Part shown: piece after piece, positions 1 through 44,130 of the stretch
How positions within the stretch are numbered: position 1 is the first letter of the stretch
How the letters are laid out: every line of letters begins with the position of its first letter
Source of the DNA: a phage
Sequence record: QB031380.1
Strand: one strand, 5' to 3'
Length of the DNA stretch: 44,130 bases
Program-made: the position numbers and the translations under genes
The notes under the pieces: generated by a model
Told to the model about the DNA's origin: nothing
Seen by the model: the letters and a program-made list of their open reading frames with translations, nothing else
Databases searched by the model: none

Positions 1-1
1 C

Positions 2-187
2 GACGAGATCAAACAGTATGCCGCGATTATCGCAGGCGGTGATGACGACGATGCGAACGACGAATTCGACGACCTGCTGGAATCGTTCGAGATCAAATCA
101 ATCGCTAAACTGGAAGACGACGACGTTGAAGACTTCCACAAAGATCTGAAAGAAATCGTAGAAACGTACTTCGAACTGGAAGACTAA
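2..187 (+). CDS. C-terminal part of an acidic Asp/Glu/Lys-rich protein; probably the same gene as the N-terminal fragment at 43805..44130 if the sequence is circular
   Basis: Open frame 2 from the window start to TAA at 185-187; in frame with the ORF running off the window end; followed by a terminator. Confidence 0.5.
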   Translation, partial: DEIKQYAAIIAGGDDDDANDEFDDLLESFEIKSIAKLEDDDVEDFHKDLKEIVETYFELED

Positions 188-193
188 TATTAT

Positions 194-222
194 CCGGCCC
201 GCAGATTAGCGGGCCTCTTTTT
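194..222 (+). terminator. Rho-independent terminator
   Basis: GGCCCGC-agatta-GCGGGCC hairpin followed by a T-run. Confidence 0.6.
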
Positions 223-235
223 AGAGGACGAGACA

Positions 236-487
236 ATGGCACGCTTCACGCTAATCGAGGCGGTGGATTCCCGCGACCAGCGCCCGTACTATTGGTTATT
301 CGAACGCATCGGCAGCTTTCAATCGCGCGTTGCCGTAATTGATAAACGCCGCAACACCCCCGCGCAAATTAAGCGCACCACCTTTACTAACCCCGACTTT
401 TATATTTGGGCGGATTCCAATCTGGAATATGTTCGCTTCGCAGTTGCATCCGAAGCAAAAACAATTGACCGCTGGGAGACAAAATAA
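236..487 (+). CDS. hypothetical protein
   Basis: 83 aa ORF with ATG start and GAGG-type RBS; first gene after the terminator. Confidence 0.5.
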   Translation: MARFTLIEAVDSRDQRPYYWLFERIGSFQSRVAVIDKRRNTPAQIKRTTFTNPDFYIWADSNLEYVRFAVASEAKTIDRWETK

Positions 488-675
488 ATGGCTATATTCT
501 TTGTTTTATTTCGTTGCCGTATTACCGGCGACGAGCAACCGGAAATTGTTATGAATCAAAACTGGAATTGCTGCTGGATGCAAGCCAGAGGACTGGCGGC
601 TACCATGAACAATGCCGCTAAGCGGGCCAATGTTGAACATGATTATTACATTGCTCAGTTTACACGGGTGGAATA

Positions 676-2106
676 ATGGCGATTAAACCAAAACGTAAAA
701 CGCAATCCGGTAGTAATACGGAACACTCATTACTTGGCCCATCCGGCGCTAAAAAATGGATGGGGTGTCCCGCCGCCCTGGTGGTAGAAAAAGATATCCC
801 GAACGTATCCGGGCAAGCGGCGATTAACGGTACGAGTATGCACACCGTATCGGAGGTGGTGCTAAACCGCATTATCGCCGGTGAGAAGAAAATAACCGCC
901 AAGACGTATAAAGGGTGCTACGTCGAGAACGAAGGCAAGGGTCCGGTAAAGGCCCACCCGAAAGCACCGAAAGGCGGCGTACTGGTCAACGACGATATGG
1001 TGAAACAGTGCGATGCATACATCGACCACTGGCGACCGCTCCTCGAAGTGGCGGAGTTTGTTCAGCTTGAGATGCGCGCCGATCTGACCCGCGTCCTTCA
1101 TTCAGGATTCGAGATCGACGGCAACAGGATTAAAACGTTCGGTACTGCCGATATGGTCATGGTCATGAAAAAGACCGACGGAACGTACATGCTGATTGTT
1201 GGCGACCTGAAGACCGGGCGGCATAAGGTCGAGGCGAAAGAAAACAAACAGCTTATGTTGTACGCGCTCGGACTGCTGCGCAAGCTGCAAACTATGTACG
1301 ACATTACGACCGTTCGCCTGGTTATCTTCCAGCCGTATTGCGGCGGGGCGTCGGAGTGGGATATTTCGGTAGAAGCGCTGGAGATATTCGCGAAGTTTGC
1401 ATCCAAGCGCGCTATTGCCGCACTGGAGGCGTATTCCCGAGGCAAGAAGGGACTAACCCGCGCCGACTTCCGGCCCAGCGTCGATGCGTGCCAGTGGTGC
1501 CGATTTGCGGATCAGTGTAGTGCCCGAGCTAAGGCCGCAATCGACACGATGACCCCACCGACGGCAACCGACGAAGACCTGGGCGACGACGTGAGTATTG
1601 CGACAGAGGAAGAATGCGCTAACCATGCCCGCAATATGGCCCGCGAAGCCCGGAAGGCGGCACGACGTGCGAAGCGTGGTAAGAAAGAAGCGGCCCCCGG
1701 CGCTATGAGCGCGGCGGAACTGCGCAAGGCGTATGAAGGTCTGGACGCAATGCGCCAGCACATCAAAGCTATCGAGTCCGCGGTATTCAAAGCGGTCATG
1801 GCGGGCGATGGCGAATCGTTGGGCCTTAAGATGGTTGCCGGTAAGGAAGGGATCCGTAAGTGGGCGGACGAGAGCGAAGTGATTGAAATCTTCACGAAGG
1901 CCCGGATTAAGCGCGATGTGATGTATAAAGAAACATTGCTCAGCCCGACCGATGCCGAGAAGGTGCTGAAGGACGAAAAACCGAAAGTGTGGGCGAAGCT
2001 GTGTGCTAAAATCACGCGCGCACCCGCTAAACCGGTGTTAGCACCAATCGACGACCCGCGCCCTGCGTGGTCGGAGGCCACTGACGAGGACTTAAGCAAT
2101 GAATAA
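676..2106 (+). CDS. PD-(D/E)XK nuclease, DUF2800-like (Cas4-like Cys cluster)
   Basis: 476 aa; C-terminal CQWCRFADQC cysteine motif; sits immediately upstream of a DUF2815-like gene and PolA. Confidence 0.65.
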   Translation: MAIKPKRKTQSGSNTEHSLLGPSGAKKWMGCPAALVVEKDIPNVSGQAAINGTSMHTVSEVVLNRIIAGEKKITAKTYKGCYVENEGKGPVKAHPKAPKGGVLVNDDMVKQCDAYIDHWRPLLEVAEFVQLEMRADLTRVLHSGFEIDGNRIKTFGTADMVMVMKKTDGTYMLIVGDLKTGRHKVEAKENKQLMLYALGLLRKLQTMYDITTVRLVIFQPYCGGASEWDISVEALEIFAKFASKRAIAALEAYSRGKKGLTRADFRPSVDACQWCRFADQCSARAKAAIDTMTPPTATDEDLGDDVSIATEEECANHARNMAREARKAARRAKRGKKEAAPGAMSAAELRKAYEGLDAMRQHIKAIESAVFKAVMAGDGESLGLKMVAGKEGIRKWADESEVIEIFTKARIKRDVMYKETLLSPTDAEKVLKDEKPKVWAKLCAKITRAPAKPVLAPIDDPRPAWSEATDEDLSNE

Positions 2107-2341
2107 AGTATTTGCGATCTTATTGATGTTTTTGCTCGGCGCGCTGGGCTTTATCCTGCATTGCGTGCAAGGCGTGTTAATGGTTGCGTGGATGATTCGC
2201 CATCCGACCCGCTGGCTGGATGACGGCTACAGCACCATCGCCGTGGCGTGGATTGCGAGACATGGCGACCGACCGCCGTTAAGCTGGATCGAGAACGCAA
2301 CCAACTACGTGACCAGAAATCTTTTTAATGAAAGTGCTTGA
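2099..2341 (+). CDS. small membrane protein
   Basis: 80 aa; hydrophobic N-terminus (AILLMFLLGALGFIL); ATG overlaps the upstream stop (ATGA). Confidence 0.45.
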   Translation: MNKVFAILLMFLLGALGFILHCVQGVLMVAWMIRHPTRWLDDGYSTIAVAWIARHGDRPPLSWIENATNYVTRNLFNESA

Positions 2342-2366
2342 CCGCTTAGGCGCAACCAAGTAGATT
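2338..2366 (+). promoter_or_regulatory. sigma70-like promoter TTGACC-N17-TAGATT with GCAACCAAG elements
   Basis: -35/-10 hexamers with 17 bp spacing; GCAACCAAG occurs in the spacer and again just after the -10. Confidence 0.4.
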
Positions 2367-2431
2367 AGCAACCAAGCCGAACGGGGTGGCTCACAATAAC
2401 CCCGATACATGTGAAAATGAGGAATTGGAAA

Positions 2432-3211
2432 ATGGCTAAAGTCAACCTGAAAAATGTGCGCGTATGTTTCCTTAAAATTTGGGAACGCGATACCCCTAAA
2501 CAGGATGGTCAAAAACCGGCATACCGTGCCGTGATTCTTCTGGATAAAGAAGATCCGCAGGTGGACAAAGTGGAAGCGGCAGCGCGCGCAGTGCTCACCG
2601 ACAAGCTGAAATCCGAGAAGAATGCCGATAAGTGGATGGACCGCCACTACGCCCAGGATTCTAAGGAATGCGCTGTTCGTGACGGTGACGAGCGCGACGA
2701 AGTAACCGAAGAATTTGAAGGCATGTTGTACATCAACGCCAAATCGTTCAAGCAGCCAAACATTCAAACGTCACTCGGCGAGAAGCAGACGGAACAAGGT
2801 CTGACCGTAGAAGGCGACGAGATCGAAGGCCAGGAGATCTACTCCGGTTGTTATTGCAACGTGTCCCTGGATATTTGGGCGTGGAACAATACCAACGGTA
2901 AAGGCCTCGGTGCGGGCTTACTGGGTCTTCGCTTCCGTGATGATGGTGAATCCTTCGGTGGTGGCGGTTCTTCCTGCTCCGACGAAGACCTGGACAACGA
3001 TGACGAAGATGAAAGCCCGCGCAAGTCCAAAAAGTCAAAACGTCGTGATGACGATGACGAAGACGACAAGCCGCGCAAGTCCAAAAAGTCCAAGCGCCGC
3101 GATGACGACGATGATGACGAAGACGAGAAACCTCGTAAACGTCGTAAGCCACGCGATGACGAAGATGAGGACGACGAAGACGAAGCGCCACGTAAACGTC
3201 GCCGCCGTTAA
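2432..3211 (+). CDS. DUF2815-like ssDNA-binding protein with repetitive acidic/basic C-terminal tail
   Basis: N-terminus MAKVNLKNVRV; position between DUF2800-like gene and PolA; track ORF starts at GTG 2411, ATG 2432 has a GAGGA RBS. Confidence 0.6.
   Translation: MAKVNLKNVRVCFLKIWERDTPKQDGQKPAYRAVILLDKEDPQVDKVEAAARAVLTDKLKSEKNADKWMDRHYAQDSKECAVRDGDERDEVTEEFEGMLYINAKSFKQPNIQTSLGEKQTEQGLTVEGDEIEGQEIYSGCYCNVSLDIWAWNNTNGKGLGAGLLGLRFRDDGESFGGGGSSCSDEDLDNDDEDESPRKSKKSKRRDDDDEDDKPRKSKKSKRRDDDDDDEDEKPRKRRKPRDDEDEDDEDEAPRKRRRR
2990..3205 (+). repeat. Tandem ~60 bp coding repeats (DDDDEDD-KPRKSKKSKRR units)
   Basis: Three to four near-identical nucleotide units encoding alternating acidic and basic blocks. 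Confidence 0.7.
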
Positions 3212-3225
3212 GGGCAAAGCCCACT

Positions 3226-3255
3226 ATTCAAGCCCGCTTAATGCGGGCTTTTTAA
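3226..3255 (+). terminator. Rho-independent terminator
   Basis: AAGCCCGC-ttaat-GCGGGCTT hairpin followed by TTTTT. Confidence 0.6.
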
Positions 3256-3269
3256 TAGGACAATGAAAA

Positions 3270-3440
3270 ATGCGTATTAAAGCCAGCGAAGTAAAAGTCG
3301 GAATGCAAGTATGGTCCAAAATGCTGGGCGAGTATTTCATCGTCGCCGAGATTCGCAACAACGGCGAGGAGATAACCCTTTCCGATGGTATCTTCTCCAT
3401 GATCGGCAGCGCCGACGCCGTAGTGAGGATTAAGCAATGA
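3270..3440 (+). CDS. small hypothetical protein (56 aa) translationally coupled to the DNA polymerase gene
   Basis: ATG with AGGA RBS; stop TGA overlaps the polymerase ATG (ATGA); below the 60 aa cutoff of the ORF track. Confidence 0.35.
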   Translation: MRIKASEVKVGMQVWSKMLGEYFIVAEIRNNGEEITLSDGIFSMIGSADAVVRIKQ

Positions 3441-5728
3441 AAGACTTCGAACGCCTGTTTCTCGACACCGAGACATTTAGCGGGGTAGACCTGAAGAAAG
3501 TTGGTGCGTACGCCTACGCGGAACACCCAACTACCGAGATCATGATTTGCACATACGCCATCGACGAAGGCCGCGTGCAAACGTGGGATTGCACCGAGTC
3601 CCCCACAATGCCGCGTGAACTGCGCAAGGCGCTCCGCCGGGTATCCCGCAAGAAAGCAAAAATAGTGATGGCTAACGGCCTCCTGTTTGACCGCCTGGTT
3701 ATTCGCGAGAAGTGGGGCATTGACCTGCCAGTGTGCCAGATCGAAGATACCATGATTATGGCCTTTCGACACGCGTTGCCGGGTAGTCTCGATATGCAGT
3801 GCCAGGTGCTGGGCGTTGACGCAGATCACGCGAAGGATAAGGCTGGCAAGGCGCTGATTAAACGATTCTGTAAGCCTACCCCTAAGACCTACAAAATCCG
3901 CCGCTACACCCGCGAGACTCACCCTGAAGAATGGGCTAAATTCCTGCGCTATGCCGCGCTGGATATCATCGCGATGCGGGAAGTCTATTGGCGCATACCA
4001 GACTGGGGTAATACGCAGAAGGAAGACGAAATCCTGCTTATTGACCAGTTGATTAACGACCGCGGCTTCTATGTGGACGTTGACCTGGCGCGCGCTGCGA
4101 TCAAGGCGGTACAGGCGCATAAAGAAGAGTTGAAGGAAGAAGCCTGGGAGCGCTTCGGCGGTAAGCTGACGGGCAATGACTTCCTGCCAGCGCTGCGCGA
4201 CCTCGCTCCTGCGTTCACAATCCACAACGCGCAGAAATCCACGCTTAACGACCTGCTGGAAGATCCAGACTTCCCCGACGAAGGCAAAGTGCTTATCGAG
4301 ATGCGCCTCGGTGCGTCATCCACGGCGTCGACTAAGTACAATCCGCTCGTTAATGGCCTATCTGCCGATGGTCGCCGTCGTGGGTGTCTTCAGTATGGAG
4401 GGGCAAAGCGCACACTGCGTTGGGCCGGTAAAGGATTCCAGCCTCAAAACCTGGCACGCGGCGAGTATAGCGACGACCACGAAGGGAAGATTAAACGCCG
4501 TGAAGGCGAGAGCGATATATCCTTTTGGGTGCGGTCGCACATGCTCACCAACGGCATCAACTCCCTGTTACGCGGGACAGCGCACTGGGCATATGACATA
4601 TCGAAGCTAACGGCCTCGACCGTTCGCGGGTGCATTATTCCGGCGAAGGGCAAGAAGTTTGTCGTAGCGGACTACTCCAACGTGGAAGGGCGCGGCCTCG
4701 CCTGGATCGCTGGCGAGAAAACCGCGCTAATGGTATTTAGGGCCGGTCGCGATATTTATTGTGAGACTGCCGGTAAAATGTTCGGCCTCGACCCGGAATA
4801 CATTAAAGCCAACCGCAAAGACTTGCGCCAGATTGGTAAGGCGTGCGAATTGGGGTTGGGCTATGGAGGTGGCGTTGCCGCGTTCTTGCAGTTCGCTAAA
4901 AACCTGGGCCTCGACCTTTACGCGATGGCGGACGTCATGAAGGGCACATTCCCCGATCACATTTGGGCCGCAGCGAAACGTGGATATGAATACGCCCGCA
5001 TTAACGAAGCTAAGCGCCCGCCGAAGCCTGGCAAGAAAGACGAGCGCCCAACTTATATACTGCCGAAAAACGTATGGCTGACGTGTGATGCGATCAAACG
5101 TATGTGGCGTGAGTCGCACCCGAAGACGGTAGCATTTTGGGCCGAACTGGAAGACGCGGTGCTCTGCGCGATCCGCAATCCGGGCAAAGCGTACTGGGCT
5201 GGCGCGAACGTTCGCCCGGATGGTAAGAAAGCGCTCAAGATAGTCCGCACGAAGGCGAAGCATGACCCAACCTTCGACGAGGAGCGCGACGATCCGAACG
5301 CCGCGGGGTGGTGGTTGAAAATTGAGTTACCGTCGGGGCGCATCATGAGCTACCCCGGCATCGCGCTGTCTGTCACGACCGAGATCGACGAAGACACCGG
5401 CAAGAAGCGCACCAGCACCCGCATTAAATATCAGGGTGAGAATCCGACGACGCGCCAGTGGGGATTCCAGTACACCTACGGCGGCAAACTGACGGAAAAC
5501 ATCGTGCAGGCTCTGTGCCGCGATATCCTCGCATGGTCCATGCCAGGCGTTGAAGCTGCAGGGTATGAGATCGTACTGTCCGTACACGATGAACTGATAA
5601 CCGAAGTGCCGGATACCGACGACTACACAACCGAGGAGTTGTGCGCGCTGATGTGCGACCTGCCGGTTTGGGCTAAAGGCTTCCCGCTTGCCGCGGAAGG
5701 CGACATTATGTACAGGTACAGGAAATAA
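3437..5728 (+). CDS. DNA polymerase, family A, with N-terminal 3'-5' exonuclease domain
   Basis: 763 aa; N-terminal FLDTETF exonuclease motif; C-terminal VLSVHDELITEV (PolA motif C). Confidence 0.9.
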   Translation: MKDFERLFLDTETFSGVDLKKVGAYAYAEHPTTEIMICTYAIDEGRVQTWDCTESPTMPRELRKALRRVSRKKAKIVMANGLLFDRLVIREKWGIDLPVCQIEDTMIMAFRHALPGSLDMQCQVLGVDADHAKDKAGKALIKRFCKPTPKTYKIRRYTRETHPEEWAKFLRYAALDIIAMREVYWRIPDWGNTQKEDEILLIDQLINDRGFYVDVDLARAAIKAVQAHKEELKEEAWERFGGKLTGNDFLPALRDLAPAFTIHNAQKSTLNDLLEDPDFPDEGKVLIEMRLGASSTASTKYNPLVNGLSADGRRRGCLQYGGAKRTLRWAGKGFQPQNLARGEYSDDHEGKIKRREGESDISFWVRSHMLTNGINSLLRGTAHWAYDISKLTASTVRGCIIPAKGKKFVVADYSNVEGRGLAWIAGEKTALMVFRAGRDIYCETAGKMFGLDPEYIKANRKDLRQIGKACELGLGYGGGVAAFLQFAKNLGLDLYAMADVMKGTFPDHIWAAAKRGYEYARINEAKRPPKPGKKDERPTYILPKNVWLTCDAIKRMWRESHPKTVAFWAELEDAVLCAIRNPGKAYWAGANVRPDGKKALKIVRTKAKHDPTFDEERDDPNAAGWWLKIELPSGRIMSYPGIALSVTTEIDEDTGKKRTSTRIKYQGENPTTRQWGFQYTYGGKLTENIVQALCRDILAWSMPGVEAAGYEIVLSVHDELITEVPDTDDYTTEELCALMCDLPVWAKGFPLAAEGDIMYRYRK

Positions 5729-6006
5729 TGACACCAGAAGGCAAGATCCAAACTCACTTGATGAGACGGGTGAAAGCCGTCGGCGGATTCTGCCGCAAAG
5801 TGGCTTGGGAGGGGCGCGCAGGTGCGCCCGATCTGATTATCATCATCAACGGCAAGATAGTTTTCGTCGAAGTGAAGCGCCCAGGCGGTAAACCTAAGCC
5901 GCACCAGGTACGAGAACATGAGCGAATGGCCCGCCGCGGTGCGGACGTTCGCGTTATCGACAGCATAGCCGACTGTGATTTATTGGTTGCTGAATTGGTC
6001 GCGTAG
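5728..6006 (+). CDS. VRR-NUC domain nuclease
   Basis: 92 aa; GAPDLIII...VEVKRPGGKPKPHQ pattern typical of VRR-NUC; directly downstream of PolA. Confidence 0.7.
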   Translation: MTPEGKIQTHLMRRVKAVGGFCRKVAWEGRAGAPDLIIIINGKIVFVEVKRPGGKPKPHQVREHERMARRGADVRVIDSIADCDLLVAELVA

Positions 6007-6046
6007 CGGTATATTGTGCCGGTTAGCCATATCGAGGATTTTAGAG

Positions 6047-6220
6047 ATGATTGAAGAAAAACGTTGCAGTAATTGCGGCTGCGTTAAACCGCTATCCCAG
6101 TTCCATAAATACACCGGCAAGACTGCGCGAAGCCCGGACGGGTATCGGGCAGAGTGCAAATCGTGCCGCAATAAAAAAGAGCGCGAACGGCAGCGCCGCT
6201 ACCGCGCAGAGCAAAAATAA
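6047..6220 (+). CDS. small zinc-ribbon protein
   Basis: CSNCGC...CKSCRNKK paired Cys motifs; GAGG RBS before the internal ATG. Confidence 0.4.
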   Translation: MIEEKRCSNCGCVKPLSQFHKYTGKTARSPDGYRAECKSCRNKKERERQRRYRAEQK

Positions 6221-6225
6221 TTAAT

Positions 6226-6252
6226 ACGGCGGGCTTGTCCCGCCATTTTTGG
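6226..6252 (+). terminator. Rho-independent terminator
   Basis: GGCGGG-cttgt-CCCGCC hairpin followed by ATTTTTGG. Confidence 0.55.
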
Positions 6253-6263
6253 GAGACATGACG

Positions 6264-6482
6264 ATGAAAGAACATTACCGACTCACCAAGCTGGGCGAAT
6301 GCAAACCAGGCGATCGCGTATGGTTTATCGCGGGCATGAATTACCCGCTGCCGTTAACGGTGTGCTGGCAAAAATTTAAGAGCTTCCGGGCGACCGGCGT
6401 GCACATCGGACACGCCACCAACTACGACGCCACAAAAAGGAACTGGAACAGTGAAACCGAAGTCTGGAAAAAGGCGGAATGA
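6264..6482 (+). CDS. hypothetical protein
   Basis: ORF with GGGAGA RBS about 7 nt upstream of ATG 6264. Confidence 0.4.
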   Translation: MKEHYRLTKLGECKPGDRVWFIAGMNYPLPLTVCWQKFKSFRATGVHIGHATNYDATKRNWNSETEVWKKAE

Positions 6483-7911
6483 AGATATGGCACGATTCCG
6501 ACGTCGCGAATATCAGAAGTTGATAACCGCGTTCATCCTCAAGCATAAGCGATGCAATATATGGGCAACAATGGGGTCGGGTAAAACCGGCGCGACCATG
6601 TGGGCGCTGAATAAAATGTTCCAGACCGGCATCCTGTCCCACCAGGATGACCGCGTGCTGGTGCTGGCCCCGCTGCGCGTTGCGTCCGGTACATGGCCCC
6701 CGGAGCAGGAAAAATGGCGCTTCCCCGCCTTGCTGGTAGTAGACGGCACCGGACCCGAGAAGGACCGCATCGCTGCGCTTGAGAGCGGCGCTAACGTGGT
6801 TTGTGTTAACTATGATGTGGTTGAGTGGCTCGTCGAGTATTGCGGCGACGAGTGGCCCTTTACGGTCGTTGTTGCCGATGAATCCACTAAGCTGAAAGGC
6901 TATAGAAGCAAGCAGGGGAGTAAGCGCGCCCGTGCGCTGGCGGCGATCGCACATAAGCACGTCAAGCGCTGGATTAACCTGACCGGCACACCCGCACCAA
7001 ACGGGCTGAAAGACCTATGGGGTCAGACGTGGTTTGTCGACGGGGGCGAACGCCTCGGCAGTAGCTATAAGGCATTCACGGATCGCTGGTTTATTAGCAA
7101 GCCTGTTAAGCCTGGCAGCTTCACTATGCAGCACGCCCCGCTTAAGAACTCCGAGAAAGAAATACAACAACGCCTGTCCGACGTGTCGCTCACAGTTGAT
7201 GCGGCTGAATACTTCGGATGTGACAAGCCAATCTATACGCCGGTTGTTGTGGACCTGCCGAAGAAAGCCCGCAAGATTTATGACCAGTTCGAAGCGGAGC
7301 TATTTGCCGAACTGGAAAGCGGAACTGTGGAGGCGGCGAACGCTGCGTCGAAGACTATTAAGTGCCTTCAGCTTGCTTCCGGGGCCGTGTATAAAGTCGA
7401 CGAAGACGGAGAGCGCACCGACGAATGGGTGAAAATTCACGACGCTAAACTGGACGCGCTGGAAAGTATCGTGGAGGAGTTGAACGGCGCACCGTTGCTC
7501 GTCGCGTACCAGTACAAGCATGACCTGGCGCGTCTTAAGAAGAAATTCCCGCACGGCGTCGCGATGGGTAAGGGAAAGCAAGGCAATAAGGATATGGAAG
7601 CGTGGAACAGGGGTGAGATCCCCATCATGTTCGCACACCCGGCATCGGCGGGTCACGGCCTTAACTTGCAGGATGGCGGACACCACCTTGCCATCTTCTC
7701 AGACACCTGGAACTATGAGCACTTTGCGCAGATCGTGGAGCGTATCGGGCCAGTTCGCCAGATGCAAGCCGGACACCCTCGCCCGGTATTCGTCTACATT
7801 ATCCAGGCGCGCGGCACACTTGATGAACTGGTCGCAGAGCGCCGCGACAGTAAGCGAGATATTCAGGACGATTTAATGGAATACATGAAAGCTAAAAAGG
7901 CGCGCAAATGA
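6451..7911 (+). CDS. SNF2/DEAD-like superfamily 2 helicase
   Basis: Walker A MGSGKTG, DExx-like VVVADESTKL; start may be the internal ATG at 6487. Confidence 0.8.
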   Translation: MKPKSGKRRNEDMARFRRREYQKLITAFILKHKRCNIWATMGSGKTGATMWALNKMFQTGILSHQDDRVLVLAPLRVASGTWPPEQEKWRFPALLVVDGTGPEKDRIAALESGANVVCVNYDVVEWLVEYCGDEWPFTVVVADESTKLKGYRSKQGSKRARALAAIAHKHVKRWINLTGTPAPNGLKDLWGQTWFVDGGERLGSSYKAFTDRWFISKPVKPGSFTMQHAPLKNSEKEIQQRLSDVSLTVDAAEYFGCDKPIYTPVVVDLPKKARKIYDQFEAELFAELESGTVEAANAASKTIKCLQLASGAVYKVDEDGERTDEWVKIHDAKLDALESIVEELNGAPLLVAYQYKHDLARLKKKFPHGVAMGKGKQGNKDMEAWNRGEIPIMFAHPASAGHGLNLQDGGHHLAIFSDTWNYEHFAQIVERIGPVRQMQAGHPRPVFVYIIQARGTLDELVAERRDSKRDIQDDLMEYMKAKKARK

Positions 7912-8603
7912 TTATCTGGTCATTATTTGACGGCAGCGGCTTGATGATTGAGCGTGCTGCCGAGATGGGGCATAAGTGTTATTGCTTCAACTACTCCGAA
8001 GCCGATCACGGGTCTTACCTGGACTACCGGATCTATGGTCGCGGCATTCGATATCGTAATGAGTTTATCGATCTGGACTTCGTGGACCGCGCGATGAATG
8101 GCGATTTCGGTACGCCGGATATCATTTATGCATTCCCGCCGTGTACGGATCTGGCGGTTAGCTGTGCGCCAGCGTTCCCGCGCAAACGCGCCCGCGACCC
8201 GGCCTTCCAGCTTAAGGCGGTGCGCACCGCGAAGATCGCTGCTTACCTGGGTGATTTCTTCGAAGTGCCGTATATGATTGAGAATCCGCGCAGCGTGCTA
8301 TCAACTCAATGGCGTAAGCCGGACCACTCGTTTGACCCGTGGGAGTATGGCGGATATCTGCCGGAGGATGACGTACACCCGCTCTTCCCGGAATACATCA
8401 ACGCCCGCGATTCATATCCGAAGCTGACCTGCTTATGGACCGGCAACGGCTTCCGTATGCCAGAGAAGAAACCTGTTTTCGTTGAAAAAGGGTACTCGAA
8501 GCAGTATAGTCGCCTCGGAGGCAAATCTGCCCGCACCAAATTAATCAGGTCGCTCACCCCGCGCGGCTTCGCGATAGCGGTTAACGAGGAAAATTTAAAA
8601 TGA
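7908..8603 (+). CDS. DNA (cytosine-5)-methyltransferase-like protein (compact)
   Basis: Motifs resembling C5-MTase I (LFDGSG), IV (FPPC), VI (IENP) and X-like (GFAIAVNE); only 231 aa. Confidence 0.45.
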   Translation: MIIWSLFDGSGLMIERAAEMGHKCYCFNYSEADHGSYLDYRIYGRGIRYRNEFIDLDFVDRAMNGDFGTPDIIYAFPPCTDLAVSCAPAFPRKRARDPAFQLKAVRTAKIAAYLGDFFEVPYMIENPRSVLSTQWRKPDHSFDPWEYGGYLPEDDVHPLFPEYINARDSYPKLTCLWTGNGFRMPEKKPVFVEKGYSKQYSRLGGKSARTKLIRSLTPRGFAIAVNEENLK

Positions 8604-8923
8604 ATACTGCATTCGACGCCATCGACTTTTCAGTGGCAATGACCAATCAGCTTTTTTCCTACGACAGCAAGACCGGCGTCATCCGTCTGAAGTCCACCGG
8701 CTGCAAGATTGGCAACCTTAACACTGCCGATGGTGGCACGCGCATCGAGTGCAACGGCAAGACGCTATCTGGCGCGCGCGTAGCGTGGATTATCGCAACA
8801 GGCAATACAATCCCTCCAGGCTTTGCCGTTGTGTGTCGCCAGCGCACACCAGGCCATTACGGCAACCGAATCAGCAATCTGTATTTGGTAGACGTTGCAC
8901 GCGACCCTAACTTTTATGCGTAA
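8600..8923 (+). CDS. hypothetical protein (weak HNH-like features)
   Basis: 107 aa ORF overlapping the upstream stop; no clear catalytic motif. Confidence 0.35.
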   Translation: MNTAFDAIDFSVAMTNQLFSYDSKTGVIRLKSTGCKIGNLNTADGGTRIECNGKTLSGARVAWIIATGNTIPPGFAVVCRQRTPGHYGNRISNLYLVDVARDPNFYA

Positions 8924-8928
8924 ATTGG

Positions 8929-8957
8929 TTGCATAATCATATTGGTTGCATTATATT
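8929..8957 (+). promoter_or_regulatory. sigma70-like promoter TTGCAT-N17-TATATT embedded in two ATTGGTTGCAT copies
   Basis: Hexamers and spacing read directly; motif copies at about 8924-8934 and 8941-8951. Confidence 0.45.
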
Positions 8958-9004
8958 GAGGGTGTCCGGTTTGGACGCCCTTTTTAATACCCGGAGACAA
9001 CACG

Positions 9005-9469
9005 ATGAAAATTTTACAAGAAGAGAAAAATTACTGGGCCGCGCAATGCCTCGAAGCCCGCGATCAGGCCAAACGTGCGAACGCGTTGGCGTCTGCCAAC
9101 CAGTCGCTATATGAAGGGGAGAAGAAAGTGCGCCAGGAGTTAGAGGAGCGCTTCGAACTGCTTTTCGAATTGATGGGGATTATGCAGCGCACCGGATACA
9201 CAACCAGCGTTGCACTAAACCGCATCACTGCCGATGGTTTGCGTGAGCATTGCAAACGTGCGGAGGAGCACGTCCGTCCGAAGGGTCGCCAGTCTTCGAT
9301 CGCCCGGAAAGACCTTGTGCTCATGGCGTGGCGCAACCCTACAAACGGCAGCTTCTACCCGGACGCGCGCCCGCTTAGTGCTGTGGAGTCAAAGCGCGTG
9401 CAACGCATTCTCAAAACCGGCGATAAAATCGCCCTGTATGCGATAGACACCGACCATGCAGAAGAGTGA
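9005..9469 (+). CDS. hypothetical protein
   Basis: 154 aa ORF with ATG start, downstream of the promoter. Confidence 0.5.
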   Translation: MKILQEEKNYWAAQCLEARDQAKRANALASANQSLYEGEKKVRQELEERFELLFELMGIMQRTGYTTSVALNRITADGLREHCKRAEEHVRPKGRQSSIARKDLVLMAWRNPTNGSFYPDARPLSAVESKRVQRILKTGDKIALYAIDTDHAEE

Positions 9470-9941
9470 GCAAAAAGATAGCTGGCGCACGCCGCCAGCT
9501 TTATTTAAACCGCTGCGCCGTAAGTACCGATTCCGTTATGACATGGCTGCGAGCGATGCCAACCACCTTCTACCGCGTTACTTCACGGCAGAGCACAGCG
9601 CGCTTGAGGTGGACTGGTCAGAGTTGAAAGGGTGGAAGTGGTGCAACCCGCCGTATTCCGATCCGCTGCCGTGGGTCGAGTGCGCAGCGCACGGACGCCG
9701 GACCGTCATGCTACTGAATCAGGACACGTCGACGAAGTGGGCGAAGCTGGCCCGGAAGACTGCAAACCTGATAATTCTTCTGGACTGGCGGATACGATTC
9801 ACCCATGCTGTGACCGGTGAAGTCGGGCCGAGCAATAACAAGTGCCAGCAATTGATAATCTTTGACGAAGCGCCACCCACCGGCAGCGCACAAATTGAAA
9901 TAATGAGCGAAGGAGAACTACGTGAATATCTTAATCGTTGA
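9456..9941 (+). CDS. phage-type DNA N6-adenine methyltransferase (Dam-like)
   Basis: N-terminal DSWRTPP and catalytic NPPYS motif. Confidence 0.8.
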   Translation: MQKSEQKDSWRTPPALFKPLRRKYRFRYDMAASDANHLLPRYFTAEHSALEVDWSELKGWKWCNPPYSDPLPWVECAAHGRRTVMLLNQDTSTKWAKLARKTANLIILLDWRIRFTHAVTGEVGPSNNKCQQLIIFDEAPPTGSAQIEIMSEGELREYLNR

Positions 9942-10146
9942 TCGCAGTATGCGCGTCGTGGACGAAATTGTTAAACGCTACCAAATCAACCCGAGGGAGA
10001 ACAAAGTGCGTCGCGTGTCACGGCCGGAACACCTCCTGGGCATGGACCTTACTGGCTGGCTTGTAATGACTGCCCGCTGCCATCTTGTGTGTGACACGTG
10101 TTCCGCCCGTATTGTTCGTGCAAATTTGATTGAGGAATTGAAATGA
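9922..10146 (+). CDS. hypothetical protein
   Basis: 74 aa ORF coupled to neighbouring genes. Confidence 0.4.
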   Translation: MNILIVDRSMRVVDEIVKRYQINPRENKVRRVSRPEHLLGMDLTGWLVMTARCHLVCDTCSARIVRANLIEELK

Positions 10147-10613
10147 AACTACTTATTTGTGATCTGGATGGCGTTATTAATGGTTCAAGCGATGCGCGTG
10201 CCGACCTGGTGCCAGGGATAAAAACGAAATCCACCTTTTGGGCGAAGTGGCACAAAGCGCACGTCCGCGAAGACCTGAACATGGATATGCTGCCGCTGCT
10301 GCGCATGTATAAAGAGCAAGGCTTCGAGATCGCGTATCTGACCAACCGGCAGCGCGAATGCTGGGACACCACCGCCGAGCAATTGGAGGTCTTCCCGGTA
10401 GGCCGGTTGTTTATGCGCCACATGCTGGATGACACCCCGCCGCCAGAGTTTAAGGCGTGCGCCGTGTTCAAAATGGTCTGCTACGCGGACGTGTCGGAAC
10501 TGGTCATCATTGAAGATTGCGAGAAGAACATCGCGGCGATTCGTCGGGCGTGTGGTGATTTGGTCCCGAAAATTTACGCAATAAACGTTGCAAAATTCAC
10601 TTGCAACCAATAG
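10143..10613 (+). CDS. HAD-superfamily hydrolase-like protein
   Basis: N-terminal LICDLDGVI (HAD motif I DxDG), YLTNR (motif II), EDCEKN region. Confidence 0.5.
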   Translation: MKLLICDLDGVINGSSDARADLVPGIKTKSTFWAKWHKAHVREDLNMDMLPLLRMYKEQGFEIAYLTNRQRECWDTTAEQLEVFPVGRLFMRHMLDDTPPPEFKACAVFKMVCYADVSELVIIEDCEKNIAAIRRACGDLVPKIYAINVAKFTCNQ

Positions 10614-10631
10614 GTTGGTTGCACTATAGTA
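10602..10631 (+). promoter_or_regulatory. promoter-like TTGCAA-N18-TATAGT spanning palindrome TGCAACCAA-tagg-TTGGTTGCA
   Basis: Perfect inverted repeat of the 9-mer overlapping the hexamers. Confidence 0.4.
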
Positions 10632-10634
10632 AAC

Positions 10635-11198
10635 GTGTCGGGGCAATACAGCCCCCTCACTAAAAAGGGTAATACTGTGAAAGCATACGAATACTGCAAA
10701 AACGCCGCCACCACTATGGAACAGCGCGGGAAAGAAAACGGCTATGGCAACGAGAAAGAAGAACGCATCGCCAAACAGATCGCGGCCGTATTTAACGCGC
10801 TTACCTGTCGCGACCTTACCGAGCAAGACGCCTGGACCTTCCTGATCTGCCTGAAGCTGGTGCGCCAGCACCGTAAGCACCGGGATGATAACATCGTGGA
10901 TCTGGTGGCGTATGCCGCCCTGCTGGGCGAGTCTTACATGACCGTGCATGACGAGATTCAGATCGATACAACGGCAGCACAATTCGACAGCCTCAAAGGT
11001 TGGCCCATCGCCTCCGCCGGGACGTGGCATCCTTCTTCATCTGTGGGCAAGACTGTTAACGCCGCCAATTTTGGAGTTGTAGCCCAGGACGTCCAACCTA
11101 TGGTCGTGCTCACCGGCGAAGACGGATCGAAAATCTGCATGACGCAGGAAGATTTCCGCAACATGGAAAAAACACTGGTGACTGGCGCACTTAAATAG
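10635..11198 (+). CDS. hypothetical protein
   Basis: 187 aa ORF (GTG start in track; an alternative GTG lies at about 10677). Confidence 0.45.
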   Translation: MSGQYSPLTKKGNTVKAYEYCKNAATTMEQRGKENGYGNEKEERIAKQIAAVFNALTCRDLTEQDAWTFLICLKLVRQHRKHRDDNIVDLVAYAALLGESYMTVHDEIQIDTTAAQFDSLKGWPIASAGTWHPSSSVGKTVNAANFGVVAQDVQPMVVLTGEDGSKICMTQEDFRNMEKTLVTGALK

Positions 11199-11238
11199 TT
11201 TAATCGCGGGCTTCGGCCCGCATCAATGAGGACTCATA

Positions 11239-11814
11239 ATGTACGGCGAATATGAAATAACCGGTAAACAATTCCACCTGGCGGCGATGATTGCAAGCAT
11301 CGAGTTTGACCAGTGGCGCTTAAAGTCCGACGCGTGCAAGCAAAGCCGACTCGTCGGTGTGCTGGGCGAAATGTTTGCGGGCATGTACCTCGAAGGGCAG
11401 GCAGGCGGTCGAAGTTGTATCCCGCAAGGCTTACTCATGCGTACGGGCCTGTTTAGCGCTAATACAATCGACCGCGGCGATATTATCATGGTTGGCAAGC
11501 GCAAGGTAAAATCTGGCCCAGACTTCCGCGAGCATGTGATCGATGCCGTCTGGACCTATGAGGTTAAAGCCACCAGCGGCATCCGTCGCGGGCTGGTAGA
11601 GGCGCGTTGCGCTCGCGAATATCTATCGCGTAGAGTTTCCGGTGTTATCCTGGTGGGTGTATCGTTAGGGCCGCAAAGCGCGCACGGCGTGATTGAGGAT
11701 ATCGCAGAGCCATACGTGATCGTGAACGATTGGCCATTAGTGGAAGTGGAAGGAAAGGAATACTACGAAAGCCCGCTGGTTCGGCGCAAAATGGATTGGG
11801 AAAACTCAAACTAA
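11239..11814 (+). CDS. hypothetical protein
   Basis: 191 aa ORF with ATG start, ends at the bidirectional terminator. Confidence 0.5.
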   Translation: MYGEYEITGKQFHLAAMIASIEFDQWRLKSDACKQSRLVGVLGEMFAGMYLEGQAGGRSCIPQGLLMRTGLFSANTIDRGDIIMVGKRKVKSGPDFREHVIDAVWTYEVKATSGIRRGLVEARCAREYLSRRVSGVILVGVSLGPQSAHGVIEDIAEPYVIVNDWPLVEVEGKEYYESPLVRRKMDWENSN

Positions 11815-11843
11815 AAAAAGGGGCCGTGCGGCCCCTTCGCATC
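11815..11843. terminator. bidirectional terminator between convergent genes
   Basis: AAAAAAA-GGGGCCgtgcGGCCCC-ttcgcat; the A-run gives a T-run on the minus strand. Confidence 0.6.
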
Positions 11844-13518
11844 ACGCTTTAGTCAGTGCAGCCACGGCAGCTTTCAATTCCTCCAGTTCTTTCTGCATAT
11901 CTTCCACCTTACGTCCCATGAACACCATCGCACACGCCATATCGGTTAATATGACATTACCGTCTAGTGCCAGTGTATCGTCGTAGTAGTCGCCGTCATC
12001 CGCGTTGAATCCTTCCGTACCTACCAGATCCGGGTCTTTAAGCGCGCCGGGAATAATCTTCACGTATTGCGGGTCGATTTTAACCAGATCCTGCGCGATA
12101 AGGCCGTAGCGCTGGATTTCAGACCCCTTATACTTAAACATTGTTGGCAGCCACTGCATCACCCGGTCGTAGCTTTCCTTCCCTTCCGTGTACTTAATGT
12201 CATGCTTTAAGTCGCGGTCGGACGTAGGCGCTTTCTGGAACGTGTAAGCGCCAAATGTACCACTGACCTGAATATCACAGGCGCTTACATCAAATTCAAA
12301 GTTTGTCCAGTTTTCGCCATCCCCTCGGCAGCGCAATGCTGCGCGGGGCCAGTCCGCCGCGCCTTGTGCGATCAGCCCCCACGTCGCGCGGATAGGCCAG
12401 CCACCAGTTGATCTTGAATGCCAAGAAATTGCTGGCACCCATCCGCCGTCATTCGCACTGACTTCGGACAGCCATACGCCACTTTCCCCATAGGTATTTG
12501 GTATGTCCCATCCAGTTTGGAAGCCTTCTGCGATAAGACGCTTACCCTCTATCCTCGACGCTGTGCCCCATTTATCTTGGCCCGCGTCATACAACCACGT
12601 GCGGCCTGCCGACCCCAGGCCACGCACATTAAGGGTGTCGTCAGGCCCGATGCCTAAGTGGGTGCGCGCTGCCGCGGGGTCCGCAACGTCGCTAAGGTTG
12701 TTGGACTTAGCCAGAAATTTCGACGGGTCAATCTCATTCTTAAATTGTTCAGCCTCGTCGCGAAACCCTCGCGCGGCATCGCGTGCGGCTTGCGCGTCTG
12801 TCTTCGCGGTATTGACTTCGTCGCGAATAGCGCCAGTATCCGTCTTAATCTGGTAGGTCTGGTCCTTGATGCCCTGCGTATCAGTCTTAATCTGGTTGGT
12901 TTGCGTCTTGATCGCATCGGTGGCGTCGTGGATCGCCTGCGTATCCGCCTTAATCTGGTTGGTGGCGTCGCGAATCCCCGCCGTCTCAGTCTTGAAGCCT
13001 TCGGCCTCATTGCGAAATCCTTGCGCGGCTGCTTCAGATGCCGCGGCTTGTTGTTGCAGGTTGCGCATTTCAACTGGGTCAATTTGCTTCATCAATTGCG
13101 ACAGGTAGCCCCATGACATACCCTGCATAACTTGCCCGTTGGGCAGCGTAACGGTGATCTCTTCAGCGTCGCCGAAGATTGCACGCCAGTTGTTTTCATC
13201 CGCAATCATCAAGCGCAATGCTTTCTGAGCCTGGACTGTTACGCCCATCGTCGCCAGAGACATGGTATCGCGCGCAACGCCATCCCACGCAAGGCCGGTT
13301 GCCGTAGGGCCGTCGAACGGCAGCACCAGCGTAATCGCGGTGTCGCTTTCGACGGACGCGATAGCAACAGTGTAAGGCACTTGCCCCACCACCAGAGTTA
13401 AGAAGTCGCCAGCATTAAACGCGGTAAACGTCGTGCCTACCCCGACAACCGCCTTGCTGTTATTCGTTACGGATAGTGTACCCGCTGCCATAGCTGAATC
13501 CTCATAAATTGGTTGCAT
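11842..13518 (-). CDS. tail fibre protein with C-terminal intramolecular chaperone (peptidase S74) domain
   Basis: 558 aa; central xIKxDTQ-type repeats; C-terminal TSDRDLKHDI motif and YGLIAQDL segment typical of the auto-cleaving chaperone domain. Confidence 0.75.
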   Translation of the reverse strand: MQPIYEDSAMAAGTLSVTNNSKAVVGVGTTFTAFNAGDFLTLVVGQVPYTVAIASVESDTAITLVLPFDGPTATGLAWDGVARDTMSLATMGVTVQAQKALRLMIADENNWRAIFGDAEEITVTLPNGQVMQGMSWGYLSQLMKQIDPVEMRNLQQQAAASEAAAQGFRNEAEGFKTETAGIRDATNQIKADTQAIHDATDAIKTQTNQIKTDTQGIKDQTYQIKTDTGAIRDEVNTAKTDAQAARDAARGFRDEAEQFKNEIDPSKFLAKSNNLSDVADPAAARTHLGIGPDDTLNVRGLGSAGRTWLYDAGQDKWGTASRIEGKRLIAEGFQTGWDIPNTYGESGVWLSEVSANDGGWVPAISWHSRSTGGWPIRATWGLIAQGAADWPRAALRCRGDGENWTNFEFDVSACDIQVSGTFGAYTFQKAPTSDRDLKHDIKYTEGKESYDRVMQWLPTMFKYKGSEIQRYGLIAQDLVKIDPQYVKIIPGALKDPDLVGTEGFNADDGDYYDDTLALDGNVILTDMACAMVFMGRKVEDMQKELEELKAAVAALTKA

Positions 13519-13571
13519 TAATGGTTAAGCAGTGCAATACTAAAACTAAACCAAATATAGGGGATGATACC

Positions 13572-13793
13572 ATGAAAACATTAATTGTGATTTGTGCGGT
13601 TCTTCTGTCCGGCTGCGCGGTAGAGCGTAACAACGGCGATTGCATTACGGTAGCTTACGGAAGCTGCATGTTGCGCTACGTTGACGGGCAAAAAGTCCCT
13701 GCGGGGGATGTGGATATGCGATTCACTGGTCTGTCTGCCGATAGTGACGGCAATTTTTCCGGCACTGTTTCAGTTAAATCACGGGAGTGGTAA
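13572..13793 (+). CDS. lipoprotein (signal peptide with lipobox LSGC)
   Basis: MKTLIVICAVLLSGCAV N-terminus; internal ATG of track ORF 13509..13793. Confidence 0.6.
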   Translation: MKTLIVICAVLLSGCAVERNNGDCITVAYGSCMLRYVDGQKVPAGDVDMRFTGLSADSDGNFSGTVSVKSREW

Positions 13794-13795
13794 TT

Positions 13796-14761
13796 ATGGG
13801 CGCTGGAATACTTATCGACTACAACGACGGAAGGCCGGTGATGGAGATAACCGCCGGACTTCGCGCTCCGTCATACTGCACTACGTTTGATCAGCGCTGC
13901 CAGTCCGATAAGACGCTGACCATTAATACTCCGCTAACCCCAGGGTCTGATCTTGTCGTTGCGCTCACGCGTCCGGTAGAAGTGATTGAGGTCTTCGACC
14001 AAACGCTGGTGCTCCCGGACCCATTCTACGTTACGTCTGTACAACGTAACGGGGATAGCGGCATTATTCTACGAGGTGCGGACGCGTATAGCGCATACAG
14101 TGGTCTTCCGCAATGGGCTGGGATAATTATGGAAGTGCTGCCGGTTGGGTCGCGCAATGCTGGCTTACTGGTGGCGAACTCGACGGACTTCACCGCCATA
14201 ACTAACGTATCCAGGCTAATGACATGCCGATATGCGCAGCGCGTTCGCGTCAATGGGAGTATGGCATTGCCAGTCGGCGGTGTTCCGTTCGCGCGCTGGG
14301 ACGACGGCAACGTGTCGGTGGGATTCGATGGTGGTAGTATTATCGTCCGCAACGCGTCCTATGGTGGTATTGACGATGTGGCGGCTTCGGTGGATATGGA
14401 CCTAGTGATATTCAACAACACGCCGCCTTCACCGGGGACAGGCATTACCATGACTAACAACCAGGGACAGGTCACGTTCTCTACCGCTAACAAGCCGTTC
14501 GTCCTCAATTCCGTAATTAATATCGGCACTGGCGGTCAGAATATCGGCAACAGCCTCGTACAGCTTTCATATACTGGCGCGCTCATTGAGAACAACAGCG
14601 GATACAACCATGTGAGAATGAACGGGATACGCATGGCGGGAAACGTGGTTAGCGCGGCACGAAATCGCGTGGTCGGTAACTACTCACGGCAGCAATTCCA
14701 GATGCCTAACCGTAACGTGACCGTACCCACCCCGCTACTAGTCATCCCTAACATGTATTAA
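13796..14761 (+). CDS. hypothetical protein, co-transcribed with the lipoprotein
   Basis: ATG immediately after the lipoprotein stop; about 322 aa; no recognisable motif. Confidence 0.5.
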   Translation: MGAGILIDYNDGRPVMEITAGLRAPSYCTTFDQRCQSDKTLTINTPLTPGSDLVVALTRPVEVIEVFDQTLVLPDPFYVTSVQRNGDSGIILRGADAYSAYSGLPQWAGIIMEVLPVGSRNAGLLVANSTDFTAITNVSRLMTCRYAQRVRVNGSMALPVGGVPFARWDDGNVSVGFDGGSIIVRNASYGGIDDVAASVDMDLVIFNNTPPSPGTGITMTNNQGQVTFSTANKPFVLNSVINIGTGGQNIGNSLVQLSYTGALIENNSGYNHVRMNGIRMAGNVVSAARNRVVGNYSRQQFQMPNRNVTVPTPLLVIPNMY

Positions 14762-14790
14762 AAAGGGGCCGCATGGCCCCTTCGCATTTA
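14762..14790. terminator. bidirectional terminator
   Basis: AAAAA-GGGGCCgcatGGCCCC-ttcgcat, nearly identical to the terminator at 11815. Confidence 0.6.
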
Positions 14791-17700
14791 CCACGTACCT
14801 ACTTTCACCCTACCCCCGCCAGGTAATGGCACGTTAACGCCTGTTGAGTCGATCGTAACGGACCCGCCAGAGAATCCGAAATTACCAGTAGTCGCGAACA
14901 AGTTGCCCCTGACCGTTACGTTGTTGAACTCCGCCCCGCCATCCTTCGCGATACGCCAGCCGCTGCTACCAGGGTTCCAGTTATTGGATTGCAGCGTGTC
15001 CGTGATCTGTGCGAAGTTGATGGACGCATTCTTGATGCGTGCGGTGTCAATGTACACCTGTCCGCCGTCAACGATAAACGCGGACGAAAGCGACCCATTC
15101 GACGGGTGCATGATGTAGAACTGGTCCGCCTTGAACGCAATACGGGATTTAACCGCGCCGCCTTCCGCCACGACGGAAAGCTGCATACCGGCATCATAGT
15201 AAGTCCCGTTATACGTCACGCCCGCCTTAAGGCTATATGTGGCGCTACCGCCAGCATGGTTAAACGTGGACGTCATCTTCTGCTCAATAGCGGCGGACTG
15301 CTGCCCGAACTGTGCCGCCACCTGGGTCTTGTACTCCGCCAGCGCGCCAGCTACGTCTGCCGTTGCCGTTTGTACCTGCTGGATGGCAGCTTCCTGTTCT
15401 CCGAACTTAGCGGCAACAGTTTGCTGATACTGGGCGAAGGCTTGCTCGTGCGTGCTTTGCGCTGTCTGCAACGTGTGGATTGCCGCTTCCGCATCGTCAA
15501 GTCGCGTGCCGATCAACGTCTCCAGTTGAGCGACCGCCTTGTGGGCGTCCGCCGCCACGTTATACGCGACCGAGATTTCCGCATAAATACCCTTGTACTC
15601 GGCGCGGGCGTTGAACAATTGCTGCGCGTCGGTGAGCATCGCCTCGTAAATACCCTGCGGGATCGTGTCGATTGCTTCCTGGAAGTGTTTACCATCCTCG
15701 GAAGACAAGAACTCGTCATCAAGCCCCTTCATGTACTCGTCAACTTTGTCACTCACCTGCCCTTCAAACGGGGCCGACCAGTCCGACAGGTTGCCGATTT
15801 TATCAGCTACACGGGCGCGCAACTGCTGGTAAATTCCGAACTCCAGCGACGTTTGCGCGTACTCCGCGCCAGGATAGGGGACGTTTGTTAAGAATTTCCA
15901 TTCCGTTTCACCCGTCTTGCGCACTTCAAGCTCGGTGTAAGAGATATCCGTCGCGGCGTTGTTGTGGTTCCACTTCCACAAAATTTGATGCAGACCCGAA
16001 ATCGCGTTGGTGATGATTGGGGCGTTAAGCCCACCGAGGCGACCTTCCACCGGCGTGATCGCGGAAGACACCCACGGGGACGAGATTTCGCCCATGCCAA
16101 TTGCGCGGACGCGTGCCTGATAGTTACCGGAGAACACGTTAGGAATGTGCGCCCCATTCGACGCCGTGCGCGGGATATTCACCCAGTCGTTACCCCACTG
16201 GATTTCCATATTCTGCAAGCTGGTGCGTCGCCACTGGATTTCATACACCACGGCGTCCTTCACCGGCGGGAAAACAATATCCACGTTGGTGATTAGCTGG
16301 CCTTGCGATGAGATCTGCGACGGCGTGATTGTCACAGATTCCGGCCCCTTCATTACGCCGTCAGGCACTTGCGTGAAGATACCCGGATCAAGGCGAGCGC
16401 CATTATCAACGGCATCATATTTGCTATCGTTGTATTCAATCCCGCGCACCGAGAAAGTGCTGGTAGAGTCGTCATATTCCAGATCGGTGATGCGGAATTT
16501 CTGCAACTGGATATCATCGCCATCAACGCAAAACGGTTGGTCTGGAATCGGGTCGGCGTCCAGTGCGGTTTTTAGCGTGACCTTGTTGCCGTTGACGCTG
16601 GCGATCTCGCGAGTCTCCACATTTCCGCTATCGGTGCGCACCAGGAACTTATCACCAGGGCGGAATGTGATTTCGCTGTCTGTGTTCAGCACGATACGCG
16701 TGCCAGGGTCCGACAACAGGCGACCGCCACGAGTCTCGAATCCGCCAGAAATATTAGTATCCGCGATCGCGACTACGCTACCAGGAATAAAGAATAGACC
16801 CTCCATGCCCACCTTAAAACTAACTTGCTGGTCAAGCTGGTTGGATATTAGCGCCCAATGCCCGCGGCGTTGCGCTTCGGATTCGCGCGTACAGCCGATC
16901 GCCGTAATATCAAGACGGTTAATCTTATGGCGGCGCACCAGTTCGACGCGCTGGCCCGTTGCGATGGCGTCATCGTAGTGGTTTTTCGGGTTGCCGTAGG
17001 CTACCGCGAATGTGGAATAGCGAGTTTTCTGGCTGCCAGATGCGTAGTCGAATCGCCCATCAATAACAGATGCGTTGGTGATAGTGTGCGACACTGCTGC
17101 GACCGGTTGGTCACTGACGATATTCAACATCTGGTTGCCCCACCAGGTCATTCCGGCGAAGATGGCAGCCAAATCCTTAAGCACGGTCCAGGCATCCGTC
17201 TGTGACTGAATGTACATATCATTCTTAAAGCGGATTTCTCGACCACCGTTGCCGTCGCTGACCAACTGATCGCAGCGCTGCGCAATCTGGTAGAGCGCGT
17301 ATCGGTTTAGCATTTGCGGTTTGATACGCCGACCGAGGCCGAAGCGCTCAGTAATACAAATATCGTACCAGTGCCACGCAGGGTTATCCGTCCATGCGCG
17401 TTTAAACGTGCCGTCCCAGTCCCCGGAATAAGTATGATTAATCGGGTCGTAGTTGTTCGGTATTAGAACTTTGCGGCCTTTGCACTTGATGGACACGCGC
17501 GGGATGTTCTGGAACGCTTTGGCGTCGAACTCCACGAACAACAGCGCGGTTAGAGGGTATCGCAGGCGGGCGTCGATAATCTCGGTGATTGATTGTACCT
17601 GGATATCGTTAACCACTTTTGCCGATGTGGAGTCTGCCGTTATGCGGTGCACCTCCACGCGCCAGCCGGTGTTAACGTTCGGCGGTAGCTCGATGCGGTG

Positions 17701-18234
17701 ATCGCGCTCGTATAGCGACATTGTTTTACCAACGGCAGCGAAGGTAAACTCACGCGGGTCCGCGTTATCCGTATACACAACGATCTTATAGTCGATGCGC
17801 CCGCCCACCAGGTCGCCATTATCTTCGTTTGTGTACAGGGCCGGAATGCCGATGCGAATGCGCACGGCGTCCAAACTGGTGTCGTTAATCTGGCGCACCC
17901 ACGGCGTGCCGTTCTCCAGTTTTACGCCTACAGATTGCTCACTTTCCACCGCTGAAAATCCGTGGATCACATCCTGGTGCTGTGTTCCGGGGCGGAACTC
18001 CACACGCGCGCCGGGGAAGTTTTCAGACAGGTCTGCATTCTGGATCGGTGTTCCGTCCAGATATACGCGCCGCCGTAATTCGTTAGGGTCTGGAATACCT
18101 TCGAACTCACCTTCTCCCAGCGCGAGCAAGATGCGGATTTTAGCCAGCGAATGCAGGCTATCGGGCGTCTCCTGTGGGGTGTGCTGTTTGCCGCCGCCGC
18201 CTTTATGGCCCGTGACGTCGTAGATAATCGTCAT
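14788..18234 (-). CDS. J: central tail fibre / host specificity protein (lambda J-like)
   Basis: 1148 aa; N-terminus resembles lambda J; follows I/K/L genes in canonical order. Confidence 0.85.
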   Translation of the reverse strand: MTIIYDVTGHKGGGGKQHTPQETPDSLHSLAKIRILLALGEGEFEGIPDPNELRRRVYLDGTPIQNADLSENFPGARVEFRPGTQHQDVIHGFSAVESEQSVGVKLENGTPWVRQINDTSLDAVRIRIGIPALYTNEDNGDLVGGRIDYKIVVYTDNADPREFTFAAVGKTMSLYERDHRIELPPNVNTGWRVEVHRITADSTSAKVVNDIQVQSITEIIDARLRYPLTALLFVEFDAKAFQNIPRVSIKCKGRKVLIPNNYDPINHTYSGDWDGTFKRAWTDNPAWHWYDICITERFGLGRRIKPQMLNRYALYQIAQRCDQLVSDGNGGREIRFKNDMYIQSQTDAWTVLKDLAAIFAGMTWWGNQMLNIVSDQPVAAVSHTITNASVIDGRFDYASGSQKTRYSTFAVAYGNPKNHYDDAIATGQRVELVRRHKINRLDITAIGCTRESEAQRRGHWALISNQLDQQVSFKVGMEGLFFIPGSVVAIADTNISGGFETRGGRLLSDPGTRIVLNTDSEITFRPGDKFLVRTDSGNVETREIASVNGNKVTLKTALDADPIPDQPFCVDGDDIQLQKFRITDLEYDDSTSTFSVRGIEYNDSKYDAVDNGARLDPGIFTQVPDGVMKGPESVTITPSQISSQGQLITNVDIVFPPVKDAVVYEIQWRRTSLQNMEIQWGNDWVNIPRTASNGAHIPNVFSGNYQARVRAIGMGEISSPWVSSAITPVEGRLGGLNAPIITNAISGLHQILWKWNHNNAATDISYTELEVRKTGETEWKFLTNVPYPGAEYAQTSLEFGIYQQLRARVADKIGNLSDWSAPFEGQVSDKVDEYMKGLDDEFLSSEDGKHFQEAIDTIPQGIYEAMLTDAQQLFNARAEYKGIYAEISVAYNVAADAHKAVAQLETLIGTRLDDAEAAIHTLQTAQSTHEQAFAQYQQTVAAKFGEQEAAIQQVQTATADVAGALAEYKTQVAAQFGQQSAAIEQKMTSTFNHAGGSATYSLKAGVTYNGTYYDAGMQLSVVAEGGAVKSRIAFKADQFYIMHPSNGSLSSAFIVDGGQVYIDTARIKNASINFAQITDTLQSNNWNPGSSGWRIAKDGGAEFNNVTVRGNLFATTGNFGFSGGSVTIDSTGVNVPLPGGGRVKVGTW

Positions 18235-18848
18235 TCGTTCAAATCCTCGGTTACGATTCCGGCTGAAATAATAGCGCCGCCGATCTCACGCTCGCCCCAT
18301 AATACACCAAGCGCCGTACCTTGCGCGGTCGTGTTTACAGGGCCGCCGAACGCATACGACGCTTTGTTATCCACGTCCTGCCGGGTCTGCAATCCTTTCG
18401 GCTGCGGCGACAGCAATTGCATAACGCCACCCAGCGCCATCGACATGCCGAACGAAAACGTCGCTGTCCCAATAGCGGCAGCGGTTGCAGCCGAAGCCCC
18501 AAAAGCGGCAGTAGCAAGTCCGCCGGTATAGAACGACGCCACTACAATCGCGACACCCGCCAGCAATTGGCCCAGTCCGCTTTTTGCCCCCGTCATAACC
18601 GGCGCGATGGTAACGACGCGGTTGCCGTGGAACTCGCCTAGCTCATCATAGCCGGTCATTGTGTGGTTGCCTTTGCGCACCTTGAACATCATGTTGTCCA
18701 GGTGGGCCGACATTAAAAAGTCTTGTAAGCCTGGTAACTTCACGCACAGGCCGGTGATGCCTTCGCCCGGTGTGAAGCAGTCCAGCTTATGCACTTTACC
18801 AAAACGACGCCCTAAGACGCCGTACAATTTAAACGTGGTCATTGCCAT
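18231..18848 (-). CDS. I: tail assembly protein (lambda I-like)
   Basis: 205 aa; Gly/Ala-rich hydrophobic C-terminus; position between K and J. Confidence 0.75.
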   Translation of the reverse strand: MAMTTFKLYGVLGRRFGKVHKLDCFTPGEGITGLCVKLPGLQDFLMSAHLDNMMFKVRKGNHTMTGYDELGEFHGNRVVTIAPVMTGAKSGLGQLLAGVAIVVASFYTGGLATAAFGASAATAAAIGTATFSFGMSMALGGVMQLLSPQPKGLQTRQDVDNKASYAFGGPVNTTAQGTALGVLWGEREIGGAIISAGIVTEDLNE

Positions 18849-19579
18849 TCTGTGATATTCCCCGGTAGGTCTTTATGACGTACCCATTTAACCACATTGT
18901 CGCGGAAAAATCCTGACCGGAAGGGTATCACGCTCGACAGACTGCCGTAGATATGGTGTAGTAGTTGGTTGCCTGGAAGGAATATCCCTGCGTGGTTTGG
19001 CACTGGTGCGCTAATCTGCATAATTACCATTGCCCCCGGCGTATTTTCCTCACACTCCCTGAAGCCCGCGCCGTACCAATTATCCATATACAGATTTTCG
19101 CCTGTCTCCCACCAGTTATACGGCACGCGGAAGTCTGGCAGGTTTACACCCTGCTTTTTGTGCCAGTCCATGACGAGGCCGTAACAATCCGTAATTCCGA
19201 GAACAAATCGACGCCCCACCAGCGGCGGGTCTTCAGGGTCGATCTCGATAAAGTCGCCATATTCGTTAGTGATGGTCCAGACTACGCCGCTGCCGTTGCA
19301 TCCGTTAACGTCGCCCAATGACGGGGTCAGAACGCGCTGACCTGGGTGCGAGTGGACTACGCGCACGACGTCGCCCATATCCTCCGCATCCATCCAGGCC
19401 ATATCACTAATCGTGAACGCGTCTTTGCGTGAGCGCACGCCGGTAGGGTCTTCGAATACGTTCGGGCACGGGACAAATACTTGTTTGCGGCCCACCAAGA
19501 CGACCAGCCCACAGGCTTCTTCCGGCAGACATGCCGCAACGTGCGCGGCGATATCGCTTTTAACCTTTTTCGTTAACAT
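18839..19579 (-). CDS. K: tail assembly protein (lambda K-like, MPN/JAB plus NlpC/P60)
   Basis: HSHPG JAB-type motif; real start taken as the ATG overlapping the L stop. Confidence 0.75.
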   Translation of the reverse strand: MLTKKVKSDIAAHVAACLPEEACGLVVLVGRKQVFVPCPNVFEDPTGVRSRKDAFTISDMAWMDAEDMGDVVRVVHSHPGQRVLTPSLGDVNGCNGSGVVWTITNEYGDFIEIDPEDPPLVGRRFVLGITDCYGLVMDWHKKQGVNLPDFRVPYNWWETGENLYMDNWYGAGFRECEENTPGAMVIMQISAPVPNHAGIFLPGNQLLHHIYGSLSSVIPFRSGFFRDNVVKWVRHKDLPGNITEWQ

Positions 19580-19581
19580 GG

Positions 19582-20370
19582 CTACCCCTTGATCAATTTG
19601 GACCCAGGAAATCCACCGAAGTCCAGCACTGCAGCTTTCGGATCGGCAAGCCCCTGACCAAAACGAAGATAACAATCAGACAGGCAACCGCCACAGCGGT
19701 CCATATCCATCGCAATGACTTCGTTCCCACGTTCGTCGTAATACTTGATCCCAGGCTTCGCAAGGTTCCATGTACACCCGTCCCCGCTGGCGTACTTCCC
19801 GTTGAGCGCCCATTCGCACATATTCATGATTTGGCGACGGGGGATGACCTGCCCTTCCATATCCGCGGGGGAGGATAACGCAAAGGTGATTTGCTTGCCC
19901 GGATTGCGCCCGACCTGCGAGTCGATGTAATACTCCTGAACTCGTTTCTGCGTCGGGTCCGGGTCAGTCCCGTTGTCCAAGAACTTCGCGAACGTATCAA
20001 TGATCTCAACCTTCGCGCCCAGTAGCTGGTCGTGATTCAGCGACAGCCGGGTGATTACGCCGCCAATATCGACAATGGTCAGCTGCGGTTCCGCTGCCGT
20101 TGACGTGGAGAAGTTGAGGCCGGACAAATCGAAGGGCCAAAATTCGAACTCCTGCCCGCCGAAGAAGATTGATTTAGGTTTTAGCTTATCCTCGTCACCC
20201 CCAGCGGCAGCAATATCCTCGTCAGTGTGCGGAATAAAGCAGTAGTGGAAATAGTGATGGCCCGCGCCGATCGCACCGTCTCCTGGCTCCACGTCCTGCG
20301 CGTCAATGTGAATCAGGCGAACGCGGCCCGATGGGTCAAAGCGCGTCGCCTCACGATATAATTTATTCAT
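19582..20370 (-). CDS. L: minor tail protein (lambda L-like)
   Basis: 262 aa; C-terminal Cys cluster CGGCLSDC; canonical position. Confidence 0.75.
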   Translation of the reverse strand: MNKLYREATRFDPSGRVRLIHIDAQDVEPGDGAIGAGHHYFHYCFIPHTDEDIAAAGGDEDKLKPKSIFFGGQEFEFWPFDLSGLNFSTSTAAEPQLTIVDIGGVITRLSLNHDQLLGAKVEIIDTFAKFLDNGTDPDPTQKRVQEYYIDSQVGRNPGKQITFALSSPADMEGQVIPRRQIMNMCEWALNGKYASGDGCTWNLAKPGIKYYDERGNEVIAMDMDRCGGCLSDCYLRFGQGLADPKAAVLDFGGFPGSKLIKG

Positions 20371-20966
20371 CTTACAAATCCGATAGCAGTCTTAAGGGTG
20401 GCGGATACCGTTGCCGTGTAGTGTCCGTTGTCAGTGTACGACAAGCTCGAACGCTCGACCACGAATAAACCTGTCTCGCCATCCGGCGCGGTGACGATGA
20501 ACGGTTTTACAAAGTGCCCGCGAAGGAAGTTGTAAACCAGCTTAGGGTTACACCACTTGTCGGTAGTCAGTCCGACGAATTGCACGGGGAATTGTTTAGT
20601 TTCGGCGTTCGGGCCGTCCGCGATGTTCTGTCCGTAGCCATTACCGAATTGCAATTCTTCCGACCGGAAAGCTAACTGCACGTCGCCGCCGCCCTGCAAT
20701 TGCATGTGCCAGTAATAGGGCCATTCGTTTGATCGCGGGTCGTGTGCTTCGATTAGCTCATATGCCGCACCGGATTTCGTGGGGCCGGCCCAGTTATCCG
20801 CCAGGGTGATTTCTGTATCCGAGTTGAATGCGGCTATTTTGCCGGTGTAGTCGTTGCCGTCGATGCGGGCGAATACGCGGACCTTCCCGATCTCGCTCAA
20901 GAACGCCGTCCCCGCGCCCGTTACGGTCTTACTTCCGTTCGCTAGTGTGATTGTACCTTGTGACAT
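20367..20966 (-). CDS. minor tail protein (M-position)
   Basis: 199 aa ORF between tape measure and L; assigned by synteny. Confidence 0.5.
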   Translation of the reverse strand: MSQGTITLANGSKTVTGAGTAFLSEIGKVRVFARIDGNDYTGKIAAFNSDTEITLADNWAGPTKSGAAYELIEAHDPRSNEWPYYWHMQLQGGGDVQLAFRSEELQFGNGYGQNIADGPNAETKQFPVQFVGLTTDKWCNPKLVYNFLRGHFVKPFIVTAPDGETGLFVVERSSLSYTDNGHYTATVSATLKTAIGFVR

Positions 20967-21002
20967 AGAAAAGCCCCCACGATGGTTGTGGGGGCCATTT
21001 TA

Positions 21003-23645
21003 TCATCGTTTGTAAAGTACTCCACCCGGTTTCGTCGCTTTCACGATCTCGGCCTTCACCGCCTCGGTGATTTGCTTGCCGAAAGCCTGCGCTGTGCGTG
21101 GGTCTGGGCTGCTCACACTGGTGTCTGTTTTACCGGTCCCCGTGTAAACGTTAGTCGTCACGATCATACCCCCGCCTGCGACAGAAGCGGCAACGCCCAG
21201 TTTCCCGTCTGGCCCGCGCTTCAGCGGCATGATGGCCTCGGGGCCAGCCTCACCCATCAATCCTGCGCCCTTAGCGAACGCCTGGACGCCATAACTGAAA
21301 AAGGTGGGCTGGCTTACCACTTTCCCCGAATAGGCCGCGAGATTGCCCCCTGCGTACGCTCCGCCGTCCGCATTCTTAGTGAGGCCCGAGAAGATAGCGC
21401 CGAACAATCCGTTTTTGCCGCCGTCGCCACCGAAAGCGCTAACGATGGACTTGAATGCCTGCGATGTAGCCAGCTTGATTAACTCGCTCAGGATGGATTT
21501 AACCATATCCTTTGCATTCAACTTGCCCGTCTCGAAAAACTCGTTCATTGTGTCCTGCATAGCGCTGAATGTGAATTTCGTGAGCGATGCCATCTGCGTA
21601 TATCCGTTACCCATTTCATCCACGCTATCCTTAAGACCGCGGCTGAATCCATCCCATAGCGAGGCGTTAGCACCGGTCTGCGCCTCCTGCACTTCCCGCA
21701 GCTTAGACACGGCCTTGTCGATAGCGGTATCACTCGCGCCGACACGCTGCAAGCGGTCTATTAGCTGCAATTCTTCGCGCAGGTTAGACGCTTCGCGCGT
21801 AGACAGTGCGTAGCCCGCCGCGGTGGCCTTTAGCTCGGCGTTCTGATTCTTGAGGAACGCGTCAACCTGGGATTGGGCTTTGATCTGCTTCTCTTTCGCA
21901 TCTAGTAATTTGGCTTCTTCGACAATCTGCTCGCGCACTTCCTTCACGCGCCCAAACTCCGCCATCTGCTGCTTTTCCGCTGCCGTTAGCGCCCTTTCTT
22001 TGCTTGCGGCGATTAACTGCTCATTATCCGCGATTAGCTTGTTTAAGGCCGCTTGAGCGCGTTGCGTGCGGGTCTGCGCAGATGCGTTGGCTTCGATCTG
22101 CTTGCCCGATTCGCGAAGCTGGGCCAGTTCGCTACGTGCAACTTCCAGCATTTTCATACCGGCATCCACGCGAACAGCCGCAGCCTTCTTCGGGGCCGGG
22201 TCTTTGTAGCGCTCGTTTACCTGCTTCACCGCCTCGGCTAGTTCTTTCTCATTAATCACACCGCGCTTGTTCAGCAAATTGAGGCGGGCGATCTCGTCGG
22301 CGCGCCTCTTCGCGTTGGTGGCGAATTCCTTCTCAAATGCAGCGCGGTCGCGGGCGGCGCGGTTGGCCTCCTCGTTCGCCTTCGCCGATTCGTCCGCGGA
22401 GCGGGCGTTGTCACGCTCCGCGCGGTTGCGCAGAGTTAGCGACGCCACTACTTTCTCCTGGGCGACCAGTTCGCTGTAAAGCATGTTAATACGCGCTTTC
22501 TGCGCTTCGGTCATCACTCCGCCGGCAGCGTTTACCGCTTTCATCTCGGCATAGTAAGCCGTGGTCATGCGCTGCAAGGATTCACGCGCTTTCATCTCGG
22601 ACTCATTGGAGGACTGCGCGCGCCCAACATCCAGGATGGCATCCCACATTGATTTGGCTGCCGATGTGACGACGTTCATAGATCGCTCAAGCGTACCCAT
22701 GTTCGCCTTGATATCGTTTGTCATAGTGGTGAACGACGCGGCGGCGGTTTTGTTAGCCAACGCAACCGCATCTGTCTCGCGCCCCATATCCACCAACGAC
22801 TGCACCTGCTGGATCTGCGCTTCGGTTACAACGTGATACTTATCTGCCAGTGCGCGCAAACCGCCTACTGGGTCGTTTGACAATTTCGCCACCGACGAGA
22901 CCACGTCCTCAATAGGCTGGCCCGACGTCTTTGCAAAGTCATTAACCACCTTAGCTAACCCGCCGAAGTCCGCACCCGCTTTCACACCCGCCGCCGCCAG
23001 TGACTGAATTGTGTCACGCGTCTTGCGGAATGATCCGCCCATCCGCTCGGCGTTCTCAGATAGCACCAGGATCTGGTTAGCGGTGAGGCCAGAAATATTA
23101 CCGGAAAGCGCCAGCGTCTTGTTAAGCGCCGCCACTTGGTTTTCCGCGCGGGACATAATCGACACGCCAACGCCCATCGTTGCCGTTAATGCAGCGATGC
23201 CGATCCCTAACGGGCCGAGGGTGCCGACGACATAACGCAGCGTATTCCCCAACCCGCCAAACGCCCCAGTAAGCTGTGGTAGCTGCTGAAGCATGACTCG
23301 ATGCACCGGCATACCCATCTCAAGCGTTACCGCGATATCCTGTAACTGGAATGCGGCGTTCCGCGATGCGAACCCCAGGTTCTTGGTCGACATGCCTAAT
23401 CGGCTGGCGAGTCGCTCCTGTTTCGTCATGCCGTCGGCGGCGCGCTGCGATTCAGTCGCTAACTTTTCCATTCCGCCCGCGGCGTCGCCAGTAACCTTTT
23501 TCGACTTGCCGAGTGTGTCGTTTAATTTCTTTACTTTCTGTTCTGTGTTCTCGGATTTCTGCGCAAATGTGTCCAGCACAGTATTCGCCGTTTTAATTTG
23601 CGCGACGTCCGCCTTGAGCGTGATGCCCGCTGCCTGATCTGCCAT
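21003..23645 (-). CDS. tail tape measure protein
   Basis: About 880 aa, coiled-coil rich with Gly-rich hydrophobic segment; start taken at ATG 23645 with AAGGGGG RBS. Confidence 0.85.
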   Translation of the reverse strand: MADQAAGITLKADVAQIKTANTVLDTFAQKSENTEQKVKKLNDTLGKSKKVTGDAAGGMEKLATESQRAADGMTKQERLASRLGMSTKNLGFASRNAAFQLQDIAVTLEMGMPVHRVMLQQLPQLTGAFGGLGNTLRYVVGTLGPLGIGIAALTATMGVGVSIMSRAENQVAALNKTLALSGNISGLTANQILVLSENAERMGGSFRKTRDTIQSLAAAGVKAGADFGGLAKVVNDFAKTSGQPIEDVVSSVAKLSNDPVGGLRALADKYHVVTEAQIQQVQSLVDMGRETDAVALANKTAAASFTTMTNDIKANMGTLERSMNVVTSAAKSMWDAILDVGRAQSSNESEMKARESLQRMTTAYYAEMKAVNAAGGVMTEAQKARINMLYSELVAQEKVVASLTLRNRAERDNARSADESAKANEEANRAARDRAAFEKEFATNAKRRADEIARLNLLNKRGVINEKELAEAVKQVNERYKDPAPKKAAAVRVDAGMKMLEVARSELAQLRESGKQIEANASAQTRTQRAQAALNKLIADNEQLIAASKERALTAAEKQQMAEFGRVKEVREQIVEEAKLLDAKEKQIKAQSQVDAFLKNQNAELKATAAGYALSTREASNLREELQLIDRLQRVGASDTAIDKAVSKLREVQEAQTGANASLWDGFSRGLKDSVDEMGNGYTQMASLTKFTFSAMQDTMNEFFETGKLNAKDMVKSILSELIKLATSQAFKSIVSAFGGDGGKNGLFGAIFSGLTKNADGGAYAGGNLAAYSGKVVSQPTFFSYGVQAFAKGAGLMGEAGPEAIMPLKRGPDGKLGVAASVAGGGMIVTTNVYTGTGKTDTSVSSPDPRTAQAFGKQITEAVKAEIVKATKPGGVLYKR

Positions 23646-23710
23646 TATGCAGTCCCCCTTTTTTATGCAGTTGCCGTCGGTCATTGTATCAGCGAATTTA
23701 AAACAAACCT

Positions 23711-24030
23711 TATTCAGTCTCAGACGAGGGGGGCCATTGACCCCCGTCTAGTCTGAAAGACTGGGGGTTGTCCCGCCTGTCCCGATCGGCTAAAACCCGC
23801 GGCAGCACTGACGGGGACAGGGGTGCTGTCCCGCTTTGTCCCGCCTCATTCTGTCCCGCTTTTTGTCCCGCTTACTTTATGCAGAAAAACCGCATAGCTA
23901 TTCACTTTAAGGGGCGGGACAGATCGGGACAGCACCCCTGTCACGCTTTTAGTTTATGCAATGAAAGTGAGTATATATGCGGTTTTAATGGTGGCGGGAT
24001 AAAACGGTACGTCCCGCCTGTCCCGCTTCG
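23711..24030. repeat. Iteron-rich intergenic element, copy 1 (GTCCCGC in both orientations, GC hairpin, AT-rich segment)
   Basis: At least 10 GTCCCGC/GCGGGAC heptamers; 23711-23884 is near-identical to 40531-40705. Confidence 0.8.
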
Positions 24031-24707
24031 TTATGCGGGGTTCTGCCGCGCCATTTCATCCAGCGCAACGCGTTCCATTAGTTTGATATCTTTAAACGCA
24101 CGTTGCGCGTTTTCGATGCCGTGCATCCTAAACAGCCATTCCAGTACGCCGTAGTCGATGCCGTATGCGCCACCAAATCCGGTGCGCCATTGCGTGGAGC
24201 AATCGGTGAAGACTGCGACTACCTTCGCGTTGTCGGGCCATAGCGCAACTGGCGGGCACACGTCTTCAGGTGTCGCGCCCCATAAACTCGCGGCTAAATC
24301 TTCGGAGGGTGGCGGCGGGCCATAAAAGCGCCGCGCCGCCTCAATTAGTTTTTTTCACGCAACCCCATCAATTCGAGGTAGTACGACGTATGGAACACGC
24401 CGAACGCGCGCGGGTAGTTGACCACCAGGCGGCGGACGTTGGCGGCATTAAATTCGTCCGGCAAATTCCAGCCTTCAGCGACGTGCATGATGGCCTCGAC
24501 CATAACGTTAAATCCTTCCGGGTCATTGTCGTCATACTCCGACAACTTGCGTTCAGTGTCCTGCATGGTCTGCGAAAATTCGTCGATAGGGCGGTGGCGC
24601 ACGGTAAACGTCATTTTGCCCGGTTCGTTCTCACCAGGGCGCGGGATCTCAATCGGCAGCTTAAAGGTCGGTTTAGGGTCAAGTGTGAAGAGTGGTGATT
24701 TAGCCAT
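24031..24707 (-). CDS. GT: tail assembly chaperone frameshift fusion (lambda GT-like, -1 frameshift near 24348-24354)
   Basis: The -1 frame is open from the slippery heptamer through to 24031. Confidence 0.55.
24345..24707 (-). CDS. G: tail assembly chaperone (lambda G-like)
   Basis: Upstream of tape measure; ends at slippery site A AAA AAC and stop; internal ATG 24707 with GGAGA RBS. Confidence 0.65.
   Translation of the reverse strand: MAKSPLFTLDPKPTFKLPIEIPRPGENEPGKMTFTVRHRPIDEFSQTMQDTERKLSEYDDNDPEGFNVMVEAIMHVAEGWNLPDEFNAANVRRLVVNYPRAFGVFHTSYYLELMGLREKN
24348..24354 (-). other. -1 programmed ribosomal frameshift slippery heptamer A AAA AAC
   Basis: Heptamer lies immediately before the G stop codon; read directly from sequence. 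Confidence 0.55.
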
Positions 24708-24723
24708 TATGTAATTCTCCAAT

Positions 24724-24750
24724 AAAAAAGGGGCCGTACTGGCCCCATAT
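24724..24750 (-). terminator. terminator/attenuator between major tail gene and chaperone genes
   Basis: Minus strand reads GGGGCCagtacGGCCCC then TTTTTT, just upstream of the G RBS. Confidence 0.55.
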
Positions 24751-24776
24751 TAACACCCGCTATTTAAGCGACCAAA

Positions 24777-25502
24777 TTACGACAGCGCCTCAACCAAGTC
24801 CTTACGGTAAATAACCATATCGGACTGCATAGTGAGGGTGGACTCTACCGTCTCCACGTTGTTTACTTCAGCAGATGGAATCTTCTGGAAAGACACCTTA
24901 GCCGGGTAAATGCGGATCTCACCTTTGCCGCTTGCCGCTGCCGGGTTGGTGAACTTAATCACAGTGGTTTTCTGGGTGTCGTCCAGGTCTTCCAGAATCG
25001 GGCGGATCGGGTCTTCTTCGTCGTGGGTGAAAGTGTAGGTCTGGACCAACGGGTTTTTCGTGGTGTTCAGACTGATCGCGGTATTCACCTGCAACGGCTG
25101 GAATGTGGTGGTCTGCTGGTCGCCACCCGACACGGCAACGTTAGTGATAAACGGGAAGTCGATAAAGCTCGACACCTTCACCACCTCACCAGGTGTGCCT
25201 ACGCCGAAAGCACCGGTCGGGTATTTGGTGACGTCTTGAGTATCGAAGCGCGCCAGCGTCACGTCGTTAGTATCCACTTTACCCACGATGAACGCGCGGT
25301 TAAGCGCACGGACCCACGGGGTTTTAGTGAACATAACCACGTCGCCAACGGCGAGACCATGCGACGCCGCACAGGTAATAACGCATCCTTGCGTAAGATC
25401 GGAGATTGACGCCGCGGCGTTGGTTGCTGCCGTAACTGCGATGCCTGCACCCAATACGGACCCAATCTGCACGCTGGACCCGTTAGGAAGTTGATAACCC
25501 AT
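24777..25502 (-). CDS. major tail protein (V-position)
   Basis: 241 aa directly upstream of G/GT; followed by an attenuator. Confidence 0.7.
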   Translation of the reverse strand: MGYQLPNGSSVQIGSVLGAGIAVTAATNAAASISDLTQGCVITCAASHGLAVGDVVMFTKTPWVRALNRAFIVGKVDTNDVTLARFDTQDVTKYPTGAFGVGTPGEVVKVSSFIDFPFITNVAVSGGDQQTTTFQPLQVNTAISLNTTKNPLVQTYTFTHDEEDPIRPILEDLDDTQKTTVIKFTNPAAASGKGEIRIYPAKVSFQKIPSAEVNNVETVESTLTMQSDMVIYRKDLVEALS

Positions 25503-25563
25503 AATGAACGCTCCTGTTTAGATATACGGTTTAATGATACAGCACGCGCAGAATTGCGCCAAA

Positions 25564-25986
25564 TCAGGCGCAACAGGTGTAGGGGACTGTAACCACGATG
25601 CGGGCGCGATCAACATCCTCAACCACGGAACTGGTGTAAGGCGAGTCCTGAAGCTGGAAGGTCGCTCCGGAAAGCCTTACGGCCTGCCATTTATCCGACG
25701 TCGCGATGGCGTCCGCCAGTTCGCTCGCGTACTGTGTGCCCGTACCCGCGGGAAACACTACGGCAACCTGATATACGCCAGCATAGATCCGGCCCTTCTG
25801 CTGGAAGCCCACAAACTGGGTCGGGGCGGGTAGCAGGTACGGCTCCAGGTAGACACCGCTGCCGTTTGCGTGGTCGCCGCTCACGTTCTCCCAGTTAACC
25901 TGGATCGGGCGCTGGCTGGTGCTCAGGCTTACCGATAACTCTTCTACCACGCGGTTAAGCGCTTTGCGGATTGCGGTATTGCTCAT
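25564..25986 (-). CDS. tail terminator protein (by position)
   Basis: 140 aa ORF immediately upstream of the major tail gene. Confidence 0.4.
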   Translation of the reverse strand: MSNTAIRKALNRVVEELSVSLSTSQRPIQVNWENVSGDHANGSGVYLEPYLLPAPTQFVGFQQKGRIYAGVYQVAVVFPAGTGTQYASELADAIATSDKWQAVRLSGATFQLQDSPYTSSVVEDVDRARIVVTVPYTCCA

Positions 25987-26579
25987 TATTTCACCTTCGA
26001 ATTAATTTCTGCCGCTACGACGCGAACAATCCCCGCGGGCGCTTGTTTACTCCAACCATACTCCAGGCGCTGCGCGTACGGCACGTTGTTAGTAAACCAG
26101 ATCGACCCGTATTCACTCGAATCGTAGTGCGCCAGCACTTCACGCCCCGCGGCTAATGTTGCCGTTCCGGCCTTGTCCACGCGGTCAATAGCGCCGACAG
26201 CCGGGCGGTCAAATGTCACCTGCCAGTTTCCCCGGAAGCGCCCGCCGGTGTAATTCTTCGCAGCCCAGCCACGCTGGCGGAATGTTACATTGCCGTTTTT
26301 AGTCTTGAATGATACCAGCACGCTGGCGTGCTTCTTCTGACCGCGCTTCAGTTTGCCGCCATTCTTGCGACGCTGTGCGGCGTTCACCTTGTTTGCGTGC
26401 TGGCGGGCAAGCGCGTAAGCCCTGTTAATTTTCCACCGGCGAGGGTCTCCCACCGGGGAGATCTCAATAAGGCGTCCGAGTATTTGCATCCCGTACGCCC
26501 GCACCGCCTTGTCGTTGTTCTCCTTCGTCTTATCCACCCACGTTGCGATCGTGGCGGCGAATGAGTAGACTTCAGCCAC
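25986..26579 (-). CDS. tail completion / neck protein (by position)
   Basis: 197 aa, coupled to neighbours. Confidence 0.4.
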   Translation of the reverse strand: MAEVYSFAATIATWVDKTKENNDKAVRAYGMQILGRLIEISPVGDPRRWKINRAYALARQHANKVNAAQRRKNGGKLKRGQKKHASVLVSFKTKNGNVTFRQRGWAAKNYTGGRFRGNWQVTFDRPAVGAIDRVDKAGTATLAAGREVLAHYDSSEYGSIWFTNNVPYAQRLEYGWSKQAPAGIVRVVAAEINSKVK

Positions 26580-26580
26580 G

Positions 26581-26940
26581 TTAGCCCCTTAGCTGTAGTT
26601 GAAACAGCATGGTCTGGCCCGCCGGTTGCAGGGGGTTGGGATTGATAACCCGGTAGTCTGTATTGTTCAGGCTAACCAAATCCCCGACCTTTACCTGCTT
26701 GACGGCCTGACACAAAAACTTCACATCACCGGCAACGATACGCGTCCCGTCGATCTCGCTCGGCTTGTACTCCTCTCGAAGACCGATGACGTCGAACGAC
26801 GTTGGCGGGATTATCACTTCGTCGCCGTCTACGCGGTCAACCGACCCCGGACGCGTCACCGTAGCCGTCATGCCGAACTTTTTAATCAGCGGATTGACTT
26901 TCCGCTTTAACCCCGCGTAATTAAAGCCCGCCATTATCAT
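26581..26940 (-). CDS. head closure / head-tail joining protein (by position)
   Basis: 119 aa ORF in the connector region. Confidence 0.35.
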   Translation of the reverse strand: MIMAGFNYAGLKRKVNPLIKKFGMTATVTRPGSVDRVDGDEVIIPPTSFDVIGLREEYKPSEIDGTRIVAGDVKFLCQAVKQVKVGDLVSLNNTDYRVINPNPLQPAGQTMLFQLQLRG

Positions 26941-27038
26941 CCTCCTGTACCGGTGGTTCCGGTTCTGGCGCTGGTTCCGGTTCTGGTTGGCGTTTAGTAT
27001 TTGCGGCGATAATAGCCGCCAGAAATGCAGGATTCATA

Positions 27039-27581
27039 TCACCCCCGGAATACATCAAAATTACCCGCTGCGTTGCCACCTGAGTCAATCCAGCGGCCCA
27101 GCAAGCCATCCCACCACGGGAACGAGACACCGCTACCAATCGTCGCAGGGTCATATTCCATCGTGATCGGGCCAACAGTTTCGCGGATAGTCTCCTTACC
27201 GCTGCCCACAGGAGAAATATCAACCTCGTCCGCCACCAACATCGCCAACCTGTAAACGGCTTGCTCAACGGCTACGGGGATTGATGCGAAGTCTACGATT
27301 TGCCCTGCAGGCACTACTGCCACAACTTCAGTGAGCGTGTCGCGCACCGGCTTACCGTCCGACTGGTAATTAAGGCGGGGCCATGCGTCGATGCCGGTCT
27401 GGTCTGCGGGTTCTCCGATCCAGTTGATGCCGTTAAGGAAGTCATTAGCGACGGTAAGGTGTCGCGTTGCATCGCTCAGCGTGACTTCAACGCCTCGCGC
27501 AGCGGCATAATCAACAAAGGTTTGCGGGTCGCCATACATTGTATTCGCTCCTATAAAAAAGGCGGGCATAAGCCCGCCCAT
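27039..27581 (-). CDS. head-tail adaptor protein (by position)
   Basis: About 165-180 aa ORF downstream of the major capsid gene; start uncertain. Confidence 0.35.
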   Translation of the reverse strand: MGGLMPAFFIGANTMYGDPQTFVDYAAARGVEVTLSDATRHLTVANDFLNGINWIGEPADQTGIDAWPRLNYQSDGKPVRDTLTEVVAVVPAGQIVDFASIPVAVEQAVYRLAMLVADEVDISPVGSGKETIRETVGPITMEYDPATIGSGVSFPWWDGLLGRWIDSGGNAAGNFDVFRG

Positions 27582-27597
27582 TTGGGATGTGCGCCCG

Positions 27598-28698
27598 TTA
27601 AGACGCGGTAGTCGCAGTCAGCGTAACCAGTACGCCCGCCGTTTCCTTGATGTGACGGGTAGGCACTGCCTGTGCGGCCTGGGTCTTACGACGGCCTTTA
27701 GTATCGCCATCACCCACCGCGCCAACATCTTGAACGGTTGCCGGTGCGTTGTCTACCTGGCCCTGGTCCAGTTCCCAGTTAGCTGAAGTGGTGATATCGT
27801 CCAGTTTGAACGAGCGAACGCCTTCGATTGGGGTGCGAGCGGACGCCTTCAGACGATAGCCTTTAACCGCCACGTTGAAGTCGAACTCGCCCTGCCACCA
27901 GCGCTCAATGTTCTCGTTACCACCTTTTTCCTGCGCCAGCATATCAAGGCCGTTGGTGGTAACTGCAACCGCGCCAGGGACCAGGCCCAGCATTTTACCC
28001 GCGCCCATTGCATCGGCAGCGGCATCGGAGATAATGAAACGGCGGCCCAGGCCATCGCCCATTACCTGCAGATCGCCGATCGCGAATACCTGCTCGGCAG
28101 ATGGAAGCGCCTGATAAGCGATGAAGTTTGCCCAGGTAACGCCATCCATAAACCAGGATTTAATTAAAGACGCCTGATCGCCAAACTTAGAAGCCGCCAG
28201 CGGGAAGTCTGCCAGGGTCGGGAAGGTACGACCGCCAACGCCATCGACGCGAGCAGGTTGGGTGTAGTTTGCCGCTGAGTTGCTTTCGATAGCCGCTTTA
28301 CCCGCGCCGATACCCGCTTTCAGATAGTGCAGCATAATCGCTTGAGTGGCCTGTGCCGCAATCTCAGCCGCAACGCTGTTAACGTTGGTTTCGATCTTGG
28401 CCATCATGGCCTTAGTGATTGCTACCGGACCAACTTTAGCGGAAAGGTTAACCGAGTTGGTCAGCATACGCGCCAGCACTTTTGCGGTCGCGGGAGTACC
28501 GACAGGGGCGTAGGCGTTACGGTCGGTAACGAGGTTGGCGATCAAGCCTACGGACATTTTTTCTACAACGTCCTTCAGCACTTCACCCGTGCCGAGAACA
28601 ACAGCTCCGTTAGCGGCGGCGTTGAACACGTTCAGGTTGTCGGGGATCATTTGCGTAACCGCGGTGACGAGTTTACGCTGGAACACTGTTAAAGACAT
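27598..28698 (-). CDS. major capsid protein
   Basis: 366 aa, downstream of scaffold and upstream of connector genes. Confidence 0.7.
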   Translation of the reverse strand: MSLTVFQRKLVTAVTQMIPDNLNVFNAAANGAVVLGTGEVLKDVVEKMSVGLIANLVTDRNAYAPVGTPATAKVLARMLTNSVNLSAKVGPVAITKAMMAKIETNVNSVAAEIAAQATQAIMLHYLKAGIGAGKAAIESNSAANYTQPARVDGVGGRTFPTLADFPLAASKFGDQASLIKSWFMDGVTWANFIAYQALPSAEQVFAIGDLQVMGDGLGRRFIISDAAADAMGAGKMLGLVPGAVAVTTNGLDMLAQEKGGNENIERWWQGEFDFNVAVKGYRLKASARTPIEGVRSFKLDDITTSANWELDQGQVDNAPATVQDVGAVGDGDTKGRRKTQAAQAVPTRHIKETAGVLVTLTATTAS

Positions 28699-28765
28699 AT
28701 TAGAATCCTTTGAGTTGTGAGCATTCGCTCAGTGTCGTTAATGTTACCTTAGATTTACGCGCTCG

Positions 28766-28790
28766 CAAAATCGCCCGCTTTCGCGGGCGA
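28766..28790 (-). terminator. hairpin (possible attenuator) between scaffold and capsid genes
   Basis: CGCCCGC-gaaa-GCGGGCG stem-loop followed by ATTTTG on the minus strand. Confidence 0.3.
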
Positions 28791-28795
28791 TCTGC

Positions 28796-29548
28796 TTACT
28801 CGTCGTCGCCCATTTTAGCGATGATATCCCCTGCCTGTTTCGTCAAGTCAGTGATACCGAAGCTGTGGCCCATAGTGATTTTCGACTTCACGTCTTCTAC
28901 GACCTGCGTCGGTTTGCTCGGCGCACCACCGGCGGGCGTGCCCGCCAGGACAGATGCAAAATCTGCGTTACTACGGAACTCTTTTTCAAGCTCTTCCATA
29001 GTCAGCGCGGACGGTTTGCCATCCTGCAAGACACGCACTTTCAAGCTGCCGTCTTCGCCGTCTTCCAGCGTGAGGCGGTCCATAACGTGACGTTGCATGA
29101 TGCCGGCATTCTTACCGAACAGCTTCGACGCCAGATCTTTGGCGGCGCTGCCGATGGTCAGGTCGTGGATCTGCTTGCGATAGGCTTCGATTTTCCCCGA
29201 TGTATCCGCTTCATGTTTTGCGAACTTATCTTTCCAGGACTTATCGATCGCTTCGAGGTCGCCATTTTTGCGCGCGGCGGCTTCCTCTTTCTCTTTCGCA
29301 AGTCGCTCAGCTTCGGCGCGGCGTTCGGCTTCTGCTTTCTTCTCGCTCACTAGCTTCGCGTTGTTGTCTTTCAGACCCTTGATCTCCGCCTGTACTTCTT
29401 CGGCGGTCATGAACGTGGATTTATACCCATCGCCATCGGCAACAAATAAAGCCTTCATGCCTTCCGGCAACGCGTCATATTCTGCTTTAGTAAGTTTCAT
29501 GCTATCCCCCTGGGATTGTGGCAAAGCGGGCCACCCGCTTGACTTCAC
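28796..29548 (-). CDS. scaffolding protein
   Basis: Charged, coiled-coil-like sequence directly upstream of the capsid gene; likely start MKLTKAEYD. Confidence 0.55.
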   Translation of the reverse strand: MKSSGWPALPQSQGDSMKLTKAEYDALPEGMKALFVADGDGYKSTFMTAEEVQAEIKGLKDNNAKLVSEKKAEAERRAEAERLAKEKEEAAARKNGDLEAIDKSWKDKFAKHEADTSGKIEAYRKQIHDLTIGSAAKDLASKLFGKNAGIMQRHVMDRLTLEDGEDGSLKVRVLQDGKPSALTMEELEKEFRSNADFASVLAGTPAGGAPSKPTQVVEDVKSKITMGHSFGITDLTKQAGDIIAKMGDDE

Positions 29549-29589
29549 GCCTTAATATTATCAGCGATAAAAATAATCGCAAAATTCGC

Positions 29590-29619
29590 TTGCACTGCGG
29601 GAATTGGTTGCGCTATATT
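29590..29619 (+). promoter_or_regulatory. sigma70-like promoter TTGCAC-N18-TATATT with GGTTGC elements
   Basis: Hexamers read directly; ATTGGTTGCGC in the spacer and GGTTGCAC just after the -10. Confidence 0.45.
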
Positions 29620-29648
29620 GGTTGCACACCAACAACGAGGACACAAAA

Positions 29649-30413
29649 ATGAGACTGACGAAAGATATTAAAAATCAGATTCTGGCTAACATCCTGCGCG
29701 ACCACGAAATCGCTACCGAAGCCAAACAAATCATGATGGACTCACGCGATCTGGCGTACGCAATCACGCTGGACTGTATGCCGGAAGGCATTCGCACGTT
29801 CGCAGCGCTCCGCGAGCGTATCGAGGCAATCAGCGATGACCCGTCGCAGATGTACGGCGTCAGCGTTTACACCAACAAGGCGACGTATAGTTATAACACC
29901 GACCGTCCGAAGGGCATCGGCAGCGTCTATAACGCCACCTTTGAAATCAACGCAGGTGGCAATGTTCGCACCTTGTCATTGAGCGGCGACGGTCGCCAAC
30001 ACCGCATACATCGCGGGTACTGGGAAGAGAAATATATGAATAAGCTATCCCCCGATCTCGGCGATATCGTTCCAGGGTTCGAGTCAGTTATGCTCGCGTC
30101 AGTGTGTGAAGTGGACGAGGACGGGAAAGCGTTGCCGATATATCTTCCACGCGGTCGCGTAGACTACCCGGAAGATCATGATTTCTGTAAGCGCCTGGAC
30201 CGCAACGACAAGGCCCGTCGCGAGTTGCGCGCGAAGTATGATGCGTTCAAACTCACCGTTACCGGTGTGCTGGACCTGCACAACACTGACAAGAAGCTGA
30301 TTAAGGCATGGCCTGAAGTTGAGCAATTCATCCCATACCCGGACAAGCCAAAATCCACGGCGGTGGCGCTGGATGTGAAAACGCTCAACGAGATTTGCGG
30401 CATTCCGCGCTAA
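29649..30413 (+). CDS. hypothetical protein on the opposite strand within the head operon, with own promoter and terminator
   Basis: ATG with GAGGA RBS; about 254 aa; flanked by a promoter and a terminator. Confidence 0.55.
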   Translation: MRLTKDIKNQILANILRDHEIATEAKQIMMDSRDLAYAITLDCMPEGIRTFAALRERIEAISDDPSQMYGVSVYTNKATYSYNTDRPKGIGSVYNATFEINAGGNVRTLSLSGDGRQHRIHRGYWEEKYMNKLSPDLGDIVPGFESVMLASVCEVDEDGKALPIYLPRGRVDYPEDHDFCKRLDRNDKARRELRAKYDAFKLTVTGVLDLHNTDKKLIKAWPEVEQFIPYPDKPKSTAVALDVKTLNEICGIPR

Positions 30414-30414
30414 C

Positions 30415-30445
30415 GAAAAAGGGGCCATTACGGCCCCTTAATTAT
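30415..30445. terminator. bidirectional terminator
   Basis: AAAAA-GGGGCCattacGGCCCC-TTAATTATTT; the Rz1 stop codon lies within the hairpin. Confidence 0.6.
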
Positions 30446-30658
30446 TTGCTGCAACTCCAACACCTGCGCCCTCAGCTTCGCGCCGCATTCCATATTTTTC
30501 ACGTCAATCATCAAATCTTCGTCGGGGTCCGCAGACGGGTTATCGAACTTGCACGGCGGTCGCAGCGCCGACTCCGTTAGCGGCATCAACGGCACGTTGC
30601 TTGATCCGCACGCGCTCAGCATCAAAACTACAATCAGGGCGGTTAGGGCGCGTAACAT
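30428..30658 (-). CDS. outer-membrane spanin lipoprotein (Rz1-like)
   Basis: Signal peptide plus lipobox LSACG, Pro-rich mature part; AAGAGG RBS inside the Rz-like gene; starts in another frame within it. Confidence 0.6.
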   Translation of the reverse strand: MLRALTALIVVLMLSACGSSNVPLMPLTESALRPPCKFDNPSADPDEDLMIDVKNMECGAKLRAQVLELQQIIKGP

Positions 30659-30899
30659 ATTTTACAACCTCTTTCGTGATAGTCCGGTATTCTACGTCGC
30701 GGGCTTGTTCGGCCTGCACGGAGCGCTCAACAACTTTAGTTTGCTGCCGTTGGGCTTTGGCTTGCGCTTCTTGCGCCGCCTCCGCCACTACGCCAGCGCG
30801 ATAGGAGTCACCTAGCCAGAATCCTACCGCCAGACCGATAACCAGTCCAATAGCCGCATACTTAATCACGCCATAACCCCCGGTTTTTAAGCTGTGCAA
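30540..30899 (-). CDS. inner-membrane spanin (Rz-like)
   Basis: N-terminal transmembrane segment, charged coiled-coil periplasmic part; overlaps the Rz1-like ORF; start may be GTG 30869. Confidence 0.5.
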   Translation of the reverse strand: MHSLKTGGYGVIKYAAIGLVIGLAVGFWLGDSYRAGVVAEAAQEAQAKAQRQQTKVVERSVQAEQARDVEYRTITKEVVKYVTRPNRPDCSFDAERVRIKQRAVDAANGVGAATAVQVR

Positions 30900-31965
30900 T
30901 AGTCATCAGTTCGCCAGAATCGGTGAACATCTTCGGCACTTTCACGCCGCGCATAATCTGGTCGGCGCGTTGCACTCCATATAATTCTTCCAGGATATGG
31001 CGCGGCTGGCGCTGCACCCACGAGAAGAAATCAGTCTGCGCGTCAACCTGCTCACTCAGCAATCTGCCCGCGTCAGACTTCAGTGCCGGACGCTTACCAC
31101 TGGGCCAATCTTCCATGCCTTTAACCTTCCACGTCTCCGTAGACCGGCAACAATAATGCAACTTGCCCGGACCAGCGCCATATTGTGACCCAGCCACCAT
31201 TTTCCCGCCGCGCTTTCCTTTGGTGTCGGGAGTAACATCAACCGGATAAAACAGGCGATCGCGTAGCTGGCACATGGGAGAAGTATGCGTGTCCAATGTA
31301 GATAACCATTGGCGACCTTCGAGAATATCGTCATTTGCTTTTACCATTAGTTCGCGGGCGGTAGCCGCATAGTGGTTGACTGCGGACTTAACAACGCTCG
31401 AGATAGCTTGCGCACTACGACCACCTAGCGCGCGCCTCACGTCCGCGATAATTTCCATCGTTGGCTTGCCCTGGATGAATCCCGCTCGCACCTGATTACC
31501 GATCTGCGTCCTGGTCCACTCAGAAAGTGAGTCAGGCCATTGCATCATCGTATTACCTTGGAACGGGTTTTTCATAGCCGTCGCTGCGATCTGCGCACCG
31601 GTCACTACGCCAACCACCTCAACCGCAGGTACGGCGACCACCGGCTGGATCGCTGCCGTTAATGTGTCGGCGAGATAATCGGCCTCGGTGTCGGCAAACT
31701 CCTGAAGGCTTTCAGCCAACGCCTTAAACTCGGTGCGCAATTCCGTCTTAACGGTCTTGTCGACTTGCGTTAGCAGGGTGGAAAGTGCCTTGTTATTCAT
31801 TGACGATTTACCATCAAGCAACTCAGTCAGCTTTCCCAGTAATGTAGGCCGGAACTTCTCCCACATGGACAGCACCCTTCGCGCCTGGTCATTACTCAGG
31901 CGCTGGGTGAAGATGTGTCGGCGAATCATTCGATCCGCCATATATTGATTAATTGTCTTCGCCAT
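30862..31965 (-). CDS. minor head / head morphogenesis protein (Mu F-like)
   Basis: WLSTLDTHTSPMCQLRDRLFY matches the conserved LD..TS..C motif; downstream of portal. Confidence 0.75.
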   Translation of the reverse strand: MAKTINQYMADRMIRRHIFTQRLSNDQARRVLSMWEKFRPTLLGKLTELLDGKSSMNNKALSTLLTQVDKTVKTELRTEFKALAESLQEFADTEADYLADTLTAAIQPVVAVPAVEVVGVVTGAQIAATAMKNPFQGNTMMQWPDSLSEWTRTQIGNQVRAGFIQGKPTMEIIADVRRALGGRSAQAISSVVKSAVNHYAATARELMVKANDDILEGRQWLSTLDTHTSPMCQLRDRLFYPVDVTPDTKGKRGGKMVAGSQYGAGPGKLHYCCRSTETWKVKGMEDWPSGKRPALKSDAGRLLSEQVDAQTDFFSWVQRQPRHILEELYGVQRADQIMRGVKVPKMFTDSGELMTIAQLKNRGLWRD

Positions 31966-33469
31966 TGTCCGCTACCTTGTCCTGGTCTTCTTCGGTAGAT
32001 TCTACCGCATCCGGGGACATTTGAGGCAATGGATTCTGATTTCGCAATTCGTCTTCCACCTGCTCAACGGTTTGCGAGTCATCAATGACGCCCTGGGCCA
32101 TCATCCACTTAATAAAGTCCGCCAGACGGACCGTACCGGTCTGCACACCCGCCATCATTGCGGTCATAAGCTGTGCGTCAACCGTGATTTCGGTGTAGAA
32201 CTTATTCAGCGTTACGCGTTGATCTGCGGTGTCGCCAGTGAACAGCTTGACGATTTGCAGCGCACGGTTGAAAGCCTTCTCAACATTACCGGCAATCAGT
32301 GACAGGATACTGTTATCAGTCTGCGCATCGTAGGCCGCTTCAGTTGCCGTCTTAGGTGCGGTCCCCTTTTCGACCAGGGCCGCGCCTAGTTTAGCCATTT
32401 GCAATTCTCGGCGTTCACACAGTGCTACCGATAGGTTTCGTTCTTCGGCCTGAAGCAGTTTAGCGTCCATGTTCTGGCCCAGGATAACGCCCTTAGTCGC
32501 CCCGAGCGCGATGCCGCCCTTCAGGTTTTTATCCGCCCATGATTGGGTCAGACCGGTCGTAATGAGTGTAGGCTGGCCCACGATGTGTGCAATCTCTGCG
32601 ACGTCGGCTTCGGCGTTGTAGTGCTTAATGTTGATGGACGCGATATCCGCCAGCGGGGCGGCGTCCGGTGTCGCGTTGTTATCAACCGCGCCACACCAAC
32701 AGAAAGGCAGTTGCGTAAGCGCGTTACCGGCAGCATCCACCAGTGGTACAAGGTCGGTGCGGGTGAATCCCCGCGGCAAGTCCATTTGCACCTCGGACGT
32801 GTCCGCGTTGAAAAACCAGCGGCGGGCGTGTGCCGCACCGTTAATCATGCGAAGCTCAGTCCAGATCGTTACTTCGTGGTTTGCGAAGTCGTCCGGGTCT
32901 TCGGTGCTGATTTCGTCCGTCTCCTTCAGCACGATTAGCGTGTCGACGCCGTGGGTCTGCCGCCAGTTGATGATCTGTTCAGCCGTATACAGGCGGATAA
33001 GCGGGCGGTGTGTCGCCATTTCAGCGGCTGTCTGCGGCACTACGTTACCCAGTTCATCAAAGTTAGCCTGGCGGTCGTAGTCCACCATAAAGCCAGCGCG
33101 GCCCGATTGCAGCACTTCCGACATAGCGCCGCGCAGGAGTTGCGCCAGCGGCATCCCGCTGCCGTCTACGTCATCGATCAGGTCAGCCATTGCCCCGGAA
33201 AGGTCCATACTCACCGGTTTGGCGAAGGCGACACCTAACAGCGCGTTAAGCGTGCGTGCGGTGGCGTTCAGGAAGACAGCACGTTGCTTGTATGCCTTAT
33301 AGCGCGCACGCGATTTCGGGTCGGTGGTGTCGCCGCTGGCTGGGTGTGGCAGGTACAATGGCCCGCACGCCTTCACGGCGCGCTCCCCTGCTACACAATC
33401 TCGAATCATTTTCCACTCTGGCGCGATGCGCGCATAGAGCGGGTGCTGGTTGTCAACGTTAACGGTCAT
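31949..33469 (-). CDS. portal protein
   Basis: 506 aa between terminase large subunit and the Mu F-like gene. Confidence 0.7.
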   Translation of the reverse strand: MTVNVDNQHPLYARIAPEWKMIRDCVAGERAVKACGPLYLPHPASGDTTDPKSRARYKAYKQRAVFLNATARTLNALLGVAFAKPVSMDLSGAMADLIDDVDGSGMPLAQLLRGAMSEVLQSGRAGFMVDYDRQANFDELGNVVPQTAAEMATHRPLIRLYTAEQIINWRQTHGVDTLIVLKETDEISTEDPDDFANHEVTIWTELRMINGAAHARRWFFNADTSEVQMDLPRGFTRTDLVPLVDAAGNALTQLPFCWCGAVDNNATPDAAPLADIASINIKHYNAEADVAEIAHIVGQPTLITTGLTQSWADKNLKGGIALGATKGVILGQNMDAKLLQAEERNLSVALCERRELQMAKLGAALVEKGTAPKTATEAAYDAQTDNSILSLIAGNVEKAFNRALQIVKLFTGDTADQRVTLNKFYTEITVDAQLMTAMMAGVQTGTVRLADFIKWMMAQGVIDDSQTVEQVEDELRNQNPLPQMSPDAVESTEEDQDKVADNGEDN

Positions 33470-33480
33470 GGTCGGTTTCC

Positions 33481-34866
33481 TTAGTAGAAGTCTACGTTTG
33501 GAACAACGGCGATCGGACGAATCACAGGGAACAAGTGCGCAATAGGGTAGCCCGCTGCGTCATTCATGTGGTCCACACCGGCAGTTTTATCCGGCTCGCC
33601 TTTCTTCAGGTCGTACACCTGCTGTTCCAGACATTTCGCTAGTGTAGGGCATTTATCCAGGTTGACAAAATACTGGCGCACGCCCTTCGAGTTGCGCATC
33701 ATCGTATTCATCGCGATCAATCGGTCTTTAACAGGTGGGTTAACGCTGTCATATTCCACCTCAAAGCCTGCGTCTTCCAGTTGCGCGATATCGGACGACG
33801 ATGCGTTGACCGTTTTGCGGGATTTGCCGCTGCTATCAGGGTAAACTACGACCTTACCGGCGGCACAATGTTCCGGGTAGCGCTCCTCGATCGCCTCAAT
33901 CATAGCCGGGGTATCAAACAGGTCCACAAATTCGTCCACCGCGTGAATCTCGTCGCGGAACTCCTTGTTCTCGGTGACTCGCTGCCGTCTGACGTACACA
34001 ACCGCCGCCATTTTCGTGACGTTAAAATCCATACCGATAATCAGCGTGTCTTCCGGCTGCACTTCTTCGGTGCTTGCGTTCTCCTCACGGTTAAACATCT
34101 TGTATACCGCGCCCGACGTAAGGTTGACAAACAGGCCGTTCAGGTACGCGTCGATCAGGTTAGCTGGGTACTGACTACGCAGCGTGTCGATAAAGTCTGC
34201 CGGTAAATGGTGGTTGTCCGTGGTCTTCGCCCGGATCAAGCGTTTCTGGTTGTCTTTCTCCACCTCGAAAATTTGGTACATCGCCCGGTAGCCTTCCGGG
34301 GTGGACACGATGACGAACTGGCGGACAAAGCCAGCACGCAGACGACCGAGCAATTTGTGATATGCCGCCATTGCGACGTCTTGCTTCGTGGTGTCGAACT
34401 CGTCGGCAACAATCCACGCGGCGTTAACCCCGATTAGGCGGGTGTAGTTCTCCATTGATTCACAGATAACGCGGGTCCATTTGCCTTTCACCAGCACGTT
34501 ATAGATCTTGTCCTGCTTATTGAACTTCCACCGGAATCCAGCCTCATCAAACGCCTTTTCCAATTCCGGGTACATGATTTTAACCAGGAGGGGAATAGTC
34601 GGTTCTGTAACGATGCCGTCGTGACCGGGGTTCAGGGTTAAAAGCTGGATGACCTTACGCGCAGCGACCCACGACTTTCCACCACCGAAGCCGGAACACA
34701 GGCCGAGGATTTTAGTCTTCGTGTCACGCAGTAGTTCGACCTGGTGCGGAAGGCAATCAGGCTGGTAAAGGCGGACGGCCTGCGCAACGCGTGTTGGGCG
34801 CGGTGGTCGGTTGCGCTTTGCGATCGCGCGTTCCAGTGCGCGGTGTTCTGCCGCATAGTTACGCAT
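33481..34866 (-). CDS. terminase large subunit
   Basis: Walker A GFGGGKS, Walker B IVADEFD, C-terminal nuclease-like acidic motifs. Confidence 0.85.
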   Translation of the reverse strand: MRNYAAEHRALERAIAKRNRPPRPTRVAQAVRLYQPDCLPHQVELLRDTKTKILGLCSGFGGGKSWVAARKVIQLLTLNPGHDGIVTEPTIPLLVKIMYPELEKAFDEAGFRWKFNKQDKIYNVLVKGKWTRVICESMENYTRLIGVNAAWIVADEFDTTKQDVAMAAYHKLLGRLRAGFVRQFVIVSTPEGYRAMYQIFEVEKDNQKRLIRAKTTDNHHLPADFIDTLRSQYPANLIDAYLNGLFVNLTSGAVYKMFNREENASTEEVQPEDTLIIGMDFNVTKMAAVVYVRRQRVTENKEFRDEIHAVDEFVDLFDTPAMIEAIEERYPEHCAAGKVVVYPDSSGKSRKTVNASSSDIAQLEDAGFEVEYDSVNPPVKDRLIAMNTMMRNSKGVRQYFVNLDKCPTLAKCLEQQVYDLKKGEPDKTAGVDHMNDAAGYPIAHLFPVIRPIAVVPNVDFY

Positions 34867-35516
34867 TAATCACCCTGACCTTTGCCGGTGGGTTCCACAA
34901 CGACGTCGCCGTTATCATCTTCGTCGTCATCCAGCGGTACATCGTCGCGGACGCCGTGGTTTGCTTTAAGCAGGAATGTAGCGAAGCCCGCCGCGATGGT
35001 CACGCCGCCAGCTTCCATCAGGAAAGTTTTCTGCAACTCCATAGCATCCGCCATCGCCTCGGCGAACTCCTCATGTGCACGCGCCCAGCGATACAGGCAA
35101 GCTACGCCCACACCGATTTCCGCGGCAAATCGACCGAAGGTTGGCATTTTGTTGCGGGGGATTACTTGCGCAGCGCCTTTATCGGAGTAGTTGACCTGCC
35201 AGGCGTCGGCGTCGGCAAAATAGCGGCGAAGCTGGTCGCAGTAAACGGATCGGTAGTCAGTAGGGCGTCCACATTTGCCGCCTTTACGGCGCTTTCCGTA
35301 CTCGATTTCAGGTCCGAGATTGGTGTGCTCGGTTTGCTCGCCTGGTTTACGGCGCGGGGTTACCGCCACTCGTCCGTCCAGTTTGGCGCGTCGGCCCTTA
35401 ACTTTGATTTCTGCCATGATATAAGCCCTTTTGTTCATATGCGCCGACCATCGGCAACATAGGAGACGGCCCTGCCATCTAAGGGGGATTATAACAGGCA
35501 CAAAAAAGCCCACCAA
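34866..35516 (-). CDS. terminase small subunit
   Basis: Directly upstream of and overlapping the large subunit; likely true start at MAEIKVKG. Confidence 0.55.
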   Translation of the reverse strand: MVGFFVPVIIPLRWQGRLLCCRWSAHMNKRAYIMAEIKVKGRRAKLDGRVAVTPRRKPGEQTEHTNLGPEIEYGKRRKGGKCGRPTDYRSVYCDQLRRYFADADAWQVNYSDKGAAQVIPRNKMPTFGRFAAEIGVGVACLYRWARAHEEFAEAMADAMELQKTFLMEAGGVTIAAGFATFLLKANHGVRDDVPLDDDEDDNGDVVVEPTGKGQGD

Positions 35517-35534
35517 ATCGGCAGGCTGGGAGGA

Positions 35535-35747
35535 TTAAACGGCGCGACCGTAGTATCGGGTTAACATGCTTTCTACTTCGCGTATGGCGCCTTCTGTGTA
35601 GCGTATTTGAGATAGTATCTCGATCCGCTCACTGATAGACATGCCTATTGCCGCTGCCGTTCGTTCGAATCGGCGCAAGCCTTCGAGTTGTTTGCGTAGC
35701 TCTTTCAGGCGGGTGGCCTGCGTGCTCATGAATACTTGTCTGATCAT
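35535..35747 (-). CDS. hypothetical protein
   Basis: 70 aa ORF between the phosphoesterase and small terminase genes. Confidence 0.4.
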   Translation of the reverse strand: MIRQVFMSTQATRLKELRKQLEGLRRFERTAAAIGMSISERIEILSQIRYTEGAIREVESMLTRYYGRAV

Positions 35748-36886
35748 TTCAACATTTCCGGGCTAATGGTTAAGCGCGCTACTTCGCCGTAGTTGGCGCT
35801 GTAGGTAATGACGTTGGCACTGCGACCGCTCATCCAGCCGCCGCGGCTGGCGTAGGCGTCTTTCGCTGCGAGCGTCCGGTGCTGTTCAACAATCATGTTG
35901 CGAGACTCGACAATCTTCTGGTGGTGCAAATGACCTACGTGCGCGTAGCTGTATTCGCTCGACCCGAACGCCTGTCTGAATTTAGCGATCATAACCTGCT
36001 CGATAGCATCGAATCGCGCTTTGTGCCCGTGGTGGAAAAACAGCGTGGTCTTACCGTGCTGCACCATTTTGTAGACGTCCGGGGACGTATCCACATCGAC
36101 GCGCGGCTCGTTCTCGTACAGCGTGTTGAACATCTCAGCAAGCCAAATCATGCCCGACTCGTCATGATTACCCTGGACGATTAGCAGTTTGACTTTATGG
36201 TGTTTTTGCAGCGCCAGGTCTACGACGTTGCGCACCATGCGTATCATATAGCGGACCAACTTCTGGTATCGAGTGTCGGCATCCAGTACGTGACCGCTGG
36301 CTGGTGTGACGGCATCAAGGCTATCAAAGTGCGCCATATCGCCGAGGATATTGATAACGGCAGTGCCTGCGTCCGGTGCGCGTGCGAAGGCTTCGACAAA
36401 CCAGCGGTAGAACAGGTCTTCGGCGATCGCCATATCCCAGTCTTCGCCAGTCTCCTCACCCCATGCCAGCATACCCAAGTGGAAGTCGGACACCGTGTAC
36501 AGGTTGAGCAAGTCGAGCGCCTGGATCGGGACTGGCGGGGCGTTTACTGGCGCTGCCGGTGTAATTTCGCTGTTCATACCCTCGACAACAGCGCGCATTG
36601 CTTCGAGTTGGCGCTCCTTGTCCTGCTCAGTGATGACCCACGACATGACCTCCTCGCCATTGCCGCGCACCAGGGCAGACACGCGCTTAACCCCAAACCC
36701 ATCTGCAACGCGCTTACGGATCACTGCATCATTGCCGTGACCAATCCCCTTTTTCGACAGGCGGGCTTTGCGCATATAGACATTGCGCAGGGCAATCCCG
36801 TATTTCTTCGCAATCTCTTTAACCGTAGTCCCTGCCTGAATTTCTGCGATCAATTGCTCATCGGTGATTTTAGTTTGCGGGTGCAT
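35744..36886 (-). CDS. calcineurin-like metallophosphoesterase with N-terminal HTH-like domain
   Basis: GDMAHFD, GNHDE and HHGH motifs; N-terminal TVKEIAKKYGIALRNVYMRKARL. Confidence 0.55.
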   Translation of the reverse strand: MHPQTKITDEQLIAEIQAGTTVKEIAKKYGIALRNVYMRKARLSKKGIGHGNDAVIRKRVADGFGVKRVSALVRGNGEEVMSWVITEQDKERQLEAMRAVVEGMNSEITPAAPVNAPPVPIQALDLLNLYTVSDFHLGMLAWGEETGEDWDMAIAEDLFYRWFVEAFARAPDAGTAVINILGDMAHFDSLDAVTPASGHVLDADTRYQKLVRYMIRMVRNVVDLALQKHHKVKLLIVQGNHDESGMIWLAEMFNTLYENEPRVDVDTSPDVYKMVQHGKTTLFFHHGHKARFDAIEQVMIAKFRQAFGSSEYSYAHVGHLHHQKIVESRNMIVEQHRTLAAKDAYASRGGWMSGRSANVITYSANYGEVARLTISPEMLK

Positions 36887-36947
36887 ATTTAATTAATTCC
36901 TGATTAGTGGACCGTGGACAATATACCACGGTCCATATGGTGGCGGG

Positions 36948-37028
36948 CTATATCAATTCGCAAATAACCATGCCGATGAAAGCCGCGGTGGTCCAGATTG
37001 CTAATACCCAAATATCGTTACGTGTCAT
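36948..37028 (-). CDS. putative 26 aa hydrophobic peptide
   Basis: ATG preceded by AAGAGGAG RBS; peptide MTRNDIWVLAIWTTAAFIGMVICELI. Confidence 0.25.
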   Translation of the reverse strand: MTRNDIWVLAIWTTAAFIGMVICELI

Positions 37029-37091
37029 CTTGATTACTCCTCTTATTGGTTGGTTGCAGTATGGCCCCTATGTTGGTTGCAAGTCAAGCAA

Positions 37092-37125
37092 TAAAAAGCC
37101 CGGTATTATCCGGGCTTGTTGGTTT
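37092..37125. terminator. bidirectional terminator
   Basis: AAAAA-GCCCGG-tattat-CCGGGC-TTGTTGGTTT. Confidence 0.55.
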
Positions 37126-37525
37126 ACGCGGCTGCCGTTACTGTGAAGCCTGCGTCAGCCTGCACCCTACTGCCGTCGGACGCCACCCAAACGATGCGGA
37201 CGTTACCCGCCGCTTTCGCTGTGATTTCGCCGGTAGTCGGATTGATTGAGGCGCGGTTAGGGTTAGCCGACACCCACGATCCGGCCTTGTTGGTAGCGTC
37301 GGATGGCAGGATGGCAACCGTCGCGGTGGCTGTCTCTCCGACGGCGGCGGTAACTGGATCGATGGTAACGGTCGCACTTGTCACCGGCTTACCTTCAGGC
37401 ACGGCCTTGTCGAAGACGCCTGAGATATTCATATCGCCAGCCAGGATGCGGCGCGCTTCTGGGTTCTGCACTGCGGGCAGTGTCTTGATAATGCGTTCTT
37501 TACGTCGCAAGATCGAATCTAACAT
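37124..37525 (-). CDS. Ig-like (Big_2-type) domain protein
   Basis: 133 aa; Thr/Ala/Val-rich beta-strand pattern typical of bacterial Ig-like domains. Confidence 0.5.
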   Translation of the reverse strand: MLDSILRRKERIIKTLPAVQNPEARRILAGDMNISGVFDKAVPEGKPVTSATVTIDPVTAAVGETATATVAILPSDATNKAGSWVSANPNRASINPTTGEITAKAAGNVRIVWVASDGSRVQADAGFTVTAAA

Positions 37526-37541
37526 ATTGTGTCACCTCGTA

Positions 37542-38033
37542 TTATGCAGCGTTACGACCGATTCGCTCGGCAACGTCCCACTGCTTACCATCAAACAACG
37601 CCTGTCTGCCGATTGCACGGCGTACCAGACCCTTTAACACTTCACCGCCTTGCTTGCGGAACTGCGGCAGAGTAGCACGGACCTTCGCCCAGTCGCCCAG
37701 TCGCACCGCGTCATCGAAATCATTCGCGACGTCATCCGGTACGATAGGACCAGGACCGGCGTTGATTACCAGGTCCACCAGCGCGTCGAATTGCGCCTGG
37801 TTAATGCTTGGATGTGCGTATTTGTTCACCCAGTCCTCGGCATACGCCACGTCGCGCTTTAGCAGTTCCAGCGCTTCCGCGCGGGTAATGCTTCGAGGCG
37901 GATTAGTGCCCGTATGACCATAGCCCCAGGTGTACAGGCCGCGGGCCTGCTCTTTCTTGGTTGCGAAATACGGCACCGGGCTGAAAGCCTCCCATGCTGC
38001 CGTAAATCTTAGACCGTTGTCACTGAATCGCAT
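37542..38033 (-). CDS. endolysin (phage lysozyme, GH24-like)
   Basis: E...Y.W.YGHTG and QAQFDALVDLVINAG pattern typical of phage lysozymes; preceded by two membrane-protein genes. Confidence 0.8.
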   Translation of the reverse strand: MRFSDNGLRFTAAWEAFSPVPYFATKKEQARGLYTWGYGHTGTNPPRSITRAEALELLKRDVAYAEDWVNKYAHPSINQAQFDALVDLVINAGPGPIVPDDVANDFDDAVRLGDWAKVRATLPQFRKQGGEVLKGLVRRAIGRQALFDGKQWDVAERIGRNAA

Positions 38034-38265
38034 GTTTTACCCCATTCAAAACAGCATTACGCAGTGTGCGCAATGCAAACAGCCATATTAACGCGGTCCA
38101 GGTGGTATCAGATACGTCTCCTGTTTGCAACAGTCCGATAATACAGACCATTGCCGTTAACAGATACAGCACCCGGCCGAAAATGCCATCCCGGACGGAC
38201 GGCGCATACACGTTAAACAGGGACGAAGCCCCGATGATAACAAACAACAGGACGGAGATAATCAT
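38020..38265 (-). CDS. holin-like membrane protein
   Basis: 81 aa with two hydrophobic helices, directly upstream of the endolysin. Confidence 0.6.
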   Translation of the reverse strand: MIISVLLFVIIGASSLFNVYAPSVRDGIFGRVLYLLTAMVCIIGLLQTGDVSDTTWTALIWLFALRTLRNAVLNGVKHAIQ

Positions 38266-38552
38266 TTTGCACCCCCCGGAAGTCGGAACGACGCAATAGT
38301 CTCCCTGATCCGGTCGGCGATTGGCATCCAGAAGATCGCAGTTACGAAGCCCAAACCGGCGACAGTGCGCTCACCCGACAAACCAGCCCACTCGGCAATA
38401 GCCGGTGCGCCAAATATGGCACACAGGAAGCCAACTACAACATACAAAACGAAGTTTAGCGGCCCCTTCGTAGCCTCACTATGAATGCGTGCGCCTACGA
38501 AGCCACCCGCCAGACATGCCAGGGCGAATAGCCACTCGTTTAGCTTATCCAT
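38262..38552 (-). CDS. holin/antiholin-like membrane protein
   Basis: 96 aa with several hydrophobic helices, in the lysis cassette. Confidence 0.5.
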   Translation of the reverse strand: MDKLNEWLFALACLAGGFVGARIHSEATKGPLNFVLYVVVGFLCAIFGAPAIAEWAGLSGERTVAGLGFVTAIFWMPIADRIRETIASFRLPGGAK

Positions 38553-38604
38553 AAAAAAGTCCCAGTAAGTTTTAGCTCACTGGGACTATATCACGCTTGC
38601 ATAA

Positions 38605-38931
38605 TTAATCGAAAATGGACCACTTGCCGACGCCTTTCCATTCCCACCCTGATGATCGGACGGCTTCGAATGTTCGACCGCCTATCATATCCCGATACCA
38701 CAGCCACCACATGCGCAACCTGGTTGGGTGCTCCGTGATTCCACGGCGCTTGTATATTTCGAACGTCATGCGGGTAATGCTGGCGGCTTCCACGGCGGGC
38801 CATACGACGAACATCAGGATGCCCAACAGCACCGCGGTAAGCAGGCACAGCCCGCAGATCAAACCAAACCAATAAATCACATCGTGTAACATCGAATTGC
38901 CCCTTCCGGTTTGCCAATATGGCGCGCCCAT
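38605..38931 (-). CDS. putative membrane protein
   Basis: Hydrophobic stretch VIYWFGLICGLCLLTAVLLGILMFVVW; an overlapping alternative frame exists. Confidence 0.35.
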   Translation of the reverse strand: MGAPYWQTGRGNSMLHDVIYWFGLICGLCLLTAVLLGILMFVVWPAVEAASITRMTFEIYKRRGITEHPTRLRMWWLWYRDMIGGRTFEAVRSSGWEWKGVGKWSIFD

Positions 38932-39013
38932 GCACGCGCCACGAAGTAATTGCGAAATACCCGACCGCCTATCTCAAAGCGGTTATGCTGAAGCATATCA
39001 CGGATCGTCGCAC

Positions 39014-39586
39014 TCATTTCAGAATCACCGAGCGCGGGTCGACGGCCTTCATGCTGCCGTCACGTTCGACCCGGATGAATCCAACGCCGTATTCCTGCGC
39101 ATGGCGCTGTGCATTCGTCACGGCATCAAAGCGATTAATAATCTCATGCGTCGCCTGGCGTATCGGGCCCATCACTTTGCTCGCGTCGTAGGTCGCATAG
39201 GCGGGCTGCGACTTGCGGAACTCCACACGCGTCTTCTTCGCCACGTCATGCGGATGGTTGTCACGAAGGTGGTATTTCCGGCCTACTCGTTCGTAGTTGA
39301 CAAGGCCGAAGTAAGTCATACCGGCGACGCCATCCTTGCGGGATTGCATACGCAGACCATGAAGACCGACATATTCTACGATCCACATACTGCCGTCGCG
39401 AATATCACGCAGCACATCGCCGCGCTCGATATCATGCGTGACAATATCGTATTTCTCCGGCAGCTTTGCCTTACTCGCCCACCATACAAGATCGCTTGCG
39501 GCGTGGTGCAAGCGGACGTGTGCCGCAAGGGTCTGTATTGGTCTCAGGATTTTGCCGTCCGATTTACGGCGGAATAGTAATTTCAT
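39014..39586 (-). CDS. hypothetical protein
   Basis: 190 aa with GAGGAG RBS; ATG overlaps the stop of the upstream small ORF. Confidence 0.5.
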   Translation of the reverse strand: MKLLFRRKSDGKILRPIQTLAAHVRLHHAASDLVWWASKAKLPEKYDIVTHDIERGDVLRDIRDGSMWIVEYVGLHGLRMQSRKDGVAGMTYFGLVNYERVGRKYHLRDNHPHDVAKKTRVEFRKSQPAYATYDASKVMGPIRQATHEIINRFDAVTNAQRHAQEYGVGFIRVERDGSMKAVDPRSVILK

Positions 39587-39717
39587 TGTTCTGTCTCCTC
39601 AATTTCATCGATAGTCTTCGTGTCGCCATCGCATACCGTAGCGATGCCGTTTTGTTCGTAGTCAAGTACGCACATATGCAGGTAGATAAACTCCTGCGAG
39701 AATCCGCCTATCATCAT
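39583..39717 (-). CDS. small hypothetical protein (44 aa)
   Basis: ATG overlaps the upstream stop and its TGA overlaps the downstream ATG; peptide MMIGGFSQEF...EETEQ. Confidence 0.3.
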   Translation of the reverse strand: MMIGGFSQEFIYLHMCVLDYEQNGIATVCDGDTKTIDEIEETEQ

Positions 39718-39983
39718 TTGCGCAGTCTCCAGTGTTTGCCTACCCGCTCGACTGCAGGCTTCCGGCGGATGGTAATACGGATTCCAATTGGTTGCAAGGA
39801 CGTTTTTATGGCAAGCCCATGCTCCCTGGCGAACTTGTGCAGATAGCGGGTCTGCGTTAACGGCTTAACATCGTCGCGATAGCTCCAGAACACAGAATCG
39901 CCCTCAACCGCATTCTGCGCCCATATTCGTATGCAATGCAGTGGAATATGCCATGAAAGCTGTTTAGCTCGTCTGCGGTCCAT
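39714..39983 (-). CDS. hypothetical protein
   Basis: 89 aa ORF with AAGGGG RBS. Confidence 0.4.
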   Translation of the reverse strand: MDRRRAKQLSWHIPLHCIRIWAQNAVEGDSVFWSYRDDVKPLTQTRYLHKFAREHGLAIKTSLQPIGIRITIRRKPAVERVGKHWRLRK

Positions 39984-39992
39984 TTTGGCCCC

Positions 39993-40319
39993 TTATTTCG
40001 CAAGCTGGGCGAATAGCTCGCGTTGGGCTGCAATCCGGGCGATGTTTGTCGCTGCCGTCTCACCGACCCCGAAGCGATACGCCAGGCGCTCACGGGAGAA
40101 TGCCAGCGCGTAGTCCTGGATGGCGTTCGCCAGTGGCTGGATCTCATCCATCGTGTCGAAGCGGCGCTCAAGCATCACGGCGATGGCCCGCTGCATTACC
40201 CTCACAACGGCCCACGCTGCCGATAGTCTTTCTACTGCTTCCGCCCCCTCACCGGCGAACTCCGCCGCTTCTTGTGCCTTCGCCATGGCCATTGCGTAAT
40301 TCCAGATTAATTTTTTCAT
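39993..40319 (-). CDS. hypothetical protein
   Basis: 108 aa; first gene downstream of the promoter at 40348-40376. Confidence 0.5.
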   Translation of the reverse strand: MKKLIWNYAMAMAKAQEAAEFAGEGAEAVERLSAAWAVVRVMQRAIAVMLERRFDTMDEIQPLANAIQDYALAFSRERLAYRFGVGETAATNIARIAAQRELFAQLAK

Positions 40320-40347
40320 CGTTCAGTCCTCATGTTGGTGTGCAACC

Positions 40348-40376
40348 AATCTAGCAGGGTGCTGGCTCGAATGCAA
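40348..40376 (-). promoter_or_regulatory. sigma70-like promoter TTGCAT-N17-TAGATT flanked by TTGGTTGCA elements
   Basis: Minus strand reads ATTGGTTGCAT...TAGATTGGTTGCAC. Confidence 0.45.
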
Positions 40377-40530
40377 CCAATATTAATCATGCGCATGAAA
40401 AAGTTGATCGCTATCTGCTGTGACTGCAAACTGCATTTTTCGCACCACGTTCTGCATCTCGCATTGGTTGCCTAGTTCAGTGGCGACCGCAATCCGCAAC
40501 ATGCTGCCGTGTATTTTGCAATCCCGGATT

Positions 40531-40705
40531 TTATGCAGTCTCAGACGAGGGGGGCCATTGACCCCCGTCTAGTCTGAAAGACTGGGAGTTGTCCCGCCTG
40601 TCCCGCTCCTCGCCAGGCCGCGTCATCCGGGGCGGGACAGGGGTGCTGTCCCGCTTTGTCCCGCCCTTGGTCTGTCCCGCTTTTTGTCCCGCTTACTTTA
40701 TGCAG
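40531..40705. repeat. Iteron-rich intergenic element, copy 2
   Basis: Near-identical to 23711-23884; bounded by TTATGCAG at both ends; about 8 GTCCCGC/GCGGGAC heptamers. Confidence 0.8.
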
Positions 40706-40740
40706 TTTTATTGCATAACTATTCACTATATTTTTACTAC

Positions 40741-40790
40741 ACGGCAACCAATGCGACCGACTAAAAATACACAAAACGGCAACCAATGCG
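40741..40790. repeat. Direct repeat ACGGCAACCAATGCG x2 just downstream of the primase/helicase stop
   Basis: Two identical 15-mers about 34 bp apart. Confidence 0.6.
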
Positions 40791-40798
40791 CGCAAAAT

Positions 40799-43063
40799 TT
40801 AATCTTTCAGGTCGTCATCGGTAGCTGAAAGCGTTATGGGGATATCCGATTTGATGACTAAATTCGACGACCCATATATGGCCCCGGTGTGCGGATCTGT
40901 ATAAAAACCAATCACGCCGCGCTCGACCATATCGTCGATTGCCTTCGTCGAAGTACCACCCTTAGCGAGTCCCGCCTGGCGGACAATTGCCGATTTACTG
41001 AATCCAGTATGGTCCGGGTTATCTTCCATCAGTTTTTCCAGGGCCGCATAAAGCACTTTCTCTTTTTCGTTGCGCGGTCCGGCGGCGTTTTCTTCCTTAA
41101 CTGCAGCTTTGCCCGCGGCCTTCGCCTGTTCGATGGCGAACGGTGCCAGGGCGACCGGTACGAGGTACAGAGTCTCGTCGCGTGGCGTGGACGCAATTGG
41201 TTTAACGTCCCAACCGGCAACTACGTCGCCGAAGTCCGGCCCGGTGCTGGTGGACTGGTGCGACGCGAACGCTTCTGACTTGCGGAGATCTACCTTCACC
41301 TTGCACTTGAGCAGGACGAAGCCACGCGGCGCTTGCTTGATGCCATTACGTGATTTTTCGTGATACAGGTTAAGTTGTCCCGGCTGGTTGTCGTCCGGCT
41401 GTTCCAGGAAGAAAGCGGAATCGACAGCACCATGCAGTGCGCCGGACCCACGGGGAGATCTGCTACCGTTTGCACCCTTCGCAGGGTGGTGGATGACGCC
41501 CGCACTGCCGCCTGTGTTTTCCGCGATGGCTTTTAGCGCTTTAACCACTTCGCCCATATCGCTGGCGTTGTTCTCGTCAAACGGTTTAGCATCGGCGGAC
41601 CGCAGCGCAACAGTCTGGTTGAGTGAGTCGAACGCCACCAGGCCAACAGGTTCGCCGTTAGCGGTGCGGTTGATAAAGCTGATAACTTCGCGCAAACCGG
41701 ACTTGCTGGTGATATCCCAGCCGCGGGACTGCAGGTCTATAATGTGCAGCTTGTCCAGGTCGTGCTCGTATTTAATCTGCAATGCTTCTTTGCGCTGGTT
41801 GGAGGCTTCGCCGCCTTCCGCATCAAAATAGAAGCAATGCGACTGGACTACCTTCGCACCACCAAACGGAATACCAGCGGCAACCGCACCCATCTGCCCC
41901 AGCACGTAGAAGGACTTACCTATGTTCGACTCGCCCGCCATATACCAGGTCGATTTGAAGTTAATCAGCCCTTCGATGATCGGGTCGTGCTTGCTGAACA
42001 GTGCGACCGGCTCGTTATCCAGGTCTGCGTCCGTACATTCGCCGTATTCTTCGCCGTCGCCAACCGCATCAACAATATGATCATATAAGGATTCGACTTC
42101 CTCGTCGTCCAGACCTGGCAGGATGGCGGCGATTTGCTTACGTGACATGTTGTGTGGCTCGACGTTCAGGTGGTCCGGGATACCGATAAGACGTAGCGCC
42201 AGGTGCTGGTGTCTATTCAGCTCCGAGCAACACTCGTTGCCTGTGTGCATACACTTGAAACGGATCTCGCCATCCTTAACCATGATAGCCGTCGACCCTT
42301 CGCCGCTGTGCAGATGTTCGTTCGGGCACGGCACTTCATAACCGCGACCGGATGATAACTCCTCGAATCCTGCCTGGAAGCACCAGTCCAGAATGCCGTC
42401 TGCCACTGCGTCGTCGCCCTGGGTAAGCTCGCGGCGTACTTCCTCTTTCTCCACCCCCAGCTTGTCAGCCAGGCGGAGCAGACGCCGCACATTTGCACGT
42501 TTGCCGTAGTGACACTTAATGACAGACTGCTGGTGTGGCAGGTACATAAGACGGTTTGTGTCCTTCGTACAATCGTCGAAGTCCACATCTGACAGGCCCA
42601 GTTGGTGTAATAGCGCATACTGGACACGGCCCAGGTCTTCCGCCGGGACAGGCTTGTCAGTGAGTACCAGGAAGCGAGCGCAACGCGTTCCGCCTTTCAG
42701 TGGGTGGCGGTCGCCGGTGGTTGTGTGGAATACGTGCTCCAGCCCCGCGTCGATGAAAGCCTTACGGCAGCGGCGTAGGGTGCGGGTGTCGGTACGGTCA
42801 ATATCGAAGAACAGGATCGAGCGGTCCACCGCACTGGTCTTGCGGCGTAAGCCGTCACTGGTATACGCCACGATGCCATCGGCCTTACGCTTGCGGCGTG
42901 CATACTCGGCTTTATCTTCCGTCTTGTTGATATGCACCGAGGAGATTTCTTTCGCATCATTGATAAATTCGAAAAATTCATCGGTGGTCATCTGGAAGTT
43001 TTCCGCCCTGGCTTTTTCGCCTTTTTTAGCGGGTCTTGTTACAGCGAATTTAATTAAGCTCAT
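40799..43063 (-). CDS. DNA primase/helicase (primase-like N-terminal region plus RecA-like ATPase)
   Basis: 754 aa; Walker A GESNIGKS; Cys-rich middle segment. Confidence 0.65.
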   Translation of the reverse strand: MSLIKFAVTRPAKKGEKARAENFQMTTDEFFEFINDAKEISSVHINKTEDKAEYARRKRKADGIVAYTSDGLRRKTSAVDRSILFFDIDRTDTRTLRRCRKAFIDAGLEHVFHTTTGDRHPLKGGTRCARFLVLTDKPVPAEDLGRVQYALLHQLGLSDVDFDDCTKDTNRLMYLPHQQSVIKCHYGKRANVRRLLRLADKLGVEKEEVRRELTQGDDAVADGILDWCFQAGFEELSSGRGYEVPCPNEHLHSGEGSTAIMVKDGEIRFKCMHTGNECCSELNRHQHLALRLIGIPDHLNVEPHNMSRKQIAAILPGLDDEEVESLYDHIVDAVGDGEEYGECTDADLDNEPVALFSKHDPIIEGLINFKSTWYMAGESNIGKSFYVLGQMGAVAAGIPFGGAKVVQSHCFYFDAEGGEASNQRKEALQIKYEHDLDKLHIIDLQSRGWDITSKSGLREVISFINRTANGEPVGLVAFDSLNQTVALRSADAKPFDENNASDMGEVVKALKAIAENTGGSAGVIHHPAKGANGSRSPRGSGALHGAVDSAFFLEQPDDNQPGQLNLYHEKSRNGIKQAPRGFVLLKCKVKVDLRKSEAFASHQSTSTGPDFGDVVAGWDVKPIASTPRDETLYLVPVALAPFAIEQAKAAGKAAVKEENAAGPRNEKEKVLYAALEKLMEDNPDHTGFSKSAIVRQAGLAKGGTSTKAIDDMVERGVIGFYTDPHTGAIYGSSNLVIKSDIPITLSATDDDLKD

Positions 43064-43073
43064 TGCCGTGGCC

Positions 43074-43403
43074 TTACTTAGAAGTTTTATTATTGCGTAC
43101 CCATGAGCGCACTGTGCTCTGATTAATTCCTGTCAACTCAGCGATCATTGCCCAGGATTTGCCCTCGGCGCGCAAACGGATAACCTGTTTTTTGTATTCT
43201 TCCATTTCTTCATTGTGCTTTTGCAGCTTGCTGGCTGCCGTACCGTTGAGCAATTCCAGCCTGGCGCGTAATTCTTTTTCTACACTGCGCAGGCGCTCGA
43301 CCTCAAATAGCACCGCACCCACGGCATCGGTATACGCCCAGGACCGGCTTGTCTCACTGCAAACAGTCTTAGTTAACATTTCTATTGCGTCGTTTACATT
43401 CAT
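43074..43403 (-). CDS. HTH DNA-binding regulator
   Basis: 109 aa; C-terminal GKSWAMIAELTGINQSTVRSW helix-turn-helix; GAGGA RBS. Confidence 0.6.
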   Translation of the reverse strand: MNVNDAIEMLTKTVCSETSRSWAYTDAVGAVLFEVERLRSVEKELRARLELLNGTAASKLQKHNEEMEEYKKQVIRLRAEGKSWAMIAELTGINQSTVRSWVRNNKTSK

Positions 43404-43434
43404 TGCTCTGTCCTCGGTTGGTTAATGACCAACG

Positions 43435-43463
43435 AAGCTACACCTAAAACCGCAGGGTGTCAA
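43435..43463 (-). promoter_or_regulatory. sigma70-like promoter TTGACA-N17-TAGCTT for the HTH regulator gene
   Basis: Perfect -35 hexamer; palindrome CGTTGGT-catta-ACCAACG lies between the -10 and the RBS. Confidence 0.5.
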
Positions 43464-43476
43464 CTTCTTTGGAATA

Positions 43477-43504
43477 TTGAAACGGGCGCGCACGCGTGTA
43501 ATAA
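43477..43504 (+). promoter_or_regulatory. sigma70-like promoter TTGAAA-N16-TG-TAATAAT, divergent from the regulator promoter
   Basis: Hexamers and extended -10 TG read directly. Confidence 0.45.
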
Positions 43505-43532
43505 TACCCCCGTCTCATTGTCTCTTATTGGT

Positions 43533-43569
43533 TAGCGCCGTCGCATTTTGCTTCGGCGCTTTTTTTTTG
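43533..43569 (+). terminator. Rho-independent terminator
   Basis: AGCGCCG...CGGCGCT stem followed by a run of nine T. Confidence 0.6.
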
Positions 43570-43579
43570 AAATTAGTTG

Positions 43580-43608
43580 TTGACTCCCTCATGCAACCAA
43601 TCTAATAT
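43580..43608 (+). promoter_or_regulatory. sigma70-like promoter TTGACT-N17-TAATAT with TGCAACCAA in the spacer
   Basis: Hexamers and motif read directly; about 200 nt upstream of the ATG at 43805. Confidence 0.45.
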
Positions 43609-43804
43609 TCACCTCGTCGACAGGATGCAGGACGCAAACTGGAGAGGGGCAACGCAGGGGCCGGATCGAAGTGTCAGGATTCCCAACCGTGATTATATAA
43701 CCAGGTCCACTACCCGAACGGGAGAACGCGTAACCTGGCAATATGTTAAGGCCACCGACGAAGTTAATGGTCGACACCTAAACTTAACCAATCGGAGATA
43801 TACC

Positions 43805-44130
43805 ATGTTTGAGCAAATCGTAAACCTGATCACTCGCGGCGTAGTAGCACTGGAAACCATCGCAAAACATTATGAAACCGTGGGCGCTGCCGTTGGTAAG
43901 CAGGAAGACAAGAAGCCGTCTAAGGCCAAAAAAGAAGTTGTCGAAGATGACGACGCTGAAGACGAAGCACCGGCGAAAACCAAAAAAGCACCGGCGAAAG
44001 GTAAGGCCAAAAAAGAAGTCGTAGAGGATGACGACGAGGATGAATCCGAAGACGAAAAACCGGCGAAGGGTAAAAAAGCACCCGCGAAAGGCAAAGGTAA
44101 GAAAGATGCCGATCCGCTAGCAGAGATGCG
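43805..44130 (+). CDS. N-terminal part of an acidic/Lys-rich repeat protein (runs off the window end)
   Basis: ATG with GGAGA RBS; repeats of KKEVVEDDD and KAPAKGK; no stop before the window end; not in the ORF track. Confidence 0.5.
   Translation, partial: MFEQIVNLITRGVVALETIAKHYETVGAAVGKQEDKKPSKAKKEVVEDDDAEDEAPAKTKKAPAKGKAKKEVVEDDDEDESEDEKPAKGKKAPAKGKGKKDADPLAEM

Follow-up and report, generated by a model that had tools for sequence, protein, structure and literature searches.

A helix-turn-helix metallophosphoesterase encoded between the lysis and terminase genes of a Dhillonvirus: a candidate nuclease of the host chromosome

The DNA considered here is a stretch of 44,130 nucleotides from a phage (record QB031380.1), called the window in what follows. 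One of its genes encodes a protein, labeled HTH-MPE below, in which an N-terminal helix-turn-helix (HTH) is fused to a metallophosphoesterase (MPE) core whose catalytic residues are intact. We propose, with a probability of roughly 0.4 and by analogy alone with two other phage proteins, that it is an HTH-tethered, metal-dependent DNA phosphodiesterase whose most likely target is the host chromosome. That it is a DNA nuclease of some kind, whatever the target, seems to us rather probable.

Results

The gene and its phage

A stretch of 4.7 kb around the gene matches 157 phage records at 89-95% DNA identity, nearly all of them Escherichia Dhillonvirus; phage vB_EcoS_011D5, at 95.4%, is one example. 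Judged by these matches, the window comes from a Dhillonvirus of the HK578/SSL-2009a type, a phage of E. coli. The order of genes on the minus strand is: two holin-like genes, lysozyme, Big_2, HTH-MPE, an ORF of 70 amino acids, small terminase, large terminase and portal. The reading frame given in the preliminary description holds to the nucleotide, with an ATG start. The main genes, and the parts of the protein discussed below, are:

37542..38033, minus strand: lysozyme gene
37124..37525, minus strand: gene of a Big_2 Ig-like protein
35744..36886, minus strand: HTH-metallophosphoesterase gene, 380 aa, ATG start; PHROG 704 / T1 gp16-like
36752..36862, minus strand: N-terminal three-helix HTH, residues 9-45, of sigma-70 region 4 / LuxR-GerE type
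36572..36697, minus strand: family-specific beta-hairpin (64-88) and helix (90-105) after the linker, with nearly invariant G77 and W83
35762..36511, minus strand: metallophosphoesterase core, residues 126-375, motifs I-V (D134xH136, G182D183xxH186, G239N240H241D242, H285H286GH288, G318H319xH321)
33481..34866, minus strand: large terminase gene (TerL)

The catalytic core

The preliminary description had named three motifs, and each is where it should be: GDMAH at residues 182-186, GNHDE at 239-243 and HHGH at 285-288. Two others can be added, D134-F-H136 (motif I) and G318-H-L-H-H322 (motif V), and all five members of the superfamily set, DxH, GDxx(D/H), GNH(D/E), H and GHxH, are matched. In an alignment of 59 homologues, with identities of 32-48%, residues D134, H136, G182, D183, N240, H241, H286, G318 and H321 are invariant, which is far beyond chance; the metallophosphoesterase assignment had been made to depend on the conservation of metal ligands in homologues, and this is what the alignment displays. 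The five motifs are also retained across 11 phage lineages. Values of dN/dS of 0.019 and 0.047 against two Dhillonviruses indicate that the gene is under strong purifying selection and, since the catalytic metal ligands are all invariant across the family, catalysis itself appears to be under selection.

Pfam models are less generous. The best match, Metallophos_2 (YfcE/MJ0936 type), scores 23.7 bits for a gathering threshold of 27, and Metallophos scores 20.2 for a threshold of 21.5: both are just below, and the family is therefore divergent. The assignment to the superfamily is carried by the motifs and the predicted fold, not by the Pfam score.

The helix-turn-helix and the linker

In the single sequence, the Pfam score of the HTH is weak (GerE E=0.017, HTH_28 E=0.026). 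The AlphaFold model has three helices at residues 9-17, 22-29 and 33-45, with pLDDT of about 88-93, and members of the family match the Sigma70_r4_2, GerE, HTH_1 and Fis-type models, with best scores of E=1.5e-9 for Sigma70_r4_2 and E=2.4e-8 for GerE. A family-specific profile recovers the domain in 123 of the 141 full-length representatives, or 87%. Given the three modeled helices and this count, the N-terminal segment that had been called HTH-like is a real feature of the family. A disordered linker, residues 46-62, separates it from the beta-hairpin; a homologue in a Campylobacter phage is without the HTH and retains the beta-hairpin, the helix and the core.

Predicted structure

The AlphaFold model is confident (pLDDT 90.5, pTM 0.81), has the beta-sandwich alpha/beta fold of metallophosphoesterases, and resembles dozens of solved structures of this superfamily. 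Structure prediction, proposed earlier as a check, thus yields a confident MPE fold; together with the motifs and the family HTH, it bears out the proposed fusion of an HTH to a calcineurin-like metallophosphoesterase.

The top structural matches are the DNA nucleases DP1, Mre11 and SbcD; small-molecule enzymes follow closely, with LpxH at 14.2 and MJ0936 at 13.8, and the protein phosphatase PP5 scores 9.2 in the same comparison. Taken on its own, this margin in fold is thin, and Foldseek, which confirms the fold, barely tells the subfamilies apart. Searches of the PDB, by sequence and by family profile, found no close relative among solved structures: the single protein returned spurious repeat-protein matches only, and the family profile only weak matches to HTH proteins and Mre11, those to Mre11/SbcD having E=0.4-1.8 and spanning motifs I-II. 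A search of NCBIfam with the protein gave nothing significant. A PPP-type, lambda PPase-like phosphatase would be recognized by the motifs GDxHG, GDxVDRG and GNHE, and by a PPP fold as nearest neighbour; this combination does not describe the protein, in which GDxHG and GDxVDRG were looked for and are absent.

A large family with T1 gp16 as a member

The protein matches PHROG 704 ("DNA repair exonuclease") with E=1.2e-161, residues 5-380 covering profile positions 2-390 of 390, and is 45% identical to T1 gp16 (ST16) over 377 amino acids, HTH included. On these alignments, it is a full-length member of the PHROG 704 / T1 gp16-like family. T1 gp16 has the same architecture from end to end (HTH, linker, beta-hairpin and helix, MPE core), and the only difference is one of position: the gene lies in the interval between Dam and lysis in T1, and between lysis and terminase in Dhillonvirus.

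The family is found in Drexlerviridae, Dhillonvirus, Jersey/Kaguna-like phages, Webervirus, Jedunavirus and Casjensviridae. A tblastn search returns 2,063 phage records with a homologue, from phages of Escherichia, Klebsiella, Salmonella, Vibrio, Rhodobacter and others, and an exhaustive HMMER search yields 4,682 clusters at 50% identity. Copies with at least 90% identity occur in about 155 phage records, to be compared with the 157 that match the Dhillonvirus region; this near-universal presence, and the strong purifying selection, led us to reject the idea of a homing endonuclease or other selfish element. A scan of contigs with two narrow, insensitive peptide patterns found 14 loci. In two large contigs, the copies are each split into two ORFs, which may be decay or assembly error.

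Depositors have called these proteins "putative phosphoesterase", "DNA repair exonuclease", "winged helix-turn-helix domain-containing protein", "DNA polymerase small subunit" or "hypothetical". Sequence, family and domain make-up are thus already in databases, and a phage nuclease of the MPE superfamily is a known kind of enzyme; the literature searched holds no functional test of a PHROG 704 / T1 gp16-like member.

A small transcription unit

We now turn to the elements that flank the gene:

37096..37117, minus strand: terminator-like hairpin 3' of the Big_2 gene, an 8-bp G+C-rich stem followed by TTTATTGCTT; upstream boundary of the small unit
37058..37087, minus strand: sigma-70 promoter-like motif TTGACT-18-CATACT, 9/12 matches, weak evidence
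36948..37028, minus strand: hydrophobic ORF of 26 aa (MTRNDIWVLAIWTTAAFIGMVICELI), with AAGAGGAG just before it
36908..36935, no strand assigned: TGGACCGTGG-N8-CCACGGTCCA, a perfect inverted repeat that lies 22 nt ahead of the start codon
35535..35747, minus strand: ORF of 70 aa, PHROG 20931 (E=5.5e-48), overlapping the stop codon of the MPE gene (ATGA)
35507..35527, minus strand: terminator-like hairpin followed by TTTTTT, closing the MPE unit ahead of the terminase genes; identical in 011D5
35488..35516, minus strand: promoter-like TTGGTG-17-TATAAT with extended -10 TG, ahead of the start of the small terminase; read from the sequence, 100% conserved in 011D5

The preliminary description had placed a terminator and a promoter-like motif upstream of the gene. 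Both are present, but they do not fare equally well. The hairpin keeps its stem in phages 011D5 and HH3, with a variable loop. The promoter-like motif is one of 4 such matches in the region, where shuffled sequences give 2.9 +/- 1.6, and the real count is not above them; the -35 half is conserved, but HH3 has a deletion of the -10 half, so we give this motif little weight.

The ORF of 26 amino acids is conserved in 011D5 and HH3, with changes that are mostly synonymous; it probably encodes a small membrane peptide and shares a transcript with the MPE gene. In HH3, the region is annotated as a read-through ORF of 52 amino acids. The inverted repeat is identical in three Dhillonviruses and folds with a centroid energy of -21 kcal/mol (z = -2.1). 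It may correspond to an RNA hairpin or to a palindrome that binds a protein. It was sought upstream of homologues in other lineages and is absent there. Autoregulation through this palindrome, which we considered, is unsupported beyond Dhillonvirus, and the window holds a single copy.

On the other side of the gene, the ORF of 70 amino acids was seen, among the records examined, only in Dhillonvirus; the genes 3' of the MPE gene are different in Kaguna-like, Jersey-like and T1-like phages. The small terminase starts at the ATG at 35438, the mechanical ORF start at 35516 being unused by homologues, and the stretch from the end of the 70-aa ORF to the small terminase is identical in 011D5. The promoter-like motif in this stretch was missed by the promoter scan because its -35 hexamer matches only 3 of 6 bases. 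From this arrangement, the 26-aa peptide, HTH-MPE and the 70-aa protein appear to form a small transcription unit of their own, apart from the terminase genes. In T1, too, the gene belongs to a small unit, which ends at an annotated terminator of its own.

Positions across lineages

The gene had been described as lying just upstream of the terminase genes, at the head of the packaging operon. The position is literally right, but between the gene and terminase come the 70-aa ORF, the terminator-like hairpin and a further promoter-like motif. The operon does not survive the comparison: a hairpin at 35527..35507 closes the unit, the small terminase (TerS) has its own promoter-like motif, and the linkage does not hold in most other lineages.

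The last statement is based on the neighbourhoods of 12 annotated lineages. Linkage to terminase genes is absent in T1, Hanrivervirus, Jersey, Kaguna, Webervirus, Rhodobacter, Vibrio and Ruegeria phages; among the lineages examined, Jedunavirus is the only other one with terminase genes downstream. T1 and Hanrivervirus have the gene between Dam with some small ORFs and the lysis cassette, and in T1 it is about 16 kb upstream of TerS around the circularly permuted map. Jersey- and Kaguna-like phages carry it inside the tail module, in an island on the opposite strand: it comes after a small membrane protein gene, and shares the island further with an HNH endonuclease or an anti-repressor. The Rhodobacter phage has it behind the lysis genes, the Vibrio phage ahead of an HNH endonuclease, and the Ruegeria phage ahead of a methylase. 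In Webervirus and Jedunavirus, it is directly followed by a PNK-type HAD phosphatase, then by a dNMP kinase; the "polynucleotide kinase" of these phages is the HAD phosphatase domain of PNKP, and the Jedunavirus terminase genes are further downstream. The positions of the gene are independent of packaging.

Comparison with known metallophosphoesterase nucleases

Two phage proteins of the superfamily are natural terms of comparison. The first is A1 of phage T5, a predicted metallo-phosphatase that is said to resemble nucleases of double-strand break (DSB) repair and proofreading subunits of polymerases, and that is necessary and sufficient for degradation of the host chromosome in vivo (bioRxiv 10.64898/2026.04.02.716235). 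Like HTH-MPE, A1 (PHROG 1745) has all five motifs, as seen in an alignment of eight A1 homologues, and the neighbours ascribed to it are the structural neighbours of HTH-MPE. A1 also has a small membrane-protein gene just upstream, as HTH-MPE probably does, and it works together with A2, a DNA-binding protein whose gene lies two genes before it, where HTH-MPE has the DNA-binding domain fused; in T5-like phages, PNK or the dNMP phosphatase dmp comes right after A1, mirroring the order MPE, PNK-phosphatase and dNMP kinase of Webervirus and Jedunavirus; and the C-terminal motifs are alike, GYNxGxSSW..HIITY against DAYAxRGGW..VITY. There are differences too. A1 is 556 amino acids long, with another N-terminal half, and it is also required for second-step DNA transfer, a process specific to T5. 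Aligned with the HTH-MPE family by hhalign, A1 gives E=8e-4 and a probability of 24%, and the 130 aligned columns run only from motif III to the C-terminus. PHROG searches give no reciprocal matches between the A1 family and PHROG 704, and the cross-matches of A1 go to PHROG 221, a family of mycobacteriophages. By analogy, then, HTH-MPE proteins may act as A1 does, but they are not demonstrably members of its family.

The second is Gp48 of mycobacteriophage A10ZJ24, an early protein with phosphodiesterase and DNase activity in vitro; in vivo it breaks down the genome of the host, and it silences genes of host defence (PMC12287305). Gp48, Bxb1 gp47 and L5 gp54 belong to PHROG 221: these are phage metallophosphoesterases like HTH-MPE, but they have about 230-255 amino acids and no HTH, and their motif I starts at D10. 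Bxb1 gp47 is also an excision directionality factor. With hhalign, its probability is 4.3% over 37 columns, a likeness at the level of the superfamily only, and the PHROG search of HTH-MPE returned no match to PHROG 221.

Mre11, SbcD and T4 gp47, and DP1, the proofreading exonuclease of archaeal PolD, have 13-18% sequence identity with HTH-MPE. The capping domain of Mre11/SbcD is absent, since the model ends at residue 380, right behind the last core strand and a short helix and 5 residues past the core; the OB domain of DP1 is absent as well, and HTH-MPE has the N-terminal HTH instead. No Rad50/SbcC partner gene is annotated in the complete genome of Dhillonvirus HH3, no ATPase of this type was found among ten replication-arm proteins scanned in the window, and a polymerase partner gene, as for DP1, was not found either. 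Neither Pfam nor NCBIfam gave a match to SbcD/Mre11 models. By its sequence and its model, HTH-MPE is not a canonical Mre11/SbcD.

Discussion

Assuming that the family acts as its architecture suggests, the mechanism would be the following. The HTH, of sigma-r4/LuxR type, would keep the protein on DNA; the flexible linker would connect it to the core, a binuclear-metal phosphodiesterase of the Mre11/SbcD/PolD-DP1 type, which would hydrolyse phosphodiester bonds of DNA. If the DNA is that of the host, breakdown of the chromosome would shut down the host and its defences, and feed nucleotide salvage, in parallel with the MPE proteins T5 A1 and A10ZJ24 Gp48. We infer both the substrate and the target by analogy. 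The earlier suggestion of a role in nucleic acid processing gains from the comparison: the best structural matches are DNA nucleases and, with a DNA-binding domain fused in 87% of full-length representatives, DNA is the most economical substrate. The suggestion of dephosphorylation of host proteins is not favoured, since GDxHG and GDxVDRG are absent.

What points to host DNA in particular is, on the one hand, the setting of the gene in Webervirus and Jedunavirus, where a PNK-type phosphatase and a dNMP kinase come right after it, and, on the other, phage T1, which carries the family as gp16/ST16. Both T1 and TLS break down the genome of their host and recycle its nucleotides, and the gene product responsible had not been named as of the 2024 reannotation of TLS (PMC11447400). 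According to the account of Roberts and Drexler 1981 given there, T1 mutants with a defect in host degradation are better transducers; the T1 gp16-like family may be the function hit in these mutants. The same reannotation lists a "proof-reading exonuclease (gp66)" (PMC11447400). TLS gp66 is probably a member of the HTH-MPE family. Several points weigh on the other side. The relation to T5 A1 or to Gp48/Bxb1 gp47 is not specific (hhalign 24% and 4%), the PNK-like phosphatase gene of the window is 25 kb away from HTH-MPE, and the literature searched holds no reports on host DNA degradation by Dhillonviruses. The T1 genome paper reportedly ascribed host DNA degradation to HNH endonucleases. The context of the Campylobacter phage, with a ligase and a Holliday-junction resolvase, better suits recombination. 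The broader statement, that the T1 gp16-like family is the nuclease by which T1-type phages and related virulent siphophages break down the host chromosome, is more doubtful, and we hold it as a tentative conjecture.

The main rival is a nuclease acting, like Mre11, SbcD or T4 gp47, on the DNA of the phage itself during replication or recombination. It would process ends, hairpins or stalled forks for recombination-dependent replication and the formation of concatemers, the HTH replacing Rad50/SbcC as the handle on DNA. Mre11, SbcD and DP1 are indeed the top structural matches, PHROG 284 'exonuclease' gives a cross-match at E=1.3e-13, the gene of T1-like phages comes after helicase, VRR-NUC and Dam, and the copy in Campylobacter phage F370, beside the DNA ligase and the Holliday-junction resolvase, bears the depositor label 'T1 gp16-like; gp47'. 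However, the protein stops 5 residues past its core with no capping domain, the annotation of the Dhillonvirus genome lists no Rad50/SbcC-like gene, a PD-(D/E)XK exonuclease and a gp2.5-like annealing protein are already among the proteins of the phage, and the opposite-strand island in the tail module of Jersey/Kaguna-like phages is not a replication module. We regard this rival as possible, at perhaps a little over half the weight of the host-chromosome reading. Rather unlikely, in our opinion, is a phosphodiesterase of anti-defence or metabolic function with small-molecule substrates, either cyclic or linear nucleotide signals or nucleotides, with an HTH for autoregulation or localisation. 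A fused DNA-binding domain in 87% of representatives is hard to explain for a soluble enzyme, PADLOC gives no matches, and no anti-signalling phage protein with the MPE fold was found in the literature searched; these outweigh the type of the best Pfam match, Metallophos_2, the moron-like island of Jersey/Kaguna phages, and the unique palindrome just upstream, which could be an operator but was not found ahead of the homologues of other lineages.

The same palindrome, conserved in Dhillonvirus, could also be read as a sign that the protein is mainly a transcription regulator of the transition from lysis to packaging, or of its own unit, with the metallophosphoesterase as a sensor or accessory module. 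The matches of the HTH to the Sigma70_r4_2, GerE, HTH_1 and Fis-type families fit this idea, as does the place of the gene at a module boundary beside lysis genes in four lineages. But the metal ligands are invariant across the family, with catalysis apparently under selection, the Campylobacter phage homologue keeps the core and not the HTH, and the genome holds no repeated copies of an operator-like palindrome: we consider a regulator improbable. Least credible of all is a protein that serves packaging as an accessory nuclease of terminase, or that dephosphorylates host proteins. Lambda-type phage protein phosphatases do belong to the same superfamily, and the gene is 0.3 kb upstream of the small terminase in Dhillonvirus, and upstream of terminase in Jedunavirus as well; yet between it and TerS stand a terminator-like hairpin and another promoter-like motif, the T1 gene is about 16 kb from TerS and has its own terminator, the Jersey, Kaguna, Rhodobacter, Vibrio and Ruegeria lineages have it elsewhere, and TerL carries its own RNase H-like nuclease domain.

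The reading that we prefer thus remains the host-chromosome phosphodiesterase. The family is large, is annotated by fold only, and includes T1 together with many Klebsiella, Salmonella and E. coli phages that are candidates for therapy; two different phage MPE proteins were tied to the destruction of host DNA only in 2025-2026. Since the enzyme that degrades host DNA in T1 and TLS has not been identified (PMC11447400), these MPE precedents make the HTH-MPE gene a concrete and easily testable candidate. If it is not a host-DNA nuclease, it would be an ordinary conserved accessory nuclease. If it is, the finding would bear on rates of generalized transduction, a safety issue in phage therapy, and on the triggering of defences that sense the breakdown of the chromosome. 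If the family is the host-chromosome nuclease of T1-type phages, the fusion would be a one-protein counterpart of the A1 system of T5: a common weapon of host takeover and nucleotide salvage across thousands of phages, and a likely source of signals, DNA damage or dNMPs, that several defence systems detect.

Surroundings of the metallophosphoesterase gene

The metallophosphoesterase (MPE) gene, at 35744..36886 on the minus strand, lies among several small features, listed here in order of position:

35439-35534, minus strand: terminator-like hairpin with T6 after it; promoter-like TTGGTG-17-TATAAT (extended -10 TG)
36908-36935: perfect inverted repeat, its 10-bp arms separated by 8 nt, 22 nt 5' of the MPE start codon
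36948-37028, minus strand: 26-aa ORF coding for a hydrophobic peptide, MTRNDIWVLAIWTTAAFIGMVICELI; strong RBS; immediately 5' of the MPE gene
37124-37525, minus strand: Big_2 Ig-like protein of 133 aa (PHROG 215, "structural protein with Ig domain")

The first of these lies ahead of the small terminase start used by homologues, the ATG at 35438; the ORF as listed starts at a TTG at 35516. The hairpin, the T6 and the promoter-like motif are all identical in the Dhillonvirus 011D5.

The inverted repeat occurs once in the window, lacks a T-run, and is present with the same sequence in three Dhillonviruses; it was not found upstream of MPE-gene homologues from other lineages. It may serve as an operator, in RNA stability or in processing.

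Sequence comparison shows that the 26-aa ORF is kept in 011D5 and in a second Dhillonvirus, HH3, with mostly synonymous changes, and that in HH3 read-through extends it to 52 aa. The MPE gene of Jersey/Kaguna-like phages is likewise preceded by small membrane-protein genes, and T5 has one between A2, a DNA-binding protein gene, and A1, its predicted metallo-phosphatase gene.

No gene but the Ig-like one separates the endolysin from the MPE unit. Its region varies across Dhillonviruses: HH3 has only a truncated fragment of 55 aa.

The replication arm carries a phosphatase-like gene:

10143-11198, plus strand: PNK-phosphatase-like HAD protein (PHROG 415, E=1.9e-36); the next gene encodes a DUF6378 protein

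The PHROGs label of the DUF6378 protein is "phosphofructokinase"; a gene with the same label is found in Bxb1, two genes from its MPE.

Homologues in other genomes

When species-representative bacterial genomes were scanned, only two of the MPE-gene homologues were on large contigs, of 390 kb and 2.75 Mb. In both (L031 5920-7099 and L034 5638-6760) the gene is broken into two overlapping ORFs, which could reflect decay in integrated elements or an assembly error.

The labels of some phage records look wrong. vB_EcoM_SHAK7693 (OR594180.1) is filed as Autographiviridae/Kayfunavirus, yet its tail module is that of a siphovirus and its MPE island is Kaguna-like; OQ221563.1, labelled "Acinetobacter phage NJ01", shares 94% DNA identity with E. 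coli Dhillonviruses.

One Vibrio homologue of T5 A1 is annotated as "homeodomain-like". In T5 A1 itself (L013, the A1 locus, 1706-3376), alignment places all five MPE motifs in the C-terminal half:

GDxH 303-306; HD 339-340; SNHD 395-398; HGH 476-478; GHTH 500-503

These five motifs are invariant among the eight homologues aligned, from Demerecviridae, Autographiviridae, and Caulobacter and Flavobacterium phages.

Follow-up and report, generated by a model that had tools for sequence, protein, structure and literature searches.

The cis region of oriV in the IncQ plasmid RSF1010 (whose proteins are RepA, RepB', and RepC) includes iterons, an AT-rich tract, a GC-rich segment, and hairpins with ssiA/ssiB priming (PMC4234260). 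The archaeal plasmid pRN1 (orf56/orf904) encodes a small DNA-binding regulator and then a protein with an AEP primase, a helicase, and a winged helix, and directly downstream of these is the origin, which has a required stem-loop (PMC4234260). In the satellite phage P4, the alpha protein binds DNA with its C-terminal winged helix (PMC4234260). SPP1, a siphovirus that is lytic, is about 44 kb long, and has headful packaging, has two similar origin-like regions that have direct repeats as well as an unwinding element that is AT-rich; one of them is among the replication genes, and the other is a long intergenic stretch that breaks into the late structural genes (PMC6316719). It has been proposed that initiator bound at oriR of SPP1 stalls the replication fork and that this triggers concatemeric replication (PMC3485210).

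Here, we describe a repeat-rich locus in the genome of a coliphage. Its closest functional match is oriV of RSF1010, as a RepA-type helicase and a RepB'-type AEP primase are found here too. The original prediction, which was made from the DNA alone, was that two iteron arrays in this genome could be paired cis-acting replication sites for a 754-aa primase-helicase, by analogy to ori and crr of P4. From our analysis of the sequence, we lean toward the view that the array next to the primase-helicase gene (region B, 40320-40798) is a replication origin and that the gene just upstream, for the primase-helicase, encodes its initiator. The other array (region A) lies among the tail genes, and we propose a related role for it.

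The regions themselves are not new: in the GenBank record for phage SO-1, both A and B are annotated as repeat regions that resemble each other, and the function given is a "possible" one. In the literature that we searched, no function is described for either region, nor is any origin described for a Dhillonvirus. What is probably new, if we have interpreted the sequences correctly, is an iteron-type origin that would join an initiator with AEP primase, RepA-like helicase, and winged-helix domains to an IncQ-like cis anatomy and to an old duplicate in the tail operon.

The genome and its primase-helicase

The stretch of DNA that we analyzed (the window; record QB031380.1; 44,130 bp) is a complete genome of a Dhillonvirus, that is, an HK578/SO-1-like virulent siphophage of E. 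coli. Dhillonviruses are common coliphages in phage collections and in therapy work. The group was described as understudied in a 2022 genome announcement, and the genus uses headful packaging (PMC9022532). From 38000 to 44130, the window is 89-93% identical to many phages in GenBank, and its gene order is that of phages PC2 and SO-1. Rightward replication genes extend from about 200 to 11.8 kb. A long leftward unit begins at ~43.4 kb with a gene for a 109-aa helix-turn-helix (HTH) protein and the primase-helicase gene, and it continues with small genes and with the genes for lysis, terminase, head, tail, and tail fibre. Both repeat regions are in the same orientation inside this one 29-kb transcription unit, and region B is at the boundary between the replication genes and the lysis and structural genes. 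The genome also encodes an exonuclease, a Gp2.5-like annealing protein, and a RusA-like resolvase, and it has four canonical terminators (AAAAAGGGGCC...GGCCCCTT), at 11815, 14760, 24721, and 30416. GC and AT skew flip only at about 11.8 kb and about 44 kb, which is where the direction of transcription flips, so skew is uninformative about the origin. There is no shift in GC skew at region A or B, and skew tracks transcription only.

The primase-helicase gene (40799-43063, minus strand) encodes 754 amino acids with an N-terminal AEP primase domain that is RepB'-like, a zinc finger, a RepA-like AAA_25 helicase domain, and a C-terminal winged helix. AAA_25, which has the RecA fold of RepA and DnaB, is its one match in Pfam (E = 2e-19). 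Its matches in PHROG are RepA/DnaB-like, and the only match from a sequence search of the PDB was a weak one to RepA. When we compared the protein to plasmids, the sole full-length match was a 44-kb phage-like record. It had been suggested that the purified C-terminal domain should be used for binding assays, and a winged-helix domain does end the protein. Across lineages, conservation of the primase-helicase is lowest in this winged helix, and the start of its presumed recognition helix varies (TST or TNT, DRY, or KRR) between lineages with different repeats. Directly upstream is the gene for the small HTH protein (43074-43403, minus strand; 109 aa; Pfam HTH_23, 2e-7, and Sigma70_r4_2, 2e-6), and a small HTH gene is found at the matching position in all of the related lineages. 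The 109-aa protein is a candidate regulator or an alternative candidate for the protein that binds the repeats.

A repeat array past the primase-helicase gene

Region B (40320-40798, minus strand) is the whole 479-bp non-coding gap between the stop codon of the primase-helicase gene and the next gene (39993-40319), and it corresponds to the repeat_region "region B" of SO-1. On the gene strand, the order of its elements is the CGCATTGGTTGCCGT pair, the TGCATA box, the iterons, the palindrome, CACGGCAGCA, the inverted CGCATTGGTTGCC, and the ATTGGTTGCA pair. The iteron array (40590-40692, minus strand) has six direct (G)CGGGACA units, a GC-rich spacer, and one inverted unit, which forms the palindrome GGGACAGCACCCCTGTCCC. 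On the plus strand, the TGTCCCGC-type units start at 40591, 40600, 40648, 40658, 40674, and 40686, and the inverted unit starts at 40632. As had been predicted, the array is close to the end of the 754-aa gene: the nearest unit ends at 40692, or 106 nt from the stop codon. The heptamer GTCCCGC occurs 21 times in the window, compared to 9.2 +/- 2.8 times in shuffled sequences (none of 100 shuffles reached 21), and 15 of the 21 occurrences are in regions A and B.

Between the iterons and the stop codon lies an AT-rich tract (40693-40740, minus strand) with a TGCATA box (GTGAATAGTTATGCA-N6-CTGCATAAAGTAA). It is 83% A+T from 40706 to 40735 and is a candidate DNA-unwinding element. On the other side of the iterons is a 49-nt quasi-palindrome (40536-40584, both strands) of the form CAGTCT..AGACG-G5-loop-C5-CGTCT..AGACTG. 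Folded as DNA, its two strands have energies of -13.3 and -14.3 kcal/mol (z = -3.8 and -3.7), which makes it a candidate for a cruciform or for a single-strand initiation signal. Farther along, on the array's far side, an inverted copy of CGCATTGGTTGCC (40460-40472, plus strand) has a conserved CACGGCAGCA box beside it (about 40500-40512). Two ATTGGTTGCA sites with the -10-like hexamers TAATAT and TAGATT (40342-40382, minus strand) are just upstream of the gene at 39993-40319. They are conserved in relatives, are outside the duplicated module, and are probably promoters of the downstream genes.

The two direct CGCATTGGTTGCCGT repeats (40741-40755 and 40776-40790, minus strand) are in AT-rich DNA just past the stop codon, and relatives have 2-3 copies. 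The original prediction had noted them as ACGGCAACCAATGCG, which does occur exactly twice, 35 bp apart. One point needs correcting: the core of these 15-mers (GCAACCAAT or TTGGTTGC) is found across the genome and not here alone. The window contains 14 copies of the 9-mer GCAACCAAT, with 0.67 expected, and 23 copies of the 8-mer TTGGTTGC, five of which are in region B. In SO-1, where 6.5% of the genome is non-coding, 15 of the 21 TTGGTTGC sites fall within that share (binomial P = 5e-14), and most of the sites precede a co-oriented gene by 18-93 nt. They lie at the -35 element, the spacer, or the +1 position of sigma-70-like promoters, which is an operator-like placement. Because this is a genome-wide motif that is mostly associated with promoters, the ACGGCAACCAATGCG/TTGGTTGC repeats are not specific to an origin. 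The motif is absent from region A and from the CGGGACA loci of other phages (see below). In related lineages, variants of TTGGNNGC cluster in the gap past the primase-helicase gene, which accounts for 3 of 3 sites of TTGGCTGC, 5 of 5 sites of TTGGCAGC, and 6 of 11 sites of TTGGCCGC. Given this concentration, we consider the TTGGTTGC-type motif to be a conserved part of region B.

Both regions are non-coding: close relatives differ by indels of 1, 9, 16, or 56 nt, some of which would shift the reading frame. Neither region matches a family in Rfam, and scans of both regions for promoters and terminators gave nothing above the shuffled background. (The promoter scan requires a -35 element, so it missed an extended -10 element at region A that we found by eye.) We considered and rejected three other identities for parts of these regions. 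The GC-rich hairpin is not a terminator, as it has no U-tract on either strand and canonical terminators are used elsewhere in the genome. TTATGCA(C/G) is not a DnaA box, as the copies do not conserve the CACA with which such a box ends. And TGCATA-N17-CATAAA is a poor match to a sigma-70 promoter, with a T at -7 that is not conserved.

A second copy among the tail genes

Region A (23646-24030, minus strand; "region A" in SO-1) is a 385-bp non-coding gap between the gene for a gpT-like chaperone (24031-24261; Pfam DUF1799) and the tape-measure gene. The original prediction spoke of two iteron arrays, and we found that 23710-23909 matches 40531-40730 in three blocks (85%, 100%, and 87% identity), all at a constant offset of 16,821 bp. 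Region A has three tandem modules, each with an iteron cluster and then a TGCATA box, and the last of these modules, together with the palindrome, is homologous to region B. The iterons of this third module (23769-23871, minus strand) are paralogous to those at 40590-40692, and there are more units, in direct, inverted, and palindromic form, at 23912-23946 and 24011-24027. Clusters in region A often have a symmetric arrangement of two direct and two inverted units, and the perfect palindrome CGGGACGTCCCG is found among them. The 49-nt quasi-palindrome of region A (23715-23763, both strands; -13.4 kcal/mol, z = -3.65) does not differ from the copy in region B.

The extended -10 element, TGATACAAT (23683-23691, minus strand), lies before the tape-measure gene, at a distance of 24 nt downstream of the palindrome, and it is kept in all 17 of the region A copies that we compared. 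The tape-measure protein probably starts at the ATG at 23645 rather than at 23684. In PC2, it is annotated as having 880 amino acids. In the Edwardsiella phage eiAU, a gap of 870 bp precedes the tape-measure gene.

Conservation in the genus and in other lineages

Region B matches 159 phage records, nearly all of which have two matching places per genome. Across 21 distinct copies of region B, the column identity was 0.89 for the CGGGACA units, 0.92 for the TTGGTTGC repeats, and 0.93 for the TGCATA boxes, as compared to 0.71 for other intergenic positions (spacers included) and 0.58 for third codon positions at the 3' end of the helicase gene. The loop of the palindrome differs among phages (tcaatgg, tcagcgg, ccaactga, gtctggca, and others) and its stem is constant. 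As the stem is invariant in all copies, no covariation signal is possible, and the search that gave the IMG/VR copies required its 5' half to match exactly.

Within the module that the two regions share, identity is 0.875 for A versus A and 0.81 for B versus B between genomes, 0.79 for A versus B in the same genome, and 0.77 for A versus B in different genomes. There has been slight homogenisation of A and B within genomes (permutation p about 0.001). Because orthologues are more alike than paralogues, the duplication is old and both copies have been maintained separately. Region A would thus be an old and separately conserved partial duplicate, with the iterons, the AT-rich boxes, and the palindrome, and we propose that it serves either as another origin or as an accessory site for binding.

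More distant homologues of the primase-helicase (43-68% identity) keep the same layout, with the HTH gene, the primase-helicase gene, a non-coding gap of 350-650 bp, small genes, lysis genes, and terminase. A repeat-rich gap is found 3' of the orthologous gene in five lineages, including the window's, and three of these have repeat units of their own. In one lineage (L009; 68% identity to the window's protein), the repeats in the gap are the window's motifs. The gap of Salmonella phage St162 (43%) has six copies of GGGGAGA, two of GAATAGTTATG, three of TTGGCTGC, and GC-rich hairpins. In the other two, there are GGGGATC/GATCCCT pairs with five copies of TTGGCAGC (L010; 46%) or TTGCGA/TCGCAA with six copies of TTGGCCGC (L011; 47%). 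A CGGCAGC box is common to all five lineages. The whole genome of St162 has just one such locus, and so there is no general requirement for a second site. As far as this comparison goes, the second copy appears to be a feature of Dhillonviruses.

CGGGACA arrays in unrelated phages

We scanned the viral sequences in IMG/VR for the DNA pattern CGGGACANAAANCGGGACA, without using any information about proteins. The scan returned Dhillonviruses and 19 unrelated viral contigs, with GC contents of 44-64% and arrays of 5-14 units. In 10 of these 19 contigs, the array overlaps the stop codon of a gene for an AAA_25/RepA-like helicase or starts 0-15 nt past it (Pfam E = 1e-32 to 1e-36; PHROG 2850/906/3228). 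These helicases resemble the window's protein in the helicase core only, at 24-27% identity. In another four contigs, the array is inside a gene with a match to "replication initiation protein," "replication initiation O-like," or "DnaD-like helicase loader," and a DnaB helicase gene is adjacent in two of the four. The remaining five have no recognisable replication gene next to the array, and one of these arrays (L084) adjoins a small-terminase gene. Several of the arrays flank a palindrome, as seen in the sequences of L046 and L084.

The CGGGACA array thus recurs in replication modules, as the iterons of origins do. Together with the repeats in the gaps of five lineages, the placement of arrays at replication genes in 14 of 19 contigs supports the part of the original prediction that tied an origin-type cis element to the primase-helicase. 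A likeness to P4 alpha is not supported: the protein combines an AEP primase with a RepA/AAA_25 helicase, and the iteron is different.

A broader idea is that CGGGACA arrays mark a widespread and undescribed class of phage origins and that the tail-operon site of Dhillonviruses is a fork barrier bound by the initiator, or a second origin, that switches replication to concatemers. We regard this idea as rather doubtful. The initiators of such a class would have several architectures: fusions of AEP primase and RepA-like helicase, plain RepA-like helicases, a DnaB-N/RepA hybrid, and lambda-O/DnaD-like proteins. When profiles were compared, no relationship emerged between the winged helix of Dhillonviruses and the C-terminal ends of the other helicases whose genes adjoin arrays (hhalign probability of 0.8%). 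If the idea is true, then there should be either a portable recognition module that is invisible to sequence comparison or an unknown common factor. Neither CGGGACA nor TGTCCCG turned up in the literature on iterons and origins that we searched.

Comparison with known origins

Region B shares the set of elements of the RSF1010 oriV, and its hairpin could serve as a priming signal of the ssiA/ssiB type. On the other hand, RSF1010 has three proteins, whereas here there is one polypeptide, with a winged helix in the presumed place of RepC; among the proteins that we tested from the primase-helicase part of the window, none has a RepC-like match. The iterons of RSF1010 are direct repeats of about 20 bp, while those in region B are 7-8 bp and of mixed orientation. 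Also, RSF1010 is a plasmid with two separate ssi sites, and here there is a single palindrome, with a second copy 17 kb away, in a lytic phage.

P4 alpha and the window's protein are both single multifunctional primase-helicases with a C-terminal winged helix. Both systems have short repeats of about the size of an octamer, direct and inverted, at two separated loci, one of which is just 3' of the initiator gene. Ziegelin and Lanka reportedly described the ori/crr layout of P4, with a spacing of 4.5 kb; the spacing here is 16.8 kb. However, P4 alpha combines a Toprim (DnaG-type) primase with an SF3 (D5/P4-type) helicase, while the window's protein pairs an AEP primase with a helicase of the RepA/SF4 type. 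The type I iteron of P4, which occurs in two cis elements that P4 replication depends on, is TGTTCACC rather than CGGGACA. Judging by these sequences, the window's protein is not P4-alpha-like. Because the primase, the helicase, and the iteron all differ, the comparison to P4 is an analogy and not a matter of family membership.

SPP1 resembles the window in having two origin-like regions, one of them among late structural genes. It has a separate origin-binding initiator (gp38), a loader (gp39), and DnaB-type helicase (gp40), and its oriL is within gene 38. It has no fused primase and no sequence similarity to the window. The archaeal plasmid pRN1 and the Bordetella phage BIP-1 have a gene order like the window's, but they have an SF3 helicase and a 100-nt stem-loop origin without iterons, and here a 49-nt stem-loop is flanked by iterons. 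At the origin of lambda, the initiator binds iterons that are adjacent to an AT-rich region inside gene O, and the four external CGGGACA arrays that lie within O-like genes are similar in this respect. In the window, by contrast, the array is outside the initiator gene, the presumed initiator is itself a helicase-primase, and there is no P-type loader.

Alternative explanations

Could regions A and B control transcription? They might be operators or upstream activating arrays for a phage DNA-binding protein such as the 109-aa HTH protein. They would then serve an early-to-late switch past the primase-helicase gene and would boost or gate the tape-measure/tail-tip operon, and the palindrome would be a protein site or a roadblock. 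The two copies are co-oriented in the 29-kb unit, with B at the boundary between classes of genes and A just 24 nt upstream of the conserved extended -10 element before the tape-measure operon. The symmetric clusters in region A, such as CGGGACGTCCCG, do look like operators for dimers or tetramers; region B has five copies of the promoter-associated TTGGTTGC; and a small HTH gene precedes the primase-helicase gene in every lineage. Nevertheless, CGGGACA is absent from the promoter region of the HTH gene and from every other promoter in the genome, and in region B, one has to go 150-300 bp downstream from the arrays to reach the nearest promoter-like sites. In unrelated phages, the arrays adjoin helicase genes at their 3' ends or are contained in initiator genes, and they are not at the starts of operons. 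Furthermore, an equivalent repeat region persists in lineages whose regulators are of the HTH_3 type. This is the main rival to an origin, and it draws chiefly on the position of region A just before the tape-measure promoter and on the operator-like symmetry of the clusters there, but we consider a role in transcription to be unlikely.

Other transactions of DNA seem much less probable still as the role of the arrays, whether as hot spots for recombination-dependent replication or as pac sites for the small terminase. Region B is 5 kb away from the terminase genes and region A is 11 kb away, and two pac sites per genome would be unusual, although no pac site has been mapped in this headful genus (PMC9022532). 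One external array (L084) does adjoin a small-terminase gene, but the association with helicase and initiator genes (14 of 19 contigs) is far stronger. At least five GenBank records start about 100 bp from region B, which is more simply explained by a convention copied from a reference genome, and the paper behind some of these records says nothing about genome termini. The exonuclease, the Gp2.5-like annealing protein, and the RusA-like resolvase would fit with recombination. Finally, the 200-bp repeat could be a selfish or neutral duplicated element (like a MITE) or a structured RNA, with no role in replication. It is present in two copies with blocks of up to 100% identity, A and B have been slightly homogenised within genomes, and as RNA, region B folds somewhat better than shuffled sequences do (z = -2.7). 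But the positions are fixed in essentially all of the 159 matching records, orthologues are closer than paralogues, and selection is at the level of the motif. As for RNA, there is no match in Rfam, the stem does not vary and hence does not covary, and the palindrome folds equally well on both strands, which points to DNA rather than RNA. We give very little credence to this last explanation.

A model for initiation

We return to the view that region B is an origin. It has the pattern of an iteron-type origin, with clustered short repeats, an AT-rich tract, a location beside the presumed initiator gene, and a conserved position. Specifically, direct and inverted iterons are next to a tract that is 83% A+T, along with a GC-rich segment and a stable palindrome. 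From this anatomy, and from the conservation, domain folds, and genomic associations described above, we infer how binding, melting, and priming might proceed and what region A might do.

Soon after infection, the primase-helicase, possibly with help from the HTH protein, would use its winged helix to bind the repeats beside its own gene. These could be the CGGGACA units, the TTGGTTGCC units, or both. Oligomerisation on the direct and inverted sites would open the adjacent tract of 83% A+T, and the RepA-like helicase ring would then load. Once it was unwound, the 49-nt quasi-palindrome would form hairpins on one or both strands, where the RepB'-like AEP primase domain would make the first primers, much as RepB' does at ssiA/ssiB. 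The phage's DNA polymerase would take over from these primers. Region A may be a second origin, or it may be an accessory site for binding the initiator, along the lines of crr in P4 or oriR in SPP1.

Implications

A defined pair of origin and initiator would open the way to phagemid and plasmid tools, to tests of resistance by origin titration, and to rational engineering of these genomes. More broadly, a fusion of primase, helicase, and winged helix beside an IncQ-like cis region would link the strand-displacement replicons of plasmids to the replication of lytic phages. The conserved site in the tail operon may be a tractable Gram-negative counterpart to oriR of SPP1, with its switch from theta to concatemeric replication. 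And the one heptamer that recurs beside the replication genes of unrelated phages offers a simple signature for predicting origins, and it raises the question of how it is recognized.

A promoter-associated motif across the genome

The motif TTGGTTGC(A) occurs at 23 sites spread over the whole window, including those at 5983, 8925, 8942, 10615, 13509, 29604, 29618, 37050, 37073, 40342, 40373, and 43593. The 9-mer GCAACCAAT was observed 14 times in the window, as compared to 0.67 expected. Relative to sigma-70-like promoters, the sites coincide with the -35 position, fall in the spacer, or lie at +1, and they point the same way as the gene downstream. In the related phage SO-1, 15 of the 21 sites are in non-coding DNA, which makes up just 6.5% of that genome. 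TTGGTTGC(A) is probably the operator of a phage regulator or a conserved element of the core promoter.

A 23-nt inverted repeat (29612-29634 and 40333-40355; 96% complementary) places ATTGGTTGCACACCAACA and a ribosome-binding site ahead of two genes on opposite strands. Its TTGGT-TGCAC-ACCAA segment could form a hairpin at the 5' end of the mRNA.

Gene boundaries, terminators, and coding repeats

Immediately upstream of the tape-measure gene is a conserved extended -10 element, TGATACAAT (23683-23691, minus strand). Because the first ATG of the 893-aa tape-measure open reading frame (at 23684) overlaps this element, translation probably begins instead at 23645; the ATG there follows a strong ribosome-binding site (AGGGGGA) and gives a product of 880 aa.

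The window contains four near-identical, canonical intrinsic terminators of the form AAAAAGGGGCC-loop-GGCCCCTT (11815-11842, 14760-14787, 24721-24751, and 30416-30446), one of which directly follows the major tail protein gene. There are also tandem repeats of 54 nt and 90 nt within coding sequence (2997-3201 and 43933-44111). These are rich in GAT, GAC, GAA, and AAA codons and encode acidic/basic low-complexity tails; the repeat at 2997-3201 is at the 3' end of the gene for a Gp2.5-like single-stranded DNA-binding protein.

Related phages and similar arrays in other viruses

At least five Dhillonvirus records in GenBank (BMA1, WFI, Pandora71, 101114B2, and PEC9) start at the equivalent of position ~40421 of the window, about 100 bp from region B, the probable replication origin. 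This shared start may be a physical end of the genome; more probably, it is a convention that was taken over from a reference record. Among the matching records are "Acinetobacter phage NJ01" and "Campylobacter phage A144," which are 90-92% identical to this genus of coliphages. Their host labels are likely to be wrong, or else the records are contaminated.

The related Edwardsiella phage eiAU has an unannotated gap of 870 bp between its tape-measure gene and a gene similar to SO-1 gp16 (PMC3025963, Table 1). Because this gap is beside the tape-measure gene, it may contain an element like region A, the repeat region next to the tape-measure gene in our phage.

Arrays of the heptamer CGGGACA, the repeat unit of regions A and B, are also present in 19 unrelated viral contigs from IMG/VR (loci L045-L095), with 5-14 units each (for example, L047 7756-8014, L078 996-1184, and L082 12925-13075). 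In 14 of these 19 contigs, the array is at the 3' end of a RepA-like helicase gene or within an O-like or DnaD-like initiator gene.

Follow-up and report, generated by a model that had tools for sequence, protein, structure and literature searches.

A conserved dyad on the predicted start site of the gp48-gp47 operon of a Dhillonvirus and gp48 as candidate for its binding

Introduction

Does a small helix-turn-helix (HTH) protein of a phage bind a palindrome in its own promoter and thereby control its own operon? This question is raised by the region upstream of gp48 in sequence record QB031380.1, a DNA of 44,130 nucleotides that was analysed as a whole and is called the window here. By protein mapping against Escherichia phage PC2, the window is the near-complete genome of an E. 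coli Dhillonvirus. PC2 is matched at 95% over the region searched, and the 176 phage records matched in all are Dhillonvirus nearly throughout. Two records named after other hosts, OQ221563.1 (Acinetobacter phage NJ01) and MG065648.1 (Campylobacter phage A144), share about 94% identity with the window over a 2.1-kb query; probably they were assigned to the wrong host or derive from contaminated samples. Dhillonviruses are common among the phages of E. coli and are present in current phage-defence and host-range studies. In the literature on these phages nothing was found on their promoters, on the recurrent TTGGTTGC motif described below or on the function of gp48.

Results

The gp48-gp47 locus

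The gene of the HTH protein is followed by that of a replication enzyme in the same operon:

43074..43403, minus strand: gp48, HTH protein of 109 aa, first gene of the gp48-gp47 operon
40799..43063, minus strand: gp47, primase-helicase (AAA_25), begins 10 nt past the gp48 stop

The order gp48-gp47 is kept in all five divergent-lineage contigs with gene calls or ORFs that were examined. On the other side of a divergent intergenic region of 401 bp, which contains the dyad, gp49 starts at 43805 on the plus strand. It opens the divergent early operon and is cut by the window end (43805-44130). In its product, Lys/Ala/Pro/Glu-rich KKAPAKGKAKKE-like repeats come after a short, structured N-terminal part; the protein may bind DNA non-specifically or act as a mimic. 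The intergenic region also holds a promoter-like sequence TTGAAA-17-AATAAT (10/12, with TG) and then a strong terminator hairpin (-16.2 kcal/mol, z -3.2) at 43477-43569 on the plus strand, so that between gp48 and gp49 an RNA of about 55 nt would be made. This layout is kept in five divergent lineages with unrelated stems and a conserved TCATTG box; no Rfam match was obtained for the element.

Anatomy of the gp48 promoter and the dyad

The following elements precede gp48:

43458..43463, minus strand: -35 hexamer TTGACA of the gp48-gp47 operon promoter, read directly, 6/6 to consensus
43435..43440, minus strand: -10 hexamer TAGCTT, 3/6 to consensus, 17 nt past the -35
43417..43433, both strands: dyad GTTGGT-CATTA-ACCAAC, conserved core TTGGT-N5-ACCAA at 43418-43432
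43411..43415, minus strand: Shine-Dalgarno sequence GAGGA, 7 nt ahead of the ATG (43403), with one c between ACCAAC and GAGGA

The initial annotation had placed TTGACA-N17-TAGCTT on the minus strand upstream of the 109 aa HTH gene, and the hexamers are present there as described. It had also called the promoter strong. This holds for the -35 (6/6) and the 17-nt spacer, but not for the -10 with three matches out of six, so that 'strong' says too much. The -10 retains T-12, A-11 and T-7 of the sigma-70 consensus. Among 21 distinct relatives the -35 TTGACA is invariant and the -10 reads TAGTTT (also 3/6), TAGATT or TAGCTT. The gp48 promoter is missing from our consensus promoter scan because its -10 matches in only three positions.

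A palindrome between the -10 and the ribosome-binding site of the HTH gene had likewise been proposed, and a conserved dyad is indeed found there. On the minus strand it consists of GTTGGT (43433-43428), CATTA (43427-43423) and ACCAAC (43422-43417), with a c ahead of GTTGGT. The arms are thus 6 bp long instead of the 7 bp (CGTTGGT/ACCAACG) described before, as the base following ACCAAC is C and not G. In relatives even the sixth pair is broken, A or T replacing the G ahead of TTGGT; hence the conserved dyad is TTGGT-N5-ACCAA with 5-bp arms. It sits 2-3 nt past the -10. The predicted +1 of the transcript, 43428 +/-2, lies within the left arm, and relative to it the dyad extends from about -5 to +12. 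The plus strand across the dyad reads GTTGGTTAATGACCAAC, and divergent lineages carry GCAACCAA at the same place, in agreement with the earlier proposal that the arms match the core of a recurrent promoter motif.

Conservation and chance expectation of the dyad

The 16-nt element TTGGTCATTAACCAAC has only one variable column among 21 distinct relatives. This lone variation is an A-to-G exchange in one distinct sequence (L012 and L027), and the 5-nt centre CATTA does not vary at all. In the same relatives 9 of the 17 columns of the promoter spacer are variable, and the 12-13 nt ahead of the gp48 ATG occur in 12 distinct versions. The genome has three exact copies of TTGGT-N5-ACCAA; 300 first-order simulations gave 0.05 on average and never more than 1. 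TTGGT alone is not enriched (50 + 51 copies). All three copies are located between a -10-like hexamer and the ribosome-binding site, those of gp31, gp46 and gp48. The two sister sites are:

29618..29633, plus strand: dyad TTGGTTGCAcACCAAC, overlaps the -10 (TATATT) and the start site of the gp31 (Nmad5) promoter
40334..40349, minus strand: dyad TTGGTTGCAcACCAAC, overlaps the -10 (TAGATT) and the start site of the gp46 promoter

Both consist of the full motif followed by c-ACCAAC. Judged from these comparisons, the gp48 dyad is real and under selection. As a side observation, gp31 (29649-30413, plus strand), the gene behind one of the three dyad-bearing promoters, encodes a nucleotide modification associated domain 5 protein (Nmad5, E 8e-59).

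The recurrent motif in promoter-like sites

TTGGTTGCA occurs 12 times in the genome, 0.46 copies being expected, and TTGGTTGC 23 times, with 14 of these copies intergenic. The motif is 8-9 bp long; its conserved part is TTGGTTGC, and the ninth and tenth base vary. Promoters were scanned for TTG-type -35 hexamers plus -10 hexamers above a score threshold. Nine motif-bearing promoter-like sites were detected by the scan, ten counting the gp46 promoter, which is just under the threshold. The motif lies in either orientation in one of three slots: -39..-32 (TTGCAn as -35), -22..-15 (within the spacer) and about -8..+2. In several sites it forms the -35 as TTGCA(T/A/C) at a spacing of 17-18 nt. Such a placement in fixed promoter slots is expected of DNA-binding regulator sites, not of polymerase contacts.

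Motif sites are located upstream of the gp49-exonuclease, ssDNA-binding protein/polymerase and helicase blocks and of gp08, gp11, gp31 and gp46. A further motif-bearing promoter-like site leads into the terminase block with packaging and structural genes, so that a general promoter factor fits as well as a repressor. Five of the promoters are:

43580..43608, plus strand: divergent gp49 promoter TTGACT-17-TAATAT, with a reverse motif TGCAACCAA (43592-43600) in the spacer
2338..2366, plus strand: TTGACC-17-TAGATT, reverse motifs in the spacer and just past the -10, upstream of the ssDNA-binding protein gene
8925..8957, plus strand: gp08 promoter, one motif as -35 (TTGCAT), a second one filling the spacer, then TATATT
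10601..10630, plus strand: gp11 promoter with the inverted motif pair TGCAACCAA-tagg-TTGGTTGCA
37058..37087, minus strand: TTGACT-18-CATACT, reverse motifs in the spacer and at the start site

In the gp49 promoter spacer GCAACCAAT is invariant in six lineages, and the -35 there is near-consensus TTGAC(T/G). The motif at 43592-43600 was also considered as a minus-strand -35 of gp48; this was dropped, since it belongs in the spacer of the plus-strand gp49 promoter. The promoter at 37058..37087 precedes an ORF of 26 aa and the gp38-terminase block. At 36937-37119 the annotations are in conflict: PC2 has a plus-strand gene of 60 aa, whereas we find on the minus strand this hydrophobic 26-aa ORF (36948-37028), with a good ribosome site and the motif-bearing promoter.

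Most motif copies are single and not dyads; thus, a dimer on a palindrome cannot be the general binding mode. When viral contigs were searched for pairs of the motif (TTGGTTGC-N5-30-TTGGTTGCA), the matches were mostly in unrelated contigs and too unspecific to show a joint occurrence of motif and gp48 beyond the genus. A sigma-54 promoter, for which the GG/GC spacing is off by one, and a host CytR half-site GTTGCATT were considered and set aside, the conserved part being TTGGTTGC.

In five divergent lineages the gp48 leader reads TTG(A/C)nn-17-TATATT-N9-GCAACCAA, with the ribosome site next. GCAACCAA is the reverse complement of TTGGTTGC and has the homologous position to the gp48 dyad; by position, the right arm of the dyad is therefore a degenerate reverse copy of the motif. 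The gp48 proteins of the same five lineages have a different N-terminus and the same C-terminus. TTGGT-N5-ACCAA was not found in the four divergent-lineage contigs scanned; on this sampling the palindromic form is confined to the lineage with the 109-aa gp48.

The gp48 protein

Three Pfam profiles match gp48 above their cut-offs: HTH_23 with 30.9 bits (cut-off 24.6, E 2.3e-7), HTH_28 with 28.4 bits (cut-off 25) and Sigma70_r4_2 with 27.7 bits (cut-off 25.7). The sigma-region-4-like similarity covers residues 61-103, TIGR02937 being below its cut-off. With 109 residues gp48 is too short for region 2 and hence not a sigma factor. The AF2 model (pLDDT 84) consists of a short helix, a helix of 59 residues (21-79) and a C-terminal HTH (84-107). 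From residue 47 to 106 the protein hardly varies among 21 family members. Its first ~45 residues, by contrast, are hypervariable in the family and come in at least three unrelated versions, which suggests a lineage-specific partner of the N-terminus. The gp48 of phage KarlBarth is 100% identical to that of the window. The family is narrow; its 24 clusters are all from Dhillonvirus-like contigs.

Searches for a characterised relative, by sequence profile in the PDB and by Foldseek against PDB and viral models, gave generic HTH matches only; the Foldseek matches to DNA-bound HTH domains were weak (E about 1). For the Cro/CI/Ner group, HTH_3 scored 17.7 bits at a cut-off of 23, and no match to Cro or Ner was obtained. 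The database names of gp48 differ among records (transposase, resolvase, Gam nuclease inhibitor). A transposase or resolvase is not supported, as a catalytic domain (DDE, serine recombinase) is absent in the 109 aa and HTH_7 and HTH_Tnp_1 are below cut-off; for the Gam inhibitor no Gam match was found at E<=1.

Altogether 22 proteins were scanned with Pfam: gp48, gp47 and 20 further phage proteins. Pfam recognised an HTH in none of them besides gp48, and no Pfam match at all was obtained for gp50, gp51, gp53, gp04, gp06, gp08, gp12, gp39, gp44, gp45, gp46 and gp37.

A second repeat family beside gp47

The window contains a second repeat, GCGGGACA, with 18 exact copies against 2.0 expected, in two similar clusters (23769-24026 and 40590-40692). 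One cluster lies just 3' of gp47 beside an AT-rich stretch and looks like an origin. In divergent lineages GCGGGACA is replaced by GGTGCCA (L031, L032) or GTGTGGCA (L033). The C-terminal part of gp47 is lineage-variable as well (50-66% identity to the window), including a helix-like SAIVRQAG (window form). Such a co-varying C-terminus would fit gp47 as the reader of the GCGGGACA iterons. Only one fragment was retrieved when the last 170 aa of gp47 served as query for homologues.

TTGGTTGC and the gp48 HTH are constant across the lineages in which GCGGGACA changes. This speaks against the iterons as targets of the gp48 HTH and is consistent with a reading of TTGGTTGC by gp48. The idea that TTGGTTGC itself is an origin iteron bound by the primase-helicase was rejected, since the clustered iterons are the lineage-variable GCGGGACA, which is unlike TTGGTTGC. 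Two copies of TTGGTTGCC flank the AT-rich, iteron-bearing region 3' of gp47.

A natural exchange of gp48 in phage CHD5UKE2

In phage CHD5UKE2 (L017, NC_073059.1) a module is exchanged at 17928-20700. It begins just past the -10, includes gp48 and ends near residue 200 of gp47; over the remainder of the helicase the identity to the window is 90-100%, mostly 94-100%. The replacement of gp48 has 149 aa, and its HTH is 47% identical to that of gp48. The replaced leader (5'UTR) is free of the motif, while every other motif copy is still present. The remaining copies would then be read either by the replacement protein or by another factor. The recognition helix is STIRQW compared with STVRSW in gp48; S, T, R and W are kept, so the CHD5UKE2 protein may read the same sequence.

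Discussion

In our interpretation the dyad is probably a DNA operator of the TTGGTTGC family, placed on the start site of the gp48-gp47 operon. Its location across the predicted start site would be that of repressor operators, and a DNA operator fits this position better than an RNA hairpin. As to the protein, gp48 is the best candidate for binding dyad and motif. The case is circumstantial: gp48 has the only HTH recognised by Pfam among the 22 proteins scanned, and the invariance of its HTH mirrors that of the motif. That gp48 itself binds the dyad and represses its own operon is put forward tentatively, with a chance that we place a little short of even. We infer the start site, the action at DNA level, gp48 as binder, its dimerisation and the sign of the regulation.

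The proposed course of events is as follows. Early on, the host sigma-70 RNA polymerase would transcribe the operon from TTGACA-17-TAG(C/T)TT, a promoter without the motif in its -35 and spacer. As gp48 builds up, it would dimerise, probably via its long helix, and place its invariant C-terminal HTH on the two TTGGT half-sites with centres 10 bp apart. Bound gp48 would prevent open-complex formation or promoter escape and so exert negative feedback on gp48 and the replication enzyme. At other promoters it might also act on TTGGTTGC in the -35, spacer and start-site slots, as a general regulator of early transcription comparable to lambda Cro or Mu Ner.

A different binder would explain the same sites. 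Dyad and TTGGTTGC could be operators for another small phage protein or a host protein, the operon then being regulated but not autoregulated, and gp48 could do something else, e.g. loading or targeting of the primase-helicase. The persistence of all other motif copies in CHD5UKE2 despite the replacement of gp48 points in this direction, as does the presence of about a dozen small proteins without a domain recognisable by Pfam. A role of gp48 beside gp47 would agree with the conserved order of the two genes, with the joint exchange of gp48 and the first ~200 residues of gp47 and with the TTGGTTGCC copies on both sides of the iteron-bearing region. Against it, gp48 alone among the proteins scanned has a recognised sequence-specific DNA-binding fold, its HTH and the motif are invariant in parallel, and the similar recognition helix in CHD5UKE2 may read the same sequence. 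We consider another binder rather unlikely. It is improbable that no dedicated binder exists and that the host RNA polymerase or the ribosome reads TTGGTTGC and its derivatives as sequence preferences of this phage lineage in promoters and leaders, with TTGCAn as -35, ACCAAC as a leader element and an incidental symmetry of the gp48 dyad. The motif does serve as -35 TTGCA(T/A/C) with 17-18 nt spacing in several promoter-like sites, TTGGT alone is not enriched, and the palindromic form occurs in one lineage only. However, the motif is also found in spacers and start sites in both orientations, where the polymerase makes no such demand on the sequence; six lineages have an unchanged GCAACCAAT in the gp49 spacer beside a near-consensus -35, and it is very unlikely that three independent exact dyads arose by chance.

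An effect at the RNA level was considered as well. A 5' stem-loop UUGGU-CAUUA-ACCAA by the Shine-Dalgarno sequence could stabilise the transcript or tune translation. Its stem has -6.3 kcal/mol within a leader of 31 nt, the only natural variant (A to G, L012 and L027) retains a U-G pair, and ACCAA(C) stands 1-3 nt ahead of the ribosome site of gp31, gp46 and gp48, with ACCAA also near that of gp49. Nevertheless, the fold is no better than that of shuffles (z -1.4 and -0.9), and no more than -3.0 kcal/mol is reached at the sister sites. The left arm overlaps the -10 (gp31, gp46) or the predicted +1 (gp48), so that the full hairpin is expected to be absent from the transcript. A simple hairpin would not require the invariance seen in the loop CATTA, divergent lineages are without the complementary arm, and Rfam searches gave no match. 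We therefore regard an RNA element as very improbable. Quite improbable, too, is gp48 as a promoter-specificity factor, i.e. not a simple repressor but a free-standing sigma-region-4-like module that would read TTGGTTGC in the -35, spacer and start-site slots of about ten phage promoter-like sites and whose hypervariable N-terminus would contact a lineage-specific partner such as the primase-helicase. If true, this would couple transcription control to replication.

For gp48 as a repressor of its own operon the expected biology is conventional; an ordinary autoregulatory operator is plausible. An 8-9 bp motif at about ten promoter-like sites together with one candidate regulator is a testable map of the transcription programme of these phages, and also a handle for engineering expression.

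Three known systems can be compared. With region 4 of ECF sigma factors and with T4 MotA the system shares the profile similarities of the gp48 HTH, which are best to sigma-70 region 4, and the motif at the exact -35 position in several promoter-like sites. In contrast to sigma factors, gp48 has 109 residues and no region 2, and it is not similar to T4 MotA or AsiA. Furthermore, the motif is found in spacer and start site, where a reader of the -35 would not act.

Plasmid Rep proteins, such as RepE of F and RepA of pSC101, recognise two kinds of sites: direct iterons at the origin and, at the promoter of their own gene, an inverted repeat composed of partial iterons. Here, too, an inverted repeat made from part of a recurrent motif lies on the promoter of an operon with a replication enzyme, and motif copies flank the iteron-bearing, AT-rich region 3' of gp47. 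However, the clustered iterons are the lineage-variable GCGGGACA, a sequence different from TTGGTTGC, and TTGGTTGC is dispersed over about ten promoter-like sites and not gathered at one origin. gp48 is without a match to a Rep family.

Lambda Cro and Mu Ner, both small HTH proteins, lower the activity of early lytic promoters, their own among them. By sequence gp48 is outside of both families, and its predicted fold of a long helix plus HTH differs from theirs. Unlike the 17-bp dyads of lambda Cro, the sites of this phage are mostly single motifs of 8-9 bp in either orientation, and, unlike in lambda, there is no recognisable lysogeny module. In common with Cro and Ner, gp48 is a small HTH protein encoded by the first gene of an early operon running into replication genes, the dyads overlap core promoter elements, and several candidate operators are spread across the early region. 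By this analogy the predicted outcome for gp48 would be the same, negative feedback.

What the first reader, a model, noticed from the sequence alone, without database searches (positions are those of the whole stretch)
43477..43569. Promoter followed within about 30 nt by a strong terminator and no ORF: candidate small RNA or attenuator
A good promoter (TTGAAA-N16-TG-TAATAAT) is followed by a 7 bp GC stem and a run of nine T with no ORF between them. The predicted transcript is only about 60 nt and contains a TTATTGGTTAG element. It is divergent from the regulator promoter and lies upstream of the promoter for the acidic repeat protein.
Basis: seen in the sequence. Interest (0 to 1): 0.5.

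Follow-up and report, generated by a model that had tools for sequence, protein, structure and literature searches.

The report
Conserved small RNA gene in a coliphage
A strong promoter and the strongest terminator in this virulent E. coli phage (Dhillonvirus) bracket a conserved RNA of about 55 nt with no ORF, whose free 5' end is complementary, with compensatory changes across phage lineages, to the translation start sites of the phage's primase-helicase gene and of the first gene of its replication operon, so it is most likely an unannotated regulatory small RNA.

Summary
P1 (TTGAAA-N17-TGT-AATAAT, 43477-43505) is followed 28 nt later by a hairpin (43534-43560, -16.2 kcal/mol, z -3.9) and nine T (43560-43568). 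It is one of only two strong canonical terminators in the 44-kb genome and the only one with a promoter just upstream.

The window is a near-complete Dhillonvirus genome, and the site lies in the central divergent early control region. Across 30 distinct Dhillonvirus sequences, the 22-nt single-stranded 5' part of the predicted transcript has one variable column. The 6 nt before +1 and the flanks vary freely.

Four diverged lineages (primase 66-69% identical) keep the layout P1, short transcript, hairpin plus T9-13, P2. Their hairpin sequences are entirely different.

The 5' motif YUCAUUGYY pairs 7-12 bp with the primase-helicase translation start in every lineage, with four compensatory pairs. 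The 3' seed pairs with the Shine-Dalgarno region of the acidic-protein gene, and cognate pairs are best.

Best reading: an unannotated trans-acting small RNA that represses translation of replication genes (confidence about 0.6). No expression data exist. An attenuator role is poorly supported. It is a new member of a known kind.

A mobile, covarying 150-nt structured RNA sits in the adjacent leader.

The parts
43435..43463 (-). Leftward promoter of the 109-aa HTH regulator (-35 TTGACA 43463-43458, 17-nt spacer, -10 TAGCTT 43440-43435). It stands back to back with P1, with 13 bp between the two -35 hexamers.
   Evidence: Sequence. The orthologous promoter is annotated in HK578 record JQ086375.
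43417..43433 (.). Palindrome GTTGGTTAATGACCAAC (TTGGT-N5-ACCAA) at the start of the leftward transcript. It is probably an operator.
   Evidence: Sequence. It is conserved in phages that carry the 109-aa regulator and absent from HK578/CHD5UKE2, which carry a different leftward gene. The same TTGGT-N5-ACCAA arrangement occurs at about 40334-40350 and 29609-29625.
43477..43505 (+). P1, the promoter of the short transcript (TTGAAA, 17-nt G+C-rich spacer, TGT-AATAAT).
   Evidence: 10/12 match with an extended -10. Annotated in HK578. Equivalent sigma-70-like promoters occur in four diverged lineages.
43506..43511 (+). Stretch between the -10 and +1. It varies in sequence and length among relatives.
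   Evidence: 8 of 9 alignment columns are variable among 30 distinct sequences.
43512..43568 (+). Predicted small RNA of about 50-57 nt: GUCUCAUUGUCUCUUAUUGGUUA, then the hairpin, then the U tail.
   Evidence: Boundaries are inferred from the promoter geometry and the terminator. Conservation coincides with these boundaries.
43512..43533 (+). Single-stranded 5' part (seed). Positions 43514-43522 (CUCAUUGUC) are complementary to the primase-helicase start region. Positions 43519-43534 are complementary to the acidic-protein Shine-Dalgarno region.
   Evidence: Unpaired in both the MFE and centroid folds. 1 of 22 columns is variable. Complementarities are shown.
43534..43560 (+). Terminator hairpin (7-bp outer stem plus a 3-bp inner stem).
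   Evidence: -16.2 kcal/mol, z -3.9. L015/L023 carry two compensatory double changes, GCGCCG/CGGCGC to UCCCCG/CGGGGA. Other lineages have unrelated hairpins at the same place. Annotated as a terminator in WF5505.
43560..43568 (+). T9 tract. It is 9-13 T in relatives. It also lies at about -46 to -54 of P2, the position of an UP element.
   Evidence: Sequence. Length variation is shown. The UP-element role is an inference from position.
43580..43608 (+). P2, the promoter of the rightward replication operon (TTGACT-N17-TAATAT), with a GCAACCAAT motif (43593-43601) inside its spacer.
   Evidence: Diverged lineages carry two motif copies in the P2 spacer.
43059..43067 (-). Predicted target 1: the start-codon region of the primase-helicase mRNA (GGCAAUGAG; ATG at 43063-43061).
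   Evidence: Pairing is 9 bp here and 10-12 bp in other lineages. In HK578 there are 8 bp at the probable Shine-Dalgarno sequence plus 7 bp at the AUG. Covariation statistics are and shuffle p-values of 0.003-0.021.
43785..43800 (+). Predicted target 2: UAACCAAU-C-GGAGAUA, covering the Shine-Dalgarno sequence of the acidic repeat protein gene (ATG at 43805).
   Evidence: Two helices of 8 and 7 bp, -17.9 kcal/mol, shuffle p 0.0015-0.011. Cognate pairs are the best in a cross-lineage matrix.
43404..43430 (-). Possible target 3: the translation start region of the regulator mRNA (UUAACCAACCGAGGACAGAGCAAUG).
   Evidence: Duplex of -17.6 kcal/mol, shuffle p 0.02. The Shine-Dalgarno part of this site is not conserved among relatives, so this is the weakest candidate.

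Best explanation
The region 43477-43568 is an independent gene for a non-coding RNA of about 55 nt.

How it is made (inferred): host RNA polymerase starts at the near-consensus, apparently operator-free promoter P1. It stops at a strong intrinsic terminator. The released RNA has a 22-nt unstructured 5' end, a GC hairpin and a U tail, which is the usual build of an enterobacterial base-pairing small RNA.

How it acts (inferred): the 5' end pairs with translation start regions of phage mRNAs made from the two divergent operons that flank it. The most conserved predicted target is the start-codon region of the primase-helicase mRNA in the leftward operon. The second is the Shine-Dalgarno region of the acidic repeat protein, the first gene of the rightward replication operon. 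Pairing inside the ribosome footprint would block initiation and so lower synthesis of these early and replication proteins.

What is shown here in silico: the promoter and terminator, their conservation, the boundaries of conservation, the absence of a conserved ORF, and the complementarities with covariation.

What is inferred: that the RNA accumulates, that it acts in trans, that the effect is repression, and that Hfq is involved.
For: 1. Signals. P1 scores 10/12 with TG. The hairpin has -16.2 kcal/mol and z -3.9. It is one of two strong canonical terminators in the genome and the only one with a promoter just upstream.

2. Conservation matches transcript boundaries. Among 30 distinct Dhillonvirus sequences the seed has 1 variable column of 22. 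The 6 nt upstream of +1 have 8 of 9 variable columns, and the leftward promoter region has 24 of 43. Phages whose regulator protein is only 77% identical carry an identical seed.

3. Structure is conserved, not sequence. L015/L023 have two compensatory double changes in the stem. L018/L054, L052/L053 and L055 (primase 66-69% identical) have unrelated GC hairpins followed by T9-13, at the same place between a sigma-70-like promoter and P2.

4. No conserved ORF. There are frameshifting indels, and the annotated ORFs over the region differ in length between records.

5. Primase-helicase target. The RNA's 5' end pairs with the primase translation start in every lineage. Pairing is 9 bp in the window, 12 in L023, 12 in L050, 10 in L054, 11 in L053, 10 in L052 and about 9 in L055. 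HK578 has 8 bp at the Shine-Dalgarno sequence plus 7 at the AUG. In a concatenated alignment, 84.5% of cells pair, against 33-48% in slid registers. Four pairs change on both sides. The covariation score is 0.164 against 0.110 +/- 0.015 in shuffles, with 0 of 500 shuffles as high. Duplex shuffle p-values are 0.003-0.021 in all seven lineages.

6. Acidic-protein target. Cognate RNA and Shine-Dalgarno duplexes are the best in a cross-lineage matrix. Shuffle p-values are 0.011 (window), <0.001 (L018), 0.001 (L054), 0.006 (L053), 0.004 (L052), 0.07 (L055) and 0.23 (L015). The AUUGGUU in the RNA and the AACCAAU at this site are present together, degenerate together (L015 type) or absent together (diverged lineages). 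The DNA motif GCAACCAAT persists in P2 in all of them.

7. Genome-wide. In phage SM_S22, which has an identical RNA, 6 of 66 translation start regions have a complement of 8 nt or more. Seed shuffles give 0.82 on average, and 0 of 500 reach 6.
Against: - No transcript data of any kind could be found.
- In the window's own lineage, pairing with the primase start is modest: 7 Watson-Crick pairs plus G-U and G-C.
- The covariation rests on about six related lineages and a hand-anchored alignment derived from the same sequences. The tool itself warns that this favours the proposed structure.
- The seed contains an anti-AUG (CAU) and an anti-Shine-Dalgarno run (UCUC or CUCCU). This raises matches to any translation start, and dinucleotide shuffles do not preserve these motifs.
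- Folding the hypothetical read-through RNA pairs the seed with the acidic-protein start site. Shuffled seeds do so nearly as often in the window type (p 0.19-0.44), so that test is uninformative.
- The AUUGGUUA part matches the core of an over-represented DNA motif, so some of its conservation may be at the DNA level.
- The direction of regulation is unknown.
Confidence: 0.6

Rival explanations
1. Attenuator or antitermination site. The purpose of P1 is to feed the rightward operon, and the terminator is a checkpoint that a phage or host factor overrides. The short RNA would be a by-product, as was long assumed for lambda 6S RNA.
For: The layout of a promoter, a short leader, a strong terminator and then an operon resembles lambda PR'-tR'. 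The terminator is on the same strand as the operon and upstream of it. The seed could also sequester the acidic-protein ribosome-binding site in cis on read-through RNA.
Against: P2, a good promoter, lies 12 bp after the T run in every lineage, so the operon does not need read-through. Only 22 unstructured nt precede the hairpin, and no alternative fold is predicted. No antiterminator is annotated in a function-annotated relative. The model does not explain complementarity to the primase-helicase start, which is on the opposite operon. The cis-pairing test is not significant for the window type.
Confidence: 0.12
2. Promoter architecture only. The hairpin and T tract insulate P2 and supply its UP element, and P1 exists as a divergent partner of the regulator promoter. 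The RNA itself has no function.
For: The T tract lies at about -46 to -54 of P2, and an A/T-rich stretch precedes P2 even in relatives that lack the hairpin (L056, L057). Terminator sequences can contribute to adjacent promoters (bioRxiv 10.64898/2026.08.19.745784).
Against: It does not explain why the 22 transcribed nt before the hairpin are the most conserved stretch of the region. It does not explain why they covary with the primase translation start. The coupled terminator-promoter pairs in the cited preprint lie within 35 bp, whereas here the spacing is about 47 bp.
Confidence: 0.1
3. DNA-level operator. The conserved TTATTGGTTAG, and perhaps more of the block, is a binding site for the phage regulator that recognises GCAACCAAT/TTGGT-N5-ACCAA. 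Conservation would then reflect protein binding rather than RNA function.
For: GCAACCAAT occurs 15 times exactly, and 29 times with at most 1 mismatch against 12.4 +/- 3.4 expected. Related sites flank the RNA gene: a palindrome at 43417-43433 and a copy in the P2 spacer. The regulator has an HTH domain.
Against: The copy in the RNA gene matches only 7 of 9 positions and has no partner half-site. The invariant GTCTCATTGTCTC has no resemblance to the motif. Diverged lineages keep GCAACCAAT in P2 but have lost TTGGTTA from the RNA, together with AACCAAT at the acidic-protein start. Hairpin covariation argues for an RNA.
Confidence: 0.08
4. Replication primer or origin activator. The short transcript primes or opens a nearby origin, as promoter transcripts do at the T7 and T4 origins.
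For: The site lies in the control region next to the primase-helicase and replication operons.
Against: An efficiently terminated and released RNA is a poor primer. No A/T-rich unwinding element or iteron cluster follows it. A better origin-like region (A/T-rich with five GCAACCAAT copies) lies at 40342-40787. The model does not explain complementarity to translation start sites.
Confidence: 0.04
5. A small protein is encoded here: the 36-aa or 42-aa ORF on the plus strand, or the 24-aa ORF on the minus strand.
For: Gene callers annotated ORFs across the region in some records (bas15_0049, SM_S22 CDS0052, CHD5UKE2_040). The minus strand reads like a ribosome-binding site followed by ATG.
Against: 1-nt indels in 43465-43476 and 43506-43511 shift every frame among close relatives. 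Annotated lengths differ (36, 59 and 47 aa). The plus-strand ORFs start upstream of the promoter. No leftward promoter would serve the minus-strand ORF, and its Shine-Dalgarno-like sequence lies only 2 nt from the ATG.
Confidence: 0.01

Closest known systems
Lambda 6S RNA and StxS of Shiga-toxin phages (short transcripts from PR' ended at tR')
   Same: A strong constitutive promoter is followed after a short ORF-free stretch by an intrinsic terminator, upstream of an operon on the same strand. The terminated RNA has been reported to bind Hfq and act in trans (bioRxiv 10.1101/2024.10.31.621285).
   Different: Those RNAs precede late genes in temperate lambdoid phages, and Q protein reads through their terminator. 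Here the phage is virulent and the downstream operon is the replication operon. That operon has its own promoter directly after the terminator, and no antiterminator is annotated. There is no sequence or Rfam similarity.
P1/P7 c4 RNA, P4 CI RNA and N15 CA RNA (phage immunity RNAs; from my own knowledge)
   Same: A small phage RNA is encoded upstream of its target on the same strand. It pairs by short complementary boxes with the ribosome-binding site of a downstream gene.
   Different: Those RNAs are processed from the same transcript as their target and control antirepressor or immunity functions in temperate elements. This RNA has its own terminator. Its best-conserved predicted target lies on the opposite operon. 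The host phage has no lysogeny module.
Plasmid antisense control of replication-protein translation (R1 CopA/CopT, ColIb-P9 Inc RNA; from my own knowledge)
   Same: A constitutively made short RNA would block translation of the replicon's own replication protein. Its level would therefore rise with gene dosage.
   Different: The plasmid RNAs are cis-encoded antisense transcripts with full complementarity. Here the gene lies about 450 nt from the target and pairing is 9-12 bp.
Enterobacterial Hfq-dependent small RNAs with 5'-terminal seeds, such as RybB and OmrA/B (from my own knowledge), and lambda PreS
   Same: The build is the same: an unstructured conserved 5' seed, a terminator hairpin and a U tail of 8 or more. 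Predicted pairing lies within the ribosome footprint of the targets.
   Different: There is no sequence similarity. The best Rfam hits score 15-22 bits against gathering scores of 39-79. The RNA is encoded by a virulent siphophage, and its predicted targets are the phage's own genes. Hfq binding is untested.

Membership tests
Trans-acting base-pairing small RNA (enterobacterial Hfq-type build) | Own promoter | tested here: met
   10/12 sigma-70 match with an extended -10. Equivalent promoters occur in four diverged lineages. In silico only.
Trans-acting base-pairing small RNA (enterobacterial Hfq-type build) | Intrinsic terminator hairpin followed by a U tract | tested here: met
   -16.2 kcal/mol, z -3.9, U9. 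Stem covariation and lineage-specific hairpins with T9-13. One of two such sites in the genome.
Trans-acting base-pairing small RNA (enterobacterial Hfq-type build) | No conserved ORF | tested here: met
   Frameshifting indels among close relatives. Annotated ORF lengths are inconsistent.
Trans-acting base-pairing small RNA (enterobacterial Hfq-type build) | Conserved single-stranded seed | tested here: met
   Unpaired in the MFE and centroid folds. 1 of 22 columns is variable among 30 distinct sequences.
Trans-acting base-pairing small RNA (enterobacterial Hfq-type build) | Complementarity to target mRNAs that is maintained in evolution | tested here: met
   Primase-helicase start: 9-12 bp in every lineage, four compensatory pairs, covariation above all 500 shuffles. 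Acidic-protein Shine-Dalgarno region: cognate duplexes are best. The evidence is computational, from few lineages and a hand-anchored alignment.
Trans-acting base-pairing small RNA (enterobacterial Hfq-type build) | Accumulates as a discrete RNA, binds Hfq, and changes target expression | not testable with these tools
   No transcript or interaction data for Dhillonvirus were found in the paper library.
Lambda 6S / StxS type (PR'-tR' with Q antitermination) | Lies in front of the late (lysis and structural) operon | tested here: not met
   The downstream operon encodes the acidic protein, exonuclease, single-strand annealing protein, DNA polymerase and helicase.
Lambda 6S / StxS type (PR'-tR' with Q antitermination) | The phage encodes a Q-family antiterminator | tested here: not met
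   None is annotated in the function-annotated relative SM_S22. This is an indirect test, because the proteins were not scanned individually.
Lambda 6S / StxS type (PR'-tR' with Q antitermination) | The operon depends on read-through, with no promoter after the terminator | tested here: not met
   P2 (TTGACT-N17-TAATAT) starts 12 bp after the T tract in all lineages.
P1 c4 / P4 CI type immunity RNA | Processed from the same transcript as its target, in the immunity region of a temperate element | tested here: not met
   It has its own terminator and a separate P2. No integrase or repressor module is present.
P1 c4 / P4 CI type immunity RNA | Pairs with the ribosome-binding site of a downstream gene on the same strand | tested here: met
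   Pairing with the acidic-protein Shine-Dalgarno region. In silico only.
Cis-antisense RNA (lambda OOP, P22 sar, plasmid CopA) | Transcribed from the strand opposite its target, with full complementarity | tested here: not met
   The gene is intergenic. The targets lie about 450 nt and 270 nt away, with 9-16 bp of imperfect pairing.
Transcription attenuator (riboswitch, leader peptide, T-box) | A sensor domain or leader ORF, with an antiterminator fold that competes with the terminator | tested here: not met
   Only 22 nt lie upstream of the hairpin, and they are unstructured in the MFE and centroid folds. The only in-transcript ORF is a 5-codon TTG ORF with no Shine-Dalgarno sequence. There is no Rfam cis-regulatory hit above threshold.
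Rfam families (STnc480, RsaE, ncS54, rli61, asX2) | Score at or above the family's gathering threshold | tested here: not met
   The best scores are 15-22 bits against thresholds of 39-79, with E-values of 0.57-6.9.

The most novel reading that the evidence does not exclude
The RNA is a gene-dosage sensor for a virulent phage. It is made constitutively from every genome copy and blocks translation of the replicative primase-helicase and of the first gene of the replication operon. It would therefore throttle or time replication as copies accumulate. This is the logic of plasmid antisense copy-number control, carried out here in trans by a short-seed small RNA. It would work alongside a DNA-binding regulator that shuts the two flanking promoters.
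Probability: 0.15. Interest if true: 0.75.

Novelty: new member of a known kind. Interest (0 to 1): 0.55.

Why it matters
Most characterised phage small RNAs come from temperate phages and prophages, and a 2025 review (PMC12197685) is organised around those. This would be a conserved small RNA in a virulent siphophage genus with more than 150 sequenced isolates, some of them therapy candidates and members of the BASEL collection.

Its predicted targets are the phage's own replication genes. That would add a post-transcriptional layer to early gene control. The hypothesis is simple to test: two defined target sites, natural compensatory variants already available, and a 55-nt gene that is easy to delete.

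It also corrects annotation. Several GenBank records place spurious ORFs over this RNA.

Tried and rejected
- **Rfam scan** of 42500-44130 at E up to 10: only sub-threshold noise.
- **Sliding RNAduplex** of the seed against the whole genome: energies were dominated by long looped duplexes and were uninformative. I replaced it with exact-complement and translation-start-centred tests.
- **Folding the hypothetical P1 read-through RNA:** the seed pairs with the acidic-protein start site in all lineages. The shuffle control shows this is not significant for the window type (p 0.19-0.44), so I do not use it as evidence.
- **Genome-wide count of TTGGTTA:** 5 copies against 4.2 expected, so no enrichment. 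The longer GCAACCAAT is the enriched motif.
- **Searches for distant relatives.** Metagenome and viral-contig scans returned almost only close Dhillonviruses. Diversity came from primase-helicase homologues instead. The next clade out (primase 43-49% identical; L056-L058) has no such module, so the element is restricted to Dhillonvirus-like phages.
- **Small-protein readings** were rejected because of frameshifting indels.
- **No copy** of the module in 5,426 complete E. coli genomes.
- **No tRNA or tmRNA** in the window.
- **Literature searches** for Dhillonvirus small RNAs or transcriptomes, and for the sequences themselves, found nothing relevant.
- **Host mRNA targets** could not be screened. 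The seed is too short for the available genome search.
Full report
**What the window is.** The last 1.1 kb matches more than 190 phage records, and 134 of them cover at least 80% of the query, mostly at 90-96% identity. Nearly all are Dhillonvirus, the HK578/EP23/SO-1-like virulent siphophages of E. coli. The 44,130-base window is essentially a whole genome.

A function-annotated relative (SM_S22) shows that the intergenic region 43404-43804 is the central divergent control region:
- To the left run a 109-aa HTH protein (Pfam HTH_23 and Sigma70_r4_2), the primase-helicase, small genes, lysis genes and then the structural genes.
- To the right run the acidic repeat protein, an exonuclease, a single-strand annealing protein, DNA polymerase, a helicase and methylases.

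**Checking the observation.** All the described features are present.
- P1 is TTGAAA (43477-82), a 17-nt spacer, TG (43497-98) and AATAAT (43500-05). It scores 10/12 with an extended -10, the best promoter-like site in the last 3 kb.
- Twenty-eight nt after the -10 begins a hairpin (43534-43560) with a 7-bp outer stem and a 3-bp inner stem. Its energy is -16.2 kcal/mol and z is -3.9. Nine T follow (43560-43568).
- A whole-genome scan for a hairpin of -9 kcal/mol or better followed by at least seven T finds two sites on either strand. Only this one has a promoter just upstream.
- The HK578 record already annotates P1, the leftward promoter and P2. The WF5505 record annotates the terminator. No record annotates an RNA gene, and several place short ORFs over the region.

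**Conservation pattern.** I aligned the region from 50 loci, which gave 30 distinct sequences.
- The 22 nt from the predicted +1 (G43512) to the hairpin have one variable column. That column is a single-T deletion in one lineage.
- The 6 nt between the -10 and +1 vary in 8 of 9 columns, indels included.
- The leftward promoter region varies in 24 of 43 columns.
- The T tract varies from 9 to 13 T.
- Phages whose regulator protein is only 77% identical to the window's have an identical seed.

The sharp onset of conservation at the predicted start is what an RNA gene predicts. The 1-nt indels rule out every overlapping ORF.

**Diverged lineages.** Contigs carrying primase-helicase homologues of 66-69% identity all keep the gene order and the layout. 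The order is: leftward promoter, P1-like promoter, a 60-75-nt transcript, a GC hairpin plus T9-13, P2, a leader and the acidic-protein gene.
- The hairpins are unrelated in sequence: GCGCCG/CGGCGC, UCCCCG/CGGGGA, CCCCAG/CUGGGG, GCCUGGCC/GGUCAGGC and GCCCGCAAAA/UUUUGCGGGU.
- The transcripts share a 5' motif YUCAUUGYY. The diverged ones also share CUCCUGAA just before the hairpin.
- The next clade out (primase 43-49% identical) lacks the module.

Selection has therefore kept termination at this spot and the 5' sequence, but not the stem sequence.

**What the seed could pair with.** Exact-complement searches in the diverged loci gave the same top hit each time, the start of the primase-helicase gene. 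The hits are GACAAUGAGCAA (12 nt, L050), GACAAUGAGC (L054), AAGCAAUGAGA (L053) and AGCAAUGAAC (L052).
- In the window the site is GGCAAUGAG (43067-43059, minus strand), which gives 9 bp including a G-U pair.
- The L015/L023 lineage has 12 bp.
- HK578-type phages have 8 bp at the probable Shine-Dalgarno sequence and 7 bp at the AUG.
- Several flanking pairs change on both sides. One is G-C/A-U in L053 against A-U/C-G in L052. Another is U-A/C-G in L018 against C-G/U-A in L053.
- I built a concatenated alignment anchored on CAUUG/CAAUG. On it, 84.5% of cells pair, against 33-48% in registers slid by 1-3. Four pairs show double changes. The covariation score exceeds all 500 shuffles.
- Duplex energies beat seed shuffles in all seven lineages (p 0.003-0.021).

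**Second site.** A second site is the Shine-Dalgarno region of the acidic-protein gene. In the window it is UAACCAAU-C-GGAGAUA (43785-43800), which pairs with AUUGGUUA and UGUCUCU of the RNA at -17.9 kcal/mol.
- In diverged lineages both partners have different sequences but still pair. Examples are UUUAGGAGU(C) with (G)ACUCCUGAA, and GGAGAUAC with GUAUCUCC.
- In an 8 x 8 matrix the cognate groups give the best energies.
- The AUUGGUU element of the RNA and the AACCAAU at this site are present, degenerate or absent together across lineages.
- Genome-wide in SM_S22, 6 of 66 translation start regions carry a complement of 8 nt or more. Seed shuffles average 0.82, and none of 500 reaches 6.

**Caveats.**
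- There are no expression data.
- The lineages are few and related, and the covariation alignment was derived from the same sequences.
- The seed's anti-AUG and anti-Shine-Dalgarno content inflates matches to any translation start.
- One test that looked attractive failed its control. Folding a read-through RNA pairs the seed with the acidic-protein start, but shuffled seeds do nearly as well in the window type.
- Part of the seed (TTGGTTA) resembles the core of GCAACCAAT. That is a DNA motif with 15 exact copies in the genome, one of them inside the P2 spacer, and related TTGGT-N5-ACCAA palindromes. Some DNA-level constraint therefore cannot be excluded.

**Mechanism proposed.** P1 carries no copy of that DNA motif. 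The leftward promoter has a palindrome at its start site, and P2 has the motif in its spacer. I therefore infer that P1 is constitutive, while the two flanking promoters are under the control of a DNA-binding regulator.

On this reading, the RNA would be made from the first minutes of infection and from every genome copy. It would bind the ribosome-binding regions of the primase-helicase and acidic-protein mRNAs, and possibly of the regulator mRNA, and would lower their translation. I put this at about 0.6 overall. The existence of a discrete RNA is more likely, at about 0.8. The specific targets and the direction of the effect are less certain.

**Rivals.** An attenuator is unlikely. The leader is short and unstructured, P2 follows immediately, no antiterminator is annotated, and the model does not explain the target on the opposite operon. 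I also rate these three rivals lower: a purely architectural role (insulation plus an UP element for P2), a purely DNA-level operator, and an origin primer. None of them explains the transcript-bounded conservation together with the covariation. Small-protein readings are rejected.

**Comparison with known systems.** The element works most like the short terminated transcripts of lambdoid late promoters (lambda 6S, StxS), which act as Hfq-bound small RNAs. It also resembles phage immunity RNAs that pair with a downstream ribosome-binding site (P1 c4), and it shares the logic of plasmid antisense control of replication proteins.

It fails the defining features of each of those families: the late-operon and Q context, processing from a shared transcript in a temperate element, and cis-antisense overlap. 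It matches no Rfam family. It fits the general class of trans-acting, terminator-ended base-pairing small RNAs. I therefore file it as a new member of a known kind. Interest is moderate (0.55). It would be higher if the gene-dosage reading proved true.

**Seen in passing.** The P2 leader contains an element of about 150 nt (43616-43776) flanked by 7-bp direct repeats.
- It is present in some Dhillonviruses and absent from others.
- It is homologous to unannotated intergenic DNA in Drexlerviridae, Jilinvirus and Sortsnevirus phages.
- It has invariant loops and three nested helices that covary.
- It has no Rfam match.

It looks like an undescribed, horizontally mobile structured RNA and deserves its own study.

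Noticed in passing
window 43616-43776 (+), in the leader between P2 and the acidic-protein ATG (43805): An element of about 150 nt lies between 7-bp direct repeats GTCGACA (43616-22 and 43770-76). It is present in many Dhillonviruses and precisely absent from others (L004, L011, L013, L015, L020-23, L053). It is homologous over its whole length to unannotated intergenic DNA of unrelated siphophages: Hanrivervirus slyngel and Warwickvirus JLBYU07 (Drexlerviridae), Jilinvirus PT1, Sortsnevirus IME279, HeidiAbel_Bas97 and Motto. The cores GGAGAGGRGCAACGCAGGGGC, GAUCGWAGUGUCAGGAUUCCCAACCGUGA, GAGAACGC and CCGACGAAG are invariant. Three nested helices covary (for example CCAGG/CCUGG, CCUGG/CCAGG, CUAUC/GAUAG, CGCAC/GUGCG, CAUGAU/AUCAUG), and G-U pairs indicate the plus strand. 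There is no Rfam hit in any copy. It is a candidate undescribed, mobile structured RNA. Whole-element MFE z-scores are not significant.
   Followed up: partly
window, genome-wide; e.g. 43593-43601, 40342/40373, 40744/40779, 29603/29617 (-), 8924/8941 (-), 10603/10614, 37049/37072 (-): The 9-mer GCAACCAAT occurs 15 times exactly, and 29 times with at most 1 mismatch against 12.4 +/- 3.4 in shuffles. Copies often come in pairs. One copy sits in the spacer of P2, and diverged relatives have two there. Related TTGGT-N5-ACCAA palindromes lie at 43417-43433, about 40334-40350 and about 29609-29625, all in divergent intergenic regions. This is probably the operator motif of a phage DNA-binding regulator, perhaps the 109-aa HTH protein.
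   Followed up: partly
window 40320-40799: A stretch of about 480 bp just downstream of the primase-helicase gene holds only small doubtful ORFs. It also has five GCAACCAAT copies, two of them in 35-bp repeats ACGGCAACCAATGCG, and an A/T-rich tract. It is a candidate origin of replication or second control region.
   Followed up: no
window 43485-43499 (spacer of P1): The P1 spacer contains GCGCGCACGCGTGT, a 14-nt alternating purine-pyrimidine (Z-DNA-prone) tract that includes the palindrome CACGCGTG. It is almost invariant across Dhillonvirus, which is unusual for a promoter spacer. Diverged lineages also have CGCGCG-rich spacers.
   Followed up: no
window 37027-37090 (-): A terminator-like hairpin, a promoter (TTGACT with GCAACCAAC in its spacer) and a gene start follow one another. 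Upstream of that start, AACCAAUAAGAG is a perfect 12-nt complement of the small RNA (43522-43533) and abuts the Shine-Dalgarno sequence GAGGAG. This is a further candidate target.
   Followed up: partly
window 230-238 (+) and about 29648-29655 (+): GAGACAAUG, at the start of the second gene of the rightward operon (ATG 236), is a 9-nt complement of the small RNA's 5' end. AAUGAGAC, at a probable start near 29649, is an 8-nt complement. The orthologous site at the second gene is also the top hit in SM_S22.
   Followed up: partly
GenBank records of relatives (L002, L003, L021, L022): Gene callers placed ORFs of 36, 59 and 47 aa over the small RNA and over the 150-nt leader element. In RuthEpting_Bas85 the acidic-protein region is annotated on the opposite strand. 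These look like annotation artefacts.
   Followed up: no
window 43560-43579: The terminator's T9 tract followed by GAAATTAG lies at about -36 to -55 of P2 and resembles an UP element. Relatives that lack the hairpin still have an A/T-rich stretch there. Termination of the small RNA and P2 activity may therefore be coupled.
   Followed up: no
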